Assembly (NCBI GenBank): GCA_965230295.1
Contig: OZ246001.1
Coordinates: 736,001 to 800,000 of the forward strand
Direction: 5' to 3'
Source of the DNA: Marinicella sp.
GTDB taxonomy: Bacteria; Pseudomonadota; Gammaproteobacteria; Xanthomonadales; Marinicellaceae
Length of the DNA stretch: 64,000 nucleotides
In this document: one piece after another, positions 1 through 64,000 of the stretch
Position numbering within the stretch: the first letter of the stretch is position 1
Layout of the letters: every line of letters starts with the position of its first letter
Notes under the pieces: model-generated
The model's input: the letters and a program-made list of their open reading frames with translations, nothing else
Told to the model about the DNA's origin: nothing
Databases searched by the model: none
Position numbers and translations under genes: made by a program

Positions 1-29
1 TGGCGCTCTCCTGTTTGTGACATTCCCCT

Positions 30-491
30 CTATTCTAACGCAGACAATAACCGCAGAATTTCTCTGCGCATCAGATCGATGCCTTCATCAATGGCTGCTT
101 TGCTTTTGGATTCAGCATGTAACGTCGACCAATGGGTATTCCATGATGCCGCCAAGTGATTGGCCGCTTCACGGGTTGTTTCAGGTAACACCATCGCCAG
201 GTCCTGAATGGTCAGTACATAGGTCCAACCCAAACGGGGGTTACCCTGTACTTTGAGGTCTTGTTCATAGTGGTTGTAAAACACCACTTGTTGCAGTTCG
301 TTGATTTTTAAAATGATTTCAAAAGCAGCCTGGCGCTGGTTGCGGTTGTCTTCTGACAATTCATTGCGCCATGAGTTGTATGACAAACTGGAAATCGCTA
401 TCACCAAACTGATGATGGCTATGGCATTGTCTTTGATTTGGCTTTTGATGCTGGTATGCTCTGGTTTTTCGGTTTGATCACTCATAGACAA
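30..491 (-). CDS. Hypothetical protein with one N-terminal hydrophobic helix
   Basis: 153-aa ORF 24 nt downstream of the reductase on the same strand; hydrophobic segment AIAIISLVIAISSLSY. Confidence 0.7.
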   Translation of the reverse strand: MSMSDQTEKPEHTSIKSQIKDNAIAIISLVIAISSLSYNSWRNELSEDNRNQRQAAFEIILKINELQQVVFYNHYEQDLKVQGNPRLGWTYVLTIQDLAMVLPETTREAANHLAASWNTHWSTLHAESKSKAAIDEGIDLMRREILRLLSALE

Positions 492-515
492 CTAGACCTG
501 CTCATAAGTAAAAAA

Positions 516-1508
516 TCACAACAGCTGTTCATTGACCACCACGATTTTACCATCGCGTTTACCTCCGGACGCAGCGGCCACTGCTTGCTTGATGTCTTTA
601 ACCGGATAAGTGGCATGGACCGGTGCTGACAATTTGCCTGTGGCGATCAAGCCGATCAAATGGCCATACAGTTCTTGTTGCTGTGCCGGGGTGGCTGTAC
701 GAAACCATTTAGCCAACCAGAATCCTTTGACCGTAACATCCTTGAAGATAATCACAGAAGGCGCCAATAAACATGGCTCACCACTCATGGCGCCGTAATT
801 AACCAAAGTGGCGCCGTCTGAAAGGGACTCACCCAGCCTGGCTGTTGCACTGCCACCCACTGCATCAATGCCTAATTTGACCGCGGTGCCATCCGTGGCC
901 GTTTGGACCTGTTGTGCCAAATCCGGACCATCCACCAACACCACATCGGCACCGGCAGCCAGCATGGGTTCAACCAAGGATTCACGTCGCACCACATTGA
1001 TTGTTTTGAGGCCCCGTAATTTTGCCAGCGCAATCAAATACGAACCCACACCCGAATTGGCGGCATTTTGGACCACCCAATCACCGGCTTGTAGATCAAC
1101 AAACTCACTGAGCATCAGAGAAGCCGTCGGTGGATTGACTGTGATCATCGACAGTTGTATGGGATCCACCTCATTGGGCAGTGAAATCAAACCTTTGGCG
1201 TCGGCCACCATGTGTGTAGCCCAGGTTCCAATGCCAACAGGTAACAACACGGTTTGACCAATGGCTGGTTCATTCACTCCGGGGCCATGTCCTATGACTT
1301 TGGCCACACCTTCATTACCACCAATGGCAGGTAAAGGCGGTAACATGCCATATTGTCCGGTCAAAGTAAGCACATCAGATGGGTTGATAGGAGCGGCCAG
1401 CATTTCGAGCAAAACTTGCCCTGTTGACAACTCGGGTTGTTCAAAAGGAACGGCTTCAATGACATCTTGGGGTATGGGACCTCGGGTCTGGTATTCAGCT
1501 TTTAACAT
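516..1508 (-). CDS. MDR-superfamily NADPH-dependent reductase (2-enoyl thioester reductase-like)
   Basis: Motifs AAPINPSD, GNEG, VNPPTA, QNAANSGVG, YGAMSG, GFWL. Confidence 0.9.
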   Translation of the reverse strand: MLKAEYQTRGPIPQDVIEAVPFEQPELSTGQVLLEMLAAPINPSDVLTLTGQYGMLPPLPAIGGNEGVAKVIGHGPGVNEPAIGQTVLLPVGIGTWATHMVADAKGLISLPNEVDPIQLSMITVNPPTASLMLSEFVDLQAGDWVVQNAANSGVGSYLIALAKLRGLKTINVVRRESLVEPMLAAGADVVLVDGPDLAQQVQTATDGTAVKLGIDAVGGSATARLGESLSDGATLVNYGAMSGEPCLLAPSVIIFKDVTVKGFWLAKWFRTATPAQQQELYGHLIGLIATGKLSAPVHATYPVKDIKQAVAAASGGKRDGKIVVVNEQLL

Positions 1509-1578
1509 AATGGTTTCTCAGGTAAGGTTTGTTTTGTGATGCAAAGGTTTGTCTGATACAAGTAAGTACACGGCCAAT

Positions 1579-1893
1579 TCACTTTCTGATCACTTCCAAC
1601 TCAAATGATGACAATTTCATACATTGAGCCAGTTTGCGATACACTTTTCTTTCAAGTGGTGTGATGCCATCACCAAAATAATCATTCACCTCCACGCGAA
1701 CATCATGCTTGCCTTTCATAAAGCCAATTAAGCCCATTGATTTAGCACCATCGGCTAAACAACTGTGCGCTGCAGCAAAATCACCCACCAGCATCCTCGG
1801 GTATGAAAATGTTTTTTGTGACTTGAAAGTTCGGGTTTTTTGTTCGGTACTGATGACAAATTGATTTCTTTGGATTTTTATATTGACTTGCAT
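1579..1893 (-). CDS. YjaA-like small protein
   Basis: FSYPRMLVGDF and GITPLE motifs; ATG at 1893 (MQVNIKIQ) is more plausible than the ORF-track start at 2049, which overlaps the restored upstream gene. Confidence 0.6.
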   Translation of the reverse strand: MQVNIKIQRNQFVISTEQKTRTFKSQKTFSYPRMLVGDFAAAHSCLADGAKSMGLIGFMKGKHDVRVEVNDYFGDGITPLERKVYRKLAQCMKLSSFELEVIRK

Positions 1894-1966
1894 GGACAGA
1901 TAATCAGTTTGGTTGGTGGTATTGAGTTTATTCAGTATACCAGCATGCGGGTCGAATTTTTGTGTG

Positions 1967-2610
1967 TTATTTTGGACATTTCTTCGGATCAAATGGATAG
2001 GGCAAAAAATTGATGTGTAAGTGGGGCCCGGTGCCATGTGATTGATCAATCACAGACGGGGTGAAGAGCTGACCATTCACCTCGTATGAATGGGTCCGAA
2101 ACACGCTGACCAACCTGGCCACATCCTGGCCACATCCTGGTCACTCATCCCACGGGTACCGATGTCAACGGCACGGTTGGATAAATGTTTTGAGATGAAA
2201 CAGTTTCTGGCCATTTGTTCTCTGATCCTGGCTTCAAGCCGTTCGACATTGATTTCATCCATCGCCTGGTATTCACGAATGGCTGCTTGATTCTCATAGA
2301 TCGAACAATCTCCTTTTGATAAGCACTGATGGATGTATCGGGCTTGTTCAGCTGGCGCCCTGGCAGAACCGGTCACCCTGATGCTGAACCATTGGGTGTC
2401 AAAACTTTTTTGCAGCAGGCAAAAATCAACCGCCATTTCATCCAAAGATGTCCTTATCTGGGCAGGTAATGGATCCACCGCGCCTACGGCTTTGGCTTGC
2501 TGGCATTGTTGATAGGTTTTGGCCATTATGTTGGCATGAAAGAAAAGCATGATCACAAAATACAATGAAGCAGTTTTCAAAGATCTGATTTTTGAGGGTG
2601 CTTTATTCAT
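1967..2610 (-). pseudogene. Secreted M15/LAS-type Zn metallopeptidase-like gene, frameshifted by an 11-bp tandem duplication
   Basis: Signal peptide and SKH..RAVD motif in ORF 2077-2610; removing one CCTGGCCACAT copy (2114-2135) extends the frame through PHLHIN to TAA at 1967-1969. Confidence 0.75.
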
Positions 2611-2627
2611 CGTTACCTATTTTTCGT

Positions 2628-4694
2628 TCAAACTTTTGCCAACTCTTGAGCATTTCTTTGCCAACGTTGGATGATCTGTTCACAAGCGGCGGGGTTTGAT
2701 TTCAACAAATCTGCCGCCATCCCTTTGGCTTGTTGAAATAATGCAGCATCTTGTTCAGGATTGGAAAACCGAAATTCCATGCTGCCTTTTTGTCGGGTGC
2801 CCAGGATTTCACCAGGTCCACGTAACTTGAGGTCTTGCCGAGCAATTTTAAACCCGTCGTTGGTTTCACGCATGGTGGTCAGGCGCACCTGGGCATTCTC
2901 GGTCAGTGGTGCCTGATACATCAACACACAATGGCTTTGGCGGTTGCCCCGGCCTACCCGGCCGCGCAGTTGATGCAATTGTGACAAACCCAATCGTTCG
3001 GCATTTTCAATCACCATCAAACTGGCATTGGGCACGTCCACACCGACTTCGATAACCGTGGTAGCAACCAACAACTGAATCTGATTGGCCTTGAATCGAT
3101 CCATCACGGCTTGTTTCTCGTCACTTTTCAAACGGCCATGGATCAGCCCCACTGACAGATCAGGGAACCAATCCTTGAGCTCCTCAAACGTATCCTGAGC
3201 GGCCTTGGCGCGCATGTGTTCTGATTCTTCGATCAACGTACATACCCAATAGGCCTGTTCTCCCTGACCGCAGGCGTGGCGGATCCGTTCTGCCAATTGT
3301 TGCATTTTTTGGTTATCCAGCAACACAGTGTTGATGACTTTGCGGTTGGGTGGCAGTTCATCAATCACTGAAATGTCGAGGTTGGCATAGGCAATTTGAG
3401 CCAGTGTCCTGGGGATTGGCGTGGCCGTCATGATCAGATTATGCGGCATCAATGCATTGGTGTTATCCACACTGGCCTGACCCTTTTGTTTCAACATCAA
3501 CCTTTGGTGAACCCCGAAACGGTGCTGCTCATCAATGATGACCAGCGCCAAGTCACGATAAACCACATCGGCTTGAAATAAGGCATGGGTCCCAATGATC
3601 ACATCTGCATCTGCAGCGATGGCTGCAAGTACTTCAGTTCGGGCCTGACCTTTGATTTTGCCAGACAAAAAGACCACCTTTTTATCAGGAAAATAATCCA
3701 CCAGGGTCAGCAGGTGTTGCTCTGCCAAGATTTCTGTCGGTGCCATCATCACCGCTTGCTTGCCATGGACCAAGGCAGCTTGCATGGCCAGGGCTGCCAC
3801 CACGGTTTTACCACTGCCCACATCGCCTTGGACCAAACGTTGCATGGGATGGTTCCTCCCCAGGTCTTGGTGAATTTCAGCCACCACCCGATTTTGTGCA
3901 CTGGTCAACTCAAAAGGTAAACGAGTCAACAACTGTTGGGTTTGTTCTGCTGATACCGCCAGCCAAGGCGCATTGAGTTGTTCAATCGCAGTCCGCGCTT
4001 GGTGCATGGCCAAGAAATGCGCCAAAATTTCTTCAATCTTCAACCGCTGTTGGGCGGGATGAGTTTGATTCAACAGTTGCAGCACGTCTGCATCAGGCGG
4101 CGGCTGATGCACAAAGGACAACGCATCGGTCAAGATCGGCATCTGTTGTTCTGCCAACCAATCTGCCGGTAACAATTCAACCAGATCAAACTGTCCTGAA
4201 GCCATTAGACAGACCGCTTGGGCGGCAGCCTTCTGTAATAACTTTTGCGAGACCCCTTCGGATTTCGGATAAATCGGGGTTAAGGATCGAGCCAATGCCG
4301 GCTGTTTGTCACCCAGGCTGAATTCCGGGTGAATGATTTCCATGCCATACATGCCATGGCGAATTTCACCATAGGCACGTATTCGAGTACCGGCGCGCAT
4401 TTTAATTTTTTGTGAATAATAGAAATTGAAAAACTTCAACTGCATCACCGCAGTGCCGTCATCAATTTCACACACTAAAATGGGCCTGCGCCCCTGCGTG
4501 ACATAGGATTTGACGATTTCCCCTTCGACCTGGGCATATTGGAACCCCACCAACGCACCAATGTCAGTGATCCTGGTTTTGTCTTCATAACGCAACGGCA
4601 GGTGGAACAACAAATCCATCACATCGGACAAACCCAAGGTCAACAGTTTTTCTGCAGTGGTTTTCCCGATGCCTTTAAGTTCTGTTAATTCCAT
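2628..4694 (-). CDS. recG: ATP-dependent DNA helicase RecG
   Basis: QGDVGSGKT, DEQH, TATPIPRTL, QLRGRVGRG, DLKLRGPGE. Confidence 0.98.
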   Translation of the reverse strand: MELTELKGIGKTTAEKLLTLGLSDVMDLLFHLPLRYEDKTRITDIGALVGFQYAQVEGEIVKSYVTQGRRPILVCEIDDGTAVMQLKFFNFYYSQKIKMRAGTRIRAYGEIRHGMYGMEIIHPEFSLGDKQPALARSLTPIYPKSEGVSQKLLQKAAAQAVCLMASGQFDLVELLPADWLAEQQMPILTDALSFVHQPPPDADVLQLLNQTHPAQQRLKIEEILAHFLAMHQARTAIEQLNAPWLAVSAEQTQQLLTRLPFELTSAQNRVVAEIHQDLGRNHPMQRLVQGDVGSGKTVVAALAMQAALVHGKQAVMMAPTEILAEQHLLTLVDYFPDKKVVFLSGKIKGQARTEVLAAIAADADVIIGTHALFQADVVYRDLALVIIDEQHRFGVHQRLMLKQKGQASVDNTNALMPHNLIMTATPIPRTLAQIAYANLDISVIDELPPNRKVINTVLLDNQKMQQLAERIRHACGQGEQAYWVCTLIEESEHMRAKAAQDTFEELKDWFPDLSVGLIHGRLKSDEKQAVMDRFKANQIQLLVATTVIEVGVDVPNASLMVIENAERLGLSQLHQLRGRVGRGNRQSHCVLMYQAPLTENAQVRLTTMRETNDGFKIARQDLKLRGPGEILGTRQKGSMEFRFSNPEQDAALFQQAKGMAADLLKSNPAACEQIIQRWQRNAQELAKV

Positions 4695-4731
4695 ATTTTC
4701 ATCAGGATCTTTGTGGACCGCTGATCAAGAA

Positions 4732-5112
4732 TTATTCCATGGCAATGATGGCATCAATTTCAATCATGGCATCTTTAGGTAAGCGCGCCACCTGAACAGC
4801 TGCCCTGGCAGGATAAGGTTCATTGATGTGCTCACCCATGATTTGATTCAAAGCGGCAAAATTTTCTAAGTCTTGTAAAAACACATTCAACTTAATGGCA
4901 TTTTGCAAGGATGTGCCGGCCGCATCGGCCAAGGCTTTGAGGTTGTTAAAAACCTGGTGTGCTTGCAGTACGAAATCTTCCGGCAGCATCTCACCTGTGG
5001 CCGGATCAATAGGAATCTGCCCTGAAGTGTATAGGGTGTCGCCGTGAACTATGGCTTGTGAATAGGTGCCAATGGCCGCCGGGGCTTGGTCTGTGTTAAT
5101 TATTTTTTTCAT
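4732..5112 (-). CDS. ridA: RidA family enamine/imine deaminase
   Basis: APAAIGTYSQA, SGQIP, PARAAVQV..LP; lies between spoT and recG. Confidence 0.93.
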   Translation of the reverse strand: MKKIINTDQAPAAIGTYSQAIVHGDTLYTSGQIPIDPATGEMLPEDFVLQAHQVFNNLKALADAAGTSLQNAIKLNVFLQDLENFAALNQIMGEHINEPYPARAAVQVARLPKDAMIEIDAIIAME

Positions 5113-7276
5113 GATAAACTCGTTTTACATTCAGTACTTCTCGATGGCTCTGTAATTGATCCATCAGGTTTTGGGCATGACTCTTGTTTTCCACTTCAAC
5201 AGTGAACAACAATTGCGAAAAACCAGTGTCTTTGTCTTTTTGATCAATGGTCACAATATTGATGTCTTCACCAGCAATCACTGCGGCCAAATTGGCCAAT
5301 ACGCCGGTGCGATTAACCACATCCACTTCCAGTGATGTTTTGAAATTACCTGTGGTGTTAACACTCCAGCTACATTGCACCTCTCTTTCTGGTGAACTTT
5401 TCAGGGTTTCTGCCAGATTGATACAGCCACTGCGATGAATGACCACGCCTTTGGTGGGGCTGAGGTAGCCGGTGATCTGATCGCCGGGGATGGGCATACA
5501 GCAATTGGGGAAGTTGACAATCGACCCTTCCGTTCCATCGATGGTTAATGATTCTTTGGGTTGGTAGTCTTTATTTAACCGCCTTTGCTTCATCAATGGC
5601 ATCAGTTTTCTGGCAGCAATAGAGGGTAATAACTGACCAAAAGCAAAGGCCTTTAACAACTCATCCATGGAATTCAATTGGTAGTGTTTCAAAACCCGTT
5701 TGATGGATCTGGGGTCTAATTTCTCAAATGAATAGCCAAAGGTGTCCAGTGCCCGATCTAACATTCGGTGACCTAAAATCAAGGCATCTTCATCTTTGAT
5801 GTCTTTCAATTCCTTGCGGATCGCCGTCCTGGCTTTACTGGTGACCACCATTCGCAGCCAGTCCGGATTAACCGTCAACCCTTTGGCTGTTTTGATCGAC
5901 ACAGAATCTCCAGTATCAAGCAACTGGGATAAAGTAGCCGGGTTACCATTGACGACTGCACTTTCAGCATGCGATCCCACTGAGGTGTGAATGGCATAGG
6001 CGAAATCAAGCACTGTAGATTTGCTGGGCATTTGCACGATGTCGCCTTTGGGGGTAAACACATAGATCTCATCTGTACCTAAATCACCTTTCAAATTTTC
6101 ATAAAACTCCAAAGAACTTCCTGAGTCCTTCTGCAGTTTCAAGAGCGAATTCAACCAACTTCTGGCTTTGGTTAATGATTGGGTTTGTTGAGCGTCTTTG
6201 TGCTTATACAACCAATGTGCAGCAACACCTGCTTCAGACAGCTGGTCCATTTCCTCGGTCCGGATCTGAACCTCTAATTTCATGCCAAAGGGACCCGTCA
6301 CTACAGAGTGTAGCGATTGATAGCCGTTTTGTTTAGGCACCGCAATATAATCTTTGAAACCATTCTCGTTTGGCGGATACAAATTGTGTATCACCCCCAA
6401 AGCCAAATAGCATTGGTGCAACTCTTTGACCACAATCCGCACCCCAAACAAATCATGGATGTCTTCAATTTCCACCTGTTTGGACTTGATCTTCTTATAA
6501 GTGCTGTAAGCCGATTTCTGCCGCCCAGTTACCTCAGCATGCATGGCCGATTCCAACAGCGCTTTTTCAATGTTCTTACGGATTTTCTCAACAGCCTTTT
6601 TGCGGTTTCCTGCAATCTTCTTTGAGGTGTCCTTGATGGCCTTGTATTGATTGGGGTGCAAAGCTTGGAAAGCGTGGTCTTCCAGTTCATGCTGGATGGC
6701 TTTCAAGCCCATGCGTTCTGCAATCGGCGCATAAACATCCAATGTTTCTCTTGAAATGCGTCTTTGTCCTGATGCACTCATGGCACCGATGGTTCGCATA
6801 TTATGTAATCGATCAGACAATTTGATGATGATCACCCGAATGTCATCCGCCATGGCGAACAACATCTTCACGAAAGTTTCTGCCTGGGCTTCTTTCAGGT
6901 TGCGGAATTTTAATTTATCTAACTTGGTGACCGCTTCCACCAAATAAGCCACGTCTTCATTGAAGTGCTCGGTGATGTCGGCATGGGTCACATCGGTGTC
7001 TTCGATGGTGTCATGCAACACCCCCGCGATCAAAGTGTCCAGATCAACCCGCAGCTCTGCCAACACAGTGGCTACAGTTATGGGATGGGTTATGTAGGGC
7101 TCGCCAGATTTGCGGATTTGTTTTTCATGCGCGTGGGCGCCAAAATGAACTGCTTCTCTGAGCTTGGATTTTTCTTCAGGATTGAGATAAGGATTGGTGG
7201 TTTCTTTGAGCGATTTGAAAGCGGCTTGAACGGCTTTGTGGCTCATGGTTTTGGATGTGAATGACAACTCAGTCAC
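5096..7276 (-). CDS. spoT: Bifunctional (p)ppGpp synthetase/hydrolase SpoT
   Basis: Intact HD motif (LHDTIED), synthetase NGYQSLH/EVQIRT, TGS and ACT regions; follows rpoZ. Confidence 0.96.
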   Translation of the reverse strand: MTELSFTSKTMSHKAVQAAFKSLKETTNPYLNPEEKSKLREAVHFGAHAHEKQIRKSGEPYITHPITVATVLAELRVDLDTLIAGVLHDTIEDTDVTHADITEHFNEDVAYLVEAVTKLDKLKFRNLKEAQAETFVKMLFAMADDIRVIIIKLSDRLHNMRTIGAMSASGQRRISRETLDVYAPIAERMGLKAIQHELEDHAFQALHPNQYKAIKDTSKKIAGNRKKAVEKIRKNIEKALLESAMHAEVTGRQKSAYSTYKKIKSKQVEIEDIHDLFGVRIVVKELHQCYLALGVIHNLYPPNENGFKDYIAVPKQNGYQSLHSVVTGPFGMKLEVQIRTEEMDQLSEAGVAAHWLYKHKDAQQTQSLTKARSWLNSLLKLQKDSGSSLEFYENLKGDLGTDEIYVFTPKGDIVQMPSKSTVLDFAYAIHTSVGSHAESAVVNGNPATLSQLLDTGDSVSIKTAKGLTVNPDWLRMVVTSKARTAIRKELKDIKDEDALILGHRMLDRALDTFGYSFEKLDPRSIKRVLKHYQLNSMDELLKAFAFGQLLPSIAARKLMPLMKQRRLNKDYQPKESLTIDGTEGSIVNFPNCCMPIPGDQITGYLSPTKGVVIHRSGCINLAETLKSSPEREVQCSWSVNTTGNFKTSLEVDVVNRTGVLANLAAVIAGEDINIVTIDQKDKDTGFSQLLFTVEVENKSHAQNLMDQLQSHREVLNVKRVYHEKNN

Positions 7277-7312
7277 ATCCAGAACCTCATTGATTTTAGA
7301 TCAGAATAAGCC

Positions 7313-7591
7313 TTACTCTGCGTCTTCATTGTCTTGAGTTTCAGCAGCTGCATTCCAGGCCTCTAACTCTCTGGCTCTCTTGGCTTCTAATTCCAATTCG
7401 GCCAAAACTTCTTCATTGATTTTATCTTCGGCGATTTCACGCAATGCCAATACAGTTGGCTTGTCGTTTTCTTCTTCTACCATGGGCTCTTGACCATTAG
7501 AGATCAGGCGTGCTCTTTTAGCCGCCATCAACACCAAATCAAACCTGTTTTGTACTTTTTCTAAGCAATCTTCTACAGTCACTCGTGCCAT
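7313..7591 (-). CDS. rpoZ: RNA polymerase omega subunit
   Basis: [28 protein letters not shown]. Confidence 0.98.
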
Positions 7592-7622
7592 AACACTTCC
7601 ATCAAATTCTAGCTAATCGCGC

Positions 7623-7651
7623 ATTGTAATCAAAATGGCCTTGAATATCAA
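7623..7651 (-). promoter_or_regulatory. Sigma70-type promoter for rpoZ-spoT-ridA-recG
   Basis: TTGATA-N17-TACAAT on the minus strand followed by GC-rich GCGCG. Confidence 0.55.
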
Positions 7652-7697
7652 AGCTTATTGGCGCTTGATTGAGCAATTTTTTACTGGCCACAGCGGG

Positions 7698-9185
7698 TCA
7701 ACGTCTACCTATACCGCGGTCTGCAGCTATTTCTTGTTGCCTCTCTCGATCGGTGATCAAAGGTTCATAGGCAGCAATCAAAGCATTGATTTCTGATGAT
7801 TGGTAATAATCAAGATCGTCGTCTTTACTTAAGTTACGCAAAATCCTGACCGCTCGGTAGTTGCGTCCCATTAAATGTTCCTTGCGAGCCATGGCTTCAC
7901 CCGATTGAACCGGCTTTAATGCATTGTAGTAAGCAATGGACAACAAATCGTAGTAATGCGGATTATTGGGCTGCGACAACACCAACTTTCTCACATTCTT
8001 GATGGCACCATCAACCCAATCCAATTCTTTGGATTGCAACATGACCCGAGCAGTGGTTTCAAGAACCACATCATTATCAGGGTACCAGCGCAACACGTCA
8101 TCAATCATGACTTTTGCTTTGTCCCGATCAACCTGTGCCATCACTTCAACTTTCAACAAATCGACCAAGTGTTTGGCACTGGAAGCTGGCGTAATCCGCT
8201 GCAAGGCTTGCCAGGCCGCTTCAAAGTTATTGTTTTGATACTCAAACAAAGCCAGTCCATACAGCATGGCATTGAGTTTAGGGCCGCCTTGGCTAATGTT
8301 TTCTTTGAAGTAAGCATCTAAGTCTGTGAACTCATCTGCCGTCAGTACCTTGACCCTTTGTTTGACATAATCATATATCACCGACTCAAATACCGGTTTA
8401 CTGGTGAATGCTTTTAAACGGTTGCGTGCTTCTGTGACTCGATTGACACTTAAGGGGTGGGTGCGTAAGTATTCGGGCAGTTGGTAACGTGGGTCGATGC
8501 GATTCTTTTGCATCAATTTGGCAAAAAAAGTGGCCATGCCTTCGGGATTCAGACCTGCATCGTGTAATGTGTTGATACCAACGCGATCGGCTTCATATTC
8601 ATGATAACGGGTGAAGTTAATGGCCAATTGCTGTTGAATGGCAGACATACTGGCAGCAATGGCTATCGGTGCATCACTGCTGCTGGAAGACTGTGCGGCT
8701 GCAATGGCAGCCAACATGCCTAACAAAACAGGTACCGTTGACTTCTGTTGTTTGGCCATCATTCTTGAAATGTGTCGCTGATTGACATGGGCAATTTCAT
8801 GCGCCAACACACCAGCCAGTTCGCTTTCATTATCTGTTTCTAACAGCAAGCCACTGTAAACCACGATCAAGCCACCTGGATAGGCAGACGCATTGATCAC
8901 ATTAGCAGGGACCATAAAAAAGTCAAAAGGCTGATCTGGCTTGTTAGAAAATGCAGCCAATCGATAACCCAGATGATATATGTATGAGGCCACTATGGGA
9001 TCAGTCATGACAAAGTTATACTGATACATCTGTTGTTTTATGTTTTGTCGATACCTTTGTTCATCATCAGCCGATAACACTTTATCTGCAGGATTGCCCA
9101 AATCAGGAAGCTTGAATTCCGCTTGCGCGCCTACCTGTGACAACAAAACAATGATTGTGGCCAGGAATATTTTTTTCATTTTCAT
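7698..9185 (-). CDS. bepA: Beta-barrel assembly-enhancing M48 metalloprotease (BepA/YfgC-like)
   Basis: Signal peptide, LPDLG, HEIAH, E.EADRVG, THP, TPR-like C-terminus; start uncertain (9179-9224). Confidence 0.88.
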   Translation of the reverse strand: MKMKKIFLATIIVLLSQVGAQAEFKLPDLGNPADKVLSADDEQRYRQNIKQQMYQYNFVMTDPIVASYIYHLGYRLAAFSNKPDQPFDFFMVPANVINASAYPGGLIVVYSGLLLETDNESELAGVLAHEIAHVNQRHISRMMAKQQKSTVPVLLGMLAAIAAAQSSSSSDAPIAIAASMSAIQQQLAINFTRYHEYEADRVGINTLHDAGLNPEGMATFFAKLMQKNRIDPRYQLPEYLRTHPLSVNRVTEARNRLKAFTSKPVFESVIYDYVKQRVKVLTADEFTDLDAYFKENISQGGPKLNAMLYGLALFEYQNNNFEAAWQALQRITPASSAKHLVDLLKVEVMAQVDRDKAKVMIDDVLRWYPDNDVVLETTARVMLQSKELDWVDGAIKNVRKLVLSQPNNPHYYDLLSIAYYNALKPVQSGEAMARKEHLMGRNYRAVRILRNLSKDDDLDYYQSSEINALIAAYEPLITDRERQQEIAADRGIGRR

Positions 9186-9346
9186 ATTGTATGGTTTTGA
9201 CCATGAAATACACGTTAAATTCATTCAATTCTACGATTTATTCAATCAACTGATTTCAGAATATGACCCAATAAATGATTGATTCTTTCAAGCAAAAATT
9301 TTATTAATACAAAACCACTTGGTCAATCTTTGGTTACAATAAGCCC

Positions 9347-9679
9347 ATGAAATTTTGCTTACTCATCAATGCTTCTACCCAATGGTTTGCCAGCCATCAA
9401 AATGCACTGCCTTTGGTTCGTGCGATGTGCGATGCGGGGCACGAAATTCATGCCGTGTTTATGTATGGTGAGGCAGTCAGGGTGATTGAAAACAATGAAC
9501 TACTCAAAGCATGGCAACAGTGTCATGAAGACCATCAAATTCCTTTGTTATTGTGCAGCACGCAGTTGGCAAACCTAGACATCGAACCAGCAACAGAAAT
9601 TTACGGCTTCGAAGTGGCTGGCTTGGCCAGCTTAACCCAGGCGATGGAAGCGGCAGACCGAACACTGGAGTTAACATGA
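9347..9679 (+). CDS. tusD: Sulfur relay protein, TusD/DsrE family
   Basis: GHEIHAVFMYGEAV, conserved Cys in LLLCS, FEVAGLASL..ADR. Confidence 0.8.
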   Translation: MKFCLLINASTQWFASHQNALPLVRAMCDAGHEIHAVFMYGEAVRVIENNELLKAWQQCHEDHQIPLLLCSTQLANLDIEPATEIYGFEVAGLASLTQAMEAADRTLELT

Positions 9680-9981
9680 TGAGAACACTCTTTGTGATCA
9701 ACAGAGTAACCGATCAAACTTGGTTAGAAAATCAGTACTTGTTGTGTCTGGCCATGTTGAATTTTGATCACCAAGTGAATGTGGTGTTTGTTGAAGATGC
9801 TTTTGAACAAGTCATGCAGCTAGAAGCAACTGCCAAACAATGGTCTGCATTGAGCTTGTATGGTGCTCAAGTATTTCAATTAACAGACCCTACGAACCAT
9901 GGCCATTCTGATAACAGGTTATCACCAATCAATGAAGCTGAATTTGACCGCTTGAAAACCGAAATGGATTTTATCTCATGA
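9676..9981 (+). CDS. tusC: Sulfur relay protein, TusC/DsrF-like (divergent)
   Basis: ATGA overlap with tusD; FDHQVNVVFVEDA and ALSLYG; position in the cluster. Confidence 0.65.
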   Translation: MMRTLFVINRVTDQTWLENQYLLCLAMLNFDHQVNVVFVEDAFEQVMQLEATAKQWSALSLYGAQVFQLTDPTNHGHSDNRLSPINEAEFDRLKTEMDFIS

Positions 9982-10244
9982 GCACCTTACACCTGTATCA
10001 TTGGCGCAACCAGCAAACATTGACGCAACATTTACAGCTGATGGGACACTCAGACAGTTTGGTCATCTATGGTGAGTTATCTGACGAAGACCTCATATTC
10101 ACACAAACTGCAATGATCAGCACACCACATTCATGGTACCTTGTAAAAACCGGCAAAGACCCCATTAAGGATGCCCATGAGATCAATGTGATGCAATGGC
10201 AACAATTGATCACTGAACATAACAACACATGGGCCTGGAAATGA
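9978..10244 (+). CDS. tusB: Sulfur relay protein, TusB/DsrH-like (divergent)
   Basis: ATGA overlap; MSTLH start, C-terminal LITEH..W; 88 aa; position in the cluster. Confidence 0.6.
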   Translation: MSTLHLYHWRNQQTLTQHLQLMGHSDSLVIYGELSDEDLIFTQTAMISTPHSWYLVKTGKDPIKDAHEINVMQWQQLITEHNNTWAWK

Positions 10245-10552
10245 TTGAGATAGCCACTGACCAACACGGACATTTAAGCGACCGCAGACAATGGAATCGC
10301 GAAGTGGCTGTGCACTTGGCCCATTCAGATCAAATAGAACTCACAGAAGCTCATTGGGAACTGTTGACCTTGGTTCAGAAACTTTATGACATCACCGGCG
10401 ATACACCACCGATGCGGTTATTGATTAAATTTTTACGTCAAGAATTAAACCCTGAGATTGACTCCAGGTATTTGTATCGGCTGTATCCTGATGGCCCAGT
10501 TCGCTTGGCCAGTAAACATGCCGGCTTACCCAAACCCAAACATTGTATGTAA
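10241..10552 (+). CDS. tusE: Sulfur carrier TusE (DsrC family, single C-terminal Cys)
   Basis: ELTEAHW, YLYRLYPDGP, AGLPKPKHCM. Confidence 0.88.
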   Translation: MIEIATDQHGHLSDRRQWNREVAVHLAHSDQIELTEAHWELLTLVQKLYDITGDTPPMRLLIKFLRQELNPEIDSRYLYRLYPDGPVRLASKHAGLPKPKHCM

Positions 10553-10562
10553 CAAAAACACC

Positions 10563-10817
10563 ATGAACGAAATCACCATATACAGCACCTTGATTTGCCC
10601 TTATTGCAATGCAGCCAAACAGTTATTGAAAAGCAAGGGTTTAGAATATCAGGAAATACGGGTTGATCAGGATCGACAACAAAGGTTGGTCATGATGGAA
10701 AAATCTGGCCGAACCAGTGTGCCGCAAATTTTCATCAATGGAAAACATGTTGGTGGATTTGATGACTTGAATGCCATCAACCGTTCAGGTCAACTGGATC
10801 AAATGCTGGCAGGTTAA
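10563..10817 (+). CDS. grxC: Glutaredoxin 3
   Basis: CPYC, SVPQIFI, GGFDDL. Confidence 0.93.
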   Translation: MNEITIYSTLICPYCNAAKQLLKSKGLEYQEIRVDQDRQQRLVMMEKSGRTSVPQIFINGKHVGGFDDLNAINRSGQLDQMLAG

Positions 10818-11884
10818 GCTTCCTCTGATTTTGGGGCAATGATGGTCTTGGGCCATGATTCAATGATGGCGTTCACCAATGTAGCCAGCGGGATGGCAAA
10901 AAACACACCCCAAAATCCCCACACACCGCCGAAAAACAACACAGCCACAATGATGGCCACTGGATGCAAGTTATTCACCTCCGAGAATAACCAGGGAACC
11001 AGCACGTTGCCGTCCAGCATTTGTATGACACCATAGGAAATCATCACGTAGGCAAATGGCCCGGTCCAGCCGAATTGAAAAAATGCCACCAAGGCAATGG
11101 GGATGGTAACAGCCACTGCACCTATGAAGGGTACCAACACAGAGAATCCCGTTAAGGTGGCAAGTAAAATGGCATACTCCAAATCCAGGAATACAAATAC
11201 TATGTAACTGGTCAGACCAACCAACAGTATTTCGAAAGCCTTACCCCTGACATAGTTGCCAATCTGTACATCCACTTGATGCCAAACAGACAAAGTCAAT
11301 TTTGAATCTTTGGGCGCAAACTGACGCAACCATGTGACAATGACGGCTTTGTCCTTCAATAAGAAGAAAACCAGAATAGGCATCACCACCAAGAACACAG
11401 CAATCGAAAATGCGCTGAAGACAGAAGATACGGTTTTACCAATCATGGTCTGGCCCATAAGAGTCATTTCATTGGTGACACTGGCAATGATGGACTGCAC
11501 CTGATCCTCAGTCATCATGGCCGGGTATTTTTCTGGCAATGTCCTTAAGAAATCCAGCCCCGTTGAAATGTAGGCGGGTAATGCTTGGGCCAGTTGGCTG
11601 ACCTGACTGGTTAATTTGGGCACCAACCAAATGATCAACACAAACATCACGGCAATAAACACCAGAAACACCAACAAGACTGCCAAAATTCTGGGAATCT
11701 TTAGTTTTTCGATCCTGACTATGACACTTTCTAGTAGATATGCAACCACAATCGCGGTCAGAAATGGTGCCAAGACCTTGCCAAAGTAAATCACAAAAAC
11801 AAAGCCAAGAATCAATACTGAAATTAAGATGACTATTTGTGGATCGGAAAAATTTCTTTTAAACCAACTGGAAATGACGTTCAT
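10814..11884 (-). CDS. perM: AI-2E family transporter (PerM-like)
   Basis: Multi-TM protein with NYVRGK, DGNVLVP, LHPVAII, GFWGVFFAIP. Confidence 0.88.
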   Translation of the reverse strand: MNVISSWFKRNFSDPQIVILISVLILGFVFVIYFGKVLAPFLTAIVVAYLLESVIVRIEKLKIPRILAVLLVFLVFIAVMFVLIIWLVPKLTSQVSQLAQALPAYISTGLDFLRTLPEKYPAMMTEDQVQSIIASVTNEMTLMGQTMIGKTVSSVFSAFSIAVFLVVMPILVFFLLKDKAVIVTWLRQFAPKDSKLTLSVWHQVDVQIGNYVRGKAFEILLVGLTSYIVFVFLDLEYAILLATLTGFSVLVPFIGAVAVTIPIALVAFFQFGWTGPFAYVMISYGVIQMLDGNVLVPWLFSEVNNLHPVAIIVAVLFFGGVWGFWGVFFAIPLATLVNAIIESWPKTIIAPKSEEA

Positions 11885-11948
11885 ATAATTATTATACGCT
11901 GGTTAGGTGTTGTTTGACCACAGGTATATGGTCACGGTTTAGTCCTGA

Positions 11949-13169
11949 TCAGAAAGTGTACAACCAAGACAATACTGCTTCAGCATGTTTGCCTTTCAAT
12001 TCACTGCTTACACTGCCAAAATCAGTGCGTCCAAAGTTCAGTGGTTTTGGTGCATAACTGGCATACAAGTCCAATTCCCCACCCAACAATGGTGTATTCA
12101 ACCCCACCCTGACACTGTAAGAAGCTGAAATGGCTTCCAGGATGGTGGTCAAGTCGGCATCGGTTGCAGGAGGTTGTTGACGACCGGAATATTCCACATT
12201 GATGACAGCACCATTGTCAAATTGATGCGCCATATTAACGGCAAACACTGTTTGATCATCCCACTGAAAGTCCGGACTCTCTAAGTCATTCAAAAACGTC
12301 AGGAAGATATCAGGATAGGATCGACTGACAAAAGCATTGATGTCGCTGTAATAATTATGTGTTGCTTTAAAAGTGATTGAATCTTTGTGGGTCAAATTAA
12401 AACCGACCGCTAAATTGACTTGTTCCGGAATATCAAAGTCGGCAGGATCGGCTTGCACACCTAACAAACGGCTGAATCCATCCATATCAATTTTAGATTG
12501 GTACTTGGCATCAACAGTGAAACGATCAAAAACATTTTGAGAAATGCCCAGGTTCAAGCCCAAACCATTGCTGGTTTCAGTGTAACTGACAGAATACAAA
12601 TCAAGTTGATCAAAACCATTGATTTCAGACGCCAAGAAATTAATGTCGGAATAGTTTTGTTGTGCAAAGACCACAGCCAGGCTGAGCTCTGAATCATCAC
12701 TCACTCGATAGGCAACACCCGGGGCGAAAATACTGCGGCTGAATGATTCTTTGTCATTGATCAGTAACTGATCGAACTGGAACAGTGAGTCCTGAAAACT
12801 GACTGGTTGCAAGATGGATTGATCGTAGTCAAAAGTGAAGAAGTACGACTTTCCATCTGTTAGCTGGCTGATTTCATTGAAACGCTTGGCATTGAAATAC
12901 AGCTTGGCACCTTGCAAGCTCAAAGCATCAGCAAACTGGTCTGCTTGACTGAGTTGCAAATTGGAATAAAAATTTGGATAAATTCGATCAGCGATGCTGT
13001 TGCGCCAATGACCCAATTCCATGGTGCCATTCAAACGGGATACTGACTGATTTTGGCCAGTCACTGCTGTCAGATTAAACAACGACAAATCAGCAGCTGA
13101 TGCAGCAAAAGTTGCCGACAACTGAAGAACCATCATTATTAATGAGAATTGAGTGACTTTTTTAAACAT
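11949..13169 (-). CDS. Outer-membrane beta-barrel, FadL/OmpP1-like
   Basis: Signal peptide, YQSKIDM..DFDIP segment, C-terminal SWLYTF beta-signal. Confidence 0.65.
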   Translation of the reverse strand: MFKKVTQFSLIMMVLQLSATFAASAADLSLFNLTAVTGQNQSVSRLNGTMELGHWRNSIADRIYPNFYSNLQLSQADQFADALSLQGAKLYFNAKRFNEISQLTDGKSYFFTFDYDQSILQPVSFQDSLFQFDQLLINDKESFSRSIFAPGVAYRVSDDSELSLAVVFAQQNYSDINFLASEINGFDQLDLYSVSYTETSNGLGLNLGISQNVFDRFTVDAKYQSKIDMDGFSRLLGVQADPADFDIPEQVNLAVGFNLTHKDSITFKATHNYYSDINAFVSRSYPDIFLTFLNDLESPDFQWDDQTVFAVNMAHQFDNGAVINVEYSGRQQPPATDADLTTILEAISASYSVRVGLNTPLLGGELDLYASYAPKPLNFGRTDFGSVSSELKGKHAEAVLSWLYTF

Positions 13170-13300
13170 TTATTTATGTATTTCGCCTTGTGCGCAATCA
13201 TTGCAAAAAAACAACATAATGTCAATTTTTCGGCTTCAAAACTGCTAAAAAAGTCACATTTTTCGCCCATTTTGTTGCAAAAAGACAACAGGCACAGAAT

Positions 13301-14305
13301 TTATAGCCTAGAAATGACGGCATCAGTGAACTCAGCGGTATGTGCACTACCACCTAAATCACCGGTCAAACGGTCTTTTGCCAGCAAGGTGGATTTGATC
13401 GCTGCACGGATACTTTGTGCCTCTTTGACATGACCCAAATGTTCGATCATCATGGCTACTGCCAATATCAATGCCGTCGGGTTCGCAATCTTTTTACCAG
13501 CAATGTCTGGCGCTGATCCATGTACAGCCTCAAACATCGCCACATCGCGTCCAATATTGGCACCAGGTGCCATACCTAAGCCACCGACCAAACCGGCACA
13601 TAAATCAGAAATGATGTCACCAAATAAGTTGGTGGTTACGATCACATCAAACTGGCCAGGATTCATCACCAACTGCATGCAGGTGTTATCCACAATCAAG
13701 GTGTTGAAATCAATGTTCGGATATTCTTTGGCTATCTCTTGTGCCACTTCGAGAAACAGTCCAGAGGTGGTTTTCATGATATTGGCTTTGTGTACAGCTG
13801 TGACTTTCTTTCTCCCTGCTTTTTGGGCGATATCAAAAGCATAGCGCACAATGTTTTCAGAAGCCTCTCTGGTCACCACAATCTTCGATTCTGCCACTGT
13901 ACGATCTTCGTTGATCGTCTGTCCATCACTCAAATAGGCACCTTCGGTATTTTCCCTGATGGTCAATATGTCGATGTCATCATAGCGGGCTTTGGTGCCT
14001 TCAAAGGTGACCACCGGTCTGACATTGGCATACAGATTAAAATATCGACGCAAGGCCACGTTGATTGAACTGAATCCTTTACCCACCGGAGTTGTCAACG
14101 GGCCTTTCAAACAGATTTGATTGGCAGCTATGGCATCCAATGTATCTTTCGGTAACAATTCACCTGCTTGCTCCAGCGCCGCCAATCCAGCGTCTTTAAA
14201 TTCGTATTCAAAATCCAGATTAAGTTGGTCCAGTACCCGCAATGTGGCGTCCATAATTTCTGGCCCAATGCCATCACCTTTTATGATCGTAATTTTTTGG
14301 CTCAT
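13301..14305 (-). CDS. icd: Isocitrate dehydrogenase (short, IDH3/IPMDH-like type)
   Basis: GDGIGPEI, KGPLTTPVG..SINVALR, RENTEG, VHKANI, NLFGDIISD, EAVHGSAPDIAG. Confidence 0.92.
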   Translation of the reverse strand: MSQKITIIKGDGIGPEIMDATLRVLDQLNLDFEYEFKDAGLAALEQAGELLPKDTLDAIAANQICLKGPLTTPVGKGFSSINVALRRYFNLYANVRPVVTFEGTKARYDDIDILTIRENTEGAYLSDGQTINEDRTVAESKIVVTREASENIVRYAFDIAQKAGRKKVTAVHKANIMKTTSGLFLEVAQEIAKEYPNIDFNTLIVDNTCMQLVMNPGQFDVIVTTNLFGDIISDLCAGLVGGLGMAPGANIGRDVAMFEAVHGSAPDIAGKKIANPTALILAVAMMIEHLGHVKEAQSIRAAIKSTLLAKDRLTGDLGGSAHTAEFTDAVISRL

Positions 14306-14366
14306 CAATGTTCCTTGTTGTCTCATTATTTAATTTTACAAGGGCGGGATTATAACTTATTTCCCC

Positions 14367-14828
14367 TTATAATTCTTTGACTCTGGTCAAAACTTCAGCC
14401 ACGTGTCCAGGAACTTTGACTTTGCGCCATTCAGCCAATACTTCACCTGATGCATTGACGACAAAGGTGCTGCGTTCAATCCCCATGAAAGTTTTACCGT
14501 ACATTTTCTTTTCTTTAATGACATCGAACTCTTGACACAAGACTTCATCAACATCAGCCACCAACTCAAAAGGCATATCGAATTTATTTTTGAAATTCTG
14601 TTGCTTCTTCAGACTGTCCATAGACACCCCCAACACTTCACATCCAGCAGCCTTGAATGCTTGATATTCAGCTGAGAAATCCTGACTTTCAGTGCTACAT
14701 CCAGGGGTGTTGGCACGGGGGTAAAAATACAACACAACCAGCTTATTGACCAACCCGCTCAAGGCTGATGTGTCTCCACTGGTCAACTGTAATTCTTGTT
14801 GCCATACTTTATTATTAATTTTAACCAT
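14367..14828 (-). CDS. bcp: Peroxiredoxin Bcp/PrxQ
   Basis: YFYPRANTPGC, GIERSTF, WRKVKVPGH. Confidence 0.93.
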   Translation of the reverse strand: MVKINNKVWQQELQLTSGDTSALSGLVNKLVVLYFYPRANTPGCSTESQDFSAEYQAFKAAGCEVLGVSMDSLKKQQNFKNKFDMPFELVADVDEVLCQEFDVIKEKKMYGKTFMGIERSTFVVNASGEVLAEWRKVKVPGHVAEVLTRVKEL

Positions 14829-14895
14829 TGTTTAATACACCTGCTCTAAAAAAAGCATATAATTATGCGCTTTTGCAGAACATATACAAGTCTAA

Positions 14896-15798
14896 ATGAG
14901 GCAAATTCAAGCCAAAGATCTGACCGGAAGCATGGTGGCCTTAGTCACCCCCATGTCCAATGATGGCAACATCAATTTCGCACAATGGGATCAGCTGATT
15001 AATTGGCATATCACATGTGGCACTCAAGCCATCATCGTTGCAGGAACAACGGGCGAATCTGCACTGTTAAGCAGACAGGAAATTGATCAACTGATCAGAC
15101 ATGCGGTTAACCTATGCCAAGACTCAAATACTCGGGTGGTGGTCGGCACCGGGGCCATTGATCCTGACCAGGTCATCTCTGCCAATCATCAGGCTCATCA
15201 ATTGGGTGCCGATGCTGTGTTGATAGCAACACCTTATTACCTGACGTTAACCCAACAGGCCATGATCGATCATTTCTCAATGATTGCTGAGCAAACAGCC
15301 TTACCCATTATCCTGTATAATGTGCCCGGCAGAACAGGCAATGACATGCATGCCAATACCACAGCTGAATTAGCCAAACACCCCAACATCATAGGAATCA
15401 AAGAAGCCAAAGCCGATATGGAACGCATCAAAAAACTGGTTAAGATTAATCATTTCACCGTCCTTTCTGGAGACGACGGCAGTTTTGTTGAGGCCATGTC
15501 TTTGGGTGCTCATGGTGTAATCAGCGTGGCAGCCAACGCCAGACCCAGATCGATCAAAAACTTGTGTGATCATGTGCAGCTGGGTAACATTGCCGAAGCC
15601 AAACAACTCAACATGGAACTCAGTCCTTTTTATGATTTCTTATTTCATGAGCCTAACCCATGCCCTGTTAAAGCCATCATGCATGCCGCTGACATGATTG
15701 ATGACGGCATCAGAAAACCATTACAATTGACGGCCCTCAAAACTGCCGACACCAACAAACATTTAAAACAAATCCGCCAGGAGTTTAACCAAATATGA
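14896..15798 (+). CDS. dapA: 4-hydroxy-tetrahydrodipicolinate synthase
   Basis: ALVTP, GTTGE, PYY, LYNVPGRTG, GIKEA, SGDD, NP.PVK. Confidence 0.93.
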   Translation: MRQIQAKDLTGSMVALVTPMSNDGNINFAQWDQLINWHITCGTQAIIVAGTTGESALLSRQEIDQLIRHAVNLCQDSNTRVVVGTGAIDPDQVISANHQAHQLGADAVLIATPYYLTLTQQAMIDHFSMIAEQTALPIILYNVPGRTGNDMHANTTAELAKHPNIIGIKEAKADMERIKKLVKINHFTVLSGDDGSFVEAMSLGAHGVISVAANARPRSIKNLCDHVQLGNIAEAKQLNMELSPFYDFLFHEPNPCPVKAIMHAADMIDDGIRKPLQLTALKTADTNKHLKQIRQEFNQI

Positions 15799-16415
15799 GA
15801 CATTTGATAAAAACCACACTGTTGATCAGCTTGTGTTGCACACTGATTAATTGCAGCCGAATAGTCAAGGAAGAACCTTACTTAACGGCCAAAAGCACCA
15901 ATGGACTCGAATCCGTTCCAGGTAAGGACTTGCCTCGCACCAATAACAGCCTGGAAATTCCCACAGTTGAAGCGGAAGGAGAAAATGTAGCACCCGATTC
16001 AAGACCGCCAGATATGGCGTTTGCAAGGCGCCGCAGCAGCGATGAGAATGTGGTGATTATTGAATCAGGTGGCATGCCTACCATTGAAATATTCAATGAC
16101 CAAGATGCCTGGGAATTGATGTTAGGAGACCATGGATATAATTGGCTGTTACTGGAGGAGGACCCAGAAAACTGTCAAGCCACTTTCAGGTTTTACGACC
16201 CGATCACAGAAGAAATTGAAAGCAAAAATTTCTTCAAAAAGTTGTTCACCATCAACAGCAGTTATATTGACCGCTCGGGTGAATATGTCTTGACTTGTTT
16301 AAAGCTGCCACAAAAACAACAAATCTGGTTACAGACCATTGATTTCGAAGCACCTTCTTCATATGTCATTGATGATTTGTTCACCCACATTTTTGATGCA
16401 GCCACCAAAGAATAA
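15795..16415 (+). CDS. Lipoprotein, probable short BamC/NlpB-like
   Basis: Signal peptide ending in Cys (LINC); overlaps the dapA stop as in dapA-bamC; LESVPGKDLP..LEIP segment. Confidence 0.6.
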   Translation: MRHLIKTTLLISLCCTLINCSRIVKEEPYLTAKSTNGLESVPGKDLPRTNNSLEIPTVEAEGENVAPDSRPPDMAFARRRSSDENVVIIESGGMPTIEIFNDQDAWELMLGDHGYNWLLLEEDPENCQATFRFYDPITEEIESKNFFKKLFTINSSYIDRSGEYVLTCLKLPQKQQIWLQTIDFEAPSSYVIDDLFTHIFDAATKE

Positions 16416-16432
16416 CCAACCCGCTTTGCATT

Positions 16433-16460
16433 AAAAAAGGCGCCTTTCGGCGCCTTTTTT
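16433..16460. terminator. Bidirectional intrinsic terminator
   Basis: AAAAAAGGCGCC-TTTC-GGCGCCTTTTTT between convergent genes. Confidence 0.9.
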
Positions 16461-16476
16461 GTTCTTAAAATTAAAC

Positions 16477-16806
16477 TCAATCACCTTTGTCCAGCAGGTG
16501 GGCCTTGTCTTTAACTTGCGCCCAATCGTCGGCATCTTCCGGTGCATCCACCATGGCTGTGATGACTGGCCAAACTTCTGAAAGTTCTTTGTTGATCTCA
16601 ATGAATTTTTCTTGCCCGGCTGGCAAATCATCTTCTGGATAAATGGCTTCAATGGGGCATTCAGGCTCGCATAAAGTACAATCTATGCACTCTTCCGGGT
16701 CAATGACCAGAAAATTAGGTCCTTCATGAAAACAGTCCACAGGACAAACTTCCACGCAATCAGTGTATTTACACTTGATACAGGCCTCAGTAACCACAAA
16801 AGTCAT
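16477..16806 (-). CDS. fdxA: Ferredoxin FdxA (7Fe type)
   Basis: [38 protein letters not shown]. Confidence 0.96.
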
Positions 16807-16873
16807 TCAATTGCTCCTTGATTTGATATAATGCGCAATTATACAACAAGCCGATAAATCGCAGTCAAGAATC

Positions 16874-18130
16874 TTGCTAAACCAAAACCTCATTACATAT
16901 CACAAAGCGGAACATAGATTACCCAGTGGCGAGATCAGCCAAGCCGCTAAAAAAATCATCAACAAACTGGTCGACCATGGCTTTGAAGCCTACTTGGTAG
17001 GCGGTGCTGTTCGCGACTTATTGCTGGGACTGCACCCCAAAGATTTTGACATTGCTACCGACGCCACTCCTGAAGACATCAAATCCATATTCAAAGGAAA
17101 ATGTCGCATCATTGGCAGGCGCTTCAGACTGGCCCATGTCTACATGGGTAACAGCATTTATGAAGTGGCGACATTTCGTGGCAGCCATGCTGGTGATCGG
17201 GTGATGAAGAAAGGCCAAATCATCAGAGATAATGTGTTTGGCACAGTTGATCAGGATGCTTTGCGCAGGGATTTCAGCTGCAACGCCCTTTACTATGACA
17301 TCCAGGAGGAAACCATTCTAGACTTTGCTGCGGGTGTTTTGGATTTAAAGAAAGGTGAATTAAAACTCATAGGCAATCCCAACAAACGGTTCATTGAAGA
17401 CCCGGTCAGGATGCTCAGAGCGGTTCGGTTTCACGCCAAATTGGGCCTGACCCTCACCGACCAGATGAAACATGACATCATCAACAACCGACAACACCTG
17501 AGCAATGTACCAACCGCTCGACTGTTTGATGAAGCGATCAAAATGTTCCATTGTGGCAACATGGAAATTGCCTACTACAGCCTGGTTGAACTTAAACTGT
17601 TTGAAATCCTGTTTCCAAAGGCAGCCAAGATCGCCAAATCAGAAGCCCAGTGGCATGAGTTTTTAACGCTGGCTTTCCGTAACACCGACCACCGATTGAA
17701 AAACGGACAGTCCGTCACTCCGGTCTTTCTCAGTGCTTGTGTGATGTGGTTGGAATTTTTACCCATTTACCACAACATATTAAACGGCGGCAAAAACTCT
17801 CATGATGCTTTACATGAAGCCACCACTCAAGTGATGGTTAACCAAAGGAATAATCTGATGGTACCCAAAGCCATACAAAACGGCATCAGACAGATGTGGA
17901 TGTTACAACTGCGGTTCAAAAAGATGTTTGGCAAAGGTGTATACAGCACCCTCCACCACCCCAGGTTTCGTGCCGGTTATGATTTCCTGATACTCAGAAG
18001 TGAAGTCAATGAAGCATTGGCTCAGAAAGTGGAATTCTGGACCAACATTCAAAGCATGTCCCCGGAAGGCATCAAAAGTTTGATTTTTGGTAAAAAGGTC
18101 AAGCGCAAAAAAGTCAGTTATGACTTATAA
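16874..18130 (+). CDS. pcnB: Poly(A) polymerase I
   Basis: LVGGAVRD, KDFD, IGRRFRLAHV, RRDF, EDPVRMLRA, HPRFRAGYDFL; TTG start. Confidence 0.95.
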   Translation: MLNQNLITYHKAEHRLPSGEISQAAKKIINKLVDHGFEAYLVGGAVRDLLLGLHPKDFDIATDATPEDIKSIFKGKCRIIGRRFRLAHVYMGNSIYEVATFRGSHAGDRVMKKGQIIRDNVFGTVDQDALRRDFSCNALYYDIQEETILDFAAGVLDLKKGELKLIGNPNKRFIEDPVRMLRAVRFHAKLGLTLTDQMKHDIINNRQHLSNVPTARLFDEAIKMFHCGNMEIAYYSLVELKLFEILFPKAAKIAKSEAQWHEFLTLAFRNTDHRLKNGQSVTPVFLSACVMWLEFLPIYHNILNGGKNSHDALHEATTQVMVNQRNNLMVPKAIQNGIRQMWMLQLRFKKMFGKGVYSTLHHPRFRAGYDFLILRSEVNEALAQKVEFWTNIQSMSPEGIKSLIFGKKVKRKKVSYDL

Positions 18131-18281
18131 AGGAATGTTCTTGGGGCTTGACTGCAATTGTTCCAAACAATTGTCAGCATTTTCCACTTCCATGTGGGGC
18201 TATACGCCCCTGATTCGCCAGGCCCACCAACCGGGCCGGCGGATCAAACTGCACTGCAGCTTATCAAACACTGAAGCCTGA
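18120..18281 (+). pseudogene. Degenerate, internally deleted folK-like mini-ORF (53 aa)
   Basis: MTYKGMFLGLDCNCSKQL..SMWGYT resembles adjacent FolK (YLGLGSN..SKQI..KAWGVT); overlaps the pcnB stop. Confidence 0.45.
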
Positions 18282-18284
18282 ACC

Positions 18285-18800
18285 ATGCGCAAACACAATT
18301 GTTACTTAGGCCTGGGCAGTAACCTCAACAACCCGTCCAAACAGATTCACCGAGCCATCTATCACTTGTCGAGACTGCCCCTCACCAAGGTGGTCAAAAG
18401 TGCACCCTGGTATGTGTCGAAAGCATGGGGGGTCACCGACCAAGGTGATTTTGTCAACACCGCTGTACAAATCAAAACTGCTTTGACACCCATGGCGTTA
18501 CTGAAACACATCAAAATCATCGAGTATCGCCTGATGCAACGTCAACCCAATATAAAGTGGCATGCTCGCAACATAGACATCGATATACTTTTGTATGGAA
18601 AATCCACTTTCCGTCGACAACAGTTATCCATACCCCATCCTTTGATTGACCAGCGCTGTTTTGTGGTGGCGCCGTTGTTGCATTTATCACCTGAATTGCC
18701 AGCCAAGTTAAAACAACAGTTACAAAAACACCGAAATGAACATTGCTGCCTGAATAACATCAAACCATTGTCGCCACAAAAACCACACAAAACAGGTTAA
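18285..18800 (+). CDS. folK: 2-amino-4-hydroxy-6-hydroxymethyldihydropteridine diphosphokinase
   Basis: YLGLGSNL, Q.DFVN, RNIDIDIL, IPHP..R.FV..PL. Confidence 0.93.
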   Translation: MRKHNCYLGLGSNLNNPSKQIHRAIYHLSRLPLTKVVKSAPWYVSKAWGVTDQGDFVNTAVQIKTALTPMALLKHIKIIEYRLMQRQPNIKWHARNIDIDILLYGKSTFRRQQLSIPHPLIDQRCFVVAPLLHLSPELPAKLKQQLQKHRNEHCCLNNIKPLSPQKPHKTG

Positions 18801-18898
18801 ATTGCAGTTAAAACGTCACTCAAATGTTGTTTTTTTGCAACACGGTTGTAATATTTTCATTTTTTGTTGTATTTTTTTAACAAAAACACAAATTGATG

Positions 18899-18927
18899 TT
18901 GCTTTTAAACAAATGCTGATGTATTAT
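18899..18927 (+). promoter_or_regulatory. Sigma70-type promoter of candidate sRNA
   Basis: TTGCTT-N17-TATTAT. Confidence 0.6.
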
Positions 18928-18932
18928 TGTTA

Positions 18933-19028
18933 CCAGTTTTAGAGTAAATCATTCAAAACTCCAAGACAAGCAGGGCACAAAAGTAAAATATCGTATTTAA
19001 CCCATCCAATTTGGATGGGTTTTTTTTT
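18933..19028 (+). ncRNA. Candidate orphan small RNA (~95 nt)
   Basis: Promoter immediately upstream, 5' hairpin AGTTTT..AAAACT, strong terminator, no ATG-initiated ORF ahead of the terminator. Confidence 0.5.
18999..19028 (+). terminator. Intrinsic terminator
   Basis: AACCCATCCA-ATT-TGGATGGGTT followed by a T-run. Confidence 0.88.
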
Positions 19029-19116
19029 GCCTTTTCTCAGTGACTGGCGATAATCCTCTATGTATCGGTGCTGCCATAAGCTACAATAATCCGTTTGTTA
19101 TTCTGACCAAAACCCC

Positions 19117-20649
19117 ATGCGAAACAATCCACTCTGGGATCAACTAACTGAACTGGCCGAACAAGCTGAATTGAGAAATTTATCCCGCTTGTGGCAAAAC
19201 CCTGAAAGGCATCAGGCTTTGGTATTTGAGCATGAAAACATTTACCTGGATTTATCCAAAAACTGGATTGATGAAAAGGTGTTGTCAACACTGTGCCAAT
19301 TGGCTGAACATGCACAACTGCAAGCTGCGATTGAAAACCTGTTTACTGGTCAAGTGGTCAATACCACTGATCAATTACCCGCCACCCACACCACATTAAG
19401 AGACCCAGATCACCCCAACTACCAGCGCAACACGGATGCCATTTTTGAACTGGCTGATCAAGTCAATACCGGTCAAGTTAAAACAGCCTTTGGAAAATCA
19501 GTGAAACAATTGGTTAACATCGGCATCGGTGGCTCCTACCTTGGACCACGTTTGGTCGTCGAGGCCTTGACCGAACTACAAAGCGAAAGTCGCATACCTG
19601 TCTACTTTGCTGCCAGTGTTGATGATTCGTTGATCAATCAACTGTTCAAATCAATTGATATTGAACATTGTTTATTTTGTATCAGCTCTAAAAGTTTCTC
19701 AACGGTTGAAACTTTGATGAATGCCCGCGCCATTCAAGCCAAACTCAAACAAATTCCAGGCTATGCACCTAACCCATCACAAAGTTCATTGATGGCCATC
19801 ACAGCCAACCAAACCAGGGCACAACAAGCAGGCATACCTGCTCACATGATCTTGCCATTCGATCAATCAGTAGGTGGGCGCTTTTCACTGTGGTCTGCCA
19901 TTGGTTTCCCCATTGTCTTGGCTGCTGGGAAACAACAGTTTGAGGAGCTTCTTGTAGGGGCTCATGTTATGGATGAGCATTATCGTCATGAATCATTTGA
20001 ACAAAATATTCCGGTACTGATGGCTCTGATTTCTATCTGGTACAGAAATTTTATGGGTCTATCGGCCTACAGTTGTTTACCTTATGATGCCAGGTTACGC
20101 AGTTTGCCAAAATGGCTTCAACAACTGATGATGGAAAGCGCAGGCAAGATGCACAACATCCATGGAGATGTCATTAATTACCCAACCACCCCTTGGGTGT
20201 TTGGCGACCATGGACAATTGTCACAACATGCTTTTTTCCAGGCATTTCATCAAGGTGTTGACGCCCTCCCACTCGATTTCATAGGTGTACTGGAACACAA
20301 GTCCCCCAGTCAGGACTTTTTGTTGTTCAATCTGATTGCCCAAGGCGCAGCTTTGATGCAGGGCAAGGAAGAAGACCACAGCATGAAAGGCTGCCCGGGG
20401 AATAAGCCCAGTACCACTTTGCTGCTCAAGAATTTGTCGGCCAAATCCGTCGGACAATTGCTTGCCATGTATGAACACATGATCTATACCCAGTCAGTGA
20501 TTTGGAACATCAACTGTTTTGACCAACCCGGTGTTGAACTTGGCAAGGCCATTGCCAGAGACATCCAGGAACATGTTGAAAATAACACTTTAAATGAGAT
20601 GGCATTGGACCCATCTACCATGGCACTGATTAAGAAAGTGATGGAATAA
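19117..20649 (+). CDS. pgi: Glucose-6-phosphate isomerase
   Basis: NIGIGGSYLG, SSKSFST.ET, VGGRFSLWS, QQL.MES.GK, QHAFFQ, FDQPGVELGK. Confidence 0.95.
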   Translation: MRNNPLWDQLTELAEQAELRNLSRLWQNPERHQALVFEHENIYLDLSKNWIDEKVLSTLCQLAEHAQLQAAIENLFTGQVVNTTDQLPATHTTLRDPDHPNYQRNTDAIFELADQVNTGQVKTAFGKSVKQLVNIGIGGSYLGPRLVVEALTELQSESRIPVYFAASVDDSLINQLFKSIDIEHCLFCISSKSFSTVETLMNARAIQAKLKQIPGYAPNPSQSSLMAITANQTRAQQAGIPAHMILPFDQSVGGRFSLWSAIGFPIVLAAGKQQFEELLVGAHVMDEHYRHESFEQNIPVLMALISIWYRNFMGLSAYSCLPYDARLRSLPKWLQQLMMESAGKMHNIHGDVINYPTTPWVFGDHGQLSQHAFFQAFHQGVDALPLDFIGVLEHKSPSQDFLLFNLIAQGAALMQGKEEDHSMKGCPGNKPSTTLLLKNLSAKSVGQLLAMYEHMIYTQSVIWNINCFDQPGVELGKAIARDIQEHVENNTLNEMALDPSTMALIKKVME

Positions 20650-20654
20650 TAGTT

Positions 20655-21677
20655 ATGACCCACATGCCTGAAAACCATGATCCTGTGACAGGACAAACCA
20701 TAGAGAAATCAATCGACATCAATCGCAAGAAAGGACGAGCAGAGTTTCGCTTTCCAACAGGCGACTTTAAACCCGAGTACCAAGAAGCTTTACAAAACAT
20801 CTGTGAAGTTGATGAAGTGAAATTGTCAGAAACGATCCGCCAACACCAAGTCAAAGAAGGCATCAAGCCCATCAAAGGCGTCAAGAACATCATTGCCGTG
20901 GCCTCTGGCAAAGGCGGCGTTGGTAAGTCAACGATGAGTGTTATGTTGGCCAACAGTCTTCAGCAATTGGGTGCTCGCGTGGGCATTCTAGATGCCGATA
21001 TTTATGGGCCCAGCATCCCGAAAATGCTGGGGGTCAAACAAAAACCAGAATCGCCAGATCAAAAATCTTTCCTCCCCATTGATGCCAATGGCTTACAGAC
21101 CATGTCGCTGGGATACATTTTGGGGGAAAAGGATCCAGCCATATGGCGTGGTGCCATGGTGACCAAAGCCCTGATGCAAATGGTTGAAGACACCCGCTGG
21201 TCAAAATTAGATTATTTGATTATGGACTTACCACCAGGAACTGGTGATATCCAGTTAACCATGATTCAAAAAATCCCTGTGACTGCCGCCGTGTTGGTCA
21301 CCACGCCTCAAGACATTGCCTTGTTGGATGCGCAGAAGGCCTTGGCCATGTTTCAGAAAGTTGAGATCCCGGTATTGGGGGTGATCGAAAACATGAGTAC
21401 ATACGTCTGTGAACAGTGTGGTCACGAAGCACATATTTTTGGCCAGGATGGCGGCCAAAAAATGGCACAAGAATTTGACGTTCCCTTGCTGGGACAGGTG
21501 CCCCTCAATATAAACATCAGAACCCAAATGGATGATGGCCAACCTGATGTCCTGTGGCATACCGAGAGCAATCTGAATGACAAAGCACTAAAGATCGCTT
21601 TGCGAGCAGCTCAAAACCTGGCTAAACTGCCCATTAAATTCAGCCTTACTGACAGTTTAAAATTGCATAAAATCTAA
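20655..21677 (+). CDS. apbC: Fe-S cluster carrier ApbC/Mrp
   Basis: SGKGGVGKST, DADIYGPS, DLPPGTGD, ENMS..CxxC. Confidence 0.95.
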   Translation: MTHMPENHDPVTGQTIEKSIDINRKKGRAEFRFPTGDFKPEYQEALQNICEVDEVKLSETIRQHQVKEGIKPIKGVKNIIAVASGKGGVGKSTMSVMLANSLQQLGARVGILDADIYGPSIPKMLGVKQKPESPDQKSFLPIDANGLQTMSLGYILGEKDPAIWRGAMVTKALMQMVEDTRWSKLDYLIMDLPPGTGDIQLTMIQKIPVTAAVLVTTPQDIALLDAQKALAMFQKVEIPVLGVIENMSTYVCEQCGHEAHIFGQDGGQKMAQEFDVPLLGQVPLNINIRTQMDDGQPDVLWHTESNLNDKALKIALRAAQNLAKLPIKFSLTDSLKLHKI

Positions 21678-21722
21678 ATGTTGAACTTGTTTAACCAACC
21701 AATCAAATGAATTAAAAAAACT

Positions 21723-22292
21723 ATGAGCATAAAATCAGACAAATGGATTCGCCGCATGGCTGAAGAACACAACATGATCAACCCTTTTGAACCCAATCAA
21801 GTTCGAACCACAGCCCGCAACAACAAGATCATTTCTTACGGTACTTCCAGTTATGGTTATGATGTGCGATGTTCAGATGAATTTAAAATTTTTCACAACA
21901 TCAACTCTTCGATCGTTGACCCCAAAAAGTTTGATCGAAAAAGCTTTGTAGACGTCAAGTCTGATGTTTGTATCATCCCTCCGAACTCCTTCTGTTTGGC
22001 TCGTACCGTTGAACACATCAAGATTCCACGTAATGTTTTGACCATTTGTTTGGGCAAATCGACTTATGCGCGCTGTGGCATCATCGTCAACGTTACCCCA
22101 CTTGAACCAGAGTGGGAAGGACATGTGACATTAGAGTTTTCAAACACCACACCCTTACCAGCTAAGATTTATGCCAATGAAGGTGTGGCCCAATTCTTAT
22201 TCTTTGAGTCAGATGAAGTGTGTGATGTGTCATATAAAGACCGAGGTGGTAAGTACCAGGGCCAGCAAGGTGTCACATTACCCAAGGCCTGA
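21723..22292 (+). CDS. dcd: dCTP deaminase
   Basis: [44 protein letters not shown]. Confidence 0.97.
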
Positions 22293-23059
22293 TGCAAATC
22301 AACCTGATCGGCAGTGGCTGGTTGGCTAAACCACTGGCCCAACACTTACTTACCGTTGGACATCGGGTATGGGTCACCACCACACAAACAGAAAAAATCG
22401 CAGAATTGGAGGCAGTTAACCTGCGTGTTCTGCGATATTCGTTGGGTGATCAACTGTCAGACCCCAGTCTATTATTCGATACGGATGTGCTGATCATTGC
22501 CATCACCAGTAAAGACCTGGCAGCTTTCAATGTGCTGATGGATCAAATCAACGATTCAGCCTGTAAACACATCGTATTCATCAGCTCCACTTCAGTTTAC
22601 CTTAATGATGGCCAAAGCCATGATGAATCCAGTGAGGCTTTGAACCATGACAACCCATTACTGCAAATCGAAAGGTTGATCCAGACTCATCCCTCAACCA
22701 CCATCATTCGCATGGCCGGGCTGGTTGGGCCAGGCAGACACCCTGGTCGATTCTTCCAACACGGCAAGGTGCTGAAAAACCCAAACGCAGCTGTTAACTT
22801 AATTCACCTGGATGATTGCATCGGTGTCATAGAATCAGTAATTGAACACAATGCATGGAATGAAATCATCAATGCTTGTGCCAACACCCATCCTGATAAA
22901 ATCACCTTCTACACAGCCATGGCCAATCAAATGGGTTTACCGGCGCCCATTTGTGAAGAGGATACCGATGGCAGCTTTAAAATCATTGCGAACAACAAAC
23001 TGGAAAACACTTTGAAGTATGCATTGATTCATGCTGACGTCATGAAAATGAAATTCTAA
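22292..23059 (+). CDS. NAD(P)-dependent epimerase/dehydratase-like atypical SDR (YeeZ-like)
   Basis: IGSGWLA, FISSTSVY, R.AGLVGPGRHP, VNLIH.DD. Confidence 0.85.
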   Translation: MQINLIGSGWLAKPLAQHLLTVGHRVWVTTTQTEKIAELEAVNLRVLRYSLGDQLSDPSLLFDTDVLIIAITSKDLAAFNVLMDQINDSACKHIVFISSTSVYLNDGQSHDESSEALNHDNPLLQIERLIQTHPSTTIIRMAGLVGPGRHPGRFFQHGKVLKNPNAAVNLIHLDDCIGVIESVIEHNAWNEIINACANTHPDKITFYTAMANQMGLPAPICEEDTDGSFKIIANNKLENTLKYALIHADVMKMKF

Positions 23060-23095
23060 AAAAAACCATCAAACTGAATGTTTGATGGTTTTTTT
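23058..23095. terminator. Bidirectional intrinsic terminator
   Basis: AAAAAAACCATCAAAC-TGAAT-GTTTGATGGTTTTTTT. Confidence 0.85.
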
Positions 23096-23117
23096 GGATG
23101 CAGCTGTTTAATGTGTG

Positions 23118-23324
23118 TTATTCAGCAGGTTCCTCTTTGTTGGCATTGCCAATATTGAATAACAACAAACCCAAACCTATCTCAATATAAGATGAGTATT
23201 TCCACAATAAATCAGGCAATGTAACACCTAATCTTCCCCATAAATCAAAGCCTGCATAACTTCCAATCAAGTCTACAGCGCCCATCACGATCAACAAAAT
23301 ACCAATAATTTTTAATGCTTTCAT
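23118..23324 (-). CDS. Small two-helix membrane protein
   Basis: 68 aa with two hydrophobic segments; AGGA-type RBS upstream; ends near the terminator. Confidence 0.7.
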   Translation of the reverse strand: MKALKIIGILLIVMGAVDLIGSYAGFDLWGRLGVTLPDLLWKYSSYIEIGLGLLLFNIGNANKEEPAE

Positions 23325-23469
23325 AGCGTTCTCTGTCCTTTATTTGATGTTGAGTGGAGGTGTTAGAATAACCCCCTGCAATTTCAAAAGGTACCCCTTG
23401 TACCCACTGAAGCCAATTGATTATAAAGCAATTTTCTGAACAACGGTTTAAAAAATCTATTTAACCATT

Positions 23470-23790
23470 GTCAAGACTCATCACACGACAAACCGTGTGG
23501 AAATACTCTAGAACCAAAATTGGAGAACTGTCGGACAGTTTGGCCGGCGCAGGTAATGAAAGCATGGTGGTTTACCTGAAAGGTAATAAGACTTGCTTGA
23601 ATACCGTAGCGCGTGCACTCGGTTGGCGAAGCCTTGCTGGTCGCTTCCGCATCCTGCTCATGCGACAGACCTACATCCCTGTAGGCCAGCCAGAGAGTGC
23701 AAGCCCGAAGTAGCAAGCCATGTCCGACGAGGCCGCTTTCACTTTTGTCAGGAATAGACATCCGAAGTGAGCAAACGCGAACTTGAGGTC
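23470..23790 (+). ncRNA. Large structured non-coding element of unknown family
   Basis: Many nested stems; GC-richer than the flanks; shares the CATGGTGG..GAAGCCTTG core with the repeats at 25.7-26.1 kb. Confidence 0.5.
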
Positions 23791-23880
23791 AAATAAGAGT
23801 TAGAAGATGCTGGTTTTTTTGTGCAACAAAAAAGAAGGCATTTCTAACCATTCTCCAGAATGAAGTCCCAAGGACATTCA

Positions 23881-25167
23881 TTAATATACGATGGCTTTGA
23901 TCTGTGCTTCCAACTCTGCCACCAACTCAACATGGTGTTGTCCAGTACCTGGACCAGCAAAACCAGAATGTACATTGACTACTTGGTGGTTGCGATCTAA
24001 GAATATACTGGTGGGGTAAGCCACCACCCGATCCAGAAAACCCAACACCTTGGCCGCTTCTTTTTTGTCATTGATTCCGGCACGCAGTAAGGGGTATTCG
24101 ATACCAAAACGCTTTTTGAATTCACCCATCTGTTTTTTATCTCGAGCCACATCTTCGGTAAACTCAAAAGCCAGACCCACAATTTCTAAACCATCTTTGT
24201 GGTACTTGTTATAAAAATCAACCAACACAGGCGCCTCGTCATTACAATTTGGACACCAGGTCCCAAATAAGTTGATCAAGACAGGTTTGCCTTGAAAGCG
24301 TTCATCAGTTAATTGAACCAGTTGGCCATTGAGGTCTTCAAAGGCAAAAGAAACGGAGTTATCTTCAGTGGTGATTTCAACCATATCCCAACTGTCTGGT
24401 AACACCGCATAAGCATCCTCATCCAATTGTGCTGTCCAACTGGCATAATAGGTGTCCCTGGACCAAAACCCACCTTTCAATTGCCCGTCATTCAATGTGG
24501 CATCAAACAAAAAAGCATGGGCACCATCAAAAGCCGATAACTTCAAAGAACCATCTATGGCATGGCCTGCTAAGAATCGATAGTCTCCAGTAGGGGTTAA
24601 AAACGTACCATTCACTTTCTGACCATTTTGTTGAAATTCACCCACACCAACCGATGTTCCATCTTCGTCAATAAATTCAGCTTGCCAAACGCCTTCTACT
24701 ACAGTCTCAACACTGTTATCTGTCGCCACTTCAAACCGATATGGAAATCCTTTGGTTGCCGAGAAGGGTAACTTTGATATTTTTCCAGGCGCTGTTTTTG
24801 ACCATTCACCAGCCATTTGTTGACCAGACACATCTATCTTGGCCTTGATTCGGGCATCATACCAACTGAACTGGATTTCGATGTCTTGACCATTCATGAC
24901 CACTGCAGATGTATCCACCCGTTCAGGACCATTGAGTATTTTAGCGGTATAGCCATCTTGACCTTTGGCCAGTTGAATACCAAAAGGCAACTCACCGCCC
25001 GGAGATTGCAGCACACCACGCCATAAACCAGCGATGCTGGGCTGCATAGGGACAGCGGCCAATTGAGACTCTTGTTCTTTAGGCTGTGACTGGGTCACTG
25101 GTTGATTTTCTTTGGAATCACAGGCCAGTAACATGACAAACATTATCAGTGGGATTAATTTTTTCAT
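23881..25167 (-). CDS. TlpA-family thiol-disulfide oxidoreductase lipoprotein with N-terminal beta domains
   Basis: Lipobox LLAC; WCPNC; YPTSIFLDR. Confidence 0.85.
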   Translation of the reverse strand: MKKLIPLIMFVMLLACDSKENQPVTQSQPKEQESQLAAVPMQPSIAGLWRGVLQSPGGELPFGIQLAKGQDGYTAKILNGPERVDTSAVVMNGQDIEIQFSWYDARIKAKIDVSGQQMAGEWSKTAPGKISKLPFSATKGFPYRFEVATDNSVETVVEGVWQAEFIDEDGTSVGVGEFQQNGQKVNGTFLTPTGDYRFLAGHAIDGSLKLSAFDGAHAFLFDATLNDGQLKGGFWSRDTYYASWTAQLDEDAYAVLPDSWDMVEITTEDNSVSFAFEDLNGQLVQLTDERFQGKPVLINLFGTWCPNCNDEAPVLVDFYNKYHKDGLEIVGLAFEFTEDVARDKKQMGEFKKRFGIEYPLLRAGINDKKEAAKVLGFLDRVVAYPTSIFLDRNHQVVNVHSGFAGPGTGQHHVELVAELEAQIKAIVY

Positions 25168-25304
25168 AAGAATAGGAGTCAAATACGATGAATTCATTAC
25201 ATTATAAGTATTTTATTTGGGCTAAAAGCTTTTTCACTGGCAAAATAATTAAAATATATAAAGCCACAGTGTGTTGGTATAACCCGGATTAAGAACTGTT
25301 TAAT

Positions 25305-25706
25305 ATGACCATGACCAAGCATCAAAGACCATATGACAAGCTAAAATGTCGGCTCGTTTTGGTTATGATGTCTTTGAGCCTGTTGAGTTCCTGCAAGCAT
25401 GATCGGTATATAGTGGTGGTCATCAACAACACCGATCAAACCATAAATCATGTCACCATGTGGTATGACGACATGCCTTTCAAATATGAAACCATCAAAT
25501 CCAAAACAAAAGAAACCGGGATTTTTGAACAACACCGTTTAACTGATCAAATTAAACTGACCTGGACCGATCAAAACAACATCGAACACTCACAGACGTT
25601 TGACACATTTAAATTCGTTCCTAAAAACTATGACAATGGACGGATACACCTCAAATATCACTCTGACAACCAATTCACCATGTCTTTTGACAACACCGCC
25701 TTCTAA
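25305..25706 (+). CDS. Hypothetical lipoprotein
   Basis: Hydrophobic stretch with LSSC lipobox; beta-rich mature region. Confidence 0.6.
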   Translation: MTMTKHQRPYDKLKCRLVLVMMSLSLLSSCKHDRYIVVVINNTDQTINHVTMWYDDMPFKYETIKSKTKETGIFEQHRLTDQIKLTWTDQNNIEHSQTFDTFKFVPKNYDNGRIHLKYHSDNQFTMSFDNTAF

Positions 25707-25719
25707 AATAAACAACCAA

Positions 25720-26135
25720 CTCTTGGAAAGCCACTAAGTAGATAACCCGTTGAGACGGGTAGGCAAATCATATAACCATGGCGGTTTTGCGTAGCAAAGA
25801 AGCCTTGATTATATGATTGATAAACCGTGAGCTTCCGCAAGTCAGAAGCTCACTCATCTAAGATTACCCCATTCATGGTGGTTTTTGCCAACAACAGAAA
25901 CCTTGATTGGGTTACAAATAATGTGAGCAGTTGGCGAGCTCCTGCGAGTCAGAAGCTCACTCATCTAAGACCACCCCATTCATGGTGGTTTTTGCCAAAG
26001 GCAAAAGAAGCCTTGAATGGGTTACAAATAATGTGAGCCGTTGGCGAGCTCCTGCGAGTCAGAAGCTCACTCATCTAAGACCACCCCATTCATGGTGGTT
26101 TTTGCCAAAGGCAAAAGAAGCCTTGAATGGGTTAC
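25720..26135 (+). repeat. Array of structured repeats: two near-identical 110-bp units plus two diverged partial copies
   Basis: 25916-26025 and 26026-26135 differ at one base; diverged copies at about 25766-25818 and 25827-25915. Confidence 0.92.
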
Positions 26136-28243
26136 TTTAACTGGGTCCAAAGGTGCGTATAAGCCAGCGCCAGTCGTTCGGCCAATTGTTCATTGGTGCT
26201 TGAACCACCGTGCCCACCTTCGGTATTTTCATAGTACCAAATCGGGTAACCGTAGGACATCATCTTGGCAGCCATTTTTCTGGCATGTCCAGGATGCACA
26301 CGATCATCACGGGTTGATGTATAAAAGAAGGTTGCTGGATAATCGGTTTCGGGTTTCAAGTTTTGGTAAGGGCTGTATTCCTTGATAAATGCCCATTGTT
26401 CCGGAATGTCTGGGTTGCCATACTCGCCCATCCAACTGGCACCCGCCAACAACTTGTTGTAGCGATACATATCCAATAAAGGGACACCGCATATCACAGC
26501 ACCGTAAAGGTCTGGTCTTCTGGTCATGGTGGCACCAACCAACAGCCCGCCGTTAGAACGACCTTCTATGCCCAAATGCTGAGGAGAAGTGATTTTTCGT
26601 TTGATCAAGTCTTCTGCCACTGCTTCAAAATCCTCATAGGATTTGGTGCGGTTTTCTAACAAGGCGGCTTTGTGCCATTTAGGGCCATAAGCACCACCAC
26701 CACGGATATTGGCTGATACAAACACACCGCCTCTGTCCAGCCACAACTTGCCATATGCACCTTCCAAGGCTTCATACGACCCCGAATACGAAGGTGTTAA
26801 CGAATTCCTGAATCCGCCATAAGAAAAGATGTGTGTGGGGTTACTGCCATCAAACTTTGTGCCCTGATTCATCACGATGAAATAAGGTACAAATGTGCCA
26901 TCTGCAGAACGAGCAAAAAATTGTTCTACTTGATAAGGAGATGGATCAAAACTTTGGGCTTGTGACTTAACCGCTTTGGGCTGTAGCGTTTTCCCGTTTA
27001 CGTGATACAGCGTGGGTGGTGTAATGAATGATTCGTATTCAGCAAAGAAGCTGCCGCTGCTGTCATCCACTGCAGTGATACCAATGGCCCCATGATCAGG
27101 AAATTTCACCACTTCAACGTCCCAGCCTTGATCATCTGGTTTATAGACATAAACTTTACTGACCACATCAGACAACATGGTAACGATGATGCTGTCATCT
27201 GCAGTACTGATGCGTTCTATGTTTTCATTGGGTCTTGGGTTTAAAAATACCGACCAATCAGATTTTTCAACCAAAGATTTGCGCCCAGTCAGCACATCAG
27301 GATTGATCATCAACACCATCCCTTCACTGAGAAACTGACCTTGGAATTGCCAGTCCTCTTTCAAGGAAACAATCATTTTCCCTTGGAAAACGCCGCTGAC
27401 AACAGCGGACTGTGGTAAATCAAAGGGCAGTGCTTCGCCATCAATCCATTGGTAGTATTGGCTGGTCCAAAACGAAGTTCCATCAACCAGAAAGTCTTTG
27501 GCATCATCCCCCGTTCCTGTGCGGTAAGCAAATACTGATACTGATTTTTTATCCACCTCCATGAGGGTCTTGGCGTCAGCCAAAGGTGTCCCCCTTTGCC
27601 ACAACTTGACGATTCTGGGGTAGCCAGAGTCGGTCATTGAATCAGGACCAAAATCGGTACCCACAAACAAGTGATCTTTGTCTCGCCAACTGACGCGCAT
27701 TTTTGATTTGGGTAAGTTGAAGCCGCCTTTGATGAATTTTTTGGACTTCATATCAAACTCTTGCATCATCACGGCATCGCCACCACCGGGTGAGATTGAA
27801 ACCAAACAACGTCGGTATTTGGGTGCCAAACAATTCATCCCTTTGAACACCCAGTTTCCTTCATGCTTGGCATTGTATTGATCCATATCCAATACCGTTT
27901 GCCATTTCGGTTGGTCCTTTCGATTGAATTCTTTCAATTTGACTCGACGATAGACACCGCGAGGATTCTTGTCATCTTTCCAATAGTTATAGACCCACTC
28001 ACCTCGTTGGCTGACCGAAGGTATGCGTGATTTGTTGTTCAGGGTAGATAAGGCTTGATCGTACAACTCTTGATAAAGCGGGTTGGCCTTGTATTGATCT
28101 GCAGTGCTTTTATTTTGGGCAAACACCCAGTCCATGGATTTTTCAGCATCCACATCCTCTAGCCACATGAATGGATCATGGTCCGCATCTTTGGCTTGTA
28201 TGCTGAAAGAAAGGAAAAGAGCAAATATTAAAGATTTCTTCAT
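26132..28243 (-). CDS. Secreted prolyl oligopeptidase (S9A)
   Basis: Signal peptide, DPFMWLE, YGGF, NIRGGG, GRSNGG, DDRVHP, GGHG. Confidence 0.93.
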   Translation of the reverse strand: MKKSLIFALFLSFSIQAKDADHDPFMWLEDVDAEKSMDWVFAQNKSTADQYKANPLYQELYDQALSTLNNKSRIPSVSQRGEWVYNYWKDDKNPRGVYRRVKLKEFNRKDQPKWQTVLDMDQYNAKHEGNWVFKGMNCLAPKYRRCLVSISPGGGDAVMMQEFDMKSKKFIKGGFNLPKSKMRVSWRDKDHLFVGTDFGPDSMTDSGYPRIVKLWQRGTPLADAKTLMEVDKKSVSVFAYRTGTGDDAKDFLVDGTSFWTSQYYQWIDGEALPFDLPQSAVVSGVFQGKMIVSLKEDWQFQGQFLSEGMVLMINPDVLTGRKSLVEKSDWSVFLNPRPNENIERISTADDSIIVTMLSDVVSKVYVYKPDDQGWDVEVVKFPDHGAIGITAVDDSSGSFFAEYESFITPPTLYHVNGKTLQPKAVKSQAQSFDPSPYQVEQFFARSADGTFVPYFIVMNQGTKFDGSNPTHIFSYGGFRNSLTPSYSGSYEALEGAYGKLWLDRGGVFVSANIRGGGAYGPKWHKAALLENRTKSYEDFEAVAEDLIKRKITSPQHLGIEGRSNGGLLVGATMTRRPDLYGAVICGVPLLDMYRYNKLLAGASWMGEYGNPDIPEQWAFIKEYSPYQNLKPETDYPATFFYTSTRDDRVHPGHARKMAAKMMSYGYPIWYYENTEGGHGGSSTNEQLAERLALAYTHLWTQLK

Positions 28244-28395
28244 CGTTGTTCTCTGCATCAAAAGAACAAAGATATTAACAGTTTCAAACCTTGATTTCAG
28301 CAGCTAAACAACAGAATCAACGATTCATGACTTGTGGCCTATAGATGAACGCTCTTGGGACTTACCTGTCCACCCTAAGCTCACCCAGCCTAACT

Positions 28396-29697
28396 TTACC
28401 CTTGGGTGGAATTCTTCAGCAGTTCATTTTCCTTGATTTCTTTCAACTCGATTTCTTGTTCCAGAGTTTCCCGGCGCTGTAATTCGTTGTTGACGTATTT
28501 CAACCATTGATTGGCTGCTTTGCTGCTGCGCTGATCTTTGGCCGCAGCTTGAAAAGCCAAGCGCGCTTTATTGAAGTCTTTTAAATTGATGTAACTGTTC
28601 CCCAACATCAGATTGGCTGAATCCGGCCGTTTGATGCCTTTGTCTAAGGCTTTGTTGATGTTGATGTTGGCTTTTTCCCATTCTTCAACATTCATGTACG
28701 ATTGTGCCAACCTTAAGAACAGCTCACCATCAGTGGTTAAGTTGGCCGCTTTCTCTAAGGCGGGGATGGCTTTGGCATCGTCTCTGGCCAAAAACCAAGC
28801 CTGGGCTATCAATTCCAATCTTTTGTCATTGGCTTCAAGGTTACCCGCAGCAATTTCTTTTTCTAACAACACCGCTGCTTTGTAAGGTAAGTCATGCATC
28901 AAATACAAGTTGGCCAGGTTTTCAATGTGCGAACTGGTGGTCAACAAACTTTTTTCATACATCACTTCTGTGAGCACCATCTGCTTCTTAAAATCACCCA
29001 ATTCGCTGTACACACCAGCCATGGAGATGATGTAATCATCTTTAGGATAAAGCTTGACCAAATCCTTCAGCACCCCAAGCATGCCCTGAAAATTATTGGT
29101 TTCATAATAACAAGAACGCAACAGCAACAACCAATTTTCCTTGGGTGCTTTACCAAAACTTTTTTGCTTATCCACACCTTGCTTAATGGGACCAATGGCC
29201 TCTGCATAGCGTTCGCCTTGATAGTAAGCTTGCCCCAACAACACCAAAGTATCGGCACTGGGGTCAGGTACAATCGCAATCAAACGCTGAACAGTTTTCA
29301 AGGCCAAATCATATTGCTCTGTCGTGAAATACAGTTGGCTCATGACATTCAAAGTACTCTGTTGCAACGCCAATGGAATTTCACCGGCACTGAGCACTTT
29401 TTCATACGACCGCAGCGCCGCTGTGTAGTCCTCGGTGAGGTAATGGGTGTAGGCGGTTAAATTCCAAATCTGAGCACTTTCATAAGCAGACAGGTTTTTC
29501 ATGTCCCGCATTTTAACCAGGCCAGCCTGAGCTTCAGTAAACTGCTGTTCCTCAACCAGTTTTTGTAGTTTCAACAGTTCATTACCCACTTTAGGACTTA
29601 ATGCCACTGTTTGCTTGGTTTCTTCCTGGGCAGAGCCATTAAGGGTCATCAATACCATCGCGGAAAGGATGATGATTTTGTTTAACATCTGTTTCAC
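28396..29697 (-). CDS. Periplasmic TPR protein (TtpD-like)
   Basis: Signal peptide, multiple TPR-like helices, C-terminal A.QWLKY; overlaps tonB. Confidence 0.82.
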   Translation of the reverse strand: MKQMLNKIIILSAMVLMTLNGSAQEETKQTVALSPKVGNELLKLQKLVEEQQFTEAQAGLVKMRDMKNLSAYESAQIWNLTAYTHYLTEDYTAALRSYEKVLSAGEIPLALQQSTLNVMSQLYFTTEQYDLALKTVQRLIAIVPDPSADTLVLLGQAYYQGERYAEAIGPIKQGVDKQKSFGKAPKENWLLLLRSCYYETNNFQGMLGVLKDLVKLYPKDDYIISMAGVYSELGDFKKQMVLTEVMYEKSLLTTSSHIENLANLYLMHDLPYKAAVLLEKEIAAGNLEANDKRLELIAQAWFLARDDAKAIPALEKAANLTTDGELFLRLAQSYMNVEEWEKANININKALDKGIKRPDSANLMLGNSYINLKDFNKARLAFQAAAKDQRSSKAANQWLKYVNNELQRRETLEQEIELKEIKENELLKNSTQG

Positions 29698-30362
29698 CCG
29701 TCATTCTCCAGCTTGTAAGTGAACTTATTGCGCACATTGTTAACTACGATGGCTTCACCATCCTTGATCCTGGGTTTGTACTTAAACTTGGCAGCTGCCC
29801 GGATGGATGAACGGTGAAACAAGGAGCTGCTGCATTGATCAGGTACAACCATCACATTGTCTGTGGTACCTTGTTTGGTCACCGTATAGGAAACTGTACA
29901 GAAACCCTCTATGCCTCTTGACGCGGCACGTTCAGGGTAAATGGGAGCCACTTTTACAATGGGTAAATATTCACCCTCACCAATGGCACCGATACTGAAG
30001 CCCCCAGCGTTCAATTCCACATTGGTTTCAACCGGTGCCGCAGACACCGCCATTTTTTCTGCCGATGCATCAAAGTTATCCAGCTTTGGCGTTGGTGGTT
30101 GTTTGGGTGGTGCTTCAGGTAAAGGCGGTTTTTCCGGTTTGTTTTTTTTGCGCTCAGGGGTTTCATTGCGTTTGACCCGAACAAAATCCAAGAAACGGGT
30201 CTTACCAGAATCATCTATGCCTGTTTCTGTAAATGTGATCAAAAACATCATGAACCAAAATAAAAAGACCATGACAGCTAAGCCACCTGCATAACCCAAC
30301 AAAGTTCTCAGCATGGACTTTTGCGTGGCTTGAAATTTCTGGTTGATGGTTTGTTCAGTCAT
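29694..30362 (-). CDS. tonB: Energy transducer TonB
   Basis: N-terminal TM helix, Pro-rich linker, PIYP..A...GIEG, KFKYKP. Confidence 0.92.
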   Translation of the reverse strand: MTEQTINQKFQATQKSMLRTLLGYAGGLAVMVFLFWFMMFLITFTETGIDDSGKTRFLDFVRVKRNETPERKKNKPEKPPLPEAPPKQPPTPKLDNFDASAEKMAVSAAPVETNVELNAGGFSIGAIGEGEYLPIVKVAPIYPERAASRGIEGFCTVSYTVTKQGTTDNVMVVPDQCSSSLFHRSSIRAAAKFKYKPRIKDGEAIVVNNVRNKFTYKLENDG

Positions 30363-30364
30363 GC

Positions 30365-30772
30365 TCAGGATTCATCAGTTGCTATTGATATATTATAAAC
30401 ACTGGCTGCCCTGGATGCATCCATCACCTTCACCAGGGTGTCTGTGGTCGATCCTTTGTCAGCCTGGATGATGACTGATCCTTGCGGATTTTCCGCATGC
30501 AATCGTTCAATGTTGGCCCTGACTGCCCGTATATCGATGCGCCTGCCATCGATCCAAATGTCATTGTTGGGACTGATGGCAATCAGGATATTGGCTTTTT
30601 CTTGCACTTCAGTGGTGGCTGCATCGGGTCTGGACACATCAATACCAGCTTGTTTGACAAAATTAGCCGTGACGATAAAAAAGATCAACATGATGAACAC
30701 CACATCCAACATGGGAGTGATGTCAATATTGGCCTCTTCTTCTTGTTCGGTGTTAGAAAATAATTGTCTCAT
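30365..30772 (-). CDS. exbD: Biopolymer transporter ExbD
   Basis: IDITPMLDVVFIMLIFFIVT; VIIQAD. Confidence 0.93.
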   Translation of the reverse strand: MRQLFSNTEQEEEANIDITPMLDVVFIMLIFFIVTANFVKQAGIDVSRPDAATTEVQEKANILIAISPNNDIWIDGRRIDIRAVRANIERLHAENPQGSVIIQADKGSTTDTLVKVMDASRAASVYNISIATDES

Positions 30773-30785
30773 TGTCTTCTCATGT

Positions 30786-31322
30786 TCAGTGGTGAAGCAC
30801 CAATGCTTCACGGATTAGATGTCGTTGATTACTGACTTTTCGCTTAAGGTAAGTGCTCATGGCTATGCCTGATAAGGCCGCCACCATGCCAGCCATGGTC
30901 GGGATGGTGGCCTTAAAAATACCAGCTGCCATAGAGCGGGCATTGCCAGAACCGGAAAATGCCATCACTTGGAACACTTCTATCATGCCTGAAACTGTAC
31001 CCAGCAAACCCATCAATGGACACAGCACCACACATGTGTTGATCAGTTCTGTGTTCTTGACCAAACCTTGTGAGACCATTGAAACCAATCGAGCACGGGT
31101 AAACTGTGCATACAGTGAACTGAAATCTGTGCGATCAGACCAAATAGACACCGCTTTGCTGAAGTTGCTCTTATGTTGTCGATTGATGTAAATGATCCGC
31201 TCAATGATGAGCGCCCACATGATAATACTGATCAGCGCTATCAGATAAAGTACATTACCACCCAGCTCAAAGAAATCACGTATGGATTCTAAAAACGGAA
31301 AATAATAATAAAGCTTATCCAT
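30786..31322 (-). CDS. exbB: MotA/TolQ/ExbB proton channel protein
   Basis: PLMGLLGTV.GMI.VF, MAAGI..A.IPT. Confidence 0.9.
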   Translation of the reverse strand: MDKLYYYFPFLESIRDFFELGGNVLYLIALISIIMWALIIERIIYINRQHKSNFSKAVSIWSDRTDFSSLYAQFTRARLVSMVSQGLVKNTELINTCVVLCPLMGLLGTVSGMIEVFQVMAFSGSGNARSMAAGIFKATIPTMAGMVAALSGIAMSTYLKRKVSNQRHLIREALVLHH

Positions 31323-31324
31323 GG

Positions 31325-32671
31325 TTATTTTCTTTCAGCGATTTCAGCAATCATTCCAGCAGCTTGTTGTTGCAGCACTTCAGTAACCCCTTTGGCTTTG
31401 CTGGCAACAATGCTGTGCAAAAACAACATAGGAATGGCCACCACCAAACCCAATACTGTGGTAACCAAAGCTGTGGAAATACCACCAGCCATCATTTTAG
31501 GGTCACCTGTACCAAACAAGGTCAGCGCCTGGAACGTATTGATCATGCCAGTTACCGTACCTAACAGGCCCAATAAAGGTGCCACCGCTGAAATGATTTT
31601 AATGAATGGCAACCATTTATTTAACTTCGGAGTTTCATTCAGAATGGCTTCACCAATTCTGATTTCCATGGCTTCCAAATCGTCATCACCACGTACTTTG
31701 TATACATTCAAAATGCGGCCCAATGGATTGTTGCCCGGGTTGTCTAAATTTTTAATTTGGGCATTGACTTTGGCCGAAACGCCCATCAGCACAATGAAAC
31801 GATACAATGCGACCAACAAGCCAATGATTCCTAACCCAATGATCACATAACCCACCGTTTTGCCTTGAGCCACTTGTTCCAATAAATTCGGTTTCTCAAC
31901 CAGTTTTGACAACAACCCGCCACGGGTTGGGTCGATGGCCACTGAACCCATGCCACTTGTTTGTGATTGGTAGTTTTCCGCTCGAGAGACGAACCTCGAC
32001 TCGGGTTGTCTTGGCAATACCAATAAGCGGCTATTTTCAGGTTTGTATTCCAAGTATTGACCATTGGACAAAGCGTTGAAGGCACCTATGCGGGTGACTG
32101 TTTGTTCTGACTCAATGCCATCGGCACCCACCACCATGGTTTTGAAATTCGTGATCTTGCCAGTTTCAACGATTTCGCGCTGAATTTCATACCAGAAGGC
32201 TTCAATTTCAGCCAAGGTGGCAAAGCGGTTGGTATCGCCCATTTTGCCTGCCAGGTCTGCCATAAATGCAGCCCTTTCCGGGTATTGTTTTTGGGTGATG
32301 GAATTTTCAAACTGAACCCGTGCATCACCTGCTGACTGCTGTAATACACCGAACAACTCCTTCAAACCACCTAATTTCAAATTCAAGTCGTCCTCCATCA
32401 GGATGATTTGGGCGTCTTGCTCCTCAAACAATTGTTCGTATTGTTTGGACAAATTTTCTTGTTCAGCTCTGAGCGCTTTCATTTCTGCCAACAAACGGGC
32501 TTGTTGGGCTCGATTGTCCTGGAAGAATTTCAGTCGATCAGCATTGTCCTTGGCATCTTTAACACCACCAGCTTTGACCTGGTCTAACAATTCCTTGAGG
32601 TCCACATCTTGAGCAGCATAAACACCAAAGGACAAACAAAACAGGGTGATTATTGTGATTAATTTCTTCAT
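31325..32671 (-). CDS. Long ExbB-family protein with periplasmic extension (TtpC-like)
   Basis: Signal peptide, RIGAFN, DPTRG, APLLGLLGTVTGMI.TF, MAGGIS.AL.TT. Confidence 0.88.
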   Translation of the reverse strand: MKKLITIITLFCLSFGVYAAQDVDLKELLDQVKAGGVKDAKDNADRLKFFQDNRAQQARLLAEMKALRAEQENLSKQYEQLFEEQDAQIILMEDDLNLKLGGLKELFGVLQQSAGDARVQFENSITQKQYPERAAFMADLAGKMGDTNRFATLAEIEAFWYEIQREIVETGKITNFKTMVVGADGIESEQTVTRIGAFNALSNGQYLEYKPENSRLLVLPRQPESRFVSRAENYQSQTSGMGSVAIDPTRGGLLSKLVEKPNLLEQVAQGKTVGYVIIGLGIIGLLVALYRFIVLMGVSAKVNAQIKNLDNPGNNPLGRILNVYKVRGDDDLEAMEIRIGEAILNETPKLNKWLPFIKIISAVAPLLGLLGTVTGMINTFQALTLFGTGDPKMMAGGISTALVTTVLGLVVAIPMLFLHSIVASKAKGVTEVLQQQAAGMIAEIAERK

Positions 32672-32672
32672 C

Positions 32673-33434
32673 TTATTTTGCCTCCAAAGCTGCTTGCACC
32701 GGGATCACCAATAAATCTGGAGCCACTTCTTTCTTTGCCACTTTTAAGCCGGCTTTGATGTGTGACTTGTATTCACTGGATGGCAATTCAACAAATGCGT
32801 TTTGGGCACTGTCCCAAGCCCCTGAATAGCTGCCATCGGGTGTTTGGTAAGCCAAAGAAATGCGGCCAACCCGGAAGAAGTTAACATCCCGCTCCTGGCC
32901 TGACACATCGGCTGTCCCTTTGTAGGCTTCTATGGTTCTGCCATAATCCGCTTCAATTTCATAGGATTCCAAAACCCGTCTGAATTTTTCAGCTTGTGCC
33001 ACATCAGAACGTTCCATCATGGCTCGCAAGTTAGCAATTCTTTCGGTGCGTTCATCCATCAAAAATGGCACATCCAATTGGATGAATTTGTCCAATGAAT
33101 CAATCATTTTAATCATCAATGGTACGATCTGCCGTTCGATCAACGAGATGTTTTCCACAGAATTTCTGATGGCTTGCATTTCAGCTGTCTGATTATCCAA
33201 TTGCTTTTTAAGCAAACTGTTGTAGACCTTCAGACCTTCAACCTCTTTACTGACACTTTTGTATTCAGCCAACAAGTCAGCCACTTGATCCGCCACCCTT
33301 TCGATGCCTTTTTGGGCCTGTGCGCCCGCATCAGCCCTCCGCTCTCCGGCTTGGGTCACATCATCGACACTGGTTTGTGCCATACCGGTTGTAGCCACAA
33401 TACACAGCAATAAGCTTTTATAGGAAAATTTCAT
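32673..33434 (-). CDS. DUF3450 family protein (TtpB-like)
   Basis: Signal peptide, coiled coil, PF...ER..R, EKFRRVLE.Y.IE.DYG, RVGRISL. Confidence 0.85.
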   Translation of the reverse strand: MKFSYKSLLLCIVATTGMAQTSVDDVTQAGERRADAGAQAQKGIERVADQVADLLAEYKSVSKEVEGLKVYNSLLKKQLDNQTAEMQAIRNSVENISLIERQIVPLMIKMIDSLDKFIQLDVPFLMDERTERIANLRAMMERSDVAQAEKFRRVLESYEIEADYGRTIEAYKGTADVSGQERDVNFFRVGRISLAYQTPDGSYSGAWDSAQNAFVELPSSEYKSHIKAGLKVAKKEVAPDLLVIPVQAALEAK

Positions 33435-33493
33435 GTTAAACACTCTTGTTTGAATTTGATGGGGTGGTTTACGGTACCACCTTCTAAGAATCA

Positions 33494-33526
33494 AAGAAGC
33501 ACATGACTGGCTGCCATGCGCTTCTT
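33494..33526. other. Intergenic stem-loop after the TonB-dependent receptor (attenuator or mRNA stabiliser)
   Basis: Imperfect inverted repeat AAGAAGCACATG..CATGCGCTTCTT. Confidence 0.45.
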
Positions 33527-33537
33527 ATCTCATTTTA

Positions 33538-36072
33538 TTAAAACAGGTCGTAACGCAATTTCAAGTAGTAAAATCCACCGCCAAAACCGGATGGAGAGAA
33601 CTGACTGTATTGGTTACCAACACCTGCTGCGGCACCCAGGTTTCTGTCTGGATATTCATCCAAAAGATTTTGTGCACCAATGGTAAAGGTGTATTTGTCG
33701 TTGAATGTGTAAGCCACTTCGGCATCGAGAATGTACTCATCACCGTAGGTTGCACCATCTTCTGAATCAAAGAATTCATCGTAGTAACTGTAGCGACCTA
33801 AGAACCTCCAATTGCCCACCACATGGTTGGCTTGTAGATTCCAGCGGGTCTCAGGCAATCCTTCTTGTAATTCTCTGATACGGGTGTTGTCAACCACCAA
33901 AGGATCAAATGCAGTGACTTCGGTGTCGGTGTTGTTATAAATCAAAGAAAAGTCTGTATTACCATTGCCAATTTCAGTTTTGTATGTGGCTACCACATCA
34001 ATACCTGTGGTTTTGGTGTCAAAGGCATTGGTGAAGAACCTGAAATTCCTCAAGTTAGCCGCACTGGTTACACCACTGGCTATCAACCCATCAACTTCTT
34101 CTGGTGTTAGCTGGAAGTTTTGCGATAAGGTGATTCGGTCTTCCAAATCAATTCTAAAATAATCAACGGTAAAATCAACAGGTCCCAATGAGAACACGGC
34201 ACCAAAAGTGAAGTTTTCTGATTCCTCAGGATCTAAGGGTTGACCACCCCTAAGCTGAGCCACTGGGTTGATTGAAGGAATGGTGCCGTTGTTAACCAAC
34301 ATGCCATTTTCAAACTCAGTTGACACGTTAAAGGCATTTGATTGACCTGGTGTCGGGGCCCTAAAACCCGTACTGAAGGTTGAACGCAATGCAAAATTAT
34401 CAGTGAATCTATAGTGAGCAGCTAACTTGTAGTTACTGGTGGTACCAAAATCTTCAAAATCTTCCCAGCGCAATGCTGCACCCAATAAAAAGTTTTCAGT
34501 CACGTCCGCTTCCAAATCAGTATAAACAGCCACATTCGAACGCTCGAACTTACCAGCTGTTAATGCACTGAAACCCGGGAAACCATTGGATGCCGAAGAG
34601 AACCCCTGGGCTGCCAACGGTCCAATTTCAAACGACGCCTGATCACCCGCAGTGATTTCAAACGTTTCCGAACGCCATTCCATACCAGCTGCTATATTCA
34701 ACGGCGAGTAGAACCCACCCACATCCAAGGGGTATGAGAAATCGGCATTGAAGTTTTTATCTAGCTGGGTGTAATCACCTGGATCAAAGATGGTCGGTGA
34801 AGCTGGTCCTAAAGAAGCATTGACGGTGTTGCGAATCACGAAGTCTACATCACTGATACCAACGGCAGCCGAAACATCCCACAAAATGCCATTATCAAAC
34901 TCACCTTTCAAACCAAAGGTGGTGGCAAAATCAACGGCTTCACCACCAAATCGTGGGGTAAAACCACCTGGGAATACTTCCAGGAATGAAAAACAGTTGT
35001 TGTCTGCAATCAAAGCATCTACATAAGATTGATCGTAGCTGCCACCGGCTGGCACTCGATATTGAGCACAATCATCAATTCCATTGTCGTTGGTGTCACC
35101 TATTAAACGGATGCCGTCAGCAGCAAATACGCCGCCCCTTGTATCTGGATTACGGAAGTAGAAACCACCATCCACATCTTTTTGTGCATAGTTACCGAAG
35201 GCATAAAATTCATTGCCTCCACCCACATCAGCACCCATGTTGAAAACCAGCTTTAAATCATCATCAATTTTAGGCTGTCCCCAAATCTGTGCCGGATTTG
35301 CGACAAACGGGTTGCCATTGTCAATCAAAGCCTGTGCATCATCTCGTTGAACTGATCGATCAGTGTCATCGGTGCTGCCATACTCAAAACTTAAATTCAT
35401 GAACCCTTGATCAGTGAAGGGTAAACCGATGTTACCAGCCACACTGTAAGCCGTTCCATCACCTTCATAGAATTGACCATACTTCACTTCGTAAGTTGAT
35501 CCTTCACTGGAGTCGTTATAAATAAAGTTCATCACACCGGCAATGGCATCAGAACCGTATTGTGCCGCTGAACCATCACGCAAAACTTCTAATTGTTTCA
35601 ATGCAATCGAAGGTATGGGCGAAATATCAGGACCTTGGGCACCGTCAGCCACGCCATTACCTAACCAATAAATAACCGCAGCACGGTGGCGGCGTTTGTT
35701 ATTGACCAAAACCAATGTATGGTCTGGTGCCAGTCCACGTAAGTTCGCTGGACGAACAATGGTCGCCGCATCTGAAATGGGCTGTGTGTTCACATTGTAA
35801 GAAGGCACCACATTCCTGATCAAATTGCTGAGATCTGTCCCCGCCTGATTGACAAATTCATCACCTGCAACCACATCGATAGGTACCGCTGACTCAGTGG
35901 CTGAACGTGCAGCACGTCTGGTACCAGTCACCACCACTTCTTCTGCAGCCGCATTGCTGTCTTCACCTTCATCATTGTCGTCTTGAGCAAAGGCCATGGG
36001 TGTCATTGATAACGACAATGCCATGGCAATTCCGACAGATAATTTGTGATTCTTAAAGAACCTGATTTTCAT
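33538..36072 (-). CDS. TonB-dependent outer-membrane receptor
   Basis: Signal peptide, TonB box EEVVVTG, plug LRGL..TLVLVN.KR, EVLRDG.AAQYGSDAIAGV.N, C-terminal F. Confidence 0.96.
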   Translation of the reverse strand: MKIRFFKNHKLSVGIAMALSLSMTPMAFAQDDNDEGEDSNAAAEEVVVTGTRRAARSATESAVPIDVVAGDEFVNQAGTDLSNLIRNVVPSYNVNTQPISDAATIVRPANLRGLAPDHTLVLVNNKRRHRAAVIYWLGNGVADGAQGPDISPIPSIALKQLEVLRDGSAAQYGSDAIAGVMNFIYNDSSEGSTYEVKYGQFYEGDGTAYSVAGNIGLPFTDQGFMNLSFEYGSTDDTDRSVQRDDAQALIDNGNPFVANPAQIWGQPKIDDDLKLVFNMGADVGGGNEFYAFGNYAQKDVDGGFYFRNPDTRGGVFAADGIRLIGDTNDNGIDDCAQYRVPAGGSYDQSYVDALIADNNCFSFLEVFPGGFTPRFGGEAVDFATTFGLKGEFDNGILWDVSAAVGISDVDFVIRNTVNASLGPASPTIFDPGDYTQLDKNFNADFSYPLDVGGFYSPLNIAAGMEWRSETFEITAGDQASFEIGPLAAQGFSSASNGFPGFSALTAGKFERSNVAVYTDLEADVTENFLLGAALRWEDFEDFGTTSNYKLAAHYRFTDNFALRSTFSTGFRAPTPGQSNAFNVSTEFENGMLVNNGTIPSINPVAQLRGGQPLDPEESENFTFGAVFSLGPVDFTVDYFRIDLEDRITLSQNFQLTPEEVDGLIASGVTSAANLRNFRFFTNAFDTKTTGIDVVATYKTEIGNGNTDFSLIYNNTDTEVTAFDPLVVDNTRIRELQEGLPETRWNLQANHVVGNWRFLGRYSYYDEFFDSEDGATYGDEYILDAEVAYTFNDKYTFTIGAQNLLDEYPDRNLGAAAGVGNQYSQFSPSGFGGGFYYLKLRYDLF

Positions 36073-36181
36073 CTTTAACCCTCCTACAGATTATTAATAT
36101 TGATTTTTTAAAGATAAAAGTGTGCCTAAAAGTGCAAGAAAAACACTGATTTAACAAAATTTTAACTCTCTAACCTCAACC

Positions 36182-36211
36182 ATTCTAGATGGCTTTATTT
36201 TATTTTGTCAA
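36182..36211 (-). promoter_or_regulatory. Sigma70-type promoter for the TonB receptor cluster
   Basis: TTGACA-N18-TAGAAT on the minus strand. Confidence 0.55.
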
Positions 36212-36440
36212 TCATAACAAGCACTTTAGCTCATATGACAAGGATTTGTTTGTACTTTAATGAACCAGCTAAACACTTCGTTGCGCATAAAACATGACAA
36301 TTTGATGACAAAATATTCAAAATATTTTTATATATTTTTTTTATATATCCAGACCATCACACCCGCACTCAATTTTCCATTTGCAATGAAAACCATTCAT
36401 AAAGGTCTAATCTTCAGTCCTCAACATTAAAGAATAATAG

Positions 36441-37178
36441 ATGCTAATTAGGTTGTTTAAATTTTCCCTGTTGATTAACTGCATGACTGGATTTTCACAA
36501 GAAATGACTTTTTCCAGTGGCAGTAAACAAACTCATTTGATTGAACTGTATTCATCAGAGGGTTGTCACTCTTGTCCACCGGCTGATCAATTCATCAGCC
36601 AATTCAAAGGTTCAAAACAACTTTGGGATACCTATGTGCCTCTGGTTTTTCATGTTGACTATTGGGACTATCTGGGTTGGCAAGACCCTTTTGCTTCCCC
36701 CGAGTACTCCAACAGACAAAGGGCTTATCAAAGAGCCGGTCACAGCAACGGTGTTTACACACCAGGTTTTGTGGTTAACGGCAAAGAATGGACCGGGTTT
36801 TTCAAACCCTTGCGTGCGTTCCCTGAAATTTTTCAATACCCGGGAAAACTGCAAGTAACCATCAACCAGCACCAAGCCACCATTGAATTCAACTCAAATC
36901 ACGAAACTTTGGATTATCACATGGTCATTGTGGGTTTAGGGTTGCAAACTGAAGTTGATGCGGGTGAGAATGCAGGGCACTTATTGACCCATGACTTTGT
37001 GGTCTTAGACCATCAAGTCAGCAGTGGCAGTACATTTGCCACCATGAACTTGCCATTGATCATGAAACACGATCCAGAGCAATTTGCTCTGATCGCTTGG
37101 GTCACAGAAAAAAATTCAATGTTACCAATCCAAGCTGTCGGTCAGACTTTACCAGCGGGAATCATCAAGCAGATTTAA
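36441..37178 (+). CDS. DUF1223 thioredoxin-like secreted protein
   Basis: ELYSSEGCHSCPPAD, FHVDYWDYLGW.DPF, YTPGFVVNG, GENAG..L.HD.VV. Confidence 0.9.
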   Translation: MLIRLFKFSLLINCMTGFSQEMTFSSGSKQTHLIELYSSEGCHSCPPADQFISQFKGSKQLWDTYVPLVFHVDYWDYLGWQDPFASPEYSNRQRAYQRAGHSNGVYTPGFVVNGKEWTGFFKPLRAFPEIFQYPGKLQVTINQHQATIEFNSNHETLDYHMVIVGLGLQTEVDAGENAGHLLTHDFVVLDHQVSSGSTFATMNLPLIMKHDPEQFALIAWVTEKNSMLPIQAVGQTLPAGIIKQI

Positions 37179-37716
37179 TGCGTCGACTGCCAAAGATACG
37201 ATAGACCTCTGCCCAAGAACCATCTGCTTGTTTGAACTCCAATTTCCATGAGAATTGGTTGGACTTGATGTCATAAAAGGTGATTCTGGAGTCTTGGCCA
37301 TTGAACAAGCCAGTCATGATGATTTGGTCTGCAGTCTCGGTGGCCACAAAGGTATCTACTTTTTGACCTTTGATGGAAGCCCAGGCCATTTCCCAACGGT
37401 TTTGTTTGGGATTGAATATTCTTATATTGGTTCCATACTGACGCCCGGTGCTGGGCTCAGGTTGTCCCATTGGCGGCGAAATCCAATCATCTTGCACAGC
37501 ATGTCCATTGAGGATTGAATAAAAATGCCAGCTGGCACCTGCCCCTGCTTGCCAATGACCTTGCTGGTCTTTGGATTCATCTTTGATGTCCCAGTGACCC
37601 AACAATTGTTTCATCAAACTGTTTTCCAATTGTTGTGACAGTACCCCGGTTTCAGCCTGACTTACTGCACAGTAAAAACAACTCAGCAGCAGCCAGAAAA
37701 TAACTTTATTCTTCAT
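37165..37716 (-). CDS. Secreted hypothetical beta-rich protein, related to the C-terminal domain of the upstream gene
   Basis: ATG at 37716 overlaps the upstream stop; signal peptide; LGHW..GT..FNP..W...W. Confidence 0.75.
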   Translation of the reverse strand: MKNKVIFWLLLSCFYCAVSQAETGVLSQQLENSLMKQLLGHWDIKDESKDQQGHWQAGAGASWHFYSILNGHAVQDDWISPPMGQPEPSTGRQYGTNIRIFNPKQNRWEMAWASIKGQKVDTFVATETADQIIMTGLFNGQDSRITFYDIKSNQFSWKLEFKQADGSWAEVYRIFGSRRIKSA

Positions 37717-38683
37717 CCTCTTTATCCTCCTTAACAGGGAAATAATACCCATTGAACCAGGTATACCAGCTTTTGCCACCATCAACAGATTCTTCAAAAA
37801 ACTGTTGTACGACACCACCTTCCAAAGGTGTCCAAGTGCCCCTGAAGTCCCTGACCTGCGGCTGTTGTTGTGTAGCCGCATAATAAATTTTACCCACCAA
37901 TTGCATCGACTTTTTGTCTTTTTGCTGTGTGACCAAACCTCCAGCATAATCGATCACAGTACCACCGCCGCTGACCCAACGCTGTACCCATTGATTCAAT
38001 ATGCCATCATAGTAATTCATACTGGTACCAGTACTGCCACTGGCACCTTGCCATTGCTCCATGATCAGGCAACCTCGCTCAGTTTTGCTGATGGTGTTGT
38101 GACCGAACAAGGGGCCGGTTTTTTCAATATTGCCATAAACTTCCCAGTGACCCAGCCAAAAATCAAATTGCTGGTATTTATCATCGTACATACATGGCCT
38201 GAGGTTGGCATCGGTTTGTTTTAATATGTGTTTGAAGGAATCTGTGGTTTGATACTTTTGCCACATGGGATTGGTTTTCAATTCATTGAGATTGGCATAG
38301 CCTGATGCGGTCATTTCTTTCATTGTCTGCCACATGTCCTTTTCATCACCCAGCAAATTCAGCCCCTGTGCCTTTTGATAAAGCACCAATGACGGGGGAA
38401 TTTGCGTGGCTTTTGACAAATGTTTATTGGCTTTGATGGCCTGCTTGCCTTGACCCAGTTGAATGTGGGCATTGGCCACACGGTACCATGCTTGTTCTTT
38501 GGTGGCGGGAGACAGTTCTGCACTTTGATCTAGCAAGTGCTGGTATGCTTTGATTGATTCTGTCCAATTTTGTTCGTTGTAATACTTTGTGGCCAAAGCC
38601 GACCAGTTTTCTTCGCCACTCACAACAGAAGAAATGAATAAGCACAAAAACAAATAAATGCAGTTAAATTTAGTTTGACCCAT
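37706..38683 (-). CDS. Secreted TPR protein with C-terminal FDFWLGHW beta-domain (DUF1579-like)
   Basis: Signal peptide, TPR-like N-terminal half, QFDFWLGHWEV, GTSMNYYD, EESVDGGKSW. Confidence 0.78.
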   Translation of the reverse strand: MGQTKFNCIYLFLCLFISSVVSGEENWSALATKYYNEQNWTESIKAYQHLLDQSAELSPATKEQAWYRVANAHIQLGQGKQAIKANKHLSKATQIPPSLVLYQKAQGLNLLGDEKDMWQTMKEMTASGYANLNELKTNPMWQKYQTTDSFKHILKQTDANLRPCMYDDKYQQFDFWLGHWEVYGNIEKTGPLFGHNTISKTERGCLIMEQWQGASGSTGTSMNYYDGILNQWVQRWVSGGGTVIDYAGGLVTQQKDKKSMQLVGKIYYAATQQQPQVRDFRGTWTPLEGGVVQQFFEESVDGGKSWYTWFNGYYFPVKEDKEDEE

Positions 38684-38759
38684 TGACGTAAAACACAAAT
38701 GAAAGCTTTGATTATCTGCGCAATGGTTTTATCGCGCTATCAAAATTTTGCTCATTTAT

Positions 38760-39575
38760 TCAGAACGTTTGAATTTGCAGCAAGCATTCTGAAGGCGTCA
38801 TTCCAAAAGTCTGTTTAAAACTGGCTGACATATGAGAATGGCTGGAAAACCCAAAATCAAATGCCAAATCAACCAACTCCACATCATGCTGCTGTAACTC
38901 AAGAACCAAATGCCGCAGCCGTTGCTGTTTACGGTATTGGTTGATGCCTTGGCCGTTGATGTGTTTGAACACACGAGACAAGTGGTAAGGGGATGTGTGG
39001 TGCAATTCGGACAACTGCTGTAAAGACAAATTAACACTTAAATCAGCTTGTAAGGATTCTTTAACACGTTCAACCAATCTTTTATGCTTGTTGCGCTGCC
39101 GTGCAAATGATCGGTCAGTATCCGTATGGGTTAACAAGCCATGAAACAGGGTCAATACACCTTCTTCAACGTGTAAGGGATTGGCCACATTGGTTTCTGA
39201 GATTTGACTGAGAAGTCTTAGGTGCTGTAAGAACACGGGTGCCGGGCATGGCATGTTTTCACAGCTGAAATGACGCCGGTCTTTTTCAACCACTTCCGAC
39301 AACAGCTCATCAGAGATTCGAAACCAGTGACAATAATCTCCAGTTTGATTGATGGCAAAACGCTTGTAAGTTTGTCCTTGGTTATAGAAGTTCACCAAGG
39401 TTGGGTCAGCGACAAAAGCATCTGAACCGGTGTGTTGAATCCAAATACTGTTTTTCGGGAATACGATGATGGGCGATTCCACAAACCCTGTTTCAAAGAA
39501 ACATGAATCTGCTGGATCTACCGCAAACACTCCAATTTCAATCAAATCAGTTTGATACAGGATGGCCTCTTTCAT
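38760..39575 (-). CDS. AraC family transcriptional regulator
   Basis: SPYHLSRVFK and LAFDFGFSSHSHMSASFKQTFGMTP double HTH. Confidence 0.93.
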   Translation of the reverse strand: MKEAILYQTDLIEIGVFAVDPADSCFFETGFVESPIIVFPKNSIWIQHTGSDAFVADPTLVNFYNQGQTYKRFAINQTGDYCHWFRISDELLSEVVEKDRRHFSCENMPCPAPVFLQHLRLLSQISETNVANPLHVEEGVLTLFHGLLTHTDTDRSFARQRNKHKRLVERVKESLQADLSVNLSLQQLSELHHTSPYHLSRVFKHINGQGINQYRKQQRLRHLVLELQQHDVELVDLAFDFGFSSHSHMSASFKQTFGMTPSECLLQIQTF

Positions 39576-39613
39576 GCCAATGATTTTACCTCAAAGAATG
39601 CCAGATTTCGTAT

Positions 39614-40531
39614 TTAAAAGATGGATTGTCCGGTTTCTGTGGTAAAGGCTTCAAGAAATTTCAAGCCCCGATAAGAATTGCCTTTGTCATTCAACCTCGG
39701 GCTCCACACTGCCACACTGAACTGATTGGGTAAAACCGCAACAATACCTCCACCCACACCGCTTTTTCCTGGAAGACCAACTTGATAAGCAAAATCACCG
39801 GCCTCATCGTAAAAGCCACAAGTCAACATGATGGCGTTCATGCGTTTGGTTTGACTGGTGTTAAGCAGACATAACTTTCCATCAAGCGTACACCCTTGGT
39901 TGGCAAAGAGCATGAATGTTCTGGCCAATTGCTCACAATTCACCAAAATTGAACAACAATCAAAGTACAGGTCTAACACCGCATCCACATCGTTGTTGAT
40001 GTTACCCAATGACTTCAGAAAGTTAACCAATGCCACATTACGGAAACCAACCGATTTTTCAGATGCGGCAATGACAGGGCTGAATCCAACCGATGGATCT
40101 CCTGAGACAGAACGAATCAACTCAATGACCGCTTGTTTTGGGTCTTCGTATAAATCGATCAATATATCACTGATGACCAATGCACCTGCATTTGAAAAAG
40201 GATTCCGTGGGATACCATCATCGTATTCTAAGGTGCCCAAAGAATTGAATGGCGTGCCAGAAGGCTCCACCCCCACTCGTTGCCATAACTGACCGCCCAG
40301 TTTGCTGTAGGCCATACTGAGCAACAACACTTTGACTACACTTTGGATCGAGAAAGCATCCTGCCAATCTCCTACAGCATAACATTCACCGGTTACCGTG
40401 GTTAAACACACACCAAACTTTTCATCATCAACACATGCCAACTCAGGGATATAAGACGCGACATCTCCATAGTTTTTGTGTTTTAACAACTCACTGTGGA
40501 TGTGCTTTATAGTGGCTTGGTAATCAGTCAT
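39614..40531 (-). CDS. glsA: Glutaminase
   Basis: VASYIPELA, FSIQSVVK, VGVEPSG, PRNPF.NAGA, GLPGKSGVGGG. Confidence 0.95.
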   Translation of the reverse strand: MTDYQATIKHIHSELLKHKNYGDVASYIPELACVDDEKFGVCLTTVTGECYAVGDWQDAFSIQSVVKVLLLSMAYSKLGGQLWQRVGVEPSGTPFNSLGTLEYDDGIPRNPFSNAGALVISDILIDLYEDPKQAVIELIRSVSGDPSVGFSPVIAASEKSVGFRNVALVNFLKSLGNINNDVDAVLDLYFDCCSILVNCEQLARTFMLFANQGCTLDGKLCLLNTSQTKRMNAIMLTCGFYDEAGDFAYQVGLPGKSGVGGGIVAVLPNQFSVAVWSPRLNDKGNSYRGLKFLEAFTTETGQSIF

Positions 40532-40559
40532 GAGGATCAACCTGTTCAATCTTAAAGGA

Positions 40560-43424
40560 TTACATGGTAACCAAAACCCGAATAGAATCCAACTGAGGCT
40601 GGGTTTGGTTGATGGCTTGCATCGCTTGGGATAAATGCGCTTGCATGTGAGCGATCTCATCATCTCTTACCTGACCATTGTGCTCAGCCAGTTGTTGTAG
40701 ACGTGAGATTTCTCGCTTTAGGTTTTCTGAAACCTGCTGTTGTGCAACCTGTTTTATTTCAGGCAATTGTTGTTGCATCATTTCGTCAGCTTTTTGTAGC
40801 AATGATTTGATCACTGAAATTTTGGCTTTCAACACTTCCACAGCCACATTCATGGGGGCAGAGTTCTTGAATTTATTGATCAACTTCTCGGTCAATTTTG
40901 AACCAACGTCTATACCTGCTTCAGCCAGTAAATAGCGTTGGTTGATGGGCGGCAAATAACGAGACAATTGCATTGAACTTTGTCCAGTGGCTTGCACCAG
41001 ATAACGGCATTCCAAAAAAATCTGGCCAGCATTCAAACCAGAATTCTGTAACACAGCAAAAGCTGTATTTCCTTGTTCTTGGTTCAATATCAATTCCAGT
41101 ACTTCGGTCACCATGGGGTGCTCCCATGTGATGTAATGAAAGGTTTCATTGGCCAAAGCAATGTCCCGATCATAAGTGATGGTCATGCCATCATCCAATA
41201 AAAACGGAAAATAGCCATGCATTTCATCGGTGGGTCTGATGACCTCACTGCCTGGGCGATGTTCTTCATAATGTACTCCAAACAAATCAAAAACCCGGTG
41301 CATGAATTTTTCTAGCAGCGCCTCTTGCTCAAAAGCTTCAGCCTGTTCAGTCAACGCTTTGGCAGCTGCGGGACGGCATGAATTGTATTCCAATAAGCGA
41401 TCTCGACCTTTGGTCATTTTGGCCAATAAATCATCACTCAACTGTTTGCTTTTTAGGATTAACCGGCTCATGCTTTGATCATCCAGCTTTTTTTGTAGCT
41501 GATCGGCACATTCTGTAAATACATGATGGGCGGCCGGATTGGTTTGTTGAAATAAATTCAATCCCTCGTCATACCATTTAAACCACAACTCCTGGATGGT
41601 GTCTTGCAGATAAGGCACATGAATCTGAATGGTTTCTGTCTGCCCAATGCGGTCTAAACGTCCAATCCTTTGTTCCAACAAATCTGGGTGACCCGGTAAG
41701 TCAAAAAACAGCAAGTGGTGGGCAAATTGAAAATTCCGACCTTCACTGCCTATTTCAGAACACAACAACACATGGGTGCCATTCTCTGAATCTGCAAACC
41801 AGGCAGCGGCTTGATCCCTCTCAATCAAACTCATGCCCTCATGAAAAACCGCCACATGGATGCCATGAGAATCTCTGAAATGTTGTTCAAGTTTTAGGAC
41901 CGTTGCGGCTTGTGATGCGATGATCAGGATCTTTTCTTGTTTAAGTGACTGGCTCTTTTCAACCAACCACTGCACACGTGGATCAACTTCCAACCATTTA
42001 TCAGCGGCTTCATCAGACAGCACTGATTCAGGTGTCAATGAGTTATTGGCTGCTTCAAGTGATTGATACAAATCAGGCGTTTTCAATGCAGTGGCATGTA
42101 GTTGGCGTTCAGGAAATCCGGTGACCGATTGCCGGGTATTTCTAAACAGTACACGGCCTGTGCCATGTTGATCCAACAACTGGTTGATGATCGCCACCCC
42201 ATACTCAGGGTGTTCATTCAATGCCATGATCTGTTGCAGTAAATCGTCTGACACCTGATCTTTGAGTTGTTTGGCCATGGTATTGACATCAATCTCAGAC
42301 TCGCTTTCGATGGCTTGAATCAACAATTCAATGGTATCAGCGACCGTTTCAAAAGCAGCCTCTTCAGCCACAAATTGATCAAAATCCTGGTATCGGTCAG
42401 CATCCAATAATCGCAATCGAGCAAAATGACTTTTCCTGCCTAATTGTTCTGGCGTGGCTGTGAGTAACAAAACACCAGGGATGTTTCGTGCAAAGGATTC
42501 AATCAACTGATAGGCCATCACAGAATCAGAAACAGCTTGTCCTTCGGCCACTTCACCTTCGAACCATTCCAAGTGATGGGCTTCATCCACCACCATCAAG
42601 TCCCACTTGGCCGCCAGTATTTGTTCTTCTCGCAACGGGCTTTCTAAAATCATTTCCAAGGGTAACAACACCAATTGTGCGGCGTCAAATGGGTTGTCAA
42701 AACCACTGGACATTTCAATTTCCTGGCACTTCTCTTCATCAAACACACTGACTTGTAAATTGAAACGTCGCAACAACTCAACCATCCATTGATGGGTTAA
42801 ACTTTCAGGCACAATGATGATGGCCCGCTGTGCGCGGTTGGTTAATAATTGCTGGTGCAGGATCAAACAGGCTTCAATGGTTTTCCCGAGTCCCACTTCA
42901 TCTGCCAACAACACCCTGGGGGCATAACGCTGACCCACCGAGTGAGCAATGTACAATTGATGCGGCAACAAAGCCGTGCGGCATCCTATCAACCCGTACA
43001 ATTCAGACTGTTGTAAACGCTGTTGATGCCCCCTGGCCATTTGCCGCAAGTCATACCACTTTTGTTTATCCAATTGGGCGTTCAACAGGCGATCTGCCGG
43101 ACGGTCCAGCGAAATGTTGTCAGTGATTTCGGTTTCCGGAATGACGTCTTCTTCACCATTGTCTTTGACACCAAAATAGATATTCAAACCATTCAGATTT
43201 TTAACTTCCTTGATGGTCAGCTGCCAGCCCTCTTTGTGCTGTAACTGGTCATCTACTTGTGCTTCATAGCGACTCAAAGGTGCCGAATCTTTGGCATAGA
43301 TGCGCTCTTCTCCTACGGCATCAAATGCGACTTTCACCATCCGATGGTTTTCACCAACCACCCGGCCTAAGCCCAGTTGTAGATCGGCATTGTTGATGTA
43401 TCGCTGTCCAGTGATGAATTGCAT
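40560..43424 (-). CDS. rapA: RNA polymerase-associated SWI2/SNF2 ATPase RapA
   Basis: GQR....LGLG, PRVLLADEVGLGKT, DEAHH, LTATPEQLG, SEIGSEGRNFQFA, EQRIGRLDRIGQ. Confidence 0.96.
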   Translation of the reverse strand: MQFITGQRYINNADLQLGLGRVVGENHRMVKVAFDAVGEERIYAKDSAPLSRYEAQVDDQLQHKEGWQLTIKEVKNLNGLNIYFGVKDNGEEDVIPETEITDNISLDRPADRLLNAQLDKQKWYDLRQMARGHQQRLQQSELYGLIGCRTALLPHQLYIAHSVGQRYAPRVLLADEVGLGKTIEACLILHQQLLTNRAQRAIIIVPESLTHQWMVELLRRFNLQVSVFDEEKCQEIEMSSGFDNPFDAAQLVLLPLEMILESPLREEQILAAKWDLMVVDEAHHLEWFEGEVAEGQAVSDSVMAYQLIESFARNIPGVLLLTATPEQLGRKSHFARLRLLDADRYQDFDQFVAEEAAFETVADTIELLIQAIESESEIDVNTMAKQLKDQVSDDLLQQIMALNEHPEYGVAIINQLLDQHGTGRVLFRNTRQSVTGFPERQLHATALKTPDLYQSLEAANNSLTPESVLSDEAADKWLEVDPRVQWLVEKSQSLKQEKILIIASQAATVLKLEQHFRDSHGIHVAVFHEGMSLIERDQAAAWFADSENGTHVLLCSEIGSEGRNFQFAHHLLFFDLPGHPDLLEQRIGRLDRIGQTETIQIHVPYLQDTIQELWFKWYDEGLNLFQQTNPAAHHVFTECADQLQKKLDDQSMSRLILKSKQLSDDLLAKMTKGRDRLLEYNSCRPAAAKALTEQAEAFEQEALLEKFMHRVFDLFGVHYEEHRPGSEVIRPTDEMHGYFPFLLDDGMTITYDRDIALANETFHYITWEHPMVTEVLELILNQEQGNTAFAVLQNSGLNAGQIFLECRYLVQATGQSSMQLSRYLPPINQRYLLAEAGIDVGSKLTEKLINKFKNSAPMNVAVEVLKAKISVIKSLLQKADEMMQQQLPEIKQVAQQQVSENLKREISRLQQLAEHNGQVRDDEIAHMQAHLSQAMQAINQTQPQLDSIRVLVTM

Positions 43425-43538
43425 AAATTGTCTGATTTTCAAAGGCTGGTTATTTTAACAGCCTTTGTCCAGCATCCAACTGTTTAGCATAATAATCTAG
43501 TGATTGGCATTGAAAGTCATGTCAGCTAAAATCCCAAC

Positions 43539-44447
43539 ATGCTGAAAGTCTTGATCATATTTAATCCACATGCTGGCAGTGGCCGTGCCATGAATTACTT
43601 GCCACTGATTGAATCTTATGTCCAAGTACAAAATATCAAAGCTGAGATCATCCACACCACTCATATTGGGCATGCACAAGAATTGATCAAAGCCACCGAT
43701 TTATCAAACTATGATGGCGTGGTAGCAGCCGGCGGTGACGGCACTTTATTTGAACTGATTAATGGCTTGATGTGTCATGAGCCTGAAAATCGCATTCCTT
43801 TTGGTGTGATCCCTGTTGGTACCGGTAATGCATTTTCCCGAGAACTCGGCTTACAGCCCACTGATTGGCAACCTGGCATAGACATCATTTTGAAACAACA
43901 AACCCAGGACATTGATATTGGAAAAGCACAAACAAAGAACGAAAGCTTCTACTTCATCAACATCATTGGCATGGGCTTTGTGGTCGATGCCGGCCGCACC
44001 ACTTTGAAAATCAAGAAACTAGGTAAAACAGCGTATACCCTGGCCACCTTATGGGAAACTGCCAAACTGAAAAAACACCCCGTCAAACTTCGTTTGCAGG
44101 ATGTTAACAACCAACAAGAATTGATCGATGAGGAATTGGTGTTTGTTGAAGTTGCCAACAGCCGCTATACCGGCACGTCGTTTTTAATTGCACCTGAGGC
44201 CAAAATTGATGACGGCTTATTGGATGTGATCATCCTGAAGAAAATTTCTCGCCTTAAAATCCTCAGATTGTTCCCCACCATCTACTCAGGAAAACACGTC
44301 AACTACCCTGAAGTTGAAACCCGCAAAGTCAAAAGCATCACCATTGAAACGAACCAACCCATGCCATTGATGCCTGATGGTGAATTTTTTGCCCAAACCC
44401 CTGTAACCATCAGTTGTCTGCAACATGCCCTAAAAATCTTTATCTGA
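43539..44447 (+). CDS. Diacylglycerol kinase family lipid kinase
   Basis: NPHAG, GGDGT, PVGTGN, DDGLLDV, DGE. Confidence 0.92.
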   Translation: MLKVLIIFNPHAGSGRAMNYLPLIESYVQVQNIKAEIIHTTHIGHAQELIKATDLSNYDGVVAAGGDGTLFELINGLMCHEPENRIPFGVIPVGTGNAFSRELGLQPTDWQPGIDIILKQQTQDIDIGKAQTKNESFYFINIIGMGFVVDAGRTTLKIKKLGKTAYTLATLWETAKLKKHPVKLRLQDVNNQQELIDEELVFVEVANSRYTGTSFLIAPEAKIDDGLLDVIILKKISRLKILRLFPTIYSGKHVNYPEVETRKVKSITIETNQPMPLMPDGEFFAQTPVTISCLQHALKIFI

Positions 44448-44510
44448 ATCACCTGTCAACCCAAGTTGTACATCAAGCGTTGTATTGATAAACAACAACA
44501 GGAGTACTAC

Positions 44511-44732
44511 ATGAAAACGATGATTTTACTGACAGGCATTTTGGCTTTAACTTTCACCACCGGATGTCATGCCCACAAAGCAGATAAAGTGGTGGTGGTT
44601 AAGAAACCCCATAACACCAAAGTGATCCTGGTGGACAACGACCACAAACGCAAAGACTACCGCATTGTATACGTCAAACCTGCAAAAAAGTCAGTCTGTA
44701 AAAAACACCGCAGACACTGGCACTGCATCTGA
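44511..44732 (+). CDS. Small basic His/Lys-rich putative lipoprotein
   Basis: AGGAG RBS, signal peptide ending TTGC, C-terminal CKKHRRHWHC. Confidence 0.7.
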   Translation: MKTMILLTGILALTFTTGCHAHKADKVVVVKKPHNTKVILVDNDHKRKDYRIVYVKPAKKSVCKKHRRHWHCI

Positions 44733-44751
44733 ATAGTTTCCCTCCCTGAAG

Positions 44752-44804
44752 GCCAAACCAACAGCGGCTTTCCCCTCTCCAATGGCTGTTGGTTTGGTTC
44801 TTTT
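44752..44804. terminator. Stem-loop between convergent genes, probable terminator
   Basis: CCAAACCAACAGC..GCTGTTGGTTTGG followed by TTCTTTT. Confidence 0.6.
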
Positions 44805-44824
44805 ACCAAAGCACCCAACCTGGT

Positions 44825-45835
44825 TCATCCCGCAATGCGCTGCTCATATTGATCCACCAATTGATGCATTACGGTTTTGCGTTCCAGGCTTGAAAAACTC
44901 GCATCAATGGCATTGTGGGTCATGCGAATTAATTGATCATCCGTGATGCCACAATGAGTCTGTACTTGCTCCATATTCTCCTGCAGATAGGCACCAAAGT
45001 GGGCAGGATCATCTGAATTTATGGTGACATTCAAGCCCAGATCCAGCATTTGTCCTATCACATGTTGGTTCATGTGTTCAAAGACATGTAAGGACACATT
45101 GGAACATGGGCACACCGTTAATGGTGTTTGGCTTTGTTGTAAATGCCTGACCAATTCAGGATCATCCAAACTGCGGATGCCATGATCAATGCGCGACACA
45201 TCGAGGTCTTTGATGGCAGACCACACATAATCAGCAGAACCTTCCTCCCCGGCATGAGCCACCACCGGCAAGCCGGTTGCTCTGATGGTTGTGAACAAAT
45301 CTTTGAATAAACTGGCTGGATAACCCACTTCAACAGCGGCCAAACCAAAACCCAAAAAACGATCGGTGTGGTGTTGATAGAATTGCCAGTCTTCATGGGC
45401 CTTTTCGACCCCCAAATGGCGGATGAACGTCGGGATCATACCACCAGTGATGCCATGTTTGTTATACCCTTCTTTGAAGGCGGCTTCAATACCATCCAAT
45501 ACCATCTCGGGTCTACAACCTCGATCAACATAGGTGCGGATGTCACAAAACACTTCAGTGTGGATGATGTTTTGTTGGTGACAAATATCCAGATAAGCAG
45601 TGGTTAATTGGAAGAAATCTTCAGCTGTCCTGATCACTTCAGTGCCTTGTATATACAATTCTACAAAATCGTTGAGGTTCTTGAACTGGTAGGCCTGATG
45701 CACATCTTCTAATGTCTTATAGGGTATGTCGATGCGGTTCTTTTCAGCCAGGTTCAGCAGCATTTCAGGCATCATAGACCCTTCAATGTGCATATGGAGC
45801 TCAACTTTGGGTAATTTTTTTATGAAATCAGACAT
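44825..45835 (-). CDS. Adenosine/adenine deaminase family protein
   Basis: LPKVELHMHIEG, AHAGEE, RIDHG, CP.SN, NSDDP. Confidence 0.92.
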   Translation of the reverse strand: MSDFIKKLPKVELHMHIEGSMMPEMLLNLAEKNRIDIPYKTLEDVHQAYQFKNLNDFVELYIQGTEVIRTAEDFFQLTTAYLDICHQQNIIHTEVFCDIRTYVDRGCRPEMVLDGIEAAFKEGYNKHGITGGMIPTFIRHLGVEKAHEDWQFYQHHTDRFLGFGLAAVEVGYPASLFKDLFTTIRATGLPVVAHAGEEGSADYVWSAIKDLDVSRIDHGIRSLDDPELVRHLQQSQTPLTVCPCSNVSLHVFEHMNQHVIGQMLDLGLNVTINSDDPAHFGAYLQENMEQVQTHCGITDDQLIRMTHNAIDASFSSLERKTVMHQLVDQYEQRIAG

Positions 45836-45948
45836 GCAATGGTTTTTTTAAAACGACACATCTTAACATTTTCTGGTGATTATTTATGCTGGTACTATGA
45901 TGTTCGAACACGTAAAATAGACAGCTTGTTAAATTATGATTGCCTGGA

Positions 45949-46905
45949 ATGAATACAGACTATTTAGACTTTGAACAACCTTTGGCTGAATTGGAAGCAA
46001 AAATCAATGAACTACAGAACGTCAGCGATGACAATGCCATGAACATTGATGAAGAAATTCAAAGGTTAAAAGGCAAACTGAAATCTAAAACGGAACAAAT
46101 TTTTTCAAACTTATCTGATTGGCAAATTTCTCAGTTGGCACGGCATCCCAAAAGACCTTACACACTCGATTATGTTGAGTTGATGTTCACAGATTTTCAA
46201 GAGCTGCATGGAGACCGTGCCTTTGCCGATGATTCTGCCATTGTTGGTGGACCAGCCAAATTAGATGGGCAGTCTGTGATGGTCATTGGACACCAAAAAG
46301 GCCGCAACACCAAATCCAAAATAAAACGAAATTTTGGCATGCCCAGACCAGAAGGCTATCGCAAAGCACTGCGACTGATGCAAATGGCTGAGCAGTTCAA
46401 CATGCCCATCCTGACATTCATTGATACACCAGGTGCCTACCCAGGGATTGGCGCAGAAGAGCGAGGACAATCAGAAGCCATTGCTAAAAATTTGGAAGTG
46501 ATGTCAAACCTGAAAGTCCCCATCATTTGTACGGTCATTGGAGAAGGCGGTTCTGGTGGAGCACTGGCCATTGGTGTAGGTGACGTCACACTGATGTTAC
46601 AGTACAGCACCTATTCGGTGATTTCACCTGAAGGTTGCGCCTCGATCCTGTGGCGCAGTGCAGACAAAGCCAAAGACGCTGCGGAAGCATTGAGCATCAC
46701 ATCAAGCAAATTAAAAGAGCAAGGATTGATTGACCAGATCATTGACGAGCCTCTGGGCAGTGCCTATCGCGACACTGAGTATGTTGCCAACCAATTAAAA
46801 GCAACCATCACCAGTGAACTGGAGCGGCTGGACAAGATGGACGATGCAGAATTGCTTGAAAGTCGTTATAAAAAACTGATGTCTTATGGTGCTTTCAGCG
46901 AATAA
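45949..46905 (+). CDS. accA: Acetyl-CoA carboxylase carboxyltransferase alpha
   Basis: [37 protein letters not shown]. Confidence 0.98.
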
Positions 46906-48166
46906 TCCTTCGCTTTTAAACCTCAGTCAGATCCCTGAAGCCAATCGGTATTTTGTCGCTTACAGTGGCGGTATGGATTCCACAGCTGTATTACATGCCT
47001 TGGTAACTGTAACTGATCTAAAAGACAAAATTACGGCCATTCACATCAATCACAACATCGATGCCAACGCATCGCAGTGGGCTGATCATTGTCAGGCTTT
47101 CTGTGATCAATTGGGAGTCAAACTGATCTCCCGCTCGGTCACGCTGACAGACCACAGCGAAGACAGTTGTCGCCGAGCCAGGCAAGATGTATTTACTGAG
47201 CAGCTGGGTGAAGGCGACTGTTTAATCACTGGGCACCACTTGAGTGATCAAATTGAAACAGTATTATTTCGTTTAATCAGAGGCACCGGTCTATTAGGTT
47301 TGACAGGCATGAAAGTCCTATCCAAGCATGCTCATTATCAAATTTTTCGGCCCATGCTCAATACAGAAAAATCCGACATTGAAGCCTACATCAAACAAAA
47401 CCAATTAACCTACATTACAGACCCCAGTAATTCAGACAACACATACAGCCGAAATTTCATCAGAAATGAAATCATGCCTTTGGTAAGGTCGCAGTTTCCT
47501 GACGCTTCGAAGAACATTGCTCTGACCGCAAAAAATTTGCAACCTTCGGCTCAAATTCTGGGTGCGCTTTTTAAGGACTGGAACCCTTACAAAGTTCATT
47601 CATTCGCCAAAGTAGATAAGAACACTTTTGCCACAGTCATTTATTCATGGCTCTCACATTTTATTGAATTAAAACCCAGTCACCATGCCTTGCAACAATT
47701 TGCCCATGATTGTATCAACGCTGCCCCAGACAAAATGCCGCAGTTAAATTTGTCCAATGTGCTGCTGATCTATTGGGGGCAAAAGGTTTATGCACTGAAG
47801 CCCAGAAAGTTCAACAACACCGAAACTGTTGAATACTCACTGCATGCCAACAAACCCATTCAACTTCCGGGCCATTCGGGCAGTATCGAACTCTTGTCTT
47901 CTCATGCGTGTACTTTGAACGTGGTAGTCAAATTTCAGCAACCTGGTGAAAAAATATTGTTAGCAAATCAAACCATGCGTGCCAAGTTAAAAAACCTGTT
48001 TCAAGCCAAACAAATTCCACCTTGGGAGAGACAAGTGATGCCATACCTTTATATTGATGATCATTTGATGGCAGTTGGGTCACAGTTCAAGTCTGCTAAA
48101 TTCACCCAATTGTTGAACGAATTAAATGCTGAATACCATTGGCGATCACCACAATTTCTTTTGTAA
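46886..48166 (+). CDS. tilS: tRNA(Ile)-lysidine synthase
   Basis: [35 protein letters not shown]. Confidence 0.93.
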
Positions 48167-48175
48167 AATACCACC

Positions 48176-48373
48176 ATGAGTCAAACAAAAACATTTGAAA
48201 AAAACCTGGAACAACTCACTGATGTGATCCAAAAAATGGAACAACAGGATGTGGGCCTAGAAGAATCTTTGAAACTGTATGAACAAGGTATTCAACTGAC
48301 CAGAAAGTGTCAAAAGATTATTGATGATGCTGAACAAAAAATTGAGCAGTTAATGGAAAAATCCAGTGACTGA
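48176..48373 (+). CDS. xseB: Exodeoxyribonuclease VII small subunit
   Basis: FE..LEQL...E...LEESL.LYEQG..L..C...AEQKI. Confidence 0.93.
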   Translation: MSQTKTFEKNLEQLTDVIQKMEQQDVGLEESLKLYEQGIQLTRKCQKIIDDAEQKIEQLMEKSSD

Positions 48374-49238
48374 CAATCAAGCATTGATTGATCGAATTGA
48401 TCGCTTCCTCGTTGATCAGTTAAGTACACTCAAATCACAAGACACTGGACAGTTGATTGCGGCGATTGAATATTCGTTACTCAATGGCGGTAAACGAATG
48501 CGGCCATTGTTGGTCTATGCGACCGCCAAAAGTACTGGAATAGATAAGCAGGTTGCAGACCACATTGCTGCTGCCATTGAAATGATACATGCCTACTCAT
48601 TGATTCACGATGACCTGCCTGCGATGGATGATGATGACCTTCGTCGAGGACAAGCCACCTGTCACATTAAATTTGATGAAGCCACAGCAATTTTAGCTGC
48701 TGATGCTTTACAAGCCCTGGCATTCGAAGTTCTCACCAAAACACCCATTGAGGCTGAGCATAAAGTGGCTTTGATCAACACCTTAAGCAAGGCCGCTGGT
48801 GCTGTTGGAATGGTTGGTGGTCAAATGTTGGATTTAGAGGCTGAGGGTCAACAACTCACACTCGAAGCCTTACAAAATATCCATGCCAAAAAAACCGGGG
48901 CATTACTGGAAGCCTGTGTTTCCATGGTGATCGGCTGTGATAAAGACATTTCAAAAAAGTTCATCGGTAGATATCTAGAGTTTGCACAAAATTTTGGTAT
49001 CGCTTATCAAATCATTGATGACATTCTGGATGTCACCAAGGATACCATAACCTTAGGTAAGCCAGCACAATCAGACATTAAAAACGACAAAAGCACCTAT
49101 CCAAGCCTGTTAGGACTTGATGCTGCCAAAGAAAAAGCAACAGAACATATCGATCATGCACATGAGTTATTGACCCATTTACCTGGGAACGAACTGCTGG
49201 TTCAATTGACAGAAATAATTGCCAGCAGATCCAGTTAA
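48366..49238 (+). CDS. ispA: Farnesyl diphosphate synthase
   Basis: GGKRMRP, HDDLPAMDDDDLRRG, GQ..D, KTGAL, DDILD, KSTYP; follows xseB. Confidence 0.95.
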   Translation: MTDNQALIDRIDRFLVDQLSTLKSQDTGQLIAAIEYSLLNGGKRMRPLLVYATAKSTGIDKQVADHIAAAIEMIHAYSLIHDDLPAMDDDDLRRGQATCHIKFDEATAILAADALQALAFEVLTKTPIEAEHKVALINTLSKAAGAVGMVGGQMLDLEAEGQQLTLEALQNIHAKKTGALLEACVSMVIGCDKDISKKFIGRYLEFAQNFGIAYQIIDDILDVTKDTITLGKPAQSDIKNDKSTYPSLLGLDAAKEKATEHIDHAHELLTHLPGNELLVQLTEIIASRSS

Positions 49239-49292
49239 CCTGGTCATCAATGGCCCAACTCAGTCAGTCAGGCCATATTAACTCATTGTTCT

Positions 49293-64000: not shown

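Follow-up and report, generated by a model that had tools for sequence, protein, structure and literature searches.

BOX elements of Streptococcus pneumoniae, which lack a transposase of their own, have the composition boxA-boxB(n)-boxC and number about 100 per genome. ERIC/IRU sequences are imperfect palindromes of 70–130 nt located in transcribed intergenic regions, with variants that carry internal insertions at fixed sites. REP sequences, as described in an excerpt of PMC3733652, are small palindromes of 20–40 bp with an unpaired GTAG or CGTC at one end, and a precedent for hairpin-ended elements with a replication-coupled orientation bias is found in an excerpt of PMC5027513.

The stretch analysed here, referred to as the window, comprises 64,000 nt of a Marinicella sp. 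contig (OZ246001.1). The first-pass annotation had noticed that an element at 23.5 kb and an array at 26 kb share a bipartite core and had taken this for the best candidate for an undescribed system in the window. Both loci proved to be ordinary copies of one undescribed modular, multi-copy, intergenic repeat family (BOX/BIME/REP-like), and the core belongs to one module of this dispersed family, with about 130 hairpins, instead of a locus-specific system. Per-module nhmmer hits (A, 125; C, 90; B, 160) were merged into 117 loci in the 4.0-Mb genome; these loci and the covariance-model matches in relatives are the further copies on which the idea of a family had been made to depend. Among the papers listed by a literature search on Marinicella, none had a title dealing with genome repeats.

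Elements of the family are 76–630 nt long and have common 5′ and 3′ terminal hairpins, between which the number of internal hairpin modules varies from 0 to 4 or more. Paired termini were recognized in 86 elements, and the minimal elements of ~146 nt also have both. Three size classes stand out, at ~146 nt (19 copies at 145–149 nt), 233 nt (7 copies) and 630 nt (7 copies, pairwise identity 93–98%). The gene context, derived from a crude ORF set, placed 106 of the 117 loci between ORFs, with 33 convergent, 50 tandem and 23 divergent pairs against a genome background of 15, 70 and 15%, respectively. The family thus has the BIME/BOX-type architecture, being intergenic and non-coding and made up of a few modules that vary in number and order, with conserved ends on either side. 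In addition, H-hairpin-containing units have been amplified in tandem in situ; H units are co-oriented within elements and arrays, and hits on both strands were obtained in only 1 of the 117 loci.

The likeness to BOX elements is one of architecture: both are intergenic and non-coding, combine conserved terminal with variable internal modules, form long hairpins, reach about 100 copies and have no transposase of their own, but the host phylum differs and the internal hairpins of the present family have an invariant G.A/R.A/U.K block. Moreover, we know of no replichore orientation bias for BOX elements, whereas the Marinicella family has one. Long imperfect palindromes with internal insertions at fixed sites are shared with ERIC/IRU sequences; however, ERIC is a single long palindrome of enterobacteria and vibrios, whereas this family is a string of separate hairpins between non-complementary ends. 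With the BIMEs and REP sequences of enterobacteria, as far as excerpts of PMC3733652 and PMC8266576 describe them, the family has in common high-copy extragenic palindromes arranged in mosaics, imperfect hairpins with conserved mismatches, and enrichment after genes and between convergent genes; for REP sequences, processing in the form of single-stranded DNA is presumed. In contrast to the small REP palindrome, the H hairpins span 45–67 nt and whole elements 76–630 nt, there is no general GTAG or CGTC tag, the repeats do not flank the RAYT gene of this genome and they are abundant where no Y1 gene was found. The co-oriented H units also differ from a REPIN, in which two REPs are inverted around a short spacer. 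The family therefore departs from the GTAG/CGTC-tagged REP class, a described class that the first-pass annotation had named as a possible home for it, in unit size, tag and RAYT link. Finally, subterminal hairpins, the lack of clear inverted terminal repeats and of target duplication, and an orientation correlated with replication direction recall the hairpin-ended derivatives of IS200/IS605 in the excerpt of PMC5027513. Unlike those, the family has no TnpA or TnpB partner that we could find and no conserved tetra- or pentanucleotide at its left end, only a C at position -4, and its better-folding top strand is located on the template of the leading strand, which, if that strand is the active one, runs counter to the IS608 rule.

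Table 1. Repeat features and adjoining genes at the two loci, in window coordinates.
Feature	Coordinates	Strand	Basis and remarks
Composite family copy (5′ terminal hairpin, A-type H hairpin, module B)	23522..23882	+	blastn, alignment, nhmmer
5′ terminal hairpin AACTGTC-G-GACAGTT	23524..23542	+	Fold
H hairpin, A type	23546..23612	+	Covariance model R1, 69.7 bits; alignments; folds
Junction word GTTGGCGAAGCCTTGCT, start of module B	23622..23638	+	Contains the "3′ half" of the first-pass annotation; alignment, genome occurrences
Second, longer H-like hairpin in module B	23799..23848	+	Fold -18.9 kcal/mol, z = -4.6; not called by R1
3′ terminal hairpin GAATGAAGTCCCAAGGACATTC, common 3′ end of the family	23858..23879	+	Fold; 118 fuzzy genomic matches
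TlpA-like thiol:disulfide oxidoreductase gene (AhpC-TSA/Redoxin domain)	23881..25197	-	Pfam; flanking, outside the element
5′ family terminus (GGAAAGCC...) followed by four H hairpins	25725..26131	+	TRF, blastn
H hairpin 1 (C/H1 type)	25760..25824	+	R1, 64.8 bits; fold
Companion hairpin GTGAGCTTC-N9-GAAGCTCAC	25827..25853	+	Fold -13.6 kcal/mol, z = -4.4
H hairpin 2 (array unit; decayed inner stem, GAAACC)	25857..25922	+	R1, 45.1 bits
H hairpin 3 (array unit)	25964..26032	+	R1, 44.4 bits; folds
H hairpin 4 (array unit)	26074..26131	+	R1, 38.8 bits, model span 26074-26142
Prolyl oligopeptidase (S9) gene	26132..28261	-	Pfam; flanking gene

The boundaries of the 23.5-kb element were clear in blastn, where 14–64 other copies covered 23520–23880 and none extended outside that span. 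Its nhmmer locus (759526–759882) was aligned with nine sister loci, and the window copy was found to be without the central C-type hairpin present in sister copies. At its 3′ end it runs into the TlpA-like stop codon (23881–23883). The place of the 5′ terminal hairpin is taken in other subfamilies by AAGCTGC-TGA-GCAGCTT or AGCTGAT-G-ATCAGCT, according to a list of 5′ termini. An exact degenerate pattern for the 3′ terminal hairpin retrieved 17 public stretches, all of them Marinicella or unnamed gammaproteobacterial records. The H-like hairpin of module B has the same 2x2 GG/AA loop (GCUGG-U7GU...ACA6G-AAGGC), its likeness to the core being judged by eye.

The core words AGCATGGTGGTT (23561–23572) and GAAGCCTTGCT (23628–23638) stand where the first-pass annotation had put them, and so do the four array cores at 25777–26125. 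The latter, all on the + strand, match CATGGYGGTT-N(5-35)-GAARCCTTG, for which 100 dinucleotide shuffles gave 0 expected matches, far below the four found. The looser pattern proposed for a genome-wide check returned eight matches, of which five were at the locus examined here and the other three, by eye, had no stem. In contrast, the proposed pairing of the two core halves of the 23.5-kb element over a 57-nt insert is contradicted by the alignment of ten composite copies. There, the partner of CATGGTGGTT (23563–23572) is a degenerate TAAGaCTTG only 15 nt downstream (23585–23592), where sister copies read TAAGCCTTG; the latter stands ~15 nt after the 5′ half in 5/7 copies having the A-type module, one other copy has AACCTTG and the window copy has its A at 23591. 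Expressed as the A-type hairpin core, the 5′ half is GGTGGTTT at 23566–23573 and the 3′ half AATAAGaC at 23585–23592, with a 3′ consensus of AATAAGCC, so that the A at 23591 is copy-specific and other copies have C. The word at 23628, GAAGCCTTG, is the opening word of the next repeat module and not the partner of CATGGTGGTT; only 2 of the 10 aligned copies read GAAGCCTTG here, the rest having GAAGCCTCG, GAAGTCATG, AAAGCTAAG or GAAGTGTCA. Two further words had been reported as shared by both loci. GTTGGCGA is a genuine word of the family, and 31 of the 37 genomic occurrences of the junction motif GGTTGGTGAGC fall within family loci, whereas ACTCATC is shared by chance, with only 3 of its 622 genomic occurrences in family loci and its copy at 23476 outside the repeat.

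In the array, H hairpins 2–4 form a 110-nt tandem array (TRF: 25829–26135, period 110, 2.8 copies, 94% matches), and the companion hairpin carries the GTTGGCGA junction word in units 2–4. The blastn coverage by other copies was 16–38 for 25720–25830 and 1–2, consisting of sister units only, for 25840–26135. The array is without the family 3′ terminus; the 3′ arm of H hairpin 4 adjoins the stop codon of the prolyl-oligopeptidase gene (26132–26134), with which the array ends flush. Orthologous sites were compared between species in which the flanking protein is 53–74% identical (51.9–73.1% by tblastn). The 23.5-kb element is missing from its site in G017, G023 and G003. At the array site, G017 and G003 have no repeat, G023 has a single hairpin, G012 a single unit and G015 an array of another kind, 170 nt long. 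As had been pointed out, the TlpA-like and lipoprotein genes are indeed bracketed by the cores, but this is coincidental: in the relative G017, the TlpA-like gene occupies the same position with spacers of 18 nt and 77 nt and without repeats. Orthologues of the TlpA-like gene were detected in 8/23 other genomes of the genus at E ≤ 1e-30.

The commonest module of the family is the H hairpin of ~65 bases, which is defined by the core of the first-pass annotation and was modelled with 66 positions in covariance model R1. The core (GGYGRTTT..loop..AAKAAGCC) forms a helix in which a GGY-GCC pairing is followed by a purine-rich block of G.A / R.A / U.K mismatches and then by UU/AA pairs. The inner and outer stems around the block are variable, and both covary. 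In a 33-sequence alignment (A1), 83% of cells were paired and compensatory change was present in 14 of the 19 modelled pairs, a level reached by 0/500 shuffles, while slid controls were 26–51% paired; RNAalifold independently gave the same helix. As the members of A1 were picked by a regular expression demanding the core, the letter invariance there is partly by construction. Among 15 cluster representatives with less than 85% identity, the GG/AA block was kept in 14, and the pairs beside it flip (GGC/GCC to GCC/GGC) or extend. The U.G wobble was conserved in 25 of the 33 sequences. The genome contains at least six types of stem, and relatives add others; thus, the suggestion that a conserved internal-loop core recurs in different stem scaffolds holds, and more generally than the two loci could reveal. 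Both strands fold, with the top strand the more stable in five of the six pairs compared. In A1, the GTAG word (CCGTAGCGC) stands after the A, A2 and H3 subtypes alone; none is present in the C, H1 or H2 types, in the array units or in those at 2.4996 Mb. A second motif, consisting of tandem G.A pairs and a bulged A, was seen by eye in the outer stem of the A, H2 and H3 types.

Several known motifs were compared with the core and set aside. The loop is symmetric, 3x3 (2x2 plus the wobble), and has no 3-nt bulge with G.A/A.G, unlike a K-turn; for the sarcin-ricin loop, with which the same symmetry disagrees, the AGUA/GAA pattern is missing. As to integron attC sites, which have R''/R' boxes (RYYYAAC...GTTRRRY) and stand in cassette arrays beside an integrase, GTTGGCG misfits GTTRRRY and the flanking genes are oppositely oriented by eye, and a dif/Xer site was also dropped by eye.

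R1 gave 132 matches in the genome itself, matches in 21 of the 23 other genomes of the genus (0 to 138 copies each) and matches in 17 genomes outside the genus, in four other families, among 151 sampled in the order, but in 0/150 genomes from other families of the class; the underlying E-values are rough. Copy number outside the genus is low, and the other-family matches retain the mismatch block with rewritten stems. The neighbours of the H hairpin in four other-family genomes were unrelated housekeeping genes, with none in common. Core-pattern matches in nine stretches of viral contigs were attributed to chance, none having stem complementarity.

From GC skew, replication starts near 1.72 Mb and ends near 3.86 Mb. 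Relative to these, the top strand has the lagging-strand sequence in 85/117 loci (binomial p = 1e-6). The same direction was found in two other species, with 12/18 and 15/20 loci when the strand was assigned by local skew over ~18.5 kb as a proxy, although the counts from G021 (12 to 6) do not reach significance by themselves. The genome has two H tandem arrays, both in the favoured orientation. With respect to transcription, in tandem gene contexts 28 loci have the same and 22 the opposite orientation. The orientation bias therefore follows the replichore and not transcription.

The best explanation, to which we assign a probability of roughly 0.55 as a whole statement, is a dispersed modular repeat family with DNA-level, replication-coupled dynamics; that there is such a family we hold to be very probable, whereas for the dynamics taken separately, we would put the chances slightly short of even. 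The elements are non-coding and non-autonomous, and would spread or survive via hairpins formed by single-stranded DNA where the replication fork passes. The block of mismatches could be a feature read by a structure-specific enzyme or, alternatively, a determinant of hairpin stability. Where the more stable top-strand hairpin forms on the nascent lagging strand, copies would persist and expand into arrays; where the same hairpin forms on the lagging-strand template, they would be lost.

A trans-acting factor may read the core, as the first-pass annotation had suggested, but none was identified. We consider it unlikely, but worth stating, that the mismatch block closed by Y-G and U-A pairs is the recognition element of an enzyme acting on folded single strands of DNA or possibly RNA. 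Such a recognition element would explain why the block is conserved from family to family of the order although all stems are rewritten, as well as the precise common termini without duplications, the insertion of H hairpins at fixed points within other modules and the replication-linked orientation. If this is true, the enzyme copies or moves whole elements and single hairpin modules without Y1/RAYT, which would be a REP-like mobilisation of a new enzymatic type.

The termini bear on a second explanation, that of a classical MITE-like element mobilised by a DDE transposase acting in trans and now lost or unrecognised, which we also hold to be improbable, at about the level of the enzymatic recognition element. 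Consistent with it are the defined common termini, the length below 700 nt, the discrete size classes with their high identity and the better folding of the top strand. The 5′ end agrees with the reverse-complemented 3′ end at 14/22 positions by eye, a weak inverted similarity in which each end is itself a hairpin. The 3′ flanks are A/T-rich, and 82 of the 117 copies have a C at position -4 on the 5′ side, which hints at a site preference. Against a MITE, no direct repeat that could be a target-site duplication lay beside any of ten aligned long copies, flank profiles contained no matching words, and the search for a protein-coding master copy between paired termini yielded only two pairs, of 1.4 and 4.2 kb, holding ordinary genes. 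Descent alone also explains poorly a core that stays fixed, within the genome and across the order, between two adjoining stems that have both been rewritten. A search for a cognate transposase was negative: TnpB (PF07282) was present in 0/5 genomes tested and IS110 (PF01548) in 0/5 above cut-off. The 0/5 obtained with the IS91 Y2 profile (PF04986) carries no information, since this profile matched no reference genome.

The first-pass annotation had favoured a protein-binding or catalytic RNA module, in which case the H hairpins would act in transcripts as cis or trans RNA elements, e.g., by stabilising 3′ ends, by being processed or by acting as decoys for an RNA-binding protein. In favour of such a module are the strongly covarying stems on either side of an invariant, purine-rich internal loop, the outer-stem motif seen by eye, the U.G wobble and G.A pairs that make the top strand the better folder, and RNA fold z-scores of -3.2 to -4.6. 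Many copies also lie just 3′ of stop codons, with 16/117 3′ termini and 11/117 5′ termini at ≤12 nt. However, orientation tracks replication and is indifferent to transcription: there is no preference relative to the upstream gene, as given by the tandem counts, 23 loci are located between divergent genes, and both genes abutting the window copies would read them antisense. The swing in copy number among species of a single genus (0 to 138) and the exact termini common to dispersed copies likewise speak against an RNA. In Rfam 15, the region 23000–26400 gave no match at gathering score and none credible at E ≤ 10, three other family loci gave at E ≤ 1 only a microRNA model at 20 bits, and the tRNA/tmRNA scan found only two rRNA-spacer tRNAs. 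The three promoter-like and six terminator-like sites in 23000–26400 are near the shuffle expectation, and none lies credibly inside the repeats. An RNA role is accordingly disfavoured, and we regard it as somewhat less probable still than a MITE.

A REP/REPIN family moved by the RAYT (Y1 HUH transposase) of the genome, which would recognise the mismatched hairpin on single-stranded DNA, is in our view quite improbable. The genome has one Y1_Tnp gene of 187 aa (L027, 1300–1863), the hairpins are imperfectly palindromic and their mismatches conserved, a requirement of E. coli TnpA-REP according to an excerpt of PMC8266576, there is neither a target-site duplication nor a clear terminal inverted repeat, and orientation is linked to replication. 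A comparison of coordinates by eye also located several RAYT-type REPs within a few hundred nt of family loci. Nevertheless, the palindrome on either side of the RAYT gene is another one, GTYGACT(TC/GA)AGTCRAC, present in 20 copies by pattern. That palindrome has CGTC on one strand by eye. Furthermore, no Y1_Tnp was detected in two of the three highest-copy genomes, G021 (138 H copies, 99% complete) and G019 (74 copies, 94% complete), while G003, with its three Y1 genes, has 0 H copies; H copy number and Y1/RAYT show no covariation. The length of the H hairpins, the restriction of the GTAG word to some subtypes and the co-orientation of H units, unlike inverted REPIN pairs, point the same way.

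Chance likeness of short words between two unrelated intergenic regions, to which the shared ACTCATC and the joining of two unrelated modules at 23.5 kb might have pointed, has a negligible probability given the shuffle result for the array cores and 132 model matches in the genome against none in the 150 genomes of other families.

The repeat family is unusual in combining BOX-like modularity, a mismatch block conserved across families of the order, hypervariable tandem arrays at orthologous sites and a replichore bias seen in three species without an HUH transposase that tracks the family. It offers a tractable case for how REP-like repeats spread or persist without a cognate transposase, and bears on whether replication-fork hairpin dynamics alone shape repeat orientation. 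In this genome, about 28 kb consists of family repeats (86 paired elements). The repeats create spurious ORFs, such as those of 81 aa and 96 aa inside 23468–23761. They also break short-read assemblies: many of the G021 matches lie at contig ends, and the contigs of two runs stop at the window repeats.

The repeats at 23.5 kb (23522-23882) and 26 kb (25725-26131) belong to a family of modular, intergenic, multi-copy elements with defined termini and a hairpin module conserved in structure; the family forms tandem arrays, and its elements are oriented relative to replication. Iterated nhmmer searches of the window's own genome with three modules gave 125, 90 and 160 hits that merged into 117 loci; the first-pass proposal of a locus-specific system is not supported. 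Pairing of fuzzy 5′ and 3′ terminus matches, some of the former being the palindromic terminal hairpin seen on the opposite strand, delimited 86 elements of 76-630 nt, which include three length classes (Table). Ten aligned long copies shared exact ends and had no flanking direct repeat, and the inverted similarity between element ends was weak (14 of 22 positions by eye). Solitary 74-nt units were rejected as a separate form, since both termini are present and they are minimal elements. The genes enclosed by two long terminus pairs (1.4 and 4.2 kb) are ordinary ones, which leaves no evident coding master copy. A C occupies position -4 in the flank upstream of the 5′ terminus in 82 of 117 copies, with positions -3 to -1 variable, and may reflect a cleavage or target preference; the window copies (starting at 23522 and 25725) lack it. 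The consensus after the 3′ hairpin is C-T-T-W-W-T, with no matching duplication.

Features in the window and building blocks of the repeat family
Feature	Window position	Strand	Description
Hairpin proper of the 23.5-kb copy	23546-23612		
Module A			5′ terminal hairpin and one long hairpin
Module C			Second hairpin
Module B			Several hairpins and 3′ terminal hairpin
Window H hairpins in R1			Five matches: 69.7, 64.8, 45.1, 44.4, 38.8 bits
630-nt class			7 copies, pairwise identity 93-98%
233-nt class			7 copies, pairwise identity 90-97%
145-149-nt class (~146 nt)			19 copies, pairwise identity 67-99%
Complete rRNA operon	51484-57033	-	
16S rRNA	55489-57033	-	
tRNA-Ala, tRNA-Ile	rRNA operon spacer	-	
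23S rRNA	51780-54648	-	
5S rRNA	51484-51598	-	

The commonest internal module, the H hairpin, was analyzed in an alignment of 33 hairpins taken from the window, from elsewhere in the same genome and from two relatives. All form one helix, comprising from the outside in an outer stem, a U.U mismatch, GGY/GCC pairs, G.A, R.A and U.K mismatches, UU/AA pairs, a variable inner stem and a variable loop. This structure paired 83% of cells, compared with 26-51% in slid controls; both sides changed in 14 of 19 pairs, and none of 500 shuffles reached the observed pairing and covariation values. The same helix was returned by RNAalifold unaided. The 33 sequences were chosen by a regular expression requiring the core letters, so the core invariance is partly by construction; the expression required neither the U-A pairs beside the block nor the stems. 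In a profile search at a looser threshold, the GG/AA block was kept in 14 of 15 representatives below 85% identity, among which the neighbouring pairs flip or extend. Module B contains another long hairpin (23799-23848) with the same 2x2 GG/AA loop, and by eye the outer stem of several subtypes has tandem G.A pairs beside a bulged A. The first-pass suggestion of a conserved internal loop reused in different scaffolds was borne out, and this trait defines the main module. Each strand can fold, and in five of the six pairs compared the top one was the more stable.

When window 23300-26200 was compared with its own genome by blastn, 14-64 other copies covered 23520-23880 and 16-38 covered 25720-25830, and matches to the array remainder (25840-26135) were limited to its own sister units. 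The usual element order in the 10-locus alignment is module A, then C, then B; in the 23.5-kb copy, A is directly joined to B. The words reported by the first-pass annotation are present where it placed them, and it had paired two of them across a 57-nt insert at 23.5 kb. No such insert exists: CATGGTGGTT has its own partner TAAGCCTTG about 15 nt on in five of seven module-carrying copies (the window copy spelling the 3′ half TAAGaCTTG, with the A at 23591), and GAAGCCTTG at 23628 is the opening word of module B, a spelling found in only 2 of 10 copies. Two modules had therefore been joined. The 26-kb locus consists of a family 5′ terminus at 25725, one C-type hairpin and 2.8 copies of a 110-nt unit, which is the family junction segment (GAGC-GTTGGCGAGC..CAGAAG) plus an H hairpin. 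As for the words said to be shared by both loci, GTTGGCGA is common to them because the array unit contains this segment, and 31 of the 37 occurrences of the related GGTTGGTGAGC are inside family loci; ACTCATC is a chance match. In contigs from a second public run (X2), array unit 2 has an extra AGG and an A-to-T change at 25891-25894 and there reads like units 3-4; by eye, these changes would restore the unit 2 inner stem. The array therefore varies between close relatives.

The pattern CATGGYGGTT-N(5-35)-GAARCCTTG matched four times in the window, all on the + strand (25777-26125), with an expected count of 0 in 100 dinucleotide-preserving shuffles. The looser pattern proposed for a genome-wide search, taken literally, is local to the window locus: it matched eight times in the 4,008,074-base genome, five times here and three times elsewhere at sites stemless by eye. 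A covariance model of the H hairpin (R1) found 132 copies in that genome at E<=0.01, the five window hairpins (Table) among them. The core pattern also matched nine times in viral contigs, all stemless and attributable to chance.

R1 matched 21 of 23 other genomes of the genus, with 138, 74, 29 and 16 copies in four of them and 0-9 in the rest, including none in one 98%-complete genome. Across the order, 29 of 151 genomes matched: the window's own, 11 others of the genus and 17 outside it. These 17 span four other families, in one genus of which 8 of 9 genomes matched; no match was found in five genomes from other genera of the window's own family, or in 150 from other families of the class at E<=1e-4. 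This patchy distribution hints at possible horizontal spread. Matches outside the genus keep the mismatch block, with flanking pairs and stems rewritten (e.g. GGC/GCC to UGC/GCG or UGC/GCA). Searched as an exact degenerate pattern, the 3′ terminus occurred in 17 public stretches, all from Marinicella-titled records or gammaproteobacterial MAGs. In one relative, G021, many matches are no more than 150 nt from a contig end; the repeat evidently breaks that assembly, so its copy number there is a lower bound. Some G021 matches form head-to-tail arrays of ~66 nt (e.g. C35:24079-24255).

Of the 23 other genomes of the genus, 8 have an orthologue of the TlpA-like gene (23881-25197, - strand) at E<=1e-30. 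In G017, the upstream oxidoreductase-like, TlpA-like and peptidase genes are spaced by 18 and 77 nt, with no repeat, 68-aa gene or lipoprotein gene at the site. The 23.5-kb element is absent from the orthologous sites in G023 and G003, and in G003 the stops of the lipoprotein and peptidase genes also have nothing between them. The peptidase stop codon is accompanied by a single H hairpin in G023 and by a single unit in G012, and G015 (L119 ~3180-3560, orthologous to 25707-26131) has a different ~170-nt tandem array flush with the stop. These differences indicate that both repeats of the window were inserted or expanded in a lineage-specific manner and that the post-peptidase site is an array hot spot. 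Judged from the same sites, the repeats delimit no mobile TlpA/lipoprotein cassette, and the first-pass proposal that they bracket these genes is not supported. The G015 array combines a GCAGACCTACATCCATGTAGGCC hairpin with an H-like one that has UAC/GUG in place of GGY/GCC and retains G.A, G.A and U.G.

Gene context was assessed with a crude ORF-based set (3392 ORFs, 91% of the genome covered). The family is intergenic at 106 of 117 loci, the remaining 11 falling in short ORFs that are probably spurious or at a start extended too far. Flanking genes are convergent at 33, tandem at 50 and divergent at 23 loci, against a genome background of 15, 70 and 15%, and both termini often adjoin stop codons, with 16 of 117 3′ termini and 11 of 117 5′ termini <=12 nt from one. 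By cumulative GC skew, replication starts near 1.72 Mb and terminates near 3.86 Mb, and the top (G.A-mismatch) strand is the lagging-strand sequence at 85 of 117 loci (binomial p = 1e-6). With the skew of ~18.5 kb adjoining each match as a proxy, and matches picked by score and 19 kb of upstream contig rather than by strand, the same direction was seen in 12 of 18 G021 matches examined and 15 of 20 in G023. A second H array in the window's own genome (L032, G000:C1:2499644-2499970, - strand, other replichore) has three units at ~130-nt spacing and yet another outer-stem scaffold.

The relevant form may be a single-stranded DNA hairpin at the replication fork. A structure-specific enzyme might recognize the mismatch block and terminal hairpins, as Y1 transposases recognize the hairpins of IS200/IS605 and REPs; against this stand the lack of an enzyme and a polarity reverse to that of IS608 if the top strand is active. 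A single Y1 (RAYT-like) gene of 187 aa (L027 1226-1920, G000:C1:1669187-1669881) is present in the genome and is flanked by a separate small palindrome, GTYGACT(TC/GA)AGTCRAC, with 20 copies by pattern. Y1 genes were absent from the high-copy G021 and G019, and three occur in G003, a genome without H. Searches of five genomes for TnpB and IS110 domains found neither; that for IS91 gave no information, its control matching nowhere. A shared neighbour gene was rejected, as H hairpins in four other-family genomes adjoin unrelated housekeeping genes. The palindrome beside the Y1 gene has CGTC at the stem foot on one strand, and several of its copies are found a few hundred nt or less from H-family loci.

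Alternatively, orientation might be filtered after insertion, a stable hairpin leading to deletion on the lagging-strand template and to duplication on the nascent lagging strand. This fits the arrays, because both in the window's own genome have the favoured orientation, and leaves dispersal with exact ends unexplained. An RNA role is disfavoured by an orientation indifferent to transcription (28 tandem contexts with it, 22 against).

Among known repeats, pneumococcal BOX elements and enterobacterial BIMEs are closest by architecture; IS200/IS605-type hairpin-ended elements are closest by end structure and replication bias. On grounds of size, tag, pairing in inverted orientation and a cognate RAYT, the family does not qualify as tagged REPs or REPINs, and it does not qualify as a MITE on grounds of target-site duplication. 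Rfam has no counterpart, with no match in window 23000-26400 at gathering score or E<=10, and no work on Marinicella genome repeats was found among titles. The family represents a new addition to the known interspersed hairpin or mosaic repeats.

Window 23468-23761 holds an 81-aa (+) and a 96-aa (-) ORF, both contained entirely in the repeat element and almost certainly not real genes. Of the 11 family loci scored inside a gene, 10 are overlapped by short ORFs of this sort. Elsewhere, the window contains a complete rRNA operon (Table).
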